DNA of 64,000 nucleotides from Octopus sinensis (Eukaryota), in assembly GCF_006345805.1 (NCBI RefSeq), contig NC_043003.1, positions 93,310,001-93,374,000 of the forward strand, given 5' to 3'. Below are positions 1 to 64,000 of the stretch, piece by piece. Each line of letters starts with the position of its first letter. The stretch's first letter is position 1. The notes under the pieces were generated by a model. That model made no database searches, was not told the DNA's origin, and was given only the letters and a program-made list of their open reading frames with translations. Made by a program: the position numbers and the translations under genes.

Positions 1-393
1 AGAGTGACTGAAAGCAAGTCCCCTAGGAAACCAACCTTCTTTAGCTACACAGCCATGCCTGCGCCATTGATAGTAATTTTTGTTTTGTCTAAGGTTTTTA
101 TGTTATTGGTAGAACAGTTCTGGGTCAGTGTGAACGAACAGACCTACGACCTACAACCGTGGCAAACTCATCTTTTTTCACATTCAGTGTATCTTGGTTC
201 ACTTTATCCACTATTTGCTCTAGGGGATGATTTGAAGGATATTTGACTGCTATTTTGGCTATTTCTAGCACGGCGAGCGGCTGCATAGAGGATCCATCGT
301 TAATTATTTGTTGCTTACAACTTCTTATCCTCTTATTTAATTCTGTAAGTAACAAATTGAATGTAACTGTTCAAGGTAAGATTAAATAAAGAC

Positions 394-790
394 CAGGCGT
401 GGCCGTGTGGTAAGAACCTTGCTTCTCAACCACATGGTTCTGGGTTCAGTCCCACTGCGTGACATCTTGGGCAAGTGTCTTCTACTACAGCCTCGGGCCG
501 ATCAAAGCCTCGTGAGTGGATTTGGTAAACGGAAACTGAAAGAAGCCCGTTGTATATATGTATGTGTGTGTGTATGAGTGTGCGTGTGTCGGTATTTGTC
601 CCCCCTTCCATCACCACTTGACGTCCGGTGTTGGTATGTTTACGTCCCCGTAATTTAGCGGTTCGGCAAAAGAGACTGATAGAATAAGTACTATGCTTAA
701 AAATAAGTCTTGGTGTCGATTTGTTCGACTAAAACCTTTCAAGGCGGGGCTTCAGCATGGCCGCAGTCAACTGACTGGAACAAGTAATAT
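394..790 (+). mobile_element. tRNA-derived SINE family A (composite, internal (TA)/(TG) tract)
   Basis: GTGTGGTAAG..GGTTCAGTCCCACTGCGTG..CTTGGGCAAGTGTCTTCT..GGAAACTGAAAGAAGCCCG..CATGGCCGCAGTCAA..AACAAGTAA; many copies in the window. Confidence 0.85.
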
Positions 791-1136
791 ATATAACACA
801 CGCGGAGGCAGTAACACTACCGACGCAACCATCACCTCCAGTGGCACCACCACCGGCACCACCAGTACCAGCACCACCAGAATCAACACCATCAGCAGCA
901 ACAACAGAGGCACCGACGGCAGCAACAACATCGACAACGACAGTTCGATATTTAAGAGATGAGGAATTATGTACATTATTTACAATTGACGGATATTTGT
1001 CCTCATCTTGTTTGTTGTTAACGTTGCGGCTGATATACCCTCCAGCCTACATCAGGTGTTTTGGGGAAATTTCGAACCTGGGTTCCCGTTCCTAAGGTAT
1101 TTTTCAATGCTGTTGTTGTTGTTGTTGTTATTACTA

Positions 1137-1225
1137 TTATTCAGGTCACTGCCTGGAATCGAACACGGAATCTTGGGGTTAGTAGCCCGCGCTCTTAACC
1201 ACTACGCCATGTGCTCGTGGGCATA
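1137..1225 (-). mobile_element. Short tRNA-derived SINE head with (AAT)n tail
   Basis: Minus strand: box A TGGCGTAGTGG and box B GTTCGATTCC, no acceptor stem, simple-repeat tail. Confidence 0.6.
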
Positions 1226-1287
1226 ATAATAACAACAACATCGAAAAATACCTTAGGAATGAGAACCCAGGTTCGAAATTTCTCCAA

Positions 1288-1333
1288 GACACATGATGAA
1301 GTCTGGAGGCTATATCAGCCGAAACGCTGTGTT
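1288..1333 (+). ncRNA. Degenerate minimal hammerhead motif; inverted partner at 1020-1060 on the - strand
   Basis: GACAC ATGATGA A GTCTG..CAGCC GAAA CGCT GTGTT. The inverted copy reads AACAC CTGATGT A GGCTG..CAGCC GCAA CGTT. The two-copy consensus is a canonical core. Confidence 0.5.
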
Positions 1334-1504
1334 CACAACAAATAAGATGAGGACAAATATTCGTCGATTGTAAATAATGTAAATAATGTATCGACAACTA
1401 CAACCGCAACAAAAGCAGCGGCAGCAACAACAGCAACAGTAATGATAACGGCGCAGCGGTAGCAGCAACAACAGCACTAGTAGGCACCACACCGACTCCA
1501 CGCA

Positions 1505-2150
1505 TCCAAGGAAACACATTAGATGCGCCGGAACTTCTTTTAAGAAACGTCTTTCCAACCATAGATCCTCTTTCAGGGTCCCGAAAGGAGATATGTAACG
1601 TCGCTGGCCAGCCATATCTGGCAACAGAAAGAAAATGGAATTCCATACTCAATATCATGGATCCCCCACCGTCCGGGTTCGTACATCAATGGAACGAATC
1701 GCTGCAAGCTATGCGTAGCCGAACGCATGGAAATCGTGAAAGACTCTTACATACTAGGGACCATACTGAACTCCAAAACCTAGATTTTCGGTTCGTGCTT
1801 GCATTTCAGGAGATTCCTGTTAGTGTTTTTGGAACCGGATAATAGCGATATTAGCGATAATTACACCACAACTGGAAATTGATGACTGGTGGGAGTGGGA
1901 AATAGCCCTCTACTTTTTACCCTCATAGCCGACAGGTGGCTTAGCTGAGGGAGGACGACACAGCCGGAAGCCGATGACCAGTGGCAAAGGAAGATAATCT
2001 CCATTGTTTATATCTGTATCGTTTCCCCCTCCATTTTGAAGAGGCTTTAGGCCAACGGGTCTTAAGGTCTGAAGATACGCCATAAAGGTACCCTTTATGG
2101 CGAGAAATCCAGGGTAACCCTATAAACCGGCCTTCACCATATAGGGTGCA
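1505..2150 (+). mobile_element. Penelope-like element 3' fragment: decayed GIY-YIG endonuclease plus terminal repeat with hammerhead
   Basis: KHIRCAGTSFKKRLSNHRSSF (degenerate YIG), a frameshift, then TSLASHIWQQKENGIPYSISW..RCKLCVAERMEI...LNSKT*IFGSCLH with an in-frame TAG at 1781; pattern typical of PLE endonuclease C-termini. Confidence 0.75.
2063..2122 (+). ncRNA. Minimal type-I hammerhead ribozyme motif in a Penelope-like 3' region
   Basis: GGT-CTGAAGA (2069-2075); perfect 11-bp stem II CGCCATAAAGG/CCTTTATGGCG; GAAA (2104-2107); TCC-A-GGG-T; GUA triplet; ACC closes stem I. Confidence 0.6.
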
Positions 2151-2389
2151 CTACTTCTTAAAGTGTGTTACTTCGCCGGATTTATGTTTTTCTAAAAAAA
2201 AAGCCGATGTATGTATGTATGTATGTATGTTGCCGAAATTGCGAGGATGATCCGGTTCTTGACTGAAGATTAGAGGCTTCAAATGACCCTTCCTTTTTTT
2301 GTGTCGTCTATTTGAGTGTTTTGCGTTCTTGTCCCATTTTGTATTTTTATATATATTTTTTATACATATATTATTGCGGCGTAACGTAC

Positions 2390-2485
2390 ATCTTGTATGT
2401 ATGTATGTATGTATGTATGTATGCATGCATGCATGCATGCATGTATGTATGTATGTATGTATGTATGTATGTATGTATGTATGTA
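2390..2485. repeat. (ATGT)n/(ATGC)n microsatellite
   Basis: Direct observation. Confidence 0.9.
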
Positions 2486-2754
2486 TTACACTTTGTGTAC
2501 AGGACATCACCAACGAGTGAAAAATACGTAAACACACGAGAGAAAAGTACAGGACAAAATACCAAAAGAAGATCACTCCTCATCAGTTGCCGGACTGTTT
2601 ATAACTCCTATTTCGTGCTTTTAATGACAATATGGGGAAATTTTATAAGACAGAAGCACCGAGAGATTTTAAAAATATAAAATTCATGGAGAGTTAGAGC
2701 TTCGAACGAACAAACAACGACAGAGTAAACAATCAACGAAGGCAAACGTTAAGG

Positions 2755-3340
2755 GCCGTGGTGACTAGCTGGCAGAATCGTGAGCACGCCATGTGAAATG
2801 CTTAGCAGTATTTCGTTAGCCGTTACGTTCTGAGTTCAAATTCCGCCGAGGTCGACTTTGCCTTTCATCCTTTCGGGGTCGATAAATCAAGTACCAGTTA
2901 CGCACTAGGGTCGATGTAATCGACTTAATCCCTTTGTCTGTCCTTGTTTGTCCTCTCTGTGTTTAGCCCCTTATGGGTAGTAAAGAAATAGGTATTTCGT
3001 CTGCCGCTACGTTCTGAGTTCAAATTCCGCCGAGGTCGACTTTGCCTTTCATCTTTTCGGGGTCGATAAATCAAGTACCAGTTACGCACTAGGGTCGATG
3101 TAATCGACTTAATCCCTTTGTCTGTCCTAGTTTGTCCTCTCTGTGTTTAGCCCCTTATGGGTAGTAAAGAAATAGGTATTTCGTCTGCCGCTACGTTCTG
3201 AGTTCAAATTCCGCCGAGGTCGACTTTGCCTTTCATCCTTTCGGGGTCGATTAAATAAGTACCAGTTACGCACTGGGGTCGATGTAATCGACTTAATCCC
3301 TTCTCCCAAATTTGAGGCTTTGTGCTTCCAGTAGAAAGGA
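2755..3340 (+). mobile_element. tRNA-derived SINE family B, body triplicated with a 184-bp period
   Basis: Box A TGGCAGAATCG, box B GTTCAAATTCC, core GCCTTTCATCCTTTCGGGGTCGATAAA..AGTACCAG; GTTCTGAG recurs at 2827, 3011 and 3195. Confidence 0.88.
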
Positions 3341-4483
3341 TACATCTATCCATCCATGCACACACACACGCACACACACACAGACACACACACACACTTA
3401 TGCCATGCTCGAGTGCGAAAAAAAAAATAGTGGACTCAATTAATTAATTGGTATTTTGTGTTCAAAAATTTCCGTTTGACAAGGGAATTCAGAGAAAGTT
3501 ACTTGTGGTATGCTATACTTTCCACAACATTCATGAGCAGAATAAGAAATAGTCTCGAACTTGGTTCGTCGAAATCATACTGATTTTCGAATACTGCTGG
3601 GTATTTTTAGCAGTATCCGAAGCGATTTCACTTATTATGCAAGAAATATTAGTCAATCTCAGCTCAAACTTCACTGTAAAAAAGTGGCATCTTAGATTAT
3701 ATGGTGTTAAAGATTAAATAAATCTCTGACGGTATCGATAATGAGTGTTCCAGTTGTGCGATCAACGGGACAGCCTTGTCACTGAGTTTGCGTATAGAAT
3801 ACTGAATTTTTATGAAGTAATACTTTAAGGATACACAGACACGTACACTCTTGGGTGCATGTCTGCGTGCTTAGCATACTCTGTACTAACGGTACAATAA
3901 TTCTGCATATGGATTATTTTGCGGGTAAATAGACACATACACCCTTAAAATAATCCTTACAGAGAATCAGTGTAACAATGTATGACAAGACTACTCATAT
4001 GAATTACAGGGCTACAGGTGCAGTCCATCCTACGGGCTTCCTTGCAGTTTCCACTTATCTTCTATTTGATTCGAAGATGACTAATCTTTAGTGTCGATTA
4101 GATTGCTCTGTGCTAATTGTTCCAGTTCTATACTCTCCGACTTCTTTTTCATTTTGAGGCAGATAAAATACCAGTTTTATACTGAGATCAACCTTCTCAT
4201 TCTTTCACTCGTTCTTTCTGTCTGATTGTTTTTTCGAAGAGATCTGGAAGAGATCGACTGTAGTCGGACCCGTGAAGGGATGGGTTCCGCCTGGTTTAAA
4301 ATTGTTCGAGAGACGTCGGTGTGACGACATTGTTTGTAGACTTCATCAGAACAAATTAAAGCCATATGATTTTGTAAATCAAATCAGGTAGACAAAAATA
4401 TATTATAAAAGACTGTTGTTCAAGATGTTACATTGCAGGAACGAACATCAACATAGCCACCCACAACAGTTAGCAAAAGCGAC

Positions 4484-5200
4484 CAGGTCAAATACGTTTG
4501 GGAGTGACGGATAAGCGTAGGACTTAGTAAAGCATTCACTTTTGATTTAAATTTCAGAATATTATGTAGTCAACTTTTGAAGACTACAGGAAATGTACCG
4601 AATACAATTCAACTACAATATTCAACCAGGCAAGTAACTACATTAAAGTTTGTTCACAAACTCGTAATTAGAAGATTAAGCCGTTAGTTGGACAAACATA
4701 AGTGACTGAGCAAAAATTGAGATGAACATTCACCAAATTTGAAATACAAATTCATTCATTAAATTCAAATTCTGCTTAAATGCTCTAGGATGTCTGTTAT
4801 CATATGTAAAAGTGGATTCATAAAAGCACTCGCAGATCTTTGACTTTTAGCTACTCCCAGAAATTGGCATATTTACTTGCACATGAGAAATGTCAAGGTT
4901 ATTTTAATTGAGTAGTGAGTTGACAAGAAAAAAAAAAACTCATAGAAAACCAGACTAAATAATTTACCATGCTTGTGTTTCATTTTTCTGTTTCCCGAGA
5001 GTTTAAACTCCGCTGAAGTCGACTTCGCTTTTTCTAAGTAGCACTCAAATATTAGGGTCATTATAATCAACTTCCATGCAGCTGCTCGCTTTGTTGACTA
5101 TTGTACTTGAATTTTATTCAGTAAATTTCCTGTAGTCTTCAAAAATTGGATACTTATTGAGTTCTATGCTTATCCGTCACTCCCTAGCGAGTTTGACCTG
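4484..5200. mobile_element. MITE-like element with long imperfect terminal inverted repeats
   Basis: Left end CAGGTCAAA..GGGAGTGACGGATAAGC..TTTTGAAGACTACAGGAAAT; right end ATTTCCTGTAGTCTTCAAAA..GCTTATCCGTCACTCCC..TTTGACCTG; no clear TSD. Confidence 0.6.
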
Positions 5201-5316
5201 TTAACATTAAATAATTATTGTGGACGCCTATGTAGTTTTAGGCAAATATTGATACATTCTCAGAACATCCCACACTTCACGCAGCGGAATATCGAGAATG
5301 CGACAGCCTGAAGGGA

Positions 5317-5321
<5 letters not shown>

Positions 5322-5375
<54 letters not shown>
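5322..5375. repeat. (AG)n microsatellite
   Basis: Direct observation. Confidence 0.95.
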
Positions 5376-5376
<1 letters not shown>

Positions 5377-7004
5377 TTCGGTACTTGGATCATACTCGTT
5401 TTCAATTTAGTAGCCAGGAACAACGTGAAATATAATGCTTGTTTAGAGACACATCACTCCTCCCGGTTTAGGAATCGAACTACAATCTTAAGATGATGAA
5501 GATAACACTCCTAATCACTAGGCCACACGCCTTCAGTAGTCCCATAGAACTAAGCTTAATTCCTGGTTGTGTGGCGTCAAACAGTCGAGAGATAAATTCC
5601 AACCGAGATACGACGACAGTCTGCAGCTAATCAACGAAACAATTAACAGAGTTATTGCTGCTTGAAACAACAGTGTCCAGTTATACATGTTTGCTACCAG
5701 GTGGTGGACTGTGGAGAGTTGTATTTGGAGTGCAGACACAATATTCTTCCCTTATAATAAGGATACGAATCACCGACCGCTGCATCTCCCAGCTGATTGT
5801 CTAATATATCCAACTGAATAACTCCTCTGCGGTTCCAATTTAGGAAATAATACACCACGACCTAAATGACACTGCTAATGTTACGACACTGATCGAATGC
5901 TAGAAATAAACCCAATCAAGTGAATATATTGATTTAAAATTTTGGCACAAGGCCAACAATTTCGGTCGGGTGGGGGGGGCTTAAGTCGATTACATTGACC
6001 CCATTGTTCAACTGGTACTTATTTCATCGGTCCCAAAAGGATGAGAGGCAAAGTAGACCTCAGTGGAATTTGAACTCAGAATGCGAAGATGGACGAAATA
6101 CCGCTTAGCTTTTAACCCGGGCGGTTACAATTCTGCTTGCTCGTTGCCCTAATCAATTGATTATATTAATATCTGTATATCTACAGTTCTAAATTGTTGA
6201 TAGGTCATATGACACAGGTTATTTCAAAGCTTATTCGAAGCAACTAATTCAGGAGACGAGAGACGGATGAAACCCATAAATGGGTAGTTTTGTTCAGAAA
6301 ATCGCATTCCAGATATGATTAAATTTGTTGTTTCTGTCAGGGACAGTTGGAAGAGAAATAAGTGCACCATGTTTGTTCGAGAGAATTCGGGGTTTGCTTG
6401 ACTAAATAAATAAATAAAATAAAAAGAACTGGGGGAAATGTGCGTATTTTGCACATTCTACCAGTATACGAAGTTTCAAATTGTTTAGTTAACTAGAAAT
6501 TGGGTTGAATTCTGGCTATCAAAAGGAAAAGATCCCGTATTTTTTTATTATTAGTTTTTACTGTTCTTGTGAAGACATGTGGCTTACTGGTTAAGGTATT
6601 CGACTCACGATCGTGAGTTCAATTCTCGGCGACGCGTTGTGTCCATTAGCAAAACACTTTATTTCACGCTGCTCGAGTCCACTCTACTGGTAAAAATGAG
6701 TAGTACCTGTATTCCTCTGTCACGCTGAATCTCCCTGAAAACTATGAGTTCAACCACTCGCGAGTTAATTTCACGAGCGGGCTGTCCCGTTGATTGGATC
6801 AACTGGAACCATCGTCATCGTAACCGACGGAGTGCCAATTCTGTCCTTGTCCATTTACTTTTTTTTTAGATTGTATTCTTAAGGAATAAATCTAAAAACA
6901 AAATAAAATCAGGACTAGTACAGCTGCAGTAACAACGGGGTTTGGTAAGAATTCTGTTCCTTTTACATTTTAATTTTATTGAAAAATAAATATATAAATA
7001 AATG

Positions 7005-7156
7005 CGGCTATGTAGCACGAAGTTTGATTCTCAATCACATGTTTCCTGGTTCAGTCCCACAGCGTGGCACCTTGGGCAAATGTCTTCTGCTATAACCCTG
7101 AGCTAACCAAAGCCTTGTGAGTGGATTTAGTAGACGGAAACTGAAAGAAGCCCGTC

Positions 7157-7220
<64 letters not shown>

Positions 7221-7430
7221 ATTTGTGTTCTTTCCCGTCACCGTTTGACAGCCGGTGTTGTTTTGTTTACATCTTCGTAATTTAGTGGTTCGGTAGAGAG
7301 AGAGAAAGAGACCTATAAGTATCGGGTATAAAAAAATAAGTACCGAAGTCGATTCATTCGGTTAAAACACTTCAAGGCGATGCGACAGCGTGGTCACCGT
7401 CCAATTACTGAAACAAGTAAAAGATAAAAT
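7005..7430 (+). mobile_element. SINE family A
   Basis: Same head, core and tail as 394-790. Confidence 0.8.
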
Positions 7431-7518
7431 GTATGTAAGTAAAATAATCCGAATCTAAATTCCCCGTTTCCTTTCCATGACATTTTACATTGACGAATAT
7501 TTATTTTTTTAATTCCAG

Positions 7519-7666
7519 GAGTTGAAGTTAAGTTATTCCCCTTGTTTCAAAATGGTGGTGACGTGGAAAAATACTTTGTCAACAAGCTGATACTGTCCAC
7601 TCGCCGGTGTTGTATTTATTAACGACCTCAGACACATGCCTTCGCAGGCTATAATTCAAAATACCG
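7519..7666 (+). promoter_or_regulatory. Candidate non-coding 5' exon or promoter-proximal region of ERGIC2
   Basis: Non-repetitive, CpG-containing stretch with a YY1-like CAAAATGGTGG motif (~7548) and a strong donor CCG|GTGAGT at 7667; coding exon 1 needs an upstream donor. The link to ERGIC2 is inferred. Confidence 0.35.
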
Positions 7667-10439
7667 GTGAGTTATAATGATGATACTGTTATTATGATGA
7701 TAGAGCATTGGCGTTATTAAAATAAAATCTGGCGATCCCAATCGCTTAGTAAATTAGAACTGTAGTTTGATGTGTTAAAACCACCACCACGTATGAAAAA
7801 CAATAAAATAACCGTTTATATAAACATTATTGATGTTAGATATAAATATAATTATAAATTACATTAAATATAGATATAAAAATAAAAAGAAACATTTATA
7901 CGTATGTATATGTGGCTTGTTAAATAAGTTAGTTTTCGATGTGTACGCACTTAGCTGAATAGTCTAGAAACCGAAGTTTGTGGACCCAGAGTTAGAAAGT
8001 GTACACAAAAAAATATTGCGAACACCTAAATGTAAGGAAAGATAGAAATGAAGAAATAAAATGCAGAATATATAAGGCCTTTTCATAACCGCAAAAATCA
8101 GTGTTTAAATGACAACTGATTCAGGTGTTTATTACACGTATAGCTAGTTGTTGTCGTGTACAAACTATGTCCCAACTTGTGTCGTAATTTTGTAAAAATT
8201 GCTAATTGTAATTATTTCGGTCGTTAATTATAAATGTTGAAGATGTATGATAAATTTCTATGGTAATTATAAGTTATTCATTTGTTTACCGCTGATATGA
8301 CCACCACCACCCATTTTTGTTAAACAGGAAAAGCTGATGCAAAGGAATTTTCATCTGTTAATTTAATAATTCTACACATTATTTATATTTGCGTAAGTTA
8401 CAAATACACGTCTATGTATGTGATGTGTGTATATATTATGCTTTACTAAACTAGGGGATTTGACTAAATCTTAAAATGTAGCTTTAAAGATTTTGATTCT
8501 TCATGTTATTACAAAATAACTTTCTAACATAGGTAGAAGCGCTAAATTTTGGAGTCAAAGGGACAGTCCTCTAGATCGATCTCAGTACTTGATTGGTGCG
8601 TTATTTTATCGATTAGGATGGGATGAACAACTAAGTTAACTAGAAATCACAAAAATGGATATTTAAGGATGACTCTGTTGAAAAGTTACGATATCAATTT
8701 AAAACATAGAATTTTATTCAGCTTAGTTTTATTTTGGAGTCGTGTCCTTACTGTAAACTATCACAAATTTTTGTGTATCTTTAATGCCTGTTACAACATT
8801 AAACTAACGGACATGGGCGATATGCTTGACACACAGTGGTCATTTAAGCATCAGTTTTAGCAGTTTTGAATAAGGTTTTATTTGTTCCGGTTTTGACTCC
8901 ACACTGATAATAAAGTCATAGTCTCAGGACAGGTTGTTAAATCACATGCCAAATAACTACACTCCAGGAATTTACAAAGATTGTAAGTTTCTCAAATTAA
9001 AATTTAAGCTGCCAAATGTAAGAAAAAACAATACCCTTCCTTCGTTATTATGATAACTGTTTTGATATATCTTGAGATTGTAAGTTCCTAAATTCTTCAT
9101 TTTATTATTTGATCTATTGGGAAAGTTGGCAAGATGGTAGAAGCATTAGCAAGTCAGACAAAATGTTTAATAGAATTTCTTCTGGCTTTTTACATTCTAG
9201 GTTCAAATTTCAGTTTTTGCTTTTTATCCTTTTGGGGGTCAATGAAATAAGTACGAGTAGTCAACTTACCCTATCCCTTAATATAGTCAACTTACCCTAT
9301 CCCTTAAAACTGCTGACATTGTACCATAATTTGAAACCCCTATTTCACCTACTGGTAAGTCTGTAGTGAAAATGTCAGATTTGGTAAAACAACAAACAAA
9401 ACACATAAAGAAATTTGTGTTTAGTTATAGGCCAATGATATTGATTTTGCCTTTTATCCTTTCTAGGATAAATAACCAGTCCAAGAACTGTTTCAACTGA
9501 ATTAACAATACTGTTTCACAAAAATGAGTGGTTTTGTGCTAATGTAAAAAGCCTATCTCTTGCTGAAACCCTTTTGGTTTTTTAGTTAAAACAATGAAAT
9601 GAAAAAAACTTTCATCCTTTAATTTTTTAAAAAGTGTATAGCAGTTTTATTTTCAGATATAGACTAACCAACTGTAAATATAACTTGATAGATAGTTGGA
9701 TAAATTGATATTTTGCTAGGTGAAGCGGTGACTATGTAACTAAATATATTGAATAATTGATTCTCAGTGAGCTAAAGGAAGAGGTTGATAGCTAGCTAGA
9801 TAAATAATACAAAAATGATGCATGAGGTAGAATAAATTATTTTGCTGTGGGCATATATTTCTCTTCTGCACTTTGTGGACTTTTTATACTTCAGTTTACC
9901 AACACAGATTATAGCTTCATCTTCATTCATAATTCACTGAAGGATTAATGCTGATGTAGGTAACCCCCTGGAAGACTGTTCTATTGAGACTGTTGCTCGC
10001 ACATTTATGTAACTATACTTACCATTTACAATATGGACTTAGGTTTTCAGTAATTCAATATTTCGTCTTTTATTATAAAATGTGAGGAGTTCAGGTAAAT
10101 ACTATGACAAACACTTTTTCATGTTGATGCCAGTTGTTAATCCAGTTGTTAATCTGACTGAACAGATGTTTAGTTAAAGCCATTCCAGCAATGGCTGTCA
10201 CATAATTTTTCAGATACTGTACCCCACTGCAGGCCATGTTACCCAATGTGCTCTTATTTTAAGATGGTAAAATGTAATCTGATGGATATTAGGTTGCTAT
10301 TTTAAGCAAGTTCAATGATCACATTGAGAGTTCCTTGATGGAGTGATTAACTTTTTGGATCTCAGAGGAGAAACTGGGAAACACAAAATCTGGCATCAGA
10401 TTTTGCAGGGGAAAATGCTCATCACTTTTTATTATCCTT

Positions 10440-10697
10440 TTTTCTTTTATCTTTTACTTGTTTTAGTCATTAGACTGTGGCCATGCTGGAGCACCACCTT
10501 GAATTTTTAACCAAATGAACCAGTACATTTTTTTAAAGCCTGGTACTTATTCTGTTGGCCTCTTTTGCTGAGTTGCTAAGTTATAGATCATACACACACT
10601 AACACCAGTTTCTAAGTGGTGGTGGTGGTGGGGGAGGGACAAACACAGACACAAAAACACACACACACACATCTATATCTGTCTGTCTGTCTATCTA

Positions 10698-10728
<31 letters not shown>

Positions 10729-11055
10729 GCCTGTCTGTCTGTATATCTATCTGTCTATATATCTGTCTGTCTGTCTGTCTATCTGTCTGTCTGTCTGTCT
10801 GTCTATCTGTCTGTCTGTCTATATATCTGTCTGTCTGTCTATATGTCTGTCTATGTATCTGTCTGTATATATAGCTATCTGTCTATCTATCTGTCTGTCT
10901 GTCTATCTATCTCTATCTATCTATCTGTTTCTCTGTCTGTCTGTCTACATATACATATACACAAGGGGCTTCTTTCAGTTTCTGTCTACCAAATCCACTC
11001 ACTAGGCTATGCTTAGCCCAAGGTTATAGTTGAAGACATTTGCCCAAGGTGCCAA
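10440..11055 (-). mobile_element. SINE family A with an expanded (TCTG/TCTA)n tract
   Basis: Reverse-complement family A ends flank the microsatellite at 10672-10960. Confidence 0.75.
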
Positions 11056-11319
11056 TTAAAAGTTTAAGTATTCTCAGCTATTTTCTTGCATAGAATTCTT
11101 ATAGGAGCCAGTGAAGAAGTTGATGTATTTGTTTAGCCTGCTCAGTCTCCTTCCACATAATTTCTTTTGCATTTCAAATGGAATTCCTGTGTTTCAACCA
11201 TAAATCTTATGACAACATATCTTAGAATATAAAATAGGATGGCCCATGATGTTCCTGTAAAAAAAATGTATTTAATTAAAAAATTTAAATTTCACAGAAA
11301 CTTGTTACATAAAACAATA

Positions 11320-11871
11320 TCTAGAAAGCTGTAATGCAAAAAAGTTGTTTGATTTCTTGGTTATTTGTCTCATTTTGGGATGTGAACGGTTTAAGGGGTG
11401 GTAGATGAGGTTGGATTGGCGCCAAAATTTACACTGGGGTGGGGGGTAATGGTGTGAGGAGGGCTGCAAGTTGCTTGGGGCTATCGTTTGGTTGCCATGG
11501 TGAGAAAAATTGAGTTTTATGGGATAGACAGGTTGCGCTGTTTGAATAATGGTGGCTTTTCGTGTTGCTGCAGGGGCTAGAGGCGGTTATCTTTAATTGT
11601 GGGTGTAAAAATTTGAGGGATTTTGGAAAGGGGTGGGGTGCATCAGCTATGGTGATGATGAGAAGGAGAAAAGAAAGAGTAGAAGAAGAGAAAGAAAAAA
11701 AAAGACGATAAAGACGAAGAAAAAGTAAAAAAATATGAAAAAGTAAAAGAAGAGGGCAATAAAAAGAACCAGGCAAAGAAGATGAACAAAAGAAGAAAGG
11801 GAAAAGGAGACAACATGCACAAAACAACACTACCACCAAAACCCGAGCGAAGCACGGGTCAAAATAGCTAG
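11320..11871 (+). mobile_element. Non-autonomous Helitron-like element (3' end supported, 5' end tentative)
   Basis: Hairpin ACCCG-AGCGAAGCA-CGGGT (11841-11859) followed by CTAG|T (11868-11872); possible A|TC start at 11319-11321. Confidence 0.5.
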
Positions 11872-12235
11872 TTACTTATAAAGTGAAAAAGGAAAGAGCA
11901 CAGCGCCCAGGAATCTTAGAAACAATTTTTCAAAACCTAGAATAAACTACCTGCATCAGTTGTCAGTACACTGCATCATTCATTCATAAAAAATTCTTTG
12001 CTTCCTGAAATTCAACACCACTACTCGTGATGTACTTTTGCATTCTTTTTCTCTTTATGGCTCTTTTACTATAATTTTTTTTGTCTTTTTTTTCTGTATA
12101 CTATGCATGTACTTTTGGCTGTCATTGCTGTCTTTCTTTGCTTGACCTATTATTACTATCAATCCCCCTTTACCCTCCTCTGACAATTTGTAGTGCACCT
12201 GTGCATTGTATCCATTAAGCTTATTATTATTATTG

Positions 12236-13080
12236 TTAAGGCAGCAAGCTGGCAGAATCATTAGCACGCTGGACAGAATGCTTAGCGGTATTTCGCCCAT
12301 CGCTACAGTCTGAGTTCAAATTCCACTGAGGTCAACTTTACCTTTCTTCTTTTCGGGGTCGATATATTAAGTATCAGTGAAACACTGGAGTCGATATAAT
12401 CAACTAGTCTCCTCCCTACCAAATTTCAGGCCTTGTGCCTTCAGTAGAAAGGATTATTATTATTATGAGGGCAGTGAGCTGGCAGAATTGTTAACATGCT
12501 GGATGAAATACTTAGCGGTATTTTGCTCTCGCTACATTCTGAGTTCAAATTCTGCCGAGGTTGACTTTGCCTTTCATCCTTTTGGGGTCGATAAATTAAG
12601 TATCACTGAAACACTGGGGTCAATGTAATCAACTAGTCCCCTCCCCACAAATTTAGTAGAAAGGATTATTATTATTATTATTATTATTAATCATTAGCAA
12701 ATTGGACAAAATACTCAGCAGCTTTTTTTCCAGCTGTTTATGTTCTGAGTTTAAATCCTGCTGAAGTCAGCTTTGCTTTTATTTTTTGAGGGTTGATAAA
12801 ATAAAGCGCAAGATGTGCACTGGGATTGATGTGATCTACTTAACCCCAACACCAAAATTTGAGGCTTTGTTCTTGACAGAATCATTAGCATGACAGGCAA
12901 AATGCTAAGTGACATTTCATTCATCTTAATGTTCTGCGTTCAAATTCCACCGAGGTCAATTTTGCCTTTCATCCTTTCAAGGTTGATAAAATAAGTACCA
13001 GTTGAGCATTGAGGTTGATGTAATCAACTTATTCCTGCCCACAGAATTGCTGGCCTTGTACCAAAATTTGAAATCATTAT
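12236..13080 (+). mobile_element. Head-to-tail cluster of ~4 family B SINEs
   Basis: Repeated CTGGCAGAAT..GTTCAAATTC..CCTTTCATCC..GGGGTCGAT units separated by (ATT)n tails. Confidence 0.8.
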
Positions 13081-13194
13081 TATTATCATTAAGTACTGGG
13101 GTTGGTTTGTTTGCCTAAAAATTTCAAGGTAGTGCTCTAGCATGGTTGCAGTCAAGTGTCTGAGACAAGTAAAAGATAAAACAAAATATATATG

Positions 13195-13356
13195 TACCAT
13201 ATTTTAACGTGTATAAGGAGTCCCCTAATTTTGGGGGCTTAGAATTTGGAAAAAAAGTTTTGTGACTATAATACTATCCATGTATGAGAAACTCCCATAT
13301 TTTCTTAACCTAATTTTTGACAGAAAAGGGTTCTTTATACCTGTTAAAATATGGCA
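13195..13356. mobile_element. ~160-bp MITE (Tc2-like TIR), copy 1
   Basis: TIRs TACCATATTTTAACGTGTATAAGGA and TCTTTATACCTGTTAAAATATGGCA; homologous copy at 26973-27133. Confidence 0.7.
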
Positions 13357-13462
13357 TATAGTATTTGATTTTAATTAATGTCATTTAATATAAATATTAA
13401 TTGCTGGTTTTGTTTCTGTTCCTTTCAAGATTTTTTGTGATATATTTTAACTACAAACAAAA

Positions 13463-13577
13463 ATGCGACGCTTGAACATTGTTAATAGGAAGCAAACTTT
13501 AAAAGTTGTTAAAGAACTTGATGCTTTCCCCAAAGTTCCTGAGAATTACAAAGAAACCACTGCCACTGGTGGTGGAG
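13463..13577 (+). CDS. ERGIC2: ERGIC2 coding exon 1 ([38 protein letters not shown])
   Basis: ATG at 13463 in AAACAAAAATG context; donor G|GTATGT at 13578; an acceptor (ctttcaag|) places the exon start at 13430, which implies an upstream non-coding exon. Confidence 0.95.
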
Positions 13578-14201
13578 GTATGTATATTATTTTTTTTCAT
13601 GATTGGGGTCCACCACATTTAGGTGGCATATATACTTCGTGATATATATTTGAGGCTTTGTTCTTGATGCTTAAGAGGAGGGACTCTTAAAGTCAAAACT
13701 ACCATAATAAACACATTGTACCGTACATGAGGGAATGCAACTCTCGAAGCAAGCCTTTTAAAAACATATGTTGTTAGCCAGCAGGAGGAGATGTCTTCCT
13801 GGGGCTATAAACAACAGTAGCATCGTCCCTTATGGGTCTGCCACATTTAAGTGTCAAATATACTTCACGATTATGTGCTGCTACTGTTTGTGTCTTGCTC
13901 AGAGATTTATTATTGCTTGTTTCTCCAATTTTGAGATCAGCAACAGTTTATCACTGGGAAAAGCATATGGTATTTCATGTTTTGAATGAGGCGCAGGGTG
14001 ATGACAGGTTACTACTCAGAAACCCGGATCTGTGTGTATCATGTAAGGCTGGAGATGGGAACAATGATTTCCCTTCGCAAATACTAATCGGACACAGACA
14101 GTGTGTTGTTAACCAGCTAGAGGTGATATCATCCTGGGGCTATAAACAACAGTAGCATCATCCCCTATGGGTCTGCCACATTTAAATGGCAAATGTACTT
14201 C

Positions 14202-14243
<42 letters not shown>

Positions 14244-17200
14244 CAATTTAAAAATAGGATAAAATCTTTATAAGAATTTATCAAGTAGTTAGTGTGAAAA
14301 ACCTCATAAGGGAAAAATTTATTAATTATTCCCTTTAAATATGTTTATTTATATTAAGGGCATTACTATACATAAATGCCTCACACTAGGAGGGACTCTT
14401 AAAGCCAAAACTACCATAATAAATACATTGTACCGAATGTGAGGGAAAGCAACTCATGAAGTAAGCTTTTTAAAAACAGATTCAGCTGCAGATCATATGA
14501 TTTCTTAATTAGTGCACAAAATGCACTTTTTAATCGTCAGTGCATGCATAATCAAGACACAAAAATGAACAAAAAAATCAACATACCAGACGAACACCAA
14601 ATGTAACCAGCATAGTACATAGAATTGTTCACACTTATATATCTGTTCATCTGGTATGTTGATTTTTTTGTTCATTTTTATGTGTCTTGATTATGCCTGC
14701 ATTGACGATTAAAAAGTGCATTTTGTGCACTAATTATGAAATCATGATCTGCAGCTGAATCTGTTTTTAAAAGGCTCACTTTGAGAGTTGCATTCCCTTG
14801 CGTTCAGTACAATGTGTTTATTATGGTAGTTTTGACTTTAAGAGTCCCTCCTAACTCGAGGAATATATGTATAGTAATGCCCTTAATATATACACATTAT
14901 ATATATGATGGACTCTCCTGTTGAAGTCAACATATGAGTGTTCAGCCTTTGCTGAACAACCTGCACAAATGATTTGTTTATAGTGATAAAATGTATGTGT
15001 TGTACATTAGCTCACTATCCCCATCAAATGGACGTTGACTGAACAGGTGCATGGTGTAACATGCTTCAAGAGTTGAAGTGATCGTAGAGCAGTGTGAGAT
15101 GAAGAGTTTTGTTCAAGAACACAATGTACCACCCAGTCTACGAATTGAAACTGTGATCTCACAATCATGAGTGCAACACCCTAACCACTAGACCATATAT
15201 ATATTAACCTTTAGCATTTAAACTAGCCATATCTGGCTCAAATATTCTATCTGTTTTATATTAAAACTAGCCAGATTCAGACTCTCACACCTACCCTACA
15301 ATGTCGTTCTAAAAATAAACTATCACATCAAAATCTTGCTGCTGCAAGATAAAGCATAATTAATTTAAAACATTATGAATAAATAAGCATTACATTTGAT
15401 AGAGTAAATTGAATGCTGAAGAGTTAAACTATATGAAAGTTGAACTTTCACATTTAACATTGATCTGAAAGGTTGTTTAGTGTTTTGGTTACATATATAG
15501 AAGTACATCTCAGAGAGAAAGATATGAAATTCCATATAGAACTAGGTTGGAGCTCTGACTACCTGAAAACATTATGGCATAGAGAAAACCAAGCAACTCA
15601 GGTGTGATAGAAGGTGCAGATGAGGGCAGCTGCATCAAACTCTCTCATGCACCAAATATCAATTGCTAAAAAGCATTCGTGAAGTAAAATCATGTAGCAA
15701 CACCGAATGGTGGTGCCCCAGCATGGCCACAGCTCTATTTGATTGTTGAGATACAACACTAATAAAACAGGTAGACTATTTGGGCCAGATATAACCAGTT
15801 TAATTGGTAAAAATGTTAAGTATATTATGTATAGTAACTATCATCTTTATTATATATATTAACTGCTATTAACTACTCTTCCAACTACAATTTTATAGTT
15901 ACTAAGTATAGTAACTGCTGTCTTTTACTAAGTCTATTTACTTATATGAAATGCTTACCCTATTATAACTGATGATGATTTTAATAAACAACTGTTGTTT
16001 TTATTAAGTATATATTAACTACCACCACAAAGACAAAAAAGGACTCCAAATTTGCCATCAAGATGTAGGACAAGATACTGCAATAGCCTGGGCTTCAGAA
16101 GTCCACAGCTCTTCAATATCCTCCCGAAGGACCTGAGATGGGGTGGATGCAGAGGTCTTTAAAATAAAGCTGGACCTTTTCCTGTCAGGTGTCCCAGATG
16201 AACCAACTTCACAGCAGGAGGTGCAGATGAGGGCAGCTGCATCAAACTCTCTCATGCACCAAATGTCATTTGCTAAAAAGCATTTGTGAAGTAAAATCAT
16301 GTAGCAACACCGAATGGCAGTGCCCCAGCATGGCCACAGCTTGTGAGCTGAAACTAGATGAAATGAAAAAATGAAAATGAACCCTATAGTTACTGCTGTC
16401 TTTATGATTTAACTACTGCTATAATGACAGCAGGTTCCCAGCCATAGTTAGTGCTGTTTTTAGTAAATATATTATGGACAACATCTGTTATGCATAAGAC
16501 TAAATAGTTTTATTGAATATACACATTTCTTCAAAATTTTAATTTTCTAAGACATTGTTGGAAACACAGTTGCATTAACATCATTATGTATTTGACTACA
16601 GTTTTGCAGAGGACAATTTTGGGTAAATTTGGAGTTAGATGATTCAAATTAACCTAATTTTATAATCAGTGCATTTATCTAATAAACTAGCTCAGGGTGA
16701 ATGTTATGAGTCATTGGATCATAGAGATACCATTGGAAGGACTGATCAAGTGATACTTTGATTGCAGATCTGTACTGCAAGCTAACTAAACCTTTGTTAT
16801 ATAGAGCCTTTACTGTCCACAGCATTCATATACATTTGTTCCATAATGCCTAATTAAGAGCTTGATAGATAAGGATTTGGTTGAAACTAAGATCTGGCAA
16901 TCTGGGATACTCTCAGTAAGGCCTACTGTAATCCTTAATAAAATAGTTCTATTACATTTTACACATGGAATTACCTAGGAAGGTAAAACAACTTCTTTGC
17001 ATGTTTTCCATTTGTATCACAGTTTTTAGAATAAGTACACACTCTTGCAAACTTACCCACCTGCTCTAGCTGATCCTCTGTCCCTTTTCCCTCTTATATT
17101 CACCTTCTTGTATCTTGAGGGTAACCCTGGCACTTTGTCACCTGGTTACCACCACCTTTTTCTCTCCTTCCACCTGCAACAGTCATGTACCTTTTCTATG

Positions 17201-20200
17201 ATAAGATACCTGTTCCTGCCCATCTATCATACATTAGTCTCTGAACAGCTGGCATAAAGCCTCTTTCCTTTCTACTACACAATCCACTCAGTTAGGAGGT
17301 GGGGACTTGTCTTGCAAGTTACTTGGTGGCCTCACACATACCAATACTGCAAAAAGAGTACCCAGTACATACTGTAAAGTGGTTGGCATTAGGGAGGACA
17401 TCCAGCTGTAGAAACCATGCCCAAGCAGACATTGGAGCTTGATACAGCCCTTTGATTTGCTACATCCAGTCAAACCATCCAACCCATTCCAGTGTGGAAT
17501 ATAGATGTTAATTGATGACAATGACACTGTATCCCTGTATAATTACTAAAAGAGTAGGCCTCAAAAAGCTCTGTCTAACCCATAATGATATTAATGATAA
17601 TATATTATACTATTGATTCCTTATGACCATATATAGAGTCATTTGGATGTATTGGAGATATAGTTAATTGAATCATCCTTAGTATATTACTAGTACTTCG
17701 TTTTTATCTTAGAAGCAAATATCAAGTGTATATGATGTTGCTCTGAAAGGTCTTCATTTCAAATCCTCTTTAAGGTATTTCCTTGTGTTTGTGAAGTTAA
17801 ATCTACAAGTTTTAGTTCCTGTTATACATCATGAATTGTACTACAGGTTCTTTAAGAAATGTCCAAAGTAAATTATGATCTATGCCACACAGATTTCTTT
17901 CTCAACTGTGTAAAGTCATGAACTTAAATTTAAGCTGTAATCATTTAGAACTCCTGTAGATTATATAACTACAGGTGCAGCAGGCATGGCCCTATGGTTA
18001 AAAAGTCTGCTTCCCAGATACATTGTTCAGTCCTACTGCATGGCACTTATGGCAAGTGCCTTCTATTATTGTCCTGGGCCAATCAAAACCTTGTGAGTAG
18101 ATTTGGTACAAGGAAGTGAAAAAAGCTCATCATATAATATATGTGTATGTGTGTGTATTGACTCACATGACTTATAATTTCTCTTCCTCTGTGTAAAATG
18201 GTGTAATTGTTTTTTCATTTTGTAATTGTTTTCTCTTTCTTGTAGTATCCATCATTACATTTATCATCATCATCATCCTCACTATATCTGAAATCAGATA
18301 TTACGCAGAGTCAGAACTTGAGTTTGACTATATGGTGGATTCCAGTGTAGATGGGTAAGTAATTGCTGTCTTTATTGGAACTCTTGAGCCCTTTATATCT
18401 TCACTTAGTTAAGTGCTTATTTTTTTTTTTGCTTTTGCTGGGTCTGGAGGAAGGGGCAGTGTTTATGACCTTTGCAGACTCACCAAGTCTGGTAAGACTG
18501 ATGCCATTCATAGTTTTTCTAAACTGTTGCAACTCACTACCTCCTAGAAAGAGATGAACAGAGGTGATTCCAGAGGGGTGACATTCTGGGCATGTAGGAT
18601 GGGAATTGTAGTTAGTGCAGAGCGTGTGAGATTGGACACACAAGAGTGACAAGAGGTAGAGAGACAGGTGGGGAAGGTATATGACTAACCAGTTTCAAGG
18701 AACAGAAGCCATTGTAGTAGCAATAAAAAAACCAGAAAGAGGCTGAAACAAACCTGTGTGTGTTTTAAGGCACTTTCAACAGATTGACATTAGCAGCATC
18801 AGTGGCATTGTCTCAGATGTGGAAACATACCCTATTGCAGACTTCATTTGCAGACTTGTAAGTACTGGTACCATGTAAAAAGCACCCAGTACACTCTGTG
18901 GAGTGGTTGGCACTAGGAAGGGCATCCGGCCATAAGAACCATGCCAAAACAGACAAGAAGCCTGAACAGCCCTTCAGCTGGTCAGCTCCTGTTAACTCCA
19001 ACCCATGCCAGATGGAAAACGAATGTTAAGTGATGATGATGATTTTAGCTTTGTAGAGTGTCAATTGTTGGAGGCTGAAATATTTTCTGACCCTGAAGAG
19101 AAGATCCAGTTTTTGGGTTGTAGTCCTAGCTGTGCTACTGATGTGTCTTGTTTGTTTGAAGCAAATGGAATTATTTCTGCACTTGGCATGTGTATGTGAG
19201 ATAGGGAGCCCATTAGTGTGAAAGGGGATAAATTTAGAGGAGATTGTTGGAGAGTGCATAGTATGGATTTGGATGTGAAATGGAACCGTAAAGGGGGATA
19301 CTTTCTCACCAAGTGAAGCCATCATTTAGAAGATGAGGTAAAAAGAGACAGCAAAGTTGATGGAGATTTAAGGACTGCTACATTTTGGATGGTGGGAAAA
19401 CTTGAGAGCTGTGTGAAGGTATCCTTTTCTGACTGAATAATAGTCTTATAAGAGTTGTGCTGCTGGATGATTACCAACCCCAATTTTGGAGAGTGGGTAG
19501 AGTTCTTCAGGTATATAAGCCTTGTTTTTTGCCATGAAAGCCACAACACAGCTATAAGTGTGTAAGATGTGGAGGAACATGTCTTAAAGATGGCTTCAGT
19601 CACTTCCTTAGCAGATTATAGTGTCAAGAGTGAAGTATGAGTGTTGCTTTCAGTGAAAGTTGATATAAAACAGGCTGAACTCTGACCAGTCTGCTGATTT
19701 GAAGTGCCATAGGGTCTTGTAGGAATAGGGTGCCATGTGGCATGTGATTTTGTGTTGGTTAGTTACAATTAGGCAATAGTTAGATGATCTGATAGATGCA
19801 GAGATAGTTATAGTTTGGAAGAGGTTAGATTTTGCAACAAGAAATAGATCAAGTGTTTCGGGTGTCTGTGTGACAGTCTGGAATATGAGTAAGAGATGAA
19901 ACAAGTTGGTTGAAAAAGTTGAGAATTGCAGTAACAGATAGATGAATAGAAAAAATCCTCAAATGAACTGATGAATTTAGGAAAGGTGACACTGATGGGT
20001 TTTAAATTAAGTATAACACTATTGCTCAAAGTTAATGAAACAAAGACCCAATTAACCTTCACAAGTCACTGGGTCATTGTCTTCATATAATCTGTCTGTA
20101 GCAAATTATCATGGCGAAGCTCAAGTCGCTCCAAGGTAATGAGGGCTGCCACAAGTTGCCGATAAGGGCTAGTTTAACCCACAAGTTTCCACAAGTTGCC

Positions 20201-21504
20201 GATAAGACATTGTTTAACCAAATATTAAATGTGTGTCACAGATTTGGTTTGTTGGAAACTTAACACTTAATTGAATGCAAAACAACATGTTCTGTGATAC
20301 TTGATAGGTCATTATTCTGTCACCATTAAAATATTCTGTTTTCATAATGTGTCATCATACCATAAACTAGGCTCTTGTTTACCATTGGAAATTACACAGA
20401 CAAGGAATAAATGAAGTGAAGTAGGTTAGTCATGACCTACCGATGTTCAAATGGGATATAAATCACATCAACCTTATTGTTAAATGTTTTGCATATATCA
20501 GTTACAGACTTTCTGTCTGATAAAACCATAAAACTACCCCAGCAACTCATAGACTTAGCTCAGAACCTTACTCTAAGTGTTTTTACAAAACAGTGGTTAA
20601 TTTAGCTTAACAGATTGTCTGATCTTGCCACTTTTATTCCTCCTTGAATTGTTTGTTAGGTATGTGACTGATTAAAAGATGAACTGATGAAATAATCTAT
20701 CTCTAAAAAGATATTTATGTTACCCATGTTACCTGGCATCAAATGTAACACAGAAACACTATAAAACCTGTGAAGTATCTTCTGGAAGCCATCACCCTTA
20801 CCAATCTCATTTCTCTCAATAAGTTTTCCATGGTCTATTTCTGCTTTGGTTTTGACCATTATTTCTTATGTATTTGAACAACAATTTTCTATCAATTATT
20901 TATTACTGACTAAATTTGATATTTTTAAAATTAATTTTGTTTCTGTTCTTTTTTTTCTTTTTCCTTCTCCAGCACTCTCCAAATTAATGTTGATATTACA
21001 GTGGCAATGAGATGTCCAAGTAAGTATATGACCACAAATATAGTAATGTTGTGAGTCTTTGTTCACTTGTTCCATTTGTTTTAATAAATAGTTAATAGGG
21101 GACATTGATGTGTGGTGAAGAAGTTCATTTTGTAGTCATCTAATTCAACTTCACATTCAGATATTGGTGACCATATAGTTAATCCTTATTGTCAAAATTT
21201 ATCTATAAGTTTCCCTTACCATACGTTTCTACTTTACTCCAACATGTCAGGCAAAATACTTAGTGACATTTCATCTGCCTTTATGTTCTGTGTTCAAATG
21301 CCACCAATGTCAGCTTTGCCTTTTATCCTGGTCTTGTGACAAAATTTGAAGCTGTTACTTAATAGGCACAAGTGTGGACATGTGTTAAAAAGTTCCAGGT
21401 TCAGTCCCACTGTGGTACTTTGGGCAAGAATATTCTACTATGACCTTGGGCCAACCAAAGCCTTGTGAGTGGATTTGGTAGATGGAACCTGAAAGAAGCC
21501 CATC

Positions 21505-21536
<32 letters not shown>

Positions 21537-22062
21537 TTATCCCCCATCACTGCTTGACAACCAGTGTTGGTGTGTTTATGTCTCCATAACTTAGCAGTTC
21601 ATCAAAAGAGACTGGTAGAATAAGTACCTGGCTTTACAAAAAAAAATAAGCACTGGGATCGATAAATTTGACCAAAATTCTTCAAGGCGGTGCCTTAGCA
21701 TGGCTGCAGTCTAATGACAGAAACAAGTAAAAGAGAAAAAGATAGATTTTATTCATGTTGCCAACACTTGCACAGTTAGACAAACCATTTTCATTTTGCT
21801 TGAGTGTATGTATACTCTAAATAGTTTTATGTTGCTTGTAATCAGGAAAATGAACAAACCCTTCCTGATAAGGTTTTAAGACCTAAAACTAGTCAAACTG
21901 ATCTCTTTTGTTTTTCCAGTCACAAAGGGAAAACCCCTTGGTTTAATCAAGATTTCTACCTTTTCACAGAAAGGCTAAGTATTTGTTTACTAAACACATA
22001 CATGTAAATTTATCTTACCTTACATTTCTATTTATATATACACATACATACATACATACATA

Positions 22063-22097
<35 letters not shown>

Positions 22098-22253
22098 GCA
22101 GACGTGAGTATGTGGTAAGAAGGGTGTTTCCCAACCCATTTGGTTCCAGGTTCAGTTCCACTGTGTGGCACCTTGGGCGTCTTCTACTATAACCTCAGGC
22201 CAACCAAAGCCTTGTAAGACGATTTGGTAGATGGAAACTGAAAGAAGCCTGTT

Positions 22254-22301
<48 letters not shown>

Positions 22302-25300
22302 TTATGTATAAATATATGTATCTGTTTGTCCCACCACCATTGCTTGACAACTAATGTTGGTGTGTTTACGTCCTGATACCTTGAGAGCAATAGAATAAAT
22401 ACTAGGTTTACAGAGAATGAGTTCTGAGTTCAATTTGTTCGACTAAAGGCAGTGCTCCTGCATGGCCACAGTCAAATGACTGAAACAAGTAAAAGAATAA
22501 AAGAATATATATATGTGTGTGTGTGTGTGTGTATATATACTCTTTTTACTTTTTTACTTGTTTCAGTCATTCGACTGTGGCCATGCTGGAGCACCACTTT
22601 TAGTCCAGCAAATCGACCCCAGGACTTATTCTTTGTAAGCCTAGTACTTATTCTATCGGTCTCTTTTGCTGAACCACTAAGTTACGTAGTAAACACACCA
22701 GCATCAGTAACTCTTTTTGGGGTCGATAAATTAAGTACCAGTTGAACACTGGGGTTTATGTAATCGACAAATCTCCTCCCCCAAAATGGCTGCCCTTGTG
22801 GGAAAATTTGAAACCATTATTATTATTATTATTATTATTAAGGCAGTGAGCTGGCAGAATTGTTAGCACACTTAGTGAAATGTTTAATAGTATTTCATAT
22901 ATCACCATGTTCTGAGTTCAAATGCCGCCAGGGGTCAACTTTACCTTTCATCCTTTTGGGATTGATAAAATAAGTACCAGTTGAGTACTGGGGTCAATGT
23001 AATTGACTTACCCCCTCCTCCAAAATTTCAGGCCTTGTGACTATAGTAGAAAGGATTATTATTATTATAATTATTATTATTATAATTATTATTATTATTA
23101 TTATTAAAGGCAGCAAGCTGACATAATCATTAGAATGCCACGTGAAATGCTTAGCAGTATTTCACCTGTTGCTACGTTCTGAGTTCAAATGTTGCCGAGG
23201 CGTACTTTGCTTTTCATCTTTCCAGGGTCAATAAATTAAGTATCAGTTTTGCACTGGGGTCAATGTAATCAAATAACCCCCTCCCCCAAAATTTCTGGCC
23301 TTGTGCCTATAATTTAAAGGATTATTATTATTATTATTGTATTTTACTTTTCATTTTCTAGCTGTTGGAGCTGATTGTTTAGATATCACTGGCCAAGATG
23401 TTCAAGCTTTTGGTCAGTTACAGCAAGATGATGCTTACTTTGATCTCACTCCACAGCAGCAACACTACCATAATACACTTCAAGAATTTAACCAATATTT
23501 AAGAGAAGATTACCATGCTATCCAGGAAGTTTTGTGGCTCACATCTGGGATATCATCTCTCGCTGCTAACATGCCAGATCCGTATGTATTATTTATACAT
23601 TCTTTTTGTTGTTATTAGGGTTGTGGTCTGCTCAAGATAAATGTCATGTATTTGTGTCTTTTACATTATAATTTTAAATTCCATTAGTGTCAACTTTGCA
23701 TTTCATTTGTCAGAAAGTATTTAGATAAATACCAGTGAAATACTGCGGTTGATTTAATGTACTTCCCTCTCCCTTCCTTAAAATCAATGTTTTGTGCTGG
23801 ATTCATAATTCAGTATGTAGTTTATTTCCCAGGTTAACCTTGATTATGTAGAGAGAAAAAGCTGTCTATCAGATTCAGTGGCTCCTATTGATTTCTAATA
23901 AATCTTTATTTTCAGGTTTCTGTGTAAAACTTTTTTTATGAATCTTTAATTTTAGGTTGTTTCTGTGATAAGAATTTTGTTATTAGGTTGTCAAGAAAGT
24001 TCTTAAGGAATTTTTAACTTTGGTTTTAAATAATGTATTTTCAAATTAATTTTCATTAAATTACTTTGACTTTATTATCATTTTAAAGCCCATGTTTCGC
24101 TCTATCAATTCATGTTGCTCTTTTTCTTTTTGAATAATTAGACCATTTTTTCCGGAACGTTGAATACAAAATGGACAAAAAGCAAATTCACACTATTTTC
24201 TTATTCCAGTTCAAGCTAGGCCAAAATGCTGCTGAAACAGCTCACGATATCAATGATGCATTTGGCCCAGGAACCACTATTGAATGTACAGCACAATGGT
24301 GGTTCAAGAAATGTCACAGCGGTGATGGGAGTCTTGAAGATGACAAGAGTAGTGGTCAGCCATTATATGTTGACAATCCACACACAATTGTTCGAGAACT
24401 TTCTTCTGAATTAGACATAACGTATACGACAATTTCCAACCACTTGAAAGAGATTGGAAAAATAAAAATACTTGAGAAACAGGTGCCCCACGAATTGTAC
24501 GACAACCAAAGACAAATGCCGTTTTGAAGTGTCGTCTTCCTTTCTTTTATGCAACAAGAATGATACGTTTCTCAACTGGATTGTGACTTGCGATGAAAAG
24601 TGGTTTCTTTATGACAACCAGCGATGCTCAGCTCAGTGATTGGATGCTGACAAAGCTCCATGGCACTTCCTGAAGCCAAAGTTGCACCAAAAGAAGGTCA
24701 TGGTGACTGTTTGGTGGTCTGCGGCCGGTCTCATTAATCACAACTTTTTGGATGCAGGCGAAACCATTATGGCAGAAAAGTGCTGTCAATAAATGGATGA
24801 AATGCATAAGAAGCTCCGACAACAACAGCCAGCATTGGTCAATAGAAAAGGATCAATTCTTCTCCAGAACAACGCTTGGCTGCATGTTACACAACTGATC
24901 CTGCAGAAGTTGAACGAATTGGGCTATGAAACTCTGCCTCATTCGCCATACTCACCAGACCTCTCGCCTACCAACTACCACTTTTTCAAGCATCTCGACA
25001 ACTTCTTGTATGAGAAATGCTTCAAAACCCAAGACGATAACAAACACGCATTCAACAACTTCATCGCCACCAGAACACAGGATTTTTATGCTACTGGCAT
25101 AAATAAACTTGTTTTGCATTGGCAAAAGTATTTAGATTCTGATAGTGTTTATTTCGATTAATAAAGTTTTGTTTGAGCCGAGATATGTACATCTGAATTT
25201 AATGGTTAAAAACTGCAAGAACTTTCTTGACAACCTAATATAAATCTTTATTTTTAGGTTGTTATCATTATAAAAATTTTGTTATAGATCTTTATTTTTA

Positions 25301-28138
25301 GGTTGCTGAGATAAAAATGGTGAAGTATTAAAATAAGTGATATGTAACTTAGCCCTTCCATTGACACTACTGAATGTCTTGGATAAATTTTCAAATATAA
25401 TTGGTGCCTTATGTTTAGTGATTCTGAACACTTCTTTGATTGATAGCAGTGTTGTTCTGCCTTTGCAGAAGCCATTTTGGTTCCAATGTATCATTGTATG
25501 AATATAGGGGAAATTCTATCAAGAGGTATAGAGTTCTAGATTTTGGAGACAAGAGGTGAGATTGTGATTCCTTTGTAGTTCTGAGACAGGTAATGATTCC
25601 CTTACTTTGGAAGTAGAATTTCATTTATAAAAATACTCTTCCAAATGTTAGCTGTGATGTTTTTTGGACCTAGAGTCTAGTACTTACTTAATCTTTCTCA
25701 AGCATTTTGAGACTCTTCTTCGGTAAACAGTGTTGAGAATGAAATATGAGTGTCAACAGGAAGTGAGTCAAGGGAGATGGAGTGATGACTGGCAACACAG
25801 GAAAAATGATCTGTGGAAAATATAAGTTGGGGAAGATTATGCTAAAAATCTGAGATGACATAGATTAAAATAGATATATGACAATGTAGTTAAGAAGTTT
25901 ACTTCAGAGCTTCTTGGTTTTGGATTCAGTTCCACTGTGTTGTACTATGAGTAAGTGTGCATATGTGTACCCTTGTCTGACATCATGTGATGGTTGTAAA
26001 CAAGCATCATCATCATACAAGCGTTTTCAGTCTCCTATGGAAAATCATGTTTGGCTATGAAAAATATTACGTTGCCTGGAATCAGGTGAGCATTGATAGC
26101 AGGAGGGGCAACAAGTTATAGAAAATCTGCTTCACCAAATCCTATCTGACGCAGGCAAGCATGGAAAACTGGACATTATATGATGCTATATATTTGTATG
26201 TATGTGTGTGTGGTGAATACTTGAAATGAGGAATAGATAGGCAGCCAATACTGATGAAGGGTCATTCTCTGTGTTTATTAGTCCTGTTTTTTGTTTTTTT
26301 CTCTTGTTTTTTGCATATTTAACTTGTTTGTTTTCGTATTCCATGTTGTTTACACAGTTGGTGATGTCCTGTATCCATATATGTATATATATATATATAT
26401 ATATATACTTACACACATACATGTGTATATGTTTGTGTATTTGTGTATCTAAACATTATATTGTATATGCTATTGCAGTGGGCTTAAACGTGATGGACCA
26501 CCTGATGCCTGCCGAATTCATGGTTCACTACATGTCAACCGGGTTGCAGGCAATTTTCATATTACAGCTGGGAAGTAAGTTAATTTATTACTTTTCATTC
26601 ATATTATCTCATTCTCTGTATCTCTCTCTCTCTCCCTTTCTTATATTTATATATTCATTCATTTGTAATATATACATCGTAATATTATTTACATGACAAC
26701 AAAATAAGCACAAATTGTAAAACATCTATATTGGCACTATTAAAGGAATGTTCACAGGCACACAACACATGCATACATTTTGGAATGCAAAGTGAAGAGA
26801 GTGTCCCTGTCTCAACGTGTCCGGTAAAGCACAACCACAAGATGGGAAATAATAGACTGTGCACTATCTTTCACAGTGGTTCTGAACTTTGCCCAGGCTA
26901 TTCTTACTCTAGCAGTTACACTTTCAACACACTATCAACAGAATGTGTACATGTGCTGCACACATTCCAAATTACCATATTTTAACATGTATAAGGAACC
27001 CTTTTTTGTCAAAAATTAGGTTAAAAAATATGGGAGTATTTTATGGATAGTATTATAAGACCTTACAAAACCTTTTTTTCCAAATTTTAAGCCTCCAAAA
27101 TTAGGGGTTCCTTATACATGTTAAAATATGGTATATACAGCAGAAATGCAGCATTCTTGTCTAAACATATCTGGGAGTTAAAAGTGAACAATATAACTGC
27201 AGTCACAAGGTGGGAAATAACAGATGGTGCCACTTAAAAAGCACCCACTCCACACTGTAAAGTGTTTTGCATTTGGAAGGGCATCCAATTGTAAAAACCA
27301 TGCCAAAACTGACCTCTCCTGTGTGAGTGCCATGTAAAAAGCATTCAGCCCACTCTACAGAGTGGTTGGTGTTAGGAAGAGTGTCCAGCCATAAAAACCA
27401 TGCCAAAATAGACACAGAAGCATGGTGCAGGTTCTTGCCTGGGCAGCTCCTGTCAAACCGTCAAACCCATGCTAGCATGGAAAGAGGACGTTAAGCAATG
27501 ATGATGATGATGATGCACCTCATAAATGCATGGTCTAATGTCAATATGAAAGCTAAGCTACACTTCTACATAATCATTCAAAAGTTTAGTTGCACTTCTG
27601 TCTACCTCATATACTGCATTACTTGCAAACTTTGCAATGCATTATACAAAGGTAAAACTATGACAATCACTATCTCTCCTACACATACTGAACTTTAGCA
27701 CTGTCAATCAACCTTTACTATAGACACCCAAAAGACTATTTTCATTATTCTCACGCAATTACTCAAACTAAACCTTCTCACCTATGTACAATGATTCAAT
27801 ATTGTCACTTATGCACCTACTTGTCAATATAAGATTTTCACTATTCCCTACAACCATTTACTATTGTCATTTGTGTACTTTGACCTCATGCTATGCACCC
27901 ATGCAATTATTTTTCACTATTTCTACATGCATATGTACTAAACTTTGTCCTACACAAAAAGTGCTTTTTTTTTTTTTGTCCTTATATGTATTCAGTACTT
28001 TCTAAACCCCTCAGTTAAAAGATCTTTGTCAGTCTCTAACAAAGAAATTAGTTTTGAAATGTGACAACCCTCTTCTCACAAAACAGCTGCATACAAATGT
28101 ATTGAGAGCAGATATAACTTGATAATCAAAATCATGAT

Positions 28139-28197
<59 letters not shown>

Positions 28198-28955
28198 GAT
28201 GAGTGTGTTTTTACCTTAACAATTAACACGGAAAAAATTAAAAAATAGTTACCAGGGTAGCAAAAATCTCACAAGTAAAGAGGTTGTAACTCCTTGTTTA
28301 TAAAGGTAGAAACTTCGTGTTTACGTGAAATTTTTTGTATAATATATGAATAAATAAATGTCTTATTGATGAGTTTCGTTTTTTTCACTTTCCTGAAGAG
28401 AAGGTTGCATTGTTTATACCATTTATTCTTTTGAATAGTATCAGTGGAATTTTCGAAACATGTGTTGAAAGTAAAAATATTTGATTTACACCTGTGTTAA
28501 ACTCCATTTATTTATTCATATATATCATCATCATCATCGTTTAACGTCCGCTTTCCATGCTAGCATGGGTTGGACGGTTCAACTGGGGTCTGGGAAGCCA
28601 GAAGGCTGTGCCAGGCCCAGTCTGATCAGGCAGTGTTTCTACAGCTGGATGCCCTACCTAATGCCAACCACTCCGAGAGTGTAGTAGGTGCTTTTTATGT
28701 GCCACCTGCACAGGTGTCAGACGAGGCTGGCAAACGGCCACGATCGGATGGTGCTTTTTACGTGCCACCGGCACGGGGGCCAGACGAGGCTGGCAATGGC
28801 CACAATCGGATGGTGCTTTTTACATGCCACCGGCACAGAAGCCAGTCGGGGCGGCGCTGGCAATGGCCACGTTCGGATGGTTCTCTTACATGCCACTGGC
28901 ACTGGTGTCTCAGCTACAATTTCCATTGATGTTGAAACATTCGATTTCGATTTTG

Positions 28956-28994
<39 letters not shown>

Positions 28995-30073
28995 TCATAT
29001 GCACAGAAACGCGTGTGCATATGTATGTATGTATGTATGTTTGTATATATCTAATAGCTTAAAAACTGCCCTTTCAGGTGGTTTTTAAGCTAGCTCCTGT
29101 GGAGGGGCCTTGGGTCCAACAGTGACACTTCATGCATTGAGTACATATTAAATTTTATTAAACTTGACCAATATTTTTCAAGCAAAGAACAATTTTCATC
29201 AAAACAATAATATAATTTGTCGAATTGGAAATTATTGCAAGGCTGCATGATAAACATTTTTTGTCTTCCCATTCAGGGGTCAGTACAATTTTTTTTTTCT
29301 CTCTAACCTCTTTCTTTCTCTCGTCTCTCTTTCTGTTGATTGTTTTCAGCCATCATCACCAGTTCCACCACTATCACCACCACAACGGTCACACACACAC
29401 ACCATTCAGACTACTGACACTACCACCATCAATATCTTTGACGTTGCCACCTTCCCCTCCACCACCATCACCACTGTCTTTCACATCACATAGTATCACC
29501 ACCATACCTGACCACCAACACCATCATCACCATTACCTCTGCCTCTATCATAACTACAGCTCATACTATTACTATCATCCTATTACCATCACAACCGTCA
29601 ACCTACTACTGCCCTCACCGTCTCTGTGCCTACTATTACACTCACCCCAGCAGGAGGAATAGTAAAAGTGTCATTGAAGAGTGAAAGAGGGGGTCAAAGT
29701 GTGACACACTGACTCACAGAAATTTGTTTTGGCATTTATTATATATATGACGAAGCCACCTTGAGCATAATCCTATGAACCCGGAAAAATTTAAAACAGA
29801 GGGTTACTTACTTGCAAACAAATGTTTGACATTATTGATCGAGGTTACCGTGGTCTTTGCTGTAGGCTTTTCTTTCCATGGATAAACCTTATCTGCTTCC
29901 CCCTTTACACTTTACATCATGACATTTCTGTGATACATGATCCCTATTGAACGTTTTTTTTTCTTTCCCTTTTACGATCCCTTTTGATCGAAAACCTACC
30001 CCACTTTTTTTTTTCTCCCCAAAAAGAAAAGCTCTACTTGGTAATCTGTCCCGTCTGTGTGGCTAATAAAGAA

Positions 30074-30104
<31 letters not shown>

Positions 30105-30147
30105 CATACATACACACACACACATATATATATATATAATATATATA

Positions 30148-30187
<40 letters not shown>

Positions 30188-33100
30188 TAATTTGCCTGAT
30201 GACTTTGAGAATGCACAGACAAAACTTCATTGTAGTAAGAGACTGACTTGACCAAGCTAAATATATTCTTTTGTACTCTAGGCACAAGGCCTGAAATATT
30301 TGAGGAGAGGTCCAGTCAATTAGATCAACTCCAGTACGCAACTAGTACTTAATTTATCGACCCTGAACTTTGCCCAGCCTAAATGAAAAATAGAAAACTG
30401 CTAATTAAGACAGATAAACGTTTGGAGACCTGAACATTGTACAACTTGTCACTTCAATGATATTACTTGTATCTGTCTACATGAAGTTGCTTGTGTGTGT
30501 GTGTGTGTGCTTGTATGATACCTGTTATACAACAATCTTTTGTGTTCATGTTTTGTCCATTGAATGGAATTGTGGAACAATTTCACAATAATTTTGTTCG
30601 CAGCAGTGTTTCCATTGAGATGTTAATTTCAGCACCATCTGTTGGCTCTGAACTACATTACATCTTTTGTTTGTATTATACATTTCAAAGTAATTGGATA
30701 ATCGGTCTACTTGTTCAGTGTTGTGTGTCTTTGGCTGGATCAAAACTCTGTTCGATCCCTCTCTCTCTCTCTACTCTCTCCCTCTATACCTTCATTCTCT
30801 ATTTTGCCCCGTTTTCTTTCTTTTTCTATAGTTTTTCACTCTCTCTACTCTGTCTCTGCATTTTATTTCTCTACTCTCTTTCTCCCTGTACTCTTGTCTT
30901 TGTCTCTATTCTTTCACTCTCTCTACTCTCTTACTCAATTCTTATTCTCTCTTCCTACCTCTCTCTCAACACCCCTTTCTTCCTCTTTTTTACTCTCCTA
31001 GTCTCTCTCACTCTCTCTCTCTCTCTCTCTCTCTCAAGTAATGAACCTTTTACGATTTTACTTGCAAGTAATAAGCCTCCCCCATCTCTCTCTTTAGCGA
31101 TTTGCTTCCCTATATCCATTGATGGATATAAGTTTGGGAACTAAGTTCACAATCTAAGATTTATGCTTGGGGTCTTCATGGGGATGGCCTGTAGGAGTTA
31201 TATTGGTGATATATAACCTACATTGGATATAATGATTTTATACTTAGACACATGTCACATGTATATATACACACATGTCACATGTATATATACACACATG
31301 TCACATGTATATATACACACATGTCACATGTATATATACACACATGTCACATGTATATATACACACATGTACGTGCATACACGAAATACATAATTGGTAT
31401 TTTAGGCTTTGTATAACTTAACATGTGTTTCTACAAGTCATTTGTCATTATTATTTATTATGTTAGCTTGTTGGTTCTATTATGTAATGTAGTCAACTCA
31501 CTTCCTCTGTATTATCAGCAATATATATATATATATATGATGGACTCTCCAGTCGTTAAACGACATATAGGGGTTTCACTACTACTTGCCGAACACGCAC
31601 ACAGATGATTTGTTTATAGTGATCAAATGTTTTGTGTAGACATAAGCTCACTCCCTTCACCAGATCGATATTACCTGTACAGGTGCAATGGGTGCCACAT
31701 GTCAGATGTCGAAATGATTGCAGTGCAACATGAAATGAAGTGCTTTCTCAACACAACGCAACACCCGGTCTGGGAATCAAACCTGTTTGTCATTTATTCA
31801 GTATGTTTTTTGCTTCTAAAAAGCCCTGTCTTCACATATATTGCAGGGTCTCATTTTGACAGAGAAAACCTTATTCTGCTGTAGACACCAGAATTGTACT
31901 TACAACTGTTAGTAACAGCTAAAAACTGCATTACCTTTATATTTCTTAATTTCCCTGTACACCCTGATGCATAACCCACCATGTACTCAAACTGTTCTGC
32001 CATTTGTTTAAATCATTATTCTCAAAGATAGAAAGTTAATTGTTTTTGTGGGGTGGTGGTGATATTGTTAATACCTAAATATTTTGCCTAGTTAACTTTT
32101 ATTGTTGGATTATCTGCTTATATTCACCTCGATGTAACTTGAGGATACAACCCCAACATATCTTCTACTGTATCTTCTCTCTCTTCCAAATGGGGTAGCC
32201 ATGTATCACTTCTACTACAAAACATCTGTTTCTGTCCCTCTAGCATGCTTTAACCTCTCATCACCTGACACAAAACTGCCTTCCTTAACACTACTTGCCT
32301 TCTCAATTAAGGGGTCTCAACTTGCAAGTTACTTGGTGACTTTGCTGGTGCTACATACAAGAAGCACCCAGTACACTGTGTAAAGTGTTCAATTTTAGAA
32401 AGGGCATCTAGCTGTAGAAATCATGCCAAATCAGACAGTAGTAGCTCAGTGCAGTTTTTTGGCTCACCAGTTCCTGTGAAACTGTCCTGTCCATGTCAGC
32501 ATGGAACACAGGCATTAAGTGGTGAGGATGATGGTGATAAAAGTTGTCATAAATTCAGAGAACCTGGATTTCCTAATTTTTATCAAAATCTTCAAAAACT
32601 TTGCTTACAGTGTAGCAAGTGCTTTACCATTCCTCAAATTTACACTGTAAGATGTTGTCTGATTTGTTACCTTCTGCCCTTGAGCATTATATGTTTTTGG
32701 TGACACTATTTAACAATCAAGAACCATAATAGTTTATTTAAATTCTTCTGTATGCTTTACTAGGTGTACAAATTCAGTTCAAGTGCGAGTTCAGATTAAC
32801 CTTCCTAAACTGTGCATCAATAAGAGCAAATTATACTGTAAAGTGGTCGGCATTTGGAAGGGCATCCAACTATAAAAACCTTGCCAATATCGACCCCTCT
32901 TGTACTTGTGCCATACAGAAAGCATTCAGTCCACAGTCCACTTTGCTGGGTGGTTGGTGTTTGTAAGGGCATCCAGCCATAACAACCATGCCAAAGCAGA
33001 CACAAAAGTTTGGTGCAGGCTCATGCCTGGCCAGTTCCTGTCAAACCACCTAACTCATGCCAGCATGGAAGCTGGATGTTAAACAATGATGATGATGAAT

Positions 33101-36100
33101 GACTCTTAAGATGTTTCTCTGCCCTTTATACTTTACTCTTTCTGCATTGAGTCTTGAAGCATTACAGATCATCATCATCATCATTGTTTAACGTCCGTTT
33201 TTCATGCTAGCATGGGTTGGACGGTTCAACTGGGGTCTGGGAAGCCCGAAGGCTGCACCAGGCCAGTCAGATCTGGCAGTGTTTCTACAGCTGGATGCCC
33301 TTCCTAATGCCAACCACTCCGTGAGTGTAGAGGATGCTTTTTACGTGCCACCGACACAGGTGCCAGACAAGGCTGGCGAACGGCCATGCTCGGATGGAGC
33401 TTTTTATGTGCCACCGGCACGGAGGCCAGGCAAGGCTGGCAACGGCCACGATCGGATGGTGTTTGTTACGTGCCACCAGCACGGAGGCCATTCGATGCGG
33501 CGCTGGCTACGGCCACATTCGGATGGTTCTCTTATGTGCCACCAGCACTGGTATCACAACTACAAATTCCATCACTTTTCCAAAATGTTTCCAAATAACT
33601 TTTAAAAGATTGCTTTTACAGTTTGGTAAGATGAAGCAGCCTATATCACATTGTCCAGCAGCTGATTATGAAGAACTGCTGCCCCTTCTATTAACTCATT
33701 TTGATTCTTTAGAGACTAAAGGCACCTAATTTATCAGAAAATATCTGAAGATGATTTGAACCTACAACTCTGTTTACTGTATCACTGCATTAATTTCAAG
33801 CCAGTGGTTAACACAGTGGCATACTAAAAAAAATTAAAAATAGTTTTGTGGCCCTCATTTTCATCCTAACATTATTTGATGCTCCATCAAGGGTAAAGAC
33901 CCACTTTCGTCATGAATGACCATGAGATACACCTAGAAAGTTCCCCTCTGAGGCACATGTCTGGGCAAGATTGTTTATGGAAGACCAGCAGCTGCCCATG
34001 CATACCAGCCTCCCCTCTACATGCCACTGATGTTATCCAAGGTAAAGGCAAAGGCCGATACAGCTTGGCACCAGTAACATCACAACTCATTTCTATAGCT
34101 GAATGAACTGGAGCTACGTGATATAAAGTGTCTTGTTCAAGAACACAACACAGAGCCTGGTCTGAGAATTGAACTCACTACCTCATGATTGTGTGCCTGA
34201 CACTCTAACTACTGAGCCAGGTTCTGCACTGAATAATCACCACTTTGTAATTAAGATAAAATGATTGAAGAAGATGTAGAATAGTAGAACAGTACCTCTC
34301 TCATTGTTTTGCTATAACCAGTAAACTCACTGATACTGATCAAGTATCTCAGTTTGGCAGAGATAAGGCCTGGCAGGAGGTCATGGCTCATGAACCGCTG
34401 GAATTCTTTAATATCTTATTCATCTTCTGAGCTGCTTGCTCCATTGTGAAATTGCTAATGGCATTAAAAGCAGTGAGCTGGCATATATCACTTGTGGTAT
34501 TTGGGTGGCGAGCTGGCAGAAACGTTAGCATGCCGGGCGAAATGCGTAGCCGTACGTTCTGAGTTCAAATTCCGCCGAGGTCGACTTTGCCTTTCATCCT
34601 TTCGGGGTCGATTAAATAAGTACCAGTTACACACTGGAGTCGATACGATCGACTTAATCCATTTGTCTGTCCTTGTTTGTCCTCTCTGTGTTTAGCCCCT
34701 TGTGGGTAGTAAAGAAATAGGTATTTGTGTATCTAACATACCAAGTAATACTGAATATTTGCAAAGCAGTAGGATGTTAGAATAATGATAAATAGTAAAA
34801 TATAAGTGACATCTTCACTCCTCCCCCCTCCCCACTCTCTCTCCTAAATGCATTGATCTCCAAAATTTGAACTTACAGGGCCACACTCAATGTGATTTCA
34901 GATCACCTTACTTCATTCTTCTCAAAGTCACTCTAGAACTACTCCTATTCCCCTACTCTTAATTAATTAACTAAATACTGAACCGCTCTTATTGCAAATT
35001 AATCTATATTTGGTGTTTCGTTATGAGAACAAAACGAAATTTGCATGCATAATTATAAAAGATAAATAAGTCAATTTTTATTGAAAGGAACTTGACAAAA
35101 GATAGCTAATAATAGCTTGTCTTCATTGGCAGTTACCCCCCCCCCACACACACACACACTGTCTCTCTAGAAACTTAGAAATTAAGATTCAGCTATTATG
35201 CCTACACCTGCCTCTATTTCTGTCTCTGTTGCTGTTCTAATTATTAATTACTGTCTCACTTATGTATCTATCTATGTCTGTTTTCTGCTAATATACTTCT
35301 TTTGTTTAGCTAATGCATATCAGGGGTGGAGAAACCCCTGCCTGCAGGTGCAATTGCACCTGCAAGCCCATTTTATTTTGCTTGCAAGCCCACTTTATCA
35401 TGCCCACAGGTTGACATATTTGTATGTACAAAATATAGTAAATTTTGCAGTTATAAAATTTATACAATATTTGTATGCCTATTTGCGAAATAGGTTGCTT
35501 TTCTACTATGACTTATGATGGTTAGACTCGAACAGAAAATTGTCCAGTAATTGCCATTTGTATGGAACTTTAGTTTTCACTAGGTTTGTACCAACCCCTT
35601 GAGATCCAACTACACTCTAGCTGAAAAATAAAGAATACCTCATAAGTAATATAAACGTCCTAAATTCAGTGGCAGCATTAATGAAGATACTACGATCTTA
35701 ATTTAATCTGTTAAACTTATTTTTAATGTATATCAAATTATACATAGATATATGCAAGATTTACAGAGATTTACACAGAGTTAGATCTTGCGATCCAACT
35801 GCGAATCTTTTTCTTTGGAAATTTTTACCCGCTGCACTAAAATGTTTCCTCATCCCTGATCTATATACACTCTTTAATCTCTGATATATATATCATTTGA
35901 AACTATTTTGTTTACTGTTCCCATATTTATATATTTTGTTTACTCTTATATACCTGCATTTGATTACTTTGCAGGTCCATACCAGTAATACCACGAGGTC
36001 ATGCTCATTTAGCTCTTCTTGTTGGCGAGAATGGTTTGTATAAAACTTTAATTCCTTTGTAGTCATTCTCTAATCTTTTATTGCTGTTCTGTCTCCCTCT

Positions 36101-39100
36101 CTTTTATCTCTTTCTTTTGCATCTCTCTTATAATCTCTCCTTATTCTTCTGTTAATTCCTGGCACCTCTGTTTTATCTTCATGCACCCTTTATTTCTCAA
36201 TCATGCTTTATCCAACTCTTTTGACCTTCATGTTCATATTTTTCCATATTCAATCAATCATTATCCAAATAGCACAAAAAGGAATCGAAATAGTTACAAC
36301 AAGCTTGTTGTAACTTGTTGTAAAGCCTGTTTAATCCATACTCCTTGTTTACCTTAAGCACATTTCATTTATCTATCAATTCTTTATATATACTTATATG
36401 TTAAGTCATTTGAAGCACAAGCTTGAGACTGTACTAAGTCGCAGTGTCCCATCATCTGGAAAAGACTTTCTAACTAGAAAGGGTATGGCCTGGTCAGCCT
36501 GTAATGGCATGCATAAGATCTGGTCATCAAATCTAAGTAGAGACTTCAAACTTGAAATCTTCAAAGCCACAGTCGAACCAATTCTACTATATGGCTCAGA
36601 AACCTGGACGTTATCAAAGAAGCTTGAGAGGCGGTTGGATGGAACCTACACTCGCCTCCTTATGAGAGCTCAAAATCTCTCGTGGAGGCGCCATCCAACC
36701 AAAATGCAAATATATGGGAAACTACCACCTGTGTCATCTCTTGTGAAAGGTAGGAGAGTCCAGTTTGCTGGACATTGTTGTAGAGCTGAAAACGAGGTAA
36801 TTTCTACTCTTCTCCTCTGGAAGCCATCTGCTCGTGATACCAGAGGGCGCACACTCACCTACACTGATGTAATCTCCAGGGATACAGGCATCCAGCAACA
36901 GGACCTCCGTAATGCCATGATGGACCGTGAGGTCTGGCATAGTATGGTAAATTCCATTGTCTCGACCACGGTCAAACAATGATGATGATGATGTTCCATC
37001 ATCAGTGGAACCAAAAACTTCGAAGCCACTAAAAGAGAAAAAGAAGAAATCAAAGGACAGGCGAGAACAGCTTGACCAAATCAACCTTATCCTCCACCAT
37101 CATTATGATGCAGTCAGTACCACTGACTCTTCTATGCAAGAATTGGTATACTCAGTCATCAATGCCATCACAATAAGGGAAGCATTCAGCAAAGAAGAAA
37201 CTAAATTCTTGGATATGAGATGAAGCCAACAACAAATAGTAGAATAGAGCATTTGTTAAGAATACTATAGTCTCATCATCATTATCATCCACTTTCCATA
37301 TTTGCATGGGTTGGATGGTTTGACATGGAGCTGCCAGCTGGGAGCTGTCCAGACTCCAACTGTCTATTGTGGCATGGCTGGATGCCCTTCCTAATGCCAA
37401 CCACTTAACAGAGCGTGCTAGGTGTTTTTTTACATGCCACAAGCACGGCTGCTTTTTATGTGGCACCAGCACCTGAAAGGACAACCCTGTATGTGTGGAA
37501 GACAGTGGTTTTACTTAGCGTTACACATCTTACCAAGTATAGCAAATTGCCACATCCTGGTCTCTTTTCAGTTCCTCAGTGAGTCCCAGCGTCTGAAAAT
37601 CCTTTCTCAATACATTGTCCCATGTCTTTCTGTGTCTACCTCTTCCACGGGTACCATCCACAATTAGAGCTTGGCACTTCTTTATGCAGCTGTCCTCATC
37701 CATACACATCATATGACCAAACCAGCACAGTCTTCTCTCTTGCATACACATCTGATGCCTCTTATACCCAGTTTTCCTCTTAAATCATTTACACTTTGTT
37801 GCTCATGCACACTAACATTACCCATCCAGCATAGCATGCTAGCCTCATTTCTTTCAAGCCTTTGCTGTAGTTATAAAACTCTTTCCCTCGCTCTCTCTCA
37901 TAAAATTGCCTAATTGAAAATATTTGTATTTTAGGTTAATTATCTCTTATGGTTTGATACTTTTTCCTACTGGTAAACATTACACCATGAGCAGGAGTGG
38001 ATTTTATTGTTAGTTAGGCAATTTCGCTGACATGCACAATCTAATCAGCTGGTACTTAATCCATTTTCTTAAAGCATTAAGGGTTTCAACTACTAATGTT
38101 TCTGTAGGTAAGAAGCCCCTCTATTCCTGCTATGTTTATTACTCACAGGGTAGCTGAAAAGAACCATGAAAGTCATTGAAAATTTTCACACACTGCATGT
38201 ATACAATGGGCTTCTTTCAGTTTCAATCTATCATATCCACTCACAAGGCTTTCAGTTGACTATAGTAGAAAATTTATACCTGAGTTGCCATGCTGTTGGA
38301 CTAAACCAGGAACCATGTAGTTGACAAGTTCACTTATCACCCACACAGCCATGTATGTGTGTGCAGCACACACACATAAACGCACACACACAAACACACA
38401 CACAAACACACATTCAGTATCAAGTGTGTACTTTATGGGGTACTTCATAATTAGATTTAGTGATGTACTTTTCTTCAAAAGTACTCAGCAAATGTTTGTG
38501 TAAACTACAAATTATTCAAAGCTATGATTTTAAGTCTTTACAGTGAAGAAGATAAATAGAAAGAATCAATTTCTGATCCATCAAAAGGAAATATTCATAG
38601 TTTTATTATTTTATTAGTTTCAAGGTGGGTGAGCTGGCAGAATTGTGAGAGTGGTAGGTAGTCTTCTGGCTTTATATGTTTTCACCCATCTAACACCCGT
38701 GGACATATTTACAAAGTCAGAAAACAGCACAGCTCCCATGACTTTCGGAAACATTTTTTCACACTGAGAGTTGCTGAAGCATGGAACAAACTGCCGGCAT
38801 CAGTTGTTAGTTGTCGGAGCACTGCATCCTTCAAAACTTCCATGCTTTCTGAGATTCGCCAATACTACACCTGATTTTCTCCCCTCCATACACACACAAG
38901 CATGTATCTGACTCATACATTGTTCGCTTTCCAGACATTTGTACATTACTGTATATACTTCATATGCACTTTCTGACAAGTTGTGGTGCACCTGAGCACT
39001 GTATACAATAATTTCATTATTATTATTATTATAAATATTGCTAAGCTCAAGTTTGTCTTTCATCCTTCTGGGGCTAATAAAATACCAGTCATGTACAGGT

Positions 39101-40037
39101 GGGTGGATGTAATGTAACTGTCTAAGCTCCTTCCTCCATAATTGTTAGCCTTGTGTCCATATTAGAAACAATCATTTGACTGGTCCTAATCATTGCATTG
39201 TACATGTGCCTTCTGTAATTAAGTAGTTACCATTTTGATATGACCCTAGTTATGTCTCCTCAAGTGGTGTTGTATTGAATACAAGAAACAGATAGACGTA
39301 AGAAAGACAAAAGCTAAATGAGTCTTAATTTAACCCATTTTTTTTTTGTATATTGCAATGTTATTTACCAATCCCTGTAGAATGGTCAAAGCTTCTGGTG
39401 GCTCAAACTCTTAAGAATCAGCCTTATGTTGATCTCTTTCACTTCGTTTACAACTAGTAGCTTAAGCTTGATTATAAGCCTTAGGCAATAACTAGGAAAG
39501 GGATTAGCTCCAACAGGGAGACTTGACCACAGTGCTTTTCATTAAATGGTTGTGTAGGCTCTGCTATTATTGTGAATCCATAACCAAAACATTCCAACTG
39601 TGACCATCCCATTTTTTCTCAGACATTGTGTTCATCATTATCCTATAATATTCAATGTGCCTCTTTTTAAGATGTTAGAGTGTGATTTTAGGTAGATTTG
39701 GCTATTGTTTCTAGCAGGGTGAGCGACCATATAGAGGTTCCTTTGTTGGCTCATCGTCATAAAGTTGAAAACTTTATTGATGATATAATAACTCTTGAAG
39801 GAGTTACAGAGCCTTTATTATTATCAAAGTGGGTTTTCTTTGTATTTCTACAGTATTGAAATATTTTATAATGTCTCTGCTGTGTATTTAATTATAGTTT
39901 AATGTTTAAATTACTACGATGCACAGCACACCCTTTTTCATTGCTGACATTATGACCTCGCATTTTATATATTTTCCTGCCCACCTACACATTTGTCGAC
40001 ACTCCAATATACATGCTAGCTCATATAGCGCAGACAC

Positions 40038-40072
<35 letters not shown>

Positions 40073-43000
40073 TGCACGCAAACACATGCATGGTTATACC
40101 TCTACCTCAACATATCTACATATTCACTTTATATAGACATAGTTGTAGCACATATACTTCCCAGCACCTCATACACACGTATACAAATGTTTGCTCTCTT
40201 TGTGTCGCTTTCTGTATCTCTGACACACACACACATACCTATTTCATCCCAACTTTATACCCACATATATTTCCCATATTCACACACACTCATATTTTCA
40301 CACCTGCAAATACACTGACACAAAGCAAAGCCATTGCTATTATATAAATTGTGTTTTCTAGGTAACCAATCAAAAATTGTTATCTACAACAAAAGACACA
40401 ACTGTTATATGACACCATTACAATATTCATGAACAAACTTTAAAATGTAATCTTTCAGAAATTAGTCGAAATAACTAAAGGTATCCTAAATATAAAGAAT
40501 ATAAATGTAAATCGTGCCAACAAAAAATAAAATAAAAAACAAAACAAAGCAAACAAATATTGAAGTATTTGGACAAATTCAAAACTACTCGGTGAAGTAT
40601 GGTGAATAATGGACACAGAAAATGTTTTCTTAAAATATCAAATATTATTTATGTCAGTCAATCAATCAATCAATCAATCAGTCATCATCATTTAATGTCT
40701 GTTGTCCATGCTGGTATGGACATGTGTGTGTTTATGTGTGTGTGTGTCAACTATTGGTGTTGATATAAAATTGTAGTAGATAGTCTGAGCAACAGTGATG
40801 AATGTGTGTGTGTGCGTGCGTGCATACATGTATATGAACTTTGTGTGTGTGTGTATGTATATATATATATATATACTGAACCAATTGAATAAATAGACAT
40901 AATTGAATGCTTTTTGGCTGATGTCTGTTGATATATATATATATACATGTATATATATACATGTATATATATATACATCTATATTTATATATATATATAT
41001 ATACATGTATATTGATATATATTGATATAAGAATAGCCTGGGCAAAGTTTAGGGAGCTCTTACCTCTGCTGGTGACTAAAGGCCTCTCGCTCAGAGTAAA
41101 AGGCAGACTGTATGATGCGTGTGTACGAACAGCCATGCTACATGGCAGTGAAACATGGGCCGTGACTGCCGAGGACATGCGTAAGCTCGTGAGGAATGAA
41201 GCCAGTATGCTCCGATGGATGTGTAATGTCAGTGTACATACTCGACAGAGCGTTAGCACCTTGAGAGAAATGTTGTAGGGACGAGGTGGTGAAGCACGAC
41301 CTTCGAACTTTAGGCCTCACTGAGGAAATGACCAGCGACCGAGACCTTTGGAAATATTCTGTACGTGAGAAGACCCGGCAGGACAAGTGAGCCAGCCCAC
41401 TTATGAATGCCTTTCCTCCCTTGGACACAAAGACCTGTTGAGGCAAGCGAAGTCGATATAGAACCTCATCCGACGACAGGCACCATGCCAACCCCCTTGC
41501 TTGCGAAGACATGTTGGGGCAAGCGAAATCGAATTGAACCAGCCAGGATCCCTGGTCTGGTGGTACGTAAAAAGCACTATCCGACTCGTGGCGATGCCAG
41601 CGCCGCCTCCACTGGCTTCCGGCCGGTGGCACGTAAAATACCCCAATCTGACTGTACGACAGGCACCCATGCCAACCCCCTTGCTTGCGAAGACTTGTTG
41701 GGGCAAGCGAAATCGAATTGAACCAGCCAGGATCCCTGGTCTGGTGGTACGTAAAAAGCACTATCCGACTCGTGGCCGATTGCCTCCACTGGCTTCCGTG
41801 CGGTGGCACGTAAAATACACCAATCTGACCGTACGACAGGCACCCATGCCAACCCCCTTGCTTGCGAAGACATGTTGGGGCAAGCGAAAACGAAATCGAA
41901 ATCGAATTGAACCAGCCAGGATCCCTGGTCTGGTGGTACGTAAAAAGCACTATCCGACTCCTGGCCGATGCCAACGCCGCCTCCACTGGCTTCCGTGCCG
42001 GTGGCACGTAAAATACACCAATCTGACCGTACGACAGGCACCCATGCCAACCCCCTTGCTTGCGAAGACATGTTGGGGCAAGCGAAATCGAAATCGAATT
42101 GAACCAGCCAGGATCCCTGGTCTGGTGGTACGTAAAAAGCACTATCCGACTCGTGGCCGATGCCAGCACCCCCTCGTTTGGCTTCCGTGCAGGTGGCACA
42201 TAAAATACACCAATCCGACCGTGGCCGTTGCCAGCCTCGCCTGGCACCTGTGCAGGTGGCACGTAAAAAGCACCCACTACACTCACGGAGTGGTTGGCAT
42301 TAGGAAGGGCATCCAGCTGTAGAAACACTGCCAGATAAGACTGGAGCCTGGTGCAGCCTTCTGGCTTTCCAGATCCCCGGTCGAACCGTCCAACCCATGC
42401 TAGCATGGAGAACGGACGTTAAACGATGATGATGATGATGATGATACATGTATATGTATGCATATATATATACATGTATATGTATATATATATACATGTA
42501 TATGTATGTATATGTATATATATATATACATGTATATGTATGTATATATATATACATGTATATGTATGTATATGTATGTATATGTACATGTATATGTATG
42601 TATATGTATATATATATATATACATGTATATGTATGTATATGTATATATATATACATGTATGTATATGTATGTATATGTATATATATATACATGTATGTA
42701 TATGTATGTATATGTATATATATATACATGTATGTATATGTATGTATATGTATATATATATACATGTATGTATATGTATGTATGTATATATATACATGTG
42801 TATGTATGTATATATATATATATACATGTGTATGTATATATATATATACATGTATATGTATGTATATATATATATACATGTATATGTATGTATGTATATA
42901 TATATACATGTATATGTATGTATGTATATATATACATGTATATGTATGTATGTATATATATATACATGTATATGTATGTATGTATATAACCTTAGTTTGA

Positions 43001-46000
43001 TATACATGTATATATATACATACATATAGGAGTATATATATACATACATATACATGTATGTATATATATATATACATATATATATACATATACATGTATA
43101 TATATATACATATATAGGCGCAGGAGTGGCTGTGTGGTAAGTAGCTTGCTAACCAACCACATGGTTCCGGGTTCAGTCCCACTGCGTGGCATCTTGGGCA
43201 AGTGTCTTCTGCTATAGCCCCAGGCCGACCAATGCCTTGTGAGTGGATTTGGTAGACGGAAACTGAAAGAAGCCTGTCGTATATATGTATATATATATGT
43301 GTGTGTTTGTATGTGTTTGTGTTTGTCCCCCTAGCATTGCCTGACAACCGATGCTGGTGTGTTTACGTCCCCGTTACTTAGCGGTTCGGCAAAAGAGACC
43401 GATAGAATAAGTACTGGGCTTACAAAGAATAAGTCCCGGAATCGATTTGCTCGACTAAAGGCGGTGCTTCAGCATGGCCGCAGTCAAATGACTGAAACAA
43501 GTAAAAGAGTAAAAGAGAGTAAGAGTATATATATATACATATACATATACAAGAGAGCAACTAATTTTGATAAACGCATTTTGGTTTGGCATAAGAAATA
43601 TAAATCTGTTGAAGATGTCCCCGAATACATTTCAATATCAGTGATCAACAAAGCCAAAGACTTGAGCCGTGTCTATGTCAGCCTCTGCATGGTTGCTGTC
43701 ACCATTGTCCTTTGCATCATTGTGATGTACAGCGGGAGACAGGCTGCAAAACGGGGTGAAGGAGTGTCAAAGACCAACATGGAGTGGCACCGCCAATATA
43801 ATCAACAAAAGAATGGAGATGACACCAAGAACTAAGACATATTGCTTCTTCCTCTTCTTCTCTCTCTCTCTCTCTCTCTCTCTCATACACACAGACTCTG
43901 CACACAGTTTCATGTAGAGGCATGTATACACAAACAAGCACATGCCCTTACACATACACATTAACACCTACACACTCACATAAACCACCCCATGACAATC
44001 AATATGGACTAACACACCCACACCCACAAATACGTGCACACACACGCATGCACGCACGTGCATACTTAATCATGCAAACACATTTTCATTCTTGTTCCCC
44101 AAAAAACCCTGCATATATACACCTAAACCGTGTGCTCCTTCTTTCTCCCACCACACACACATACATGCACACACACACAAAGGCAGTGTCCCATACACAT
44201 ATATATATATATCACATGATCATGTGATTGAGCAGACTGTTGAACGCTGTTATACATCGCTAGTCACAATGCACTTTGCATCGTTTTAGCTTTCTAACGA
44301 GGCCACCCTACTGACTAAGTCAGCAGGCCAAAATACATACATATACATATATATATATATATATATATACATACACACACATACATACATACATATACAT
44401 ACATACAGGATGAGCCAAAAGTCATGCACAAAATTCAATATGTTCTAGAATTGTCCATAACATGTTTCAGTTTTTCTAAAATTGAATAAAACAATATTGA
44501 ACACATACGTACTTGTACACGTTGAACAAAATGAATAATAATAATAACAATAACAATAATAATAATAATAACTACACTCACGGAGTGGTTGGCGTTAGGA
44601 AGGGCATCCAGCTGTAGAAACACTGCCAGATCAGACTGGAGCCTGGTGCAGCCTTCTGGCTTCCCAGACCCCGGTCGAACCGTCCAACCCATGCCAGCAT
44701 GGAAAGCGGACGTTAAACGATGATGATGATGATGATGATATATACATACATATACATCATCATCATCATTTAACGTCCGTTTTCCACGCTACCATGGGTT
44801 GGACGGTTCGACCGGGATCTGGAAGCCATGGAGGCTGCACCGTCCAACCCATGGTAGCGTGGAAAACGGACGTTAAATGATGATGATGATGTATATGTAT
44901 GTATATATATATACATGTATATGTATATATATATACATGTATATGTATATATATATACATGTATATGTATATATATATACTTGTATATGTATGTATATAT
45001 ATATACATGTATATCAAACTAAGGTTACAGAACAAACAAATGCAAGGTCATCCACATAACATTTCATATCTCGAACATTTAATCATAGAATATACATTTA
45101 TGACATCACGGAAGATGAAACATAACTCATCTGTACAAGCATATAAGAAAGTGTGAGAAAAATGTGTGAATACTAGTGATTAATCACGGTTAATGTTAAT
45201 ACTTTAGCGATTAAGAAATATATATTTTTTAAAAAACATTACAGCACCTAGAAAATAGATACGTAAAAATATAGTATAAAGTAATATATAAATATATAGG
45301 TATATAAAAATATATAAAAAATATATATATATATATAGAGGCGCAATGGCCCAGTGGTTAGGGCAGCGGACTTGCGGTCGTAGAATCTCGGTTTCGATTC
45401 CCAGACCGGGCGTTGTGTGTGTTTATTGAGCGAAAACACCTAAAAGCTCCACGAGGCTCCGGCAGGGGATGGTGGTGATCCCTGCTGTACTCTTTCACCA
45501 CTCTAAAGGCGGTGCTCCAGCATGGCCGCAGTCAAATGACTGAAACAAGTACAAAAAAAAAAAAAAAAAAAATATATATAGAAAGCGTATAAATAAGTAA
45601 TATATAATGTAAAAATAAAAGTTCATCGTTTAGAAAATCTTTTAAAAATTACTTTTCAAATAAAGGAAACCTATAGTTAAAAACCAGTGTCCAAGCAAAA
45701 AAAAAGAAACCATATGGGAGATGTAAATATGGTTTCTTCTTTTTTGCTTGGACACTGGTTTTTAACTATAGGTTTCCTTTATTTGAAAAGTAATTTTTAA
45801 AAGATTTTCTAAACGATGAACTTTTATTTTTACACTACTGCCTCCAGGTACTTGATGTAGGCCTCTGCGTTGAGTGAGGTTGTGTGGGAAGATGAAAGGA
45901 GGTATAATGTCGACATCACTAGTAATCACTCCAACTACCATGATGTTGACTGGATGCTTGATTTTTATCACTCTCAGTACATGTTTTGCGGACATTGCAA

Positions 46001-46610
46001 GCCAACAGTTGTTCTCTTTGTTCACCGTCTGATCCTGGCAGAAATTGTTCTCATCTGAGAAAAACCAAAGCATGTTCAGTTGAAGGGGATGCTTGAGTTT
46101 GTTCCAAAGCTTTGTAGTGCGTTCTTTCCTTTTGCCCTTCATGACTTGGGATGAAAATTGGCCCTTTCTGATTTTGTATGAGGAATACCAAATGTCTTCA
46201 TGCACTACTTGCCTGATAAGAAACTTGGAGAGATCGTTGTCAATCATGGCCTGGATCTTACCAACAAGTTCAGGAGTTCTTTTCCTATCAGAACAATCAG
46301 AGTGAGTTTTCCGAGCTGCCGTACCTTCATATTCACCATTAGACTCATTCAACTCTTTCCGAATCCTCTGCACTGTCCTCAGATTAACATCCAAACACTC
46401 TGAAGTTTTCGTATTGGAGCTTCTGGCCTGAATGCTAAACAGTATAGCATGTCGCTTCCAAATTTCTGGCAGAGTGAATTATGCCATGGTGCTGTTTTGC
46501 TCATAGATGGTGCCCAACTGACCCTACTATACTGTGTAGTCAAGTCAAAAACAAACAATGTGCATGCGTGAAATTAGAAATATAAAATGGTGACAGTTTA
46601 CCCATTGCAT

Positions 46611-46649
<39 letters not shown>

Positions 46650-48368
46650 TATATATATAATATATATATATATATTTGTGTGTGTGTCTTTGTGTCTGTG
46701 TTTGTCCCTCACCACTGCTTGACAACTGGTGTTGGTGTGTTTACATCCCCATAACTTAGTTTGGCAAAAGAGAGTGATAGAATAAGTACTAGGCTTAAAA
46801 AGAGAGAAAACTAAAGTACCGGGGTCGATCCAATCAACTTAAAATTCCTCAAGGCAGTGCCTCAGCATGGCCACAGTCCAATGACTGAACAAGTAAAAGA
46901 TAAAAGATACATGGCATATTTGAAATTCAGATAACTGGAGGAAATAAGATCCTATGGGCAAAATGATCTATTAAAAGGGGTTTAAATATGATTGTTGTTT
47001 TGACGAAATTTTGTAAATCTTCTTTGTAGCATCCAGTGGATGTTTTATCCAATAGTTTAGTTTCTAATGAAAGAGAAAGAAAAAAGTTAATAAAGATATG
47101 TGATAAGCTTTTGTATGGGGGTTCTCTTGAGACATGGAATGTATTTCAAAGGTTTCACAAGAGATAAAGGGTTGGGATACACTGTTCAAGAAAGTGTTGC
47201 TCCAGCATGGCCACATTCAAATGACTGAAACCAGTAAAGAAAAAGTAAAAAAGATGACAAATGTTGAGGTGATGAGGCAACTAAAAGCATTATGAGTGGA
47301 TCTGGTAGACTGAAAGACGCCTATCATATGTGGGGGGGTGAGTGTATGTGTATGTATTTATATGCATGCGTATGCATATGTATGTGTGCGTATGTGCGAG
47401 TGTGTTTTGTATGAGTGCGTTTGTATTTCCCTCTTGTTTGTAAAGCATGGCTTTGCTGACGGTGTCATTTGATGGTTGTCCACCATAAAAGCATGTCTGG
47501 GATTCTTGACATGTCTTAACATGTTGTGCAATCTTTATATTTGAAAATGTAGGCATTAAAACAAGCTGATGACAATGATATTACTCTTTTACTTGTTTCA
47601 GTCATCTGACTGCGGCCATGCTGGAGCACCGCCTTTAATCGAGCAACTCGACCCCAGGACTTATTCTTTTTGTAAGCCTGGTACTTATTCTATCGGTCTC
47701 TTTTGCTGAACCGCTAAGTTACGGGGACATAAACACACCAGCATCGGTTGTCAAGCAATGCTAGGGGGACAAACACAGACACACAAACACACACACGCAT
47801 ATATATATATACATATATACGACGGGCTTCTTTCAGTTTCCGTCTACCAAATCCACTCACAAGGCTTTGGTCGGCCCAAGGCTATAATAGAAGACACTTG
47901 CCTAAGGTGCCACGCAGTGGGACTGAACCTGGAACCATGTGGTTGGTAAACAAGCTACTTACCACACAGCCTTATGCGCCGATGTCACATAACAAATGCC
48001 AATGCCACATAAAATTGCTCATGCTGATGCCACATTAAAAGCTCCCAGCACACACTATAAACTGGTTGGCATTAGGAAGGGCACTCAGCTGGAGAAACCA
48101 AGCCAAATCAGACTGGAACTTGGTGCCCCTTGCCAACTGTGGTCATACACATGCCAGCATGGAAAATGGACATTAAAGGATGATGATGTTAAATATATAC
48201 ATATATGCACAGGTTTGGCTGTGTGGTAAGAAGCTTGCTTCCCAACCACATGATTCCAGGTTCAGTCCCACTGTGTGACCCTTGGACAAGTGTCTTCTAC
48301 TACAGCCTCGGGTTGATCAAAGCCTTGTGAGTGGATTTGGTAGACAGAAACTGAAAGAACCTGTCGTT

Positions 48369-48407
<39 letters not shown>

Positions 48408-49691
48408 ATGTAGTTTTGTGTTTGCCCCCCAAAAACCATTGCTTGACAACCGATGTTGGTGTGTTTATGTCCCTGAAACTTAGCAGTTCAGCAAAAGAGA
48501 CTGATAGAATAACTACTAGGCTTACAAAGAATAAGTTCTGGGGTTGATTTCTTTGACTAAAAGTGGTGCTCCAGCATGGCTGCAGTCAAATGGCTGAAAT
48601 GTGTAAAAGACTAAAAAAGTATACACACACGCACACATATATATATATACACACAGACATTAATGTGTCTTTCTATGATTTACTTGCAGAATACAATTTT
48701 TCTCATCGAATTGACCATTTTTCATTTGGAGAAATTGGTGCCAGATTTGTTCACCCTCTTGATGGAGAAGTAATGATCACAAAACAAAGTAAGATTCCAA
48801 TTATGTCTTTTAATTTCATTTATATATATATATATTATTTATGAGCGTCTAATTTATATATTTCTTGTGCACATCCTGATGTTCGTTTTTCTTCTTTTTT
48901 TTTCAATTGTTTGTTTATTAGAATTAACTATATACATATCTATGTATGTATATATGCATGTGTATAACGGGAAGGTTTACGAAAATAAGCAAAAGACGAA
49001 GGCAGGTGGAGTACAAACAAACAAATGTATTAGTATAGCGCTCAGGAATAGAAATAGAACTAGTCTTTTACATTTTGAGCCTATGCTCTTCGACAGAAAG
49101 ATACACAGGAAAAATCAAGGAGAGAAAAAAATGCGTATAGGAGCTAACGATTTATCATGGCGTCCTGACTTCGGACAGTGGTCAGGGGAGATAACAGGGT
49201 CAAGTGACTTCCAAATGCATGTATATATGTGTGTATGTTTTATAGATATATACACGGGCTTATGTGGTTAAGAAGTTTGTTTCAAAACTACTTTATTTTA
49301 GGGGTTTGGTCCTACTGTGTGGCAATTATCTTCTGTTATAGCCTTGAGTTGTGTAGCACCTTTTCAGTGAAAACTGATTGGTAGAAACTATAAGGAAGCT
49401 CACTATGTTTGTGTGTGTATGCATGCATGCATGTTTGGGCAGTGAAGCTGATGCTTGTTTCCATAAACAAAATGTCTGGCAGTAGTTTAACATGTAAAAA
49501 TTTGGAATAAAACTACCTTACTTGGAAAGCAAGTAAAAGGTTAGCATCAAGAAGGGCTTTCAAATATGGTAGTTTATTCCATGTTTTTACCTGTAAAACT
49601 ACTGCTAGATATAAAAATGGTGATGACATGGCATCCCTCCTAACACTGAATCTGATATATTATCCATGATATATGTAAAAATGATATTTCC

Positions 49692-49724
<33 letters not shown>

Positions 49725-49782
49725 ACCATCCAACCATCCAACCCGTGCTAGCACGGAAAATGGACGTTAAACGATGATGATG

Positions 49783-49813
<31 letters not shown>

Positions 49814-52800
49814 CATACATATATCATCATCATCGCTTAATGTCCGTCTGCCATGAGTGAGGCAGTTTGACCAGAGCCAGCCAAGCAGAAGCCTGCACCA
49901 GACTTTTGCAACTGTTTTGGCAGGATTTCTACAGCTGGATGCCTTTCCTAACACCAATCACTAAGCAGAGTTGACTTAGTCCGTTTTATGTGGCAAAAGC
50001 ACAAGCGAGGTCAGTTTTGGCAAAGATTTTACAGCTGGATGACTTTCCAAACACCAACCACTTTACGGTGTGGACTGGGTGCTTTTAGGTGGTACCTGCA
50101 CTGACAGGGTCACCAAGTGCTTGCAAGACAAAAAAAATCTCTTTTGAGAGGGAAGTGGATGTTGGAGGAGGTGATCTTGTGCCAGATGATGAAAGGTTAT
50201 AGTGAGACAGAGAGACAGAAACAGATGTCCTGCTGTAGAGGAGGTACAAGGTTACCCAGCTGGAGAGAGAGAGAGAGATCAGGAATGAAGATAAAAACAG
50301 GTGCACTGCTGCAAAGGAAATACATAGTTACCCAACTTGAGGGAAGTTTAGGGAAAGGAGTGAGAGAGTGGGAGAAAGCAGGATAAAGATGGTGGCAAAG
50401 TACTAGGCATACATAAAAGGGACAGGGATCAGAATATAAATAAGATGATTGTGTAAAGGACGAGAGAGATATAGATGGTGGCAAGTGCCAGGGCATACCC
50501 TTGAGGTTCGAACGTCATAATATAAGTGGCAGGATATTGTGGGAAAGAGTGATTAGAGAGGGCAGAGGTGGGGTGGCGAAAACCTGGGTACATACAGTGT
50601 TGGTGGGGCTACTGGATAGCAATAATACAGAGAACAGGATTGGGGAGCGAAAGGTAGGCATAGTGTGTGAAGGGAGAAATGTGAGGAAGAGATGTAGAGA
50701 TACAGATTGGTTTGTTGGGGTAGGGTGTGTGAAAAGTTTTCTTGTTATGCATAGGTGGAACACACAACTTGGGGGCTAGCAGGTATCTGTGATACAGTGA
50801 GATAGGGCATGTGGGTGGAACACACAGGTTAGGGGATAGTGGAGAACAATGATATAGGGGAACAGGGCCAAGAGGACAGGAATGAGGAGTGAGAGTTAAG
50901 CATGGTGCATGAGGTGGAAATACAAGGAAGTGAAGAGATGTAGCTTGGTTTGTTATGGTAGAGTGTGTGAGAAGTTTTCCTGTTAAGTGTGGCTGGGATA
51001 CACAGTGCTTATTAAATCACAGTTTCGCTGATGTGGGTGGGTCTTCTCAAGAACCTCATATCACCAGACATCTCAGTCCATTGTCATTTCCTCTGTGAGG
51101 CCCAACATCCTGAGATCGGTCCTTACCACTTCATCCCACAACTTCCTGGGTCTCCCTCTCCTATGGGTACCGCCCACTTTCAGTGATTGGCACTTCTTTA
51201 TGCAGCTGTCCTCATTCATACACGTCACATGTCCAAACCAACATAGTCTTCTCTCTTGCATGCTACATTTGATTCCTCATTATGCCCAACTTTTCTCTCA
51301 ATATATTTGCACTTTGTTGTAGATGCACACTGATGTTGCACATCAAATGGAGCATACTACCTACATTTCTTACCAGTCTATGCATGTCTTCTGCATTCAG
51401 AGCCCATGTCTCACTACCATGGAATACAGCCATTCACACACAAGCACCATACAGTTTACCTTTCACTTTGAGAGATAGTCTTTTTGTTGCCAGCAGAAGT
51501 AGTAGCTCTCTGAACTTCTTCCACCCAATTCTTATTCTAGAAAGCATCCTCTACCATTGCTAATTTGGTCACCTAGGTAACAGAAACTATCTACAACCTC
51601 AAGAGAGCCTCCTGGGCATTTGAGAGAATCTAAGTCCCATGTGCTCTTAGTGCTTATTGTTCCTACACATCTTACTTTCTCCCTTATTTTAAATTTCATG
51701 ACATTTCACCTCATAACTTTTTTCCTACTAATTTTTGTTGAATGCGACTAATGATTCTGAATTCTTCATACATTTTTCTATCATTTAAGCCTAAGAAAAG
51801 TATACTTTTATTTTAAAATAAGTAATTGAAATAAATGCAGTGTATGGCAACAAAAGGGTGAAAACTGAGGTAATTTTTTTTGTTAATGTCTTTTTTTGCA
51901 AGAACTGTTTCCATCAGTGTGCCATTTATATTGCCAACCTTTGTTTATCTTTTTCAGATTATCACATGTTCCAATATTTCATGCAAGTTGTTCCAACTGA
52001 AGTTCGCACATATAAGAACAACATGGACACTTACCAGTTTGCTGTTACAGCAAAGGTAATTTTAGTTTGCTTACAGTGTAGAATTTTTTTATATATTGTG
52101 CAAGTGTGGATGTATGGTTAAGTTTGCTTCTCAATCACATAGTTATGGGTCTAGTCTCACTGCGTGACACTTAGAACAAGTGTCCCCTATCATAGCCCCA
52201 GGTTGCCTAAATCCTTGTGAGTAGATTTGGCCAGCCCATTGAAAGAAGCCCGTTGTATATATGCATATCTGTGTGTGTGTGTGTGTGTGTTCTTGGTTGT
52301 AAATAAATGTCACTGTCATGCAAGTGGTGTCATTTTCCAATCTTCTGCAAAAACATGTCTGGCCTTGGAGAAATATTATTTTGCTTGGAAACAACAAGTG
52401 AAGGTTGGCAACAAGGAAGGCATCTGGTCATATAAAACTTGCCTCCATGAACTCCATCCAACCCATGCATGAGTTGATCAACTGCACTTCTCATTTATAT
52501 ACGTACACACTCTCTTTTGTTCATGTTTTTGGATGCTACCTTGAAGGTATATTCTGATATCTTGTTGCAACCATATTTAACTCTCTTTCTTGCTCCACTT
52601 CAGACACCCCATCCACCCAATTAACCCGATCCTGTTCCTCATATCCTGCTTTAATCTGTCAACATCCTGCATAATGCAATGACTATCTCTCTCTCTCTCT
52701 CTCTCTCTCTTCGTTGAGGAGGCTCTATAGTTGTGTGAGATACAAGGCCACCTCACTAGTACGGGTGCCACAAAAAACAAGTAAATCTAGTACACAGTAA

Positions 52801-53264
52801 AGTGATTCGCATTAGGAATGGAATCCAGCTATAGAAACTATACCAGAACTAAAACATTGGAGGAACATGTGGTTCTCTAACCTGTTTAGACACTATTAAA
52901 ACGTCCAACCCATATAAGTATGGAGAGTGGATACAAAATGATGATAATGAGGAAGAGAAGAATGTACTTTCTACTGGCTGTTCACAGTTGTGACCATATA
53001 CACAACTGTGAACATATGACATATGCACATTTTATCATCTATGATGGTTTTCTCTTGATTAACTATTAGTTAATGACTGTGAAAGTATGCAATCTTGTGT
53101 CTCAGTTGTTGGGCCAGGTGGTATGTTGTATTCTTGAACTAGGCGCAGGAGTGGCTCTGTGGTAAGTAGCTTGTTTACCAACCACGTGCTTCTGGGTTCA
53201 GTCCCACTGCATGGCACCTTGGGCAAGTGTCTTCTACTATAGCCTCGGGCCAACTAAAGCCGTA

Positions 53265-53309
<45 letters not shown>

Positions 53310-55490
53310 GTGTTTGTGTGTCTATGTTTGTCCCCCTAGCATTGCTTGACAACCGATGCTGGTGTGTTTATGTCCCCGTTACTTAGCGGTTCGGCAAAAG
53401 AGACCAATAGAATAAGTACTGGGCTTACAAAAGAATAAGTCCCGGGGTCAAGTTGCTCGATTAAAGGCAGTGCTCCAGCATGGCCGCAGTCAAATGACTG
53501 AAACAAGTAAAAGAGTAACCATTTCATTTTACTTTGCTCCAATCCACTCAGCTGTGAGTGAGTTGCATCTGCTGCATACTATCACCCAAAATATTGAAAA
53601 TGCAACATGCCAACAACCTTTGATGACTATGATGAACTGGATGATGACTTACTGATCATTGTATCTTTTGTCTTTTACTTGTTGTGGTCACTTGACTGCG
53701 ACCATGCTGGGACACTGCCTTGAAGGGTTTTAGTTGAACAAATCGACCCCAGGACTTCTTTTAAAGCCTAGCACTTATTTTATTGGTCTCTTTTGCTGAA
53801 CCACTAAGTTACAAGTGTCAGTCAGTGGTGGAAGACAAACACAGACAAAGATTCACACACAGTGCGAGGTCATTGCCAGTGCCGCTGGACTGGCTCCTGT
53901 GCATGTGGCACGTAAAAAACACCATTTGAGTGTGGCCATTGCCAGTACCGCCTGACTGGCCCACATACTGGTGGCACATAAAACTACACTCTTGGAGTGG
54001 TTAGCGTTAGGAAGGGCATCCAGCTGTAGAAACTCTGCCAGATCAAGAGTGGAGCCTGGTGCAGCCATCTGGTTCACCAGTCCTCAGCCAAATTGTCCAA
54101 CCCATGCTAGCATGGAAAGCAGACGTTAAATGACGATGATGATATATGCATACATGATGAGCTTCTTTCAGTTTCCGTCTACCAGACCCACTCAAAGCTA
54201 TGGTCAGCCTGAGGCGATAGTAGAAGACACTTGCCCATGGTGCCATGCAATGGGACTGAACCTGGAACCATGTGGGTGGGAAGCAAGCTTCTTACCACAC
54301 AACCACAGACTTGTTTGCATTTATAATGTACTTATTTATCTATACGAGTGAAATTTGACATGTGATTGTCAGAGTCTGAATTATCTTTGTTTGACAGTGC
54401 TATGAGGAGAAGGTTCTGTTTTGTCAAACTGAACCAGAATTCCCTTGCCAGAATTATAAAAACACTGCACTTTGTTGATGTTGAGCATTTAACCAAATCA
54501 AAAGGGTGACTTGTTTATCTGCAGCACAATAATGAGAGAAGTAATGGACGAAGGTGCTTTATTATTAAGAAGATGGTACCTACTCCAAGGATTAGCTAAA
54601 GACCTTCCTGGATACACATTTAACAATGAATTTGAGCATCTTATCAATGTCTTGACTTGCATTCATTTGTGTACAATGAGGCAATATAAATTTAGGTATG
54701 GCTGTGTGGTTAAGAAGTTCACTTCCCAACTGTATGGTTTCAGGTTCTGTTCCCTTGTGCAGTATTTTGAGCAAGTGTCTTGTACTATTGCCTCAAACTG
54801 ATCAAAGCCTTGTGAGTGAATTTAATAAGCAGCAACCAAAAGGATCAGTTGTGTGTGTGTGTGCATGCATGAATGAGTCTGTATCTGTATGTTTGTTAAC
54901 ATTTGTGCTTCTCTGAAAATTGTGAGTTACAAGTAGTAATGTTATTTCTCCTGTCAAGAAATCATCTGCTAGCTTTGTACCATCAAAGATGTGGGAAATA
55001 AGAGATCACTTACTTGAAAAAAAAAAAAAAGGGAAGTTTAGTGTTGGGAAGGATACCTGCCTATAGAATAATCCTTTCTACTATAAGCACAAGACTTGAA
55101 ATTTGGAGAAAAGGGATACTCAATTTCATCAACCCCAATGTTTCACTGGTACCTAATTTATCAACCCTAAAAGGACGAAAGGCAAAGTCAGCAGACAAAC
55201 TATTGCCAAGCATTTTGCCCAGCATGCTGACGATGCTGCCAGCTTACCACCTTCTGGTGATAAAGTAATGTCTCAATAATGTATTCATTTAACCCATGCT
55301 GGCATGGAAAAACGAATGTAAAAGCAAATGAAGGAACAAATGAATACAATTTCAGCAATGATTTTGATGCTTTGTGTGGTGGTCATGGTGGCGACATTGG
55401 CAGTAGCGTTGTTGTTGTTACTGATACTCTAACTATTCCTGTATATAAAAATCTTATTCTTTGATGTATGTCTTTAAAGCTTGTACATAC

Positions 55491-55545
<55 letters not shown>

Positions 55546-58500
55546 GTGGTTAGGGCAGCATACTCGTGGTCGTAGGATTACAGTTTCGATTCCCAGACCG
55601 GGCGTTGTGAGTGTTTAATGAGCGAAAACACCTAAAGCTCCACGAGGCTCCGGCAGGGGGGGGGGGGCGATCCCTGCTGTACTCTTTCGCCACAACTTTC
55701 TCTCACTCTTTCTTCTGTCGGCCTGCTCGCTTAGCCAGTGGGGTGGCGTCATTTGAAGGCTAAAACAATGCGAAGCGCATTGTGACCAGCGATGTGTAGC
55801 AACATCTGATAGCCTGGTTGGTCACGGTGATCACGGTGATATATATATATATATCATCATCATCATCATCAATGTCCGTCTTCCATGCTAGCATGGCTGG
55901 CATGGGGGTGGGTGAGCACATGGCTTACTGGTTAGGATGTTATACTTATGATTGTGAAATTGTGGTTTTGATTTCCAGACCAGGTTTGCATTGTGTTCTT
56001 GAGCAAAACACTTCATTTCATGTTTCTCTGCAACTGTTACATCATGTGACATGTGGCACTTGGTAATGTGGATTTGATGGAGGCATTGAGCTTATGTGAA
56101 CATAAATTATAAAAAAATCACTACAAGTAGTTCATCTTTATGGTTTTTCAGCAAGAAATGACAGAGTTCAAGATATATTTCTTAACTTGATAATAGGTAT
56201 ATAATATGCTTTTTCTTTGGTGCCATTCTTTCAGAACCGAACCATTAATCATGAGAAAGGCAGCCATGGAGTCGCTGGAATCTTCATTAAATATGACATT
56301 GCTTCTTTAAAAATCCGTGTACGAGAAGAACACAGACCTTATTGGCAATTCTTAGTCCGGCTTTGTGGTATCATTGGTGGAATGTTTTCTGTATCAGGTA
56401 AAACTTTTCATGGAATTTATTTTATGTTTTTCAGTTGTAACTGCTATAGCACATCAATGCCATGCTGACTCCTTTGTTAATGGTGAAAGTTTATGTAGGT
56501 TTGATATATTTATTACTGTTTAGATTCTGCAAAGCTTGGTTATGTGGTTCAGAAGTTTGCTTTGCAACCATGTAGTTTCAAGTTTGATTTCACTGTACAG
56601 AATACTGGGCAGACGTATCATCCTGGTCCTGGTTTAGTGGAATTTTTTATGTTCCACCTAAAGAGACAAATAGGGCTGGAGAGGAGGTGCCCGAGTAAGA
56701 AAGTGTTTGATGAAAGATGGAAGAAGGTCATGTATAAAAGGTCTCTCGTGGATGCGAGATAAGCCCAAAAACCGAGGTCAGTGAGAGGCGGGGTTCGTGG
56801 GGTCCATAAACCCGCCCCACTCCATTTGTTTAAAAAATGTCCATTGTGTTGTTTATTCATTCATTTTATATAAAATCATGTTGAATTTTTATCGACCCCA
56901 AATTGCACTTTATATGTAAAATCATCCGTGATTGTATTGCCCATTCTATGTATGTCCTTATGGATAATAAAAAAATCAAGGTTTCCATACAGAGTCTGTC
57001 GACCAAATTTCATGCATACTGCATTGGTCAGTCTCAGGATAAATAGAATTCTACTATCACTTTAGATTGATTAATACTTCATGAATGAAATTTTGTAGAA
57101 GGAATCTACAGAGGCCCCTCATAAATATATATATATCTGTGTGTATGGCTGTATGTAATTATGTATGTCTGTCTGTGTGTGTGTGTAATCTATCTAATCT
57201 GTCTGTCTATTCATCCATTTATTTATTTAATTACCTTTACAAGGAAAAGGTTGATAGTAATTTCAAAAATTTTGGCTTGCTTGCCTTCATCAGACTGTCA
57301 GCCTTTCCTTGTAAAAGTTAATAAATATGTATTCTACTAAAAAGTATTCAGTAATCCTTCAGTTTAATGTTAAATTTTTATATACAACTTGATATAAAAG
57401 CAAACATCTATATACATACATACATATATATATATATATTATTAGCATTTCCAATTATAGAGAGCCTGTCTTCATTGAAGGGTGCACTTATGTAAGCTTT
57501 AGAACAATGATTCCCAACATGGTGCATATGCCCCACCAGTGGGGTGTGGGATCCCCAATTTTTTTTTTAATGGGACATGGAATTGTGAAAATATTTTCTT
57601 TTCTTAGTCAATAATTTTTTTCTTAGGCATCAGATGTGGTGTGCAAGAGAGACAACAGCACTGGGATGGTTATGTGATTGTTATGGATGAGGACAGCTGT
57701 GTAAAGAAGTGCTGATCTCTAACTGTGTAGGGAACATGTGGTAGAGGTAGACCTAGAAAGACATGGAACAAGGTGGTGAAGCATGATCTTTGAACTTTAG
57801 GCCTCACAGAGGTGATAGCTAGAGACTGAGACCTTTGGCAATATGCTGTGCTTGAAGACCCGCCAAGTCAAGTGAAATTGTAGTCGTGGCTGATGCTGAT
57901 GTCATGTAACTGGTACCTATGCTGGTAGCATGTAAAATGCACCTTTCAAGCATTGGGCCTCACGGAGGCAAAGTGGCCGATGCCAGTGGCATGTGAAAAG
58001 TACCTTTTGAGTGTTGGGCCTCATGGAGGCAATGATGAATGACTGAGATCTTTGGCAACATGCTGTGCTGGAGAAGAAGACCCATCAAGTGAAATTGCAG
58101 TCATTGTAGATACTGGTATCATGCAAATGGCACCCAAACCAGGGGCACATAAAGGCACCCATTACACTCTTGGAATGGTTGGCATTAGGAAGGGCATCTT
58201 GCTGTTGAAACCATGCCAAATCAGAGTGGAGTCTGCAACATTAGCCCTGGTCAAACTGTCCAACCCATGCCAGCATGGACAACAGACGTTAAATGATGAT
58301 GGGGATGAATCATGTACTTTCTTTGTACTCAGTACTTAAAAGAGTTACCAGTAGATACTTTTGTATTAGATATTTATGATAAAATATTAAAAATAAAGTT
58401 GTCTTTTTCCAAACACTAGTAATGCATACATTTTTCTGGAAAGTTATAGTGGGGCCTGGGAGAAAATATGTTGCAAAATATTGCTTTAGAACTTGAGAAA

Positions 58501-58981
58501 TATGGTCCTTATTTTTTAATCAGTACTGAGTTTGTTGATAAAAACTTGGTTTTGATAATTAGTTTATTGAGTGGCTGAGTAGAAAGTGCACTTACTTACA
58601 CTAAGTCAATGATTATAAATTACTTATGAAATTTTATCAAGTATTCTATTAATAGACGTCTGACATAATTCTTTTTTATTTCCTCTTTCAGGAATGCTTC
58701 ATGGCTTCTGTGGTTTCATTGTAGATCTAATCTGTTGTCGATATTTGAAAAAGAACTCTAAAAACCAAGGTGATGAAAGCCCTTTTCAAGCCACACAAAC
58801 GTCTCTACACTCTTTGAACCAATTTCCATCTTCAGTAACTTCACCTTTGACCATAGATGCCACAGCAGGCAGTAATCTGCCGACACCTGTTTCTCCTGAA
58901 GCTGACATACCAGTGCCTCTGGTTCAAATGACCGTTCCTTTGCTCCCAGTTAATTCAGAACATTACCAACCAGAAGCATAA
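13463..58981 (+). CDS. ERGIC2: Endoplasmic reticulum-Golgi intermediate compartment protein 2 (Erv41 family), complete spliced CDS of 10 exons, 1296 nt, 431 aa
   Basis: join(13463-13577,18246-18354,20973-21019,23362-23581,26479-26574,35975-36033,48690-48788,51958-52055,56235-56397,58692-58981). All introns are GT-AG with matching phases (1,2,1,2,2,1,1,0,1). The translation has ERGIC2 hallmarks: [97 protein letters not shown]. Confidence 0.96.
14350..14890. repeat. ~247-bp inverted repeat with a 47-nt spacer
   Basis: Arms 14350-14596 and 14644-14890 are reverse complements (~90% identity by eye); third partial copy at ~13672-13765. Confidence 0.9.
18246..18354 (+). CDS. ERGIC2: ERGIC2 coding exon 2 (TM1: [20 protein letters not shown]...)
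   Basis: Acceptor ttcttgtag|, donor GG|GTAAGT; hydrophobic TM1 followed by EFDYMVD. Confidence 0.93.
19040..20060 (-). mobile_element. Degenerate CR1/L2-like LINE fragment
   Basis: Broken ORFs with an APE-like C-terminus (LDLFL....S.Y.LI) and RT-like [19 protein letters not shown]. Confidence 0.5.
20973..21019 (+). CDS. ERGIC2: ERGIC2 coding exon 3 ([15 protein letters not shown])
   Basis: Long polypyrimidine acceptor ttccttctccag|, donor A|GTAAGT; conserved INxDITVAMxC. Confidence 0.95.
21362..21740 (+). mobile_element. SINE family A
   Basis: Family A core and tail. Confidence 0.8.
22095..22500 (+). mobile_element. SINE family A, with an inverted tail copy at ~22545-22710
   Basis: Family A core and tail. 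Confidence 0.8.
22720..23330 (+). mobile_element. Head-to-tail cluster of ~3 family B SINEs ending just before exon 4
   Basis: Family B units with (ATT)n tails. Confidence 0.8.
23362..23581 (+). CDS. ERGIC2: ERGIC2 coding exon 4 ([12 protein letters not shown]...NMPDP)
   Basis: Acceptor cattttctag|, donor CC|GTATGT; VGAD.LD motif. Confidence 0.93.
23983..25238 (+). mobile_element. Full-length decayed mariner (Hsmar1/SETMAR-like, DD34D-type) DNA transposon
   Basis: TIRs TTAGGTTGTCAAGAAAGTTCTT and AAGAACTTTCTTGACAACCTAA, TA on both sides, 1256 bp; transposase at 24171-25161 with a frameshift and stops; motifs [32 protein letters not shown]. Confidence 0.93.
26479..26574 (+). CDS. ERGIC2: ERGIC2 coding exon 5 ([25 protein letters not shown])
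   Basis: Acceptor tattgcag|, donor AA|GTAAGT; family signature motif. Confidence 0.95.
26973..27133. mobile_element. ~160-bp MITE (Tc2-like TIR), copy 2, inverted relative to copy 1
   Basis: TIRs TACCATATTTTAACATGTATAAGGAA and TTCCTTATACATGTTAAAATATGGTA; interior is the reverse complement of copy 1. Confidence 0.75.
28387..28472 (+). ncRNA. Minimal type-I hammerhead ribozyme motif, complete core
   Basis: Stem I ACTTTC/GAAAGT; CTGAAGA at 28393-28399; stem II GAAGGTT/AATTTTC extended by CATTG/CAGTG, ATAC/GTAT and TATTC/GAATA; GAAA at 28455-28458; stem III AC-ATGT-GT; GUU triplet with predicted cleavage after 28466. Confidence 0.7.
28525..28930 (-). mobile_element. RTE-tail-type repeat (family C)
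   Basis: CATCATCGTTTAACGTCCGCTTTCCATGCTAGCATGGGTTGGACGG..GGATGCCC..AATGCCAACCACTCC; same 3' end as the 41-42.4 kb RTE. Further copies at ~17280-17525, 18870-19030, 27230-27515, 33180-33560, 44572-44740, 53860-54145 and 59490-59960. Confidence 0.8.
31248..31370. repeat. Perfect 23-bp minisatellite, 5.3 copies
   Basis: ACACATGTCACATGTATATATAC repeated exactly, no spacers. Confidence 0.95.
34505..34722 (+). mobile_element. SINE family B, near-consensus
   Basis: Almost identical to the 2.8-3.3 kb unit. Confidence 0.85.
35321..35858. mobile_element. hAT (Charlie-like) non-autonomous element / MITE
   Basis: TIRs CAGGGGTGGAGAAAC and GTTTCCTCATCCCTG; 8-bp flanks ATGCATAT and ATCTATAT (6/8 match, close to the NTCTAGAN-type target). 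Confidence 0.7.
35975..36033 (+). CDS. ERGIC2: ERGIC2 coding exon 6 ([19 protein letters not shown])
   Basis: Acceptor tactttgcag|, donor G|GTTTGT; PRGHAHL motif. Confidence 0.92.
36458..36993 (+). mobile_element. RTE-clade LINE 3' fragment (RT C-terminus, (GAT)n tail)
   Basis: [12 protein letters not shown]...[22 protein letters not shown]...[11 protein letters not shown]...RGR..Y.DVI..DTG; (GAT)n tail. Confidence 0.88.
37500..37865 (-). mobile_element. RTE LINE fragment
   Basis: [41 protein letters not shown]. Confidence 0.8.
38680..39035 (+). mobile_element. CR1-like LINE 3' fragment
   Basis: [40 protein letters not shown] (CR1-type TRGH...FF..RV...WN.LP), (ATT)n tail. Confidence 0.75.
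41024..42443 (+). mobile_element. RTE (BovB-like) LINE 3' fragment with internal deletion, tandemly amplified 3'UTR and (GAT)n tail
   Basis: [15 protein letters not shown]...[22 protein letters not shown]...MLRWMC; four ~177-198-bp UTR units starting at 41476, 41659, 41836 and 42034. Confidence 0.85.
42440..43115. repeat. Complex (TATG/TACA/TA)n quasi-palindromic microsatellite
   Basis: Repeated TATATACATGTATATG units; source of the Y/I/M/C/V-rich spurious ORFs. Confidence 0.95.
43116..43515 (+). mobile_element. SINE family A, near-consensus, directly upstream of the FAM162 segment
   Basis: GGCGCAGGAGTGGCTGTGTGGTAAG..AAATGACTGAAACAAGTAAAAGAG. Confidence 0.88.
43554..43835 (+). pseudogene. 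FAM162: FAM162/UPF0389 (DUF1075) C-terminal coding segment nested in ERGIC2 intron 6; 5'-truncated retrocopy or orphan exon
   Basis: Uninterrupted frame [82 protein letters not shown]...* aligns by eye with FAM162A (PTDWQKKILIWSGRFKKEDEIPETVS..AKNKMRVKISYLMIALTVVGC...GKKAAQR); single TM; no N-terminus seen. Confidence 0.8.
44738..44908. repeat. Perfect 70-bp inverted repeat with a 31-nt loop
   Basis: Arms 44738-44807 and 44839-44908 are exact reverse complements. Confidence 0.9.
45608..45834. repeat. 108-bp near-perfect inverted repeat with an 11-nt loop
   Basis: Arms 45608-45715 and 45727-45834 differ by one mismatch in an A-run; loop GGGAGATGTAA. Confidence 0.92.
45835..46612 (-). mobile_element. 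Tc1/mariner-superfamily (maT-like) transposon, 5' half
   Basis: ORF with RTVQRIRK (HTH), WFFSDE.NFCQDQ, KHP.NIMV.GVITSD..I.PPFIFP; TIR-like TATAGGATGCAATGGGTAAA at ~46612; truncated at the 45.8-kb hairpin. Confidence 0.8.
47585..47975 (-). mobile_element. SINE family A
   Basis: Reverse complement of the family A consensus. Confidence 0.85.
48208..48620 (+). mobile_element. SINE family A
   Basis: Family A consensus; ends ~70 bp before exon 7. Confidence 0.82.
48690..48788 (+). CDS. ERGIC2: ERGIC2 coding exon 7 ([14 protein letters not shown]...[11 protein letters not shown])
   Basis: Acceptor ttacttgcag|, donor A|GTAAGA. Confidence 0.95.
49064..49101 (-). ncRNA. Degenerate, non-canonical minimal hammerhead-like motif
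   Basis: Minus strand: TCTTT CTGTCGA A GAGC ATAG GCTC AAAA TG TA AAAGA. Stems I and II are intact; GAAACG appears decayed to AAAATG. Confidence 0.4.
51050..51610 (-). mobile_element. RTE LINE fragment
   Basis: [49 protein letters not shown]. Confidence 0.8.
51958..52055 (+). CDS. ERGIC2: ERGIC2 coding exon 8 ([32 protein letters not shown])
   Basis: Acceptor tctttttcag|, donor AAG|GTAATT. Confidence 0.95.
53142..53517 (+). mobile_element. SINE family A
   Basis: Family A consensus. Confidence 0.85.
55545..55830 (+). mobile_element. tRNA-derived SINE family D
   Basis: GTGGTTAGGGCAGC..GTTTCGATTCCCAGACCGGGCGTTG..AAAACACCTAAAGCTCCACGAGG; related copies at ~6575-6840, 45345-45500 and 59100-59420. 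Confidence 0.75.
56235..56397 (+). CDS. ERGIC2: ERGIC2 coding exon 9 ([21 protein letters not shown]...[14 protein letters not shown])
   Basis: Acceptor attctttcag|, donor G|GTAAAA; start of TM2. Confidence 0.95.
56750..56860 (-). mobile_element. Short degenerate DDE transposase fragment
   Basis: [27 protein letters not shown] resembles the WIGRG..WPPRSPDLTPLDFFLWGYL motif of Tc1/mariner-type transposases. Confidence 0.45.
57625..57870 (+). mobile_element. RTE LINE 3' fragment
   Basis: Nucleotide similarity to the RTE copies at 37.5, 41.3 and 51.1 kb (GGTAGACCTAGAAAGACATGG..GAACTTTAGGCCTCAC). Confidence 0.7.
58692..58981 (+). CDS. ERGIC2: ERGIC2 coding exon 10 ([18 protein letters not shown]... 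to the stop codon)
   Basis: Acceptor tcctctttcag|; GMLHG...ICCR matches the end of ERGIC2 TM2; TAA at 58979-58981. Confidence 0.93.
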
Positions 58982-60063
58982 TTGCTGAATGAATGAGTTG
59001 CAAGTTGATTATAAAATATACTGGAAATCTCAACCTGGTGTCTAGTCTTTTATGTTACCTACGGATGTGTAAATGTGTGTGCATGTTAGCATGTGTAGAC
59101 TTGCATGGCTCAGTGGTTAGAGCATCATGTTCACAATCATCAAGTAGCAAGTTTGATTCCTGGAATGGGCTGTGTGTTGTGTTCTTGAGCAAGATACTTT
59201 ATTTCACGTTGCTCCAGTTCACTCAGCTGTAGAAATGAGTTGTGACATCACAGGTGCCAAGCTGTATCAGCCTTTGCCTTTCCCTTGAATAACATTGGTG
59301 GCATGGAGAGGGGAGGCTGGTATGCATGTGTTACTGCTGGCCTTCTACAAGCAACCTTGCCCAGACTTGTACCTTGGAGGGGAACTTTCTTGATGTAATC
59401 CCATGGTCATTCATGACTGAAGAGGGTCCTTCCTTCTATGTTCATGTATGTATGTACATATATAAGGGTAGATGTGCATATTATGTACATCATCATCATT
59501 ATCATCGTTTAACGTCCACTTTCCATGCTAGCATGGGTTGGACGATTTGACTGAGGTCTGGCGAACCAGATGGCTGCACTAGGCTCCAATCTGATCTGGC
59601 AGAGTTTCTACAGCTGGATGCCCTTCCTAACGCCAACCACTCCAAGAGTAGTGGGTGCTTTTACGTGTCACTGGCACAAGGGCCAGTCAGCTGGTACTGG
59701 CAATGTCAATGCTCAAATGGTGCTTTTTATGTGCCACCTGCACAGGAGCCAGTCCAGCAACACTGGCAACAACCTCACTTGAAAGTTTTTCATGTGCCTC
59801 CAGCACAAGTGCCAGTAAGGCGACGCAGGTAACGATCACGCTCAAATGGTGCTTTCTACGTGCCACCAGCATGGAAGCCAGTTTGTTGCTCTGGCAACAA
59901 TCACACTCAGATGGTGCTCTTAGTGCTCCACTAGCACGGATGCCAGTCATCGAATTTGATATGTATATGCATATGTATGTGTGTTTAAATATTTGTATGT
60001 GTGTGTGCATGTGCTTAGATGTATGTATGGATGTTTGTCTATGGGCATGTACGTGTGGGTGTA

Positions 60064-61130
60064 TATACAGGGTGTTCCAAAATTAAGGCAACTACCTTTT
60101 TTCAATTTTGCCAAAGCAAATTATTGTTATGTTTCAGGTCTGAGCATTGCAATGCAATGGTAAAGGAAACAGCAATTATAACACTACCACATTTATTCGA
60201 TATGGTCACTTCTGTTTTGAATCACAGTCTTAAGTCTAGGTGCAAATGCTTCACACACAGAATGCAATTGTTCTTGAAGAATCAAAGCCAATTCCTTGCA
60301 CAGTTTTGCCCTCAGAGCATCAAGCAAAGCATGAGGAGTGCTTGAGACCCTCATCTCTAAAATGGACCAAACAGAAAAATCTGATAGGTTGAGATAGGGG
60401 CTTCTTGAGGAACATACATTCTTGCATATGAACAATGAAATGTTTTTCTAAATACAGTGTTGTGTCTGTTTGGAGCTGTGGGATGGTGCTGAGACCTGTT
60501 GGAGGTTCCAAGGTGCACTGTGAAAGTGCTGATTCACCCATGGAAATAGTTCAACTTTCAGAATGTCGCTAATGTATTGTTTAGTATTAATTTTAACACC
60601 TGAGGGTACAAAAATAAAGGGAGACCTTTCAGTGGCTGTCACAAACCATAACTGACTGGATTTTGACGTTGATTTACGAGTTTACTCTTCATGGAGCCTG
60701 ATACACTCCAAAGTCAGTCATATTCTTTTCATCAGTGAACACTGGGTTGGGTAGCTTGCCTTAAGCAATCTGATGCAGGATAAGATGACTTCTCCCCAGT
60801 CTCATGGCCTTATAAACTTGCAAGAGCTCGTGACAGTGGATCATCTTGTAGGGGTTGGTCCTTAGATCCTCTTTCAGCACTCAATACATCGATGTTCAGC
60901 TTATTTTTTCTATGGCTGCCAGTTTTTTGATGGGACAATGAGGATTTTACCATGTCTTTTCTCTGGTACTTATGATAAGCTGAGAGGTCTGCACACTTCC
61001 TTTATGGTCACATCCAGGTCAATCAGTGGTTGAACCAGTCTCTTGAAATTTCTTAACAATTTTGCAGACTGTTGTTCAGTTAATTTTAAGCTTTTTTACT
61101 ATAGCTGTATTACTTTCATCTCGTTTGTGG
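60064..61130 (-). mobile_element. Tc1/mariner-superfamily (maT-like) transposon, decayed
   Basis: Fragments SPFIFVPSGVKIN...WNLQQVSAPSH and SRSPYLNLSDFSVWSILE...RLKTVIQNRSDHIE; terminal TACAGGGTGTTCCAAAATTAAGG at ~60066; other TIR not found. Confidence 0.8.
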
Positions 61131-61924
61131 ACAGTTATGACTGTATTTCAGTCTATAGCTGTAATCTAATTTATAAATTTGCATTTATTTAGCCTGAAAC
61201 AGAAAGATGACATGCTTAAGCTTTTATAATGAAGTATAATTTTCATATCTTATCACATTTAGTGTGATATCTTATCATACTTTAGCTGAGTCCAGGACAT
61301 TTACCTCTCCACCCATGGACAACAGATGATGATTTAAAGCTTAATTTATTAGAAAGTGAGTAATTAACCAAGGTGGGTAATTGTCCTAGGGAGTAGTTGT
61401 TATCAGGGGGTAAATGTCTTGATACGCTTTATCCTACGAAGCCTATGGGTAAATTTGTCACTGTTTGAGCTTTGAGGATGGCTTTATACAATACTTTCAA
61501 AGGAGGTGGGATGTCATTTGTTCATTTGTCATTTTATCCACAATATCTATCTTGCTGACATCTGTGTTGTGATGTGTGGCAGACCAGGGATTTGTAAATT
61601 GTAGGGAGAGACAGAGAGAGAGAGAGAGCGTAGCAGAAAGTGTTTCCCTATGAGTTCATGGTGTATTATGGTTGTATGGGTTCAACTCTGCTTATCATCA
61701 TGTAGTGTAGGATGATCAGGGACGGTCAAAACAATCCTTCAGGGAACAGTTAAAGGTGGCAGATGCAGAGACAGACAGAGAAAGAGGTAGGAAAACAACA
61801 TCTGTGAGTGGATAGGCCTAAAGATGAGAGATGCAGTACGAGAAGTAGAGGACAGAAACGGGTGGAGGGATCTAATCGCAAGGGCATCAGTGGTGCCCCA
61901 ACGGTCAGCCAGACTGTGGGATAT

Positions 61925-62290
61925 TATTTTACTTGTTTCAGTCATTTGACTGTTGCCATGCTGGAGCACTGCCTTTAATCGAGCAACTCGACCCCGGGAT
62001 TTATTCTTTGAAAGTACTTTTTATATCAGTGTCTTTTGCCAAACCACTAAGTTACAGGGATGTAAACGCACTAACATCGGTTGTCAAGTGATGGTGTGGG
62101 GACAAACACACAATTATAAACATACATATATATATAATGGGCTTCTTTCAGTTTCCATCTATCAAATCCACTCACAATGCTTTGGTCGGCCCAGGGCTAG
62201 AGTAGAAGACACTTACCCAAGGTACCATGCTATGGGACTGAACCCGGAACCATGTGTTTGGGAAGCAAGCTTACCACACAGCCATTATAT
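61925..62290 (-). mobile_element. SINE family A
   Basis: Reverse complement of the family A consensus. Confidence 0.8.
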
Positions 62291-62784
62291 GTAATGTACT
62301 TTAGCCTACCAAGCCTTTGAGCTTTGAGGATGGCAAATATCTTCAGTGGAGGTGGGCTGTCATTTGTTCGTTTGTCATTTTATCCACAATGTCTGTCTGG
62401 CTGACATCTTTGTTGCGATGAGTAGCAGACCAGGGATATGTAAATTGTAGGGAGAGAGAAAGTGAGGCCAAAAGTGCTTCTCTATGAGCTCATGGTGTGT
62501 TATGGTTACACAGGTATTAATACGAAGACAGTGAATCACTGTGAAGTGGAATCTAAGAGTTCATGGCTGTATATTTTAATGTAATATCGTGTAGTGTCAA
62601 GTGCAGACTCTACCATTGCACTCTGGCAAATTCAATTGGAGTTAGTTCACCTAAGTGCATTGCTTATGATCTTATAGCAGAAATGGCTTGTTACATATTT
62701 TTGCACAGGTATCATTGGTTGAGTGGTTGCGCAAGAGTTACACTCTAGTAGGGTAGGTGATTTTTGCTCTTGAAAAGTACAGTC

Positions 62785-63205
62785 AGGCTATGTTAGTTAG
62801 TTAGTTAATTTTTTGGCTCAAAAAGCAAAAAGCAAGGCCATGTAGGGGGACATGGAGTTATGTACAGGGTGGTGTTCATGTAAAGAGTTCAGGCCGCTTG
62901 TGGTCAAGGGAGACTTTGAACCGAGCGGTCGTCGGCATCTTCACCATCTCGTCCGGCAGCTTATTCCATGGATCCGCAACCCGGACGGAGAAAGCCCCTC
63001 TCCTTCGATTGAGATGAAATCGTCGCAGATAGAGCTTTTCGGAATGACCCCGCAGCCGACGCTCTGGAGCAGGAGTGAAGAACAGCTCTTATGATGTTGT
63101 GAGCAAGAATGAGATCACCATGGCGTCGTCGTTTTTCTAGAGAATAAAGGTCGAGCGTCTTCAGCCTTTCTTCATAAGACAAATTCTTGAGACCAAGAAC
63201 CATGT
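62785..63205 (-). mobile_element. CR1-like LINE 3' fragment
   Basis: GLKNLSYEERLKTLDLYSLEKRRRHGDLILAHNII; (CTAA)n tail at ~62795. Confidence 0.8.
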
Positions 63206-64000
63206 TGTACCCGTGATTTATGGGTGAAATGGGTAAGGGTAAAGAGAAAGGGAAGGGTAGTTAAGAATAGGAGATCTAGCAACTATGTGTTAGCTGGGTT
63301 CATTGAAGGCTTTGAGTTAAATGATCATGAGTACAATGCTCACTGGTAAGATTAGTACTTTTCACTTCACTCTCACATGTAAGTTGGCCTTCTACCTTGT
63401 CCATATATTTTGTTCCTTTTGCTGTAATCTCCTCCTCATCATCATCCCATCATATTATTTTACATCTCTTTTCCATGTTAGCATAAATTGGATGGGTCAT
63501 TACTGTCCAAATTATTTCTTATTTAGAGTTACAGCTTTCGAAGACGGGTTGGAAGACCACATTTTGTTTGACCGTTCCAGTTTTGGTTTAATTTGGCTGG
63601 TTACTTAACCAGTTTACAGAGTGTAATGGACACATTTTACCAGGGCGCATTCACAAGAGAGATTATCATTTCTTCAGTAAGATATAAGGATTCTCTCTTC
63701 TCTAAATGTTTTCTTGTCCGATCACTTGTCCGATCATTGATTACATCTTTATCATTGCAACATCACTAAGAAAGACAGTATGGACAAGATGTAATGGGAG
63801 AGAGACAATGACAGCTTATGTTTGCTGGCAAAGAGAAGAAGGAGAAAGTCATAAAGATGGATGAGGGCAAGAGACAGTGATAAATTTGAAATGTTTTTTT
63901 CACTCCCATCACTCCAGTCCGAAACGGTTTTGGCCATTTTTTTCACTATGCATATAAAACACACGAGAAACAGTTTCGGTTTTTTTTTAAATTGTTAATA

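What the first reader, a model, noticed from the sequence alone, without database searches (positions are those of the whole stretch)
43554..43835. Intact FAM162 (DUF1075) C-terminal frame nested in ERGIC2 intron 6, fused in frame to a SINE
Seen: 93 uninterrupted codons of FAM162-like sequence on the same strand as the host gene, with no introns, no N-terminal part, no poly(A) and no good polypyrimidine acceptor. The frame stays open upstream through a (TA)n tract into the SINE tail, which supplies an in-frame ATG ([12 protein letters not shown]...). Splicing ERGIC2 exon 6 (phase 1) to the AG at 43556-43557 would give an in-frame ERGIC2-FAM162 chimera, but that acceptor is weak. Known, from recall and not checked here: FAM162A is a mitochondrial protein and the human gene has introns within this stretch. 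Inferred: a young 5'-truncated retrocopy, a captured exon, a SINE-started chimeric ORF, or a misplaced assembly piece.
Basis: partly seen in the sequence, partly recalled or inferred. Interest (0 to 1): 0.75.

Follow-up and report, generated by a model that had tools for sequence, protein, structure and literature searches.

The report
Truncated FAM162 retrocopy in octopus ERGIC2 intron
This is a recently inserted copy, made from mRNA and missing its front end, of the octopus FAM162-like mitochondrial gene; it sits in an intron of ERGIC2, is almost certainly a dead pseudogene, and is ordinary except that it ends in a LINE-type tail instead of poly(A).

Summary
Window 43551-43835 (+) is an open 94-codon frame plus stop that matches Pfam DUF1075/FAM162 (96 bits). 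It lies in intron 6 of ERGIC2, on the same strand. The window is Octopus sinensis chromosome CM016865.1.

The piece is a processed, 5'-truncated retrocopy. The intron-containing parent gene (three coding exons, another chromosome) has an intron at codon 80/81. The window copy reads straight across that point. It starts 17 nt inside parental exon 2 and carries about 735 nt of parental 3'UTR, up to 44570.

It has no poly(A). It ends in the last ~170 nt of a dispersed LINE-type repeat with a (GAT)n tail (44571-44741). Three full-length intronless copies elsewhere in O. sinensis and O. vulgaris have the same mRNA|tail junction. So this is one member of a small family of tailed retrocopies.

The copy is absent from ERGIC2 intron 6 of O. 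vulgaris. It has only six private substitutions (0.6%), so an intact frame is expected by chance (P about 0.55 or more). The in-frame SINE ATG and the in-frame splice option are coincidences: the acceptor is poor and no gene model exists.

Verdict: ordinary young retropseudogene; low interest.

The parts
43551..43835 (+). FAM162-like (DUF1075, 'UPF0389 protein CG9231-like') coding remnant: codons 53-146 of the 146-aa family protein plus the TAA stop. It contains the transmembrane stretch [20 protein letters not shown].
   Evidence: Pfam 96.3 bits. 93/94 residues identical to the O. sinensis parent protein P0002. It crosses the parental exon 2/exon 3 junction at 43633|43634 with no intron.
43836..44570 (+). 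Retroposed 3'UTR of the parent mRNA, including the AATAAA at 44485 and a terminal (AAT)n run.
   Evidence: blastn to parent L001 19472-20393 gives 93.4% identity counting gaps and 3.7-3.8% substitutions.
44571..44741 (+). Last ~170 nt of a dispersed LINE-type repeat, ending in (GAT)n and fused to the 3'UTR. It stands where a poly(A) tail would be.
   Evidence: The same junction (AAT)nAA|CTACACTCACGG is present in L002, L003 and L004 and absent from the parents. 62 such tails occur in ~290 kb. Only the four FAM162 copies start at this position.
43526..43550 (.). TA/TACA microsatellite at the 5' truncation point. It may be one arm of a target-site duplication, with 44742-44758 as the other arm.
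   Evidence: Read directly: ATATACATATACATATAC against ATATACATACATATACA. Both are low-complexity, so the duplication is not proven.
43102..43525 (+). Abundant SINE with box A/B-like motifs in its head. Its conserved 3' end supplies the in-frame ATG at 43488.
   Evidence: 43 related copies in the window and fetched loci. The tail consensus ...GTCAAATGACTGAAACAAGTAAAAGAGTAAAAGA is seen in about 24 copies.
35975..36033 (+). ERGIC2 coding exon 6 ([19 protein letters not shown]), ending in phase 1.
   Evidence: Pfam COPIIcoated_ERV on the joined exons.
48690..48788 (+). ERGIC2 coding exon 7 ([15 protein letters not shown]...).
44755..44892 (.). Head-to-head pair of LINE-tail pieces just 3' of the insertion: an inverted arm (44755-44838) joined to a direct 3' piece (44839-44892). 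The direct piece is orthologous to a single intact tail in O. vulgaris.
   Evidence: The diagnostic variants 'cctccatg' and 'catggtagcgtggaaaac' are shared with L005 37205-37392.

Best explanation
A transcript of the octopus FAM162-like gene, already fused at its 3' end to the last ~170 nt of a LINE-type element with a (GAT)n tail, was reverse-transcribed by a non-LTR retrotransposon enzyme. The copy was inserted into an AT-rich microsatellite patch in ERGIC2 intron 6 in the O. sinensis lineage.

Reverse transcription stopped early, or the 5' part was lost at integration. The copy therefore begins at codon 53 and has no start codon, no mitochondrial presequence and no promoter of its own. It is transcribed only passively, as part of the ERGIC2 pre-mRNA intron, and is a non-functional processed pseudogene. 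Its frame is still open because too little time has passed to break it.

Shown: identity as FAM162/DUF1075; processed structure; 5' truncation inside exon 2; the shared chimeric tail; absence from the O. vulgaris orthologous intron; low private divergence.

Inferred: the LINE-mediated mechanism; that the tail is what makes this mRNA a retrotransposition substrate; lack of function.
For: Identity:
- Pfam DUF1075 at 96 bits.
- 93/94 residues identical to O. sinensis 'UPF0389 protein CG9231-like'.

Processed origin:
- The parent L001 has exons at ..10139, 14765-14864 and 19471-.., and the O. bimaculoides (L008) and O. vulgaris (L010) parents have the same structure.
- Window 43551-43633 matches exon 2 from its 18th base. 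Window 43635-44570 matches exon 3 plus the 3'UTR. No intron lies between them.

Family and mechanism:
- Three full-length intronless copies (L002, L003, L004) share the identical 3'UTR|tail junction.
- Their flanks are unrelated and AT-rich. Together with the window copy, the four copies have three different 5' ends, which points to separate retrotransposition events.
- The tail is the 3' end of a LINE-like unit: an RT C-terminal fragment, then 192-bp repeats, then the tail, at window 41030-42445.
- Active RTE LINEs are reported in Octopus (PMC9115989).
- LINEs that recognise their own 3' end restrict which RNAs can be copied (PMC5470649).

Age:
- Six private substitutions in 972 sites (five, where a realigned microsatellite site drops out).
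- ERGIC2 intron divergence between O. sinensis and O. vulgaris is 2.5%.
- There is no trace of the copy in O. vulgaris ERGIC2.
- The same microsatellite patch holds a different, O. vulgaris-specific 3.6 kb LINE, so it is an insertion hotspot.

No function:
- P(frame intact | neutral) is about 0.55 or more.
- dN/dS has no power: 1 synonymous and 1 non-synonymous difference from the parent.
- No gene model exists.
- The candidate acceptors are poor.
Against: - Target-site duplications cannot be shown convincingly, because both flanks are TA/TACA microsatellite.
- The source locus carrying the tail was not found. The intron-containing genes of O. sinensis and O. vulgaris both lack it.
- Substitution patterns conflict with a single simple history (notebook 'unexplained').
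- Three to nine sites are derived in both species' parents but not in the window copy. The copy's sequence lineage may therefore be older than the species split, although the insertion is absent from O. vulgaris. This needs an unsampled source, ancestral polymorphism, or loss in O. vulgaris.
- The O. bimaculoides intron has a 2.7 kb N gap, so absence there is not shown.
- No expression data or read-level data were available.
Confidence: 0.85

Rival explanations
1. Exonised alternative terminal exon. ERGIC2 exon 6 splices to the AG at 43556-43557 and the transcript ends at the retrocopy's own AATAAA. The product would be an ERGIC2(1-215)-FAM162(55-146) chimeric membrane protein of the jingwei or TRIM5-CypA type.
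For: - The copy is on the same strand as the host.
- Exon 6 ends in phase 1, and splicing to the exon start at 43558 restores the codon GCA and the FAM162 frame.
- A sense AATAAA lies at 44485.
- Such chimeras are a known class (PMC5470649).
Against: - Three AGs sit within 6 nt. The first two (exon starts 43554 and 43556) give out-of-frame reads that stop after 3 and about 29 codons.
- The in-frame AG has G at -3 and 40% pyrimidines upstream. The nine real ERGIC2 acceptors have 60-100% pyrimidines (mean 0.81), and every one has C or T at -3.
- All three RefSeq ERGIC2 accessions of O. sinensis encode the same 431-aa protein.
- The search of 5.8 billion proteins with the 93-aa piece returned no chimeric protein.
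Confidence: 0.04
2. A new SINE-started small gene. The 115-codon ORF from the SINE ATG at 43488 ([27 protein letters not shown]...) is translated into a tail-anchored-like FAM162 fragment.
For: The frame is open from 43335 and has an ATG at 43488. The transmembrane segment is retained.
Against: - The ATG is part of the SINE family's conserved tail, which occurs many times in the window and fetched loci, so the fusion is accidental.
- No promoter evidence was found.
- No gene with this product is on record.
- There is no conservation to test, because the copy is species-specific.
- The mitochondrial presequence is missing.
Confidence: 0.03
3. Assembly artefact. The retrocopy is real sequence, but the long-read assembly joined it into ERGIC2 intron 6 wrongly through the abundant LINE-tail and microsatellite repeats.
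For: - The copy is bounded by repeats on both sides.
- A short head-to-head inverted junction of LINE tails lies 14 nt downstream (44755-44892).
- The whole 41.0-44.8 kb block does not align with O. vulgaris.
- The only O. sinensis assembly available is the one the window comes from.
Against: - The window has no N gaps.
- Sequence on both sides returns to collinearity with O. vulgaris.
- The O. vulgaris ortholog has its own lineage-specific LINE in the same patch, so real insertional turnover here is expected.
- The copy has its own private variants and a unique 5' truncation, so it is a distinct locus somewhere in the genome.
Confidence: 0.06
4. DNA-level (segmental) duplication of part of another retrocopy locus, rather than an independent retrotransposition event.
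For: The tailed source was not found. An unsampled copy could share flanks with this one.
Against: Homology to all three sampled copies begins exactly at codon 53 and ends in the (GAT)n tail, which is the natural 3' end of a retroposed unit. No flanking sequence is shared.
Confidence: 0.03

Closest known systems
Processed pseudogenes / 5'-truncated gene retrocopies made by non-LTR retrotransposon machinery
   Same: The copy is intronless although the parent has introns. It includes the 3'UTR, is 5'-truncated, sits on a different chromosome from the parent, inserted at an AT-rich site, and is lineage-specific.
   Different: There is no poly(A) tail; the 3' end is a LINE-type tail with (GAT)n. 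Target-site duplication is not demonstrable in the microsatellite context.
Template-switch chimeric retrocopies (cellular RNA fused to a LINE/SINE 3' part; Buzdin/Gogvadze type, PMC2104539)
   Same: The 5' part is a cellular mRNA copy and the 3' part is the 3' end of a retroelement. Both are in the same orientation and are joined directly.
   Different: Here the same junction occurs in at least four dispersed copies. The chimera, or a tailed source gene, was copied repeatedly rather than once. Whether the junction arose by template switching or by a LINE fragment inserting at the gene's 3' end is not resolved.
SINE/LINE pairs with a common 3' tail ('stringent' LINEs such as CR1, L2 and RTE)
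   Same: A non-LINE RNA carrying the LINE's 3' tail is found in several retroposed copies. Microsatellite-type tails are typical of RTE-like elements.
   Different: The passenger is a Pol II protein-coding mRNA, not a Pol III SINE. The clade of the partner LINE was not determined here.
Intronic chimeric retrogenes (jingwei, TRIM5-CypA)
   Same: A retrocopy lies in sense orientation inside an intron of a host gene, and an in-frame splice is arithmetically possible.
   Different: The acceptor is poor, stronger out-of-frame AGs compete with it, and there is no annotated or predicted chimeric isoform.

Membership tests
FAM162 / UPF0389 (Pfam PF06388, DUF1075) | Significant match to the family profile above the curated cut-off | tested here: met
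   96.3 bits against a cut-off of 25, profile positions 67-150 of 158. 93/94 residues identical to the O. sinensis family member P0002.
FAM162 / UPF0389 (Pfam PF06388, DUF1075) | Complete protein with the N-terminal region (profile 1-66; residues 1-52 of the octopus proteins) | tested here: not met
   The N-terminal 52 residues have no match anywhere in the window. The piece is a gene fragment, not a family gene.
Processed retrocopy | Lacks introns that the parental gene has at the same positions | tested here: met
   The parental intron 2 position (L001 14864|19471) is crossed without interruption at window 43633|43634. The parents of three species share the intron.
Processed retrocopy | Poly(A) tail at the 3' end | tested here: not met
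   The 3'UTR ends in (AAT)n and is followed by a 170-nt LINE-type tail with (GAT)n.
Processed retrocopy | Target-site duplication flanking the insert | tested here: inconclusive
   ATATACATATACATATAC (43533-43550) resembles ATATACATACATATACA (44742-44758), but both are microsatellite sequence.
Processed retrocopy | Empty orthologous site in a related species | tested here: met
   There is no FAM162 sequence in the whole O. vulgaris ERGIC2 locus by tblastn or blastn. The breakpoints are blurred by other lineage-specific insertions. O. bimaculoides is uninformative because of an N gap.
Template-switch chimeric retrocopy | mRNA copy joined directly, in the same orientation, to the 3' terminal part of a LINE/SINE | tested here: met
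   Alignment A1. The tail start at query position 277 is unique to the FAM162 copies among 62 tails.
Template-switch chimeric retrocopy | Junction created during reverse transcription and not present in the source gene | tested here: inconclusive
   Both sampled parents lack the tail. However, four copies share one junction, so a tailed source locus probably exists and was not found.
Chimeric retrogene spliced to host exons | Usable in-frame splice acceptor | tested here: inconclusive
   The in-frame AG exists, but it is the third of three, has gAG at -3 and has 40% pyrimidines upstream.
Chimeric retrogene spliced to host exons | Chimeric transcript observed | not testable with these tools
   No RNA data were available. 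No chimeric protein appears in public annotation.

The most novel reading that the evidence does not exclude
The FAM162-like mRNA of the O. sinensis/O. vulgaris lineage acquired the 3' tail of a sequence-specific LINE. This made it a recurrent retrotransposition substrate, effectively a protein-coding 'SINE'. It has seeded at least four dispersed copies. Three of them keep complete open frames and are annotated as genes. The source would be a still-unsampled expressed locus with the native transcription start. The window copy would be a dead-on-arrival member of this active family.
Probability: 0.3. Interest if true: 0.45.

Novelty: new member of a known kind. Interest (0 to 1): 0.2.

Why it matters
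By itself this is an ordinary young retropseudogene in an intron. It should be masked or flagged so that gene predictors do not call a SINE-FAM162 or ERGIC2-FAM162 fusion.

It has modest wider value in two ways. First, it is a clean lineage-specific insertion marker separating O. sinensis from O. vulgaris. Second, the shared LINE-type tail on all four processed FAM162 copies is a small natural example of how mRNAs can be retroposed in a genome whose LINEs appear to need their own 3' tail. This bears on why cephalopod genomes hold few classical poly(A) retrocopies.

Tried and rejected
- Upstream FAM162 exons in the window. tblastn with the N-terminal 52 residues found nothing, so this is not a nested intact gene.
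- Segmental copy of the last exon. Rejected because the piece spans the exon 2/3 junction and starts 17 nt inside exon 2.
- Structured RNA or tRNA around the piece. ARAGORN found none. The only Rfam hits were miRNA-like matches inside microsatellites and hairpins, all far below gathering scores.
- A diverged copy of the LINE tail downstream of the parental 3'UTR. The alignment score is no better than shuffles, z = 1.
- The tail start as a natural boundary of the repeat, which would allow recurrent identical chimeras. Rejected: other tails start at many positions, and none starts at 277.
- Selection tests. The CDS is less diverged than the UTR between copy and parent (2/282 against 26/679, Fisher p = 0.006). 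The copy's private changes do not differ between the two regions (1/282 against 5/690, p = 0.68). Pairwise pN/pS ranges from 0 to 1.4 on a handful of substitutions. This gives no evidence of constraint on this copy.
- First ERGIC2 protein search with a 111-aa query. It returned only short fragments. A 330-aa query was needed to retrieve the octopus orthologues.

Full report
**What is there**

Window 43551-43835 (+) is an uninterrupted frame of 94 codons followed by TAA. The 93-aa translation matches Pfam PF06388 (DUF1075, the FAM162/UPF0389 family) at 96.3 bits, E 2e-27, over profile positions 67-150 of 158. A search of 5.8 billion proteins returned one 90% cluster: the 146-150-aa 'UPF0389 protein CG9231-like' proteins of Octopus sinensis, O. 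vulgaris and O. bimaculoides. The window piece is 93/94 identical to residues 53-146 of P0002. The first 52 residues have no counterpart anywhere in the 64 kb.

**Where the window is from, and the host gene**

Window 11463-60981 is 100% identical to O. sinensis GCA_006345805.1 chromosome CM016865.1. The copy therefore lies at about 93,353,551-93,354,741 of that record.

All ten coding exons of ERGIC2 (431 aa; Pfam ERGIC_N and COPIIcoated_ERV) lie on the + strand between 13463 and 58978. Exon 6 is 35975-36033 and ends in phase 1. Exon 7 is 48690-48788.

**It is a processed copy**

The protein P0002 is encoded on another chromosome (CM016879.1, locus L001) by a 9.7 kb gene. Its three coding exons end or begin at 10139, 14765-14864 and 19471. 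The O. bimaculoides (L008) and O. vulgaris (L010) genes have the same structure.

Window 43551-43633 aligns to exon 2 from its 18th base (98.8%). Window 43635-44570 aligns to exon 3 and about 735 nt of 3'UTR (93.4% with gaps; 3.7-3.8% substitutions). Nothing lies between the two blocks. The intron is missing, the 5' end falls inside an exon, and the 3'UTR came along. This is a 5'-truncated retrocopy, not a duplicated exon.

**The 3' end**

There is no poly(A). After a terminal (AAT)n the sequence continues as CTACACTCACGGAGTGG...ACGTTAAAC(GAT)n to 44741.

This is the last ~170 nt of a repeat with 62 tail-bearing copies in the ~290 kb examined. The longest local copy (window 41030-42445) runs from a reverse-transcriptase C-terminal fragment through 192-bp tandem repeats into the same tail. 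On that basis I read it as a LINE 3' end.

Three full-length intronless FAM162 copies have exactly the same 3'UTR|tail junction (alignment A1):
- L002: O. sinensis, antisense in a dynein heavy-chain intron.
- L003: O. vulgaris.
- L004: an unplaced O. sinensis scaffold.

No other tail copy starts at that position.

The copies' flanks are unrelated and AT-rich. Their 5' ends differ: L003 and L004 start at the same base in the parental 5'UTR, L002 starts 15 nt further in, and the window copy starts at codon 53.

The intron-containing genes of O. sinensis and O. vulgaris lack the tail, and their downstream sequence is not a diverged copy of it.

The simplest reading is that one chimeric FAM162-mRNA/LINE-tail source gave rise to several independent retrotranspositions, and the window copy is one of them. 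This fits three points from the literature:
- Template-switch chimeras are a known class (PMC2104539).
- LINEs that recognise their own 3' end restrict which RNAs they copy (PMC5470649).
- Active RTE LINEs are reported in Octopus (PMC9115989).

The mechanism itself is inferred, not shown.

**Age**

Neither tblastn nor sensitive blastn finds any part of the copy in the complete O. vulgaris ERGIC2 locus (L005).

The orthologous stretch is a TA/TATG microsatellite patch. In O. vulgaris it contains a 3.6 kb LINE of its own (endonuclease plus RT, minus strand). In O. sinensis it contains the LINE 3' fragment, the SINE and the retrocopy. The site is therefore an insertion hotspot, and the breakpoints cannot be drawn to the base.

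O. bimaculoides has a 2.7 kb N gap in this intron, so it is uninformative. The copy is in any case far closer to the O. sinensis parent than to the O. bimaculoides parent: 3.8% against 13% in the UTR.

The window copy has six private substitutions (five in the realignment). One is synonymous in the CDS (43634) and five are in the UTR, about 0.6% overall. ERGIC2 introns of O. sinensis and O. vulgaris differ by 2.5%.

One caveat. Three robust sites, and up to nine if microsatellite-adjacent sites are counted, are derived in both species' parental genes but not in the window copy. The copy's sequence lineage may therefore be older than the species split. An unsampled source, ancestral polymorphism, or loss in O. 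vulgaris would each explain this.

**Does the open frame mean anything?**

- Only 5.6% of possible substitutions in this frame create stops. With ~0.6% divergence, the chance of still being intact under neutrality is about 0.55 or higher.
- Against the parent there is one synonymous and one non-synonymous difference, and the non-synonymous one lies on the parental branch.
- The family-wide CDS is less variable than the UTR (6/282 against 45/690 columns, p = 0.004). pN/pS is not clearly below 1, and the UTR is full of microsatellites.
- There is no evidence of constraint on this copy.

**The SINE fusion and the splice idea**

The frame runs open from 43335 through the SINE's 3' end, and the ATG at 43488 lies inside the SINE family's conserved tail motif. 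This is an accident of adjacency. No gene with this product is on record, and no nested gene is called in the locus.

Exon 6 in phase 1 joined to the exon start at 43558 would indeed be in frame. However, that AG is the third of three in AAGAGAG. The first two give frames that stop almost at once. The in-frame site has G at -3 and 40% pyrimidines upstream. The nine real ERGIC2 acceptors have 60-100% pyrimidines, and every one has C or T at -3. All RefSeq ERGIC2 accessions encode the same 431-aa protein.

The sense AATAAA at 44485 could in principle cause some premature polyadenylation of ERGIC2 transcripts. I could not test this.

**Assembly**

The window has no gaps, and it returns to collinearity with O. 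vulgaris on both sides. Fourteen bases 3' of the copy there is a head-to-head junction of two LINE-tail pieces (44755-44838 inverted, 44839-44892 direct). O. vulgaris has one intact tail at that place. This may be a real fold-back rearrangement or a local assembly error. Only reads can tell. I give misplacement about 6%.

**Verdict**

This is a young, O. sinensis-lineage, 5'-truncated processed pseudogene of the FAM162-like gene. It belongs to a small family of retrocopies that end in a LINE-type tail instead of poly(A). The only mildly unusual feature is the shared tail and the unresolved identity of its source (notebook, 'unexplained').

Noticed in passing
L002:9973-11344; L003:~9958-11392; L004:~8479-9807: Three full-length intronless FAM162-like copies keep complete 146-codon frames and are annotated as protein-coding (P0003 in L002 and L003, P0001 in L004). 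L002 lies antisense inside a dynein heavy-chain gene. L002 (O. sinensis) and L003 (O. vulgaris) encode identical proteins, but their flanks do not align, so they are not orthologous insertions.
   Followed up: partly
window 44755-44892, compared with L005:37205-37392: Head-to-head inverted junction of two LINE-tail pieces where O. vulgaris has one intact tail. Both arms carry the locus-specific variants. This is either a fold-back rearrangement or a local assembly error.
   Followed up: partly
window 41030-42445: 5'-truncated LINE-like element, absent from O. vulgaris at this site. It consists of an RT C-terminal fragment (...[31 protein letters not shown]...), four copies of a 192-bp tandem repeat, then the same tail with (GAT)n.
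   Followed up: partly
L005:31758-35378: O. vulgaris-specific 3.6 kb LINE on the minus strand, with long endonuclease-like and RT open frames (348 and 487 aa). It is inserted in the same microsatellite patch of ERGIC2 intron 6.
   Followed up: partly
window 42444-43116, 44334-44400, 44898-45014: Long TA/TATG/TACA microsatellites give dozens of miRNA-like Rfam matches (mir-297, mir-466, mir-3149 and others). All are well below gathering scores and are artefacts of low-complexity hairpins.
   Followed up: yes
window 36335-36979: A 215-codon open stretch just downstream of ERGIC2 exon 6, with the motif pattern seen after LINE reverse-transcriptase domains ([25 protein letters not shown]...). It appears to be another non-LTR element fragment in intron 6.
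   Followed up: no
window 44199-44329 and 55720-55850 (minus): A 130-nt stretch of the retroposed 3'UTR is 76% similar to a sequence in a later ERGIC2 intron. The parental 3'UTR itself probably contains an old repeat fragment.
   Followed up: no
alignment of window, L001, L010, L002-L004 and L008; tail alignment A1: Characters conflict on the history of the tailed copies. Substitutions place them as successive offshoots of the parental lineage, with the window copy closest to the parents. Yet all share one junction that the parents lack. L002, L003 and L004 also share a 1-nt deletion and a CpG change in the tail that the window copy lacks.
   Followed up: partly
window 45340-45420: Start of another SINE with a tRNA-like head (GGCGCAATGGCCCAGTGGTTAGGGCAGCGGACTTGCGG...GGTTTCGATTCCCAGACC). 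It differs from the SINE at 43102.
   Followed up: no
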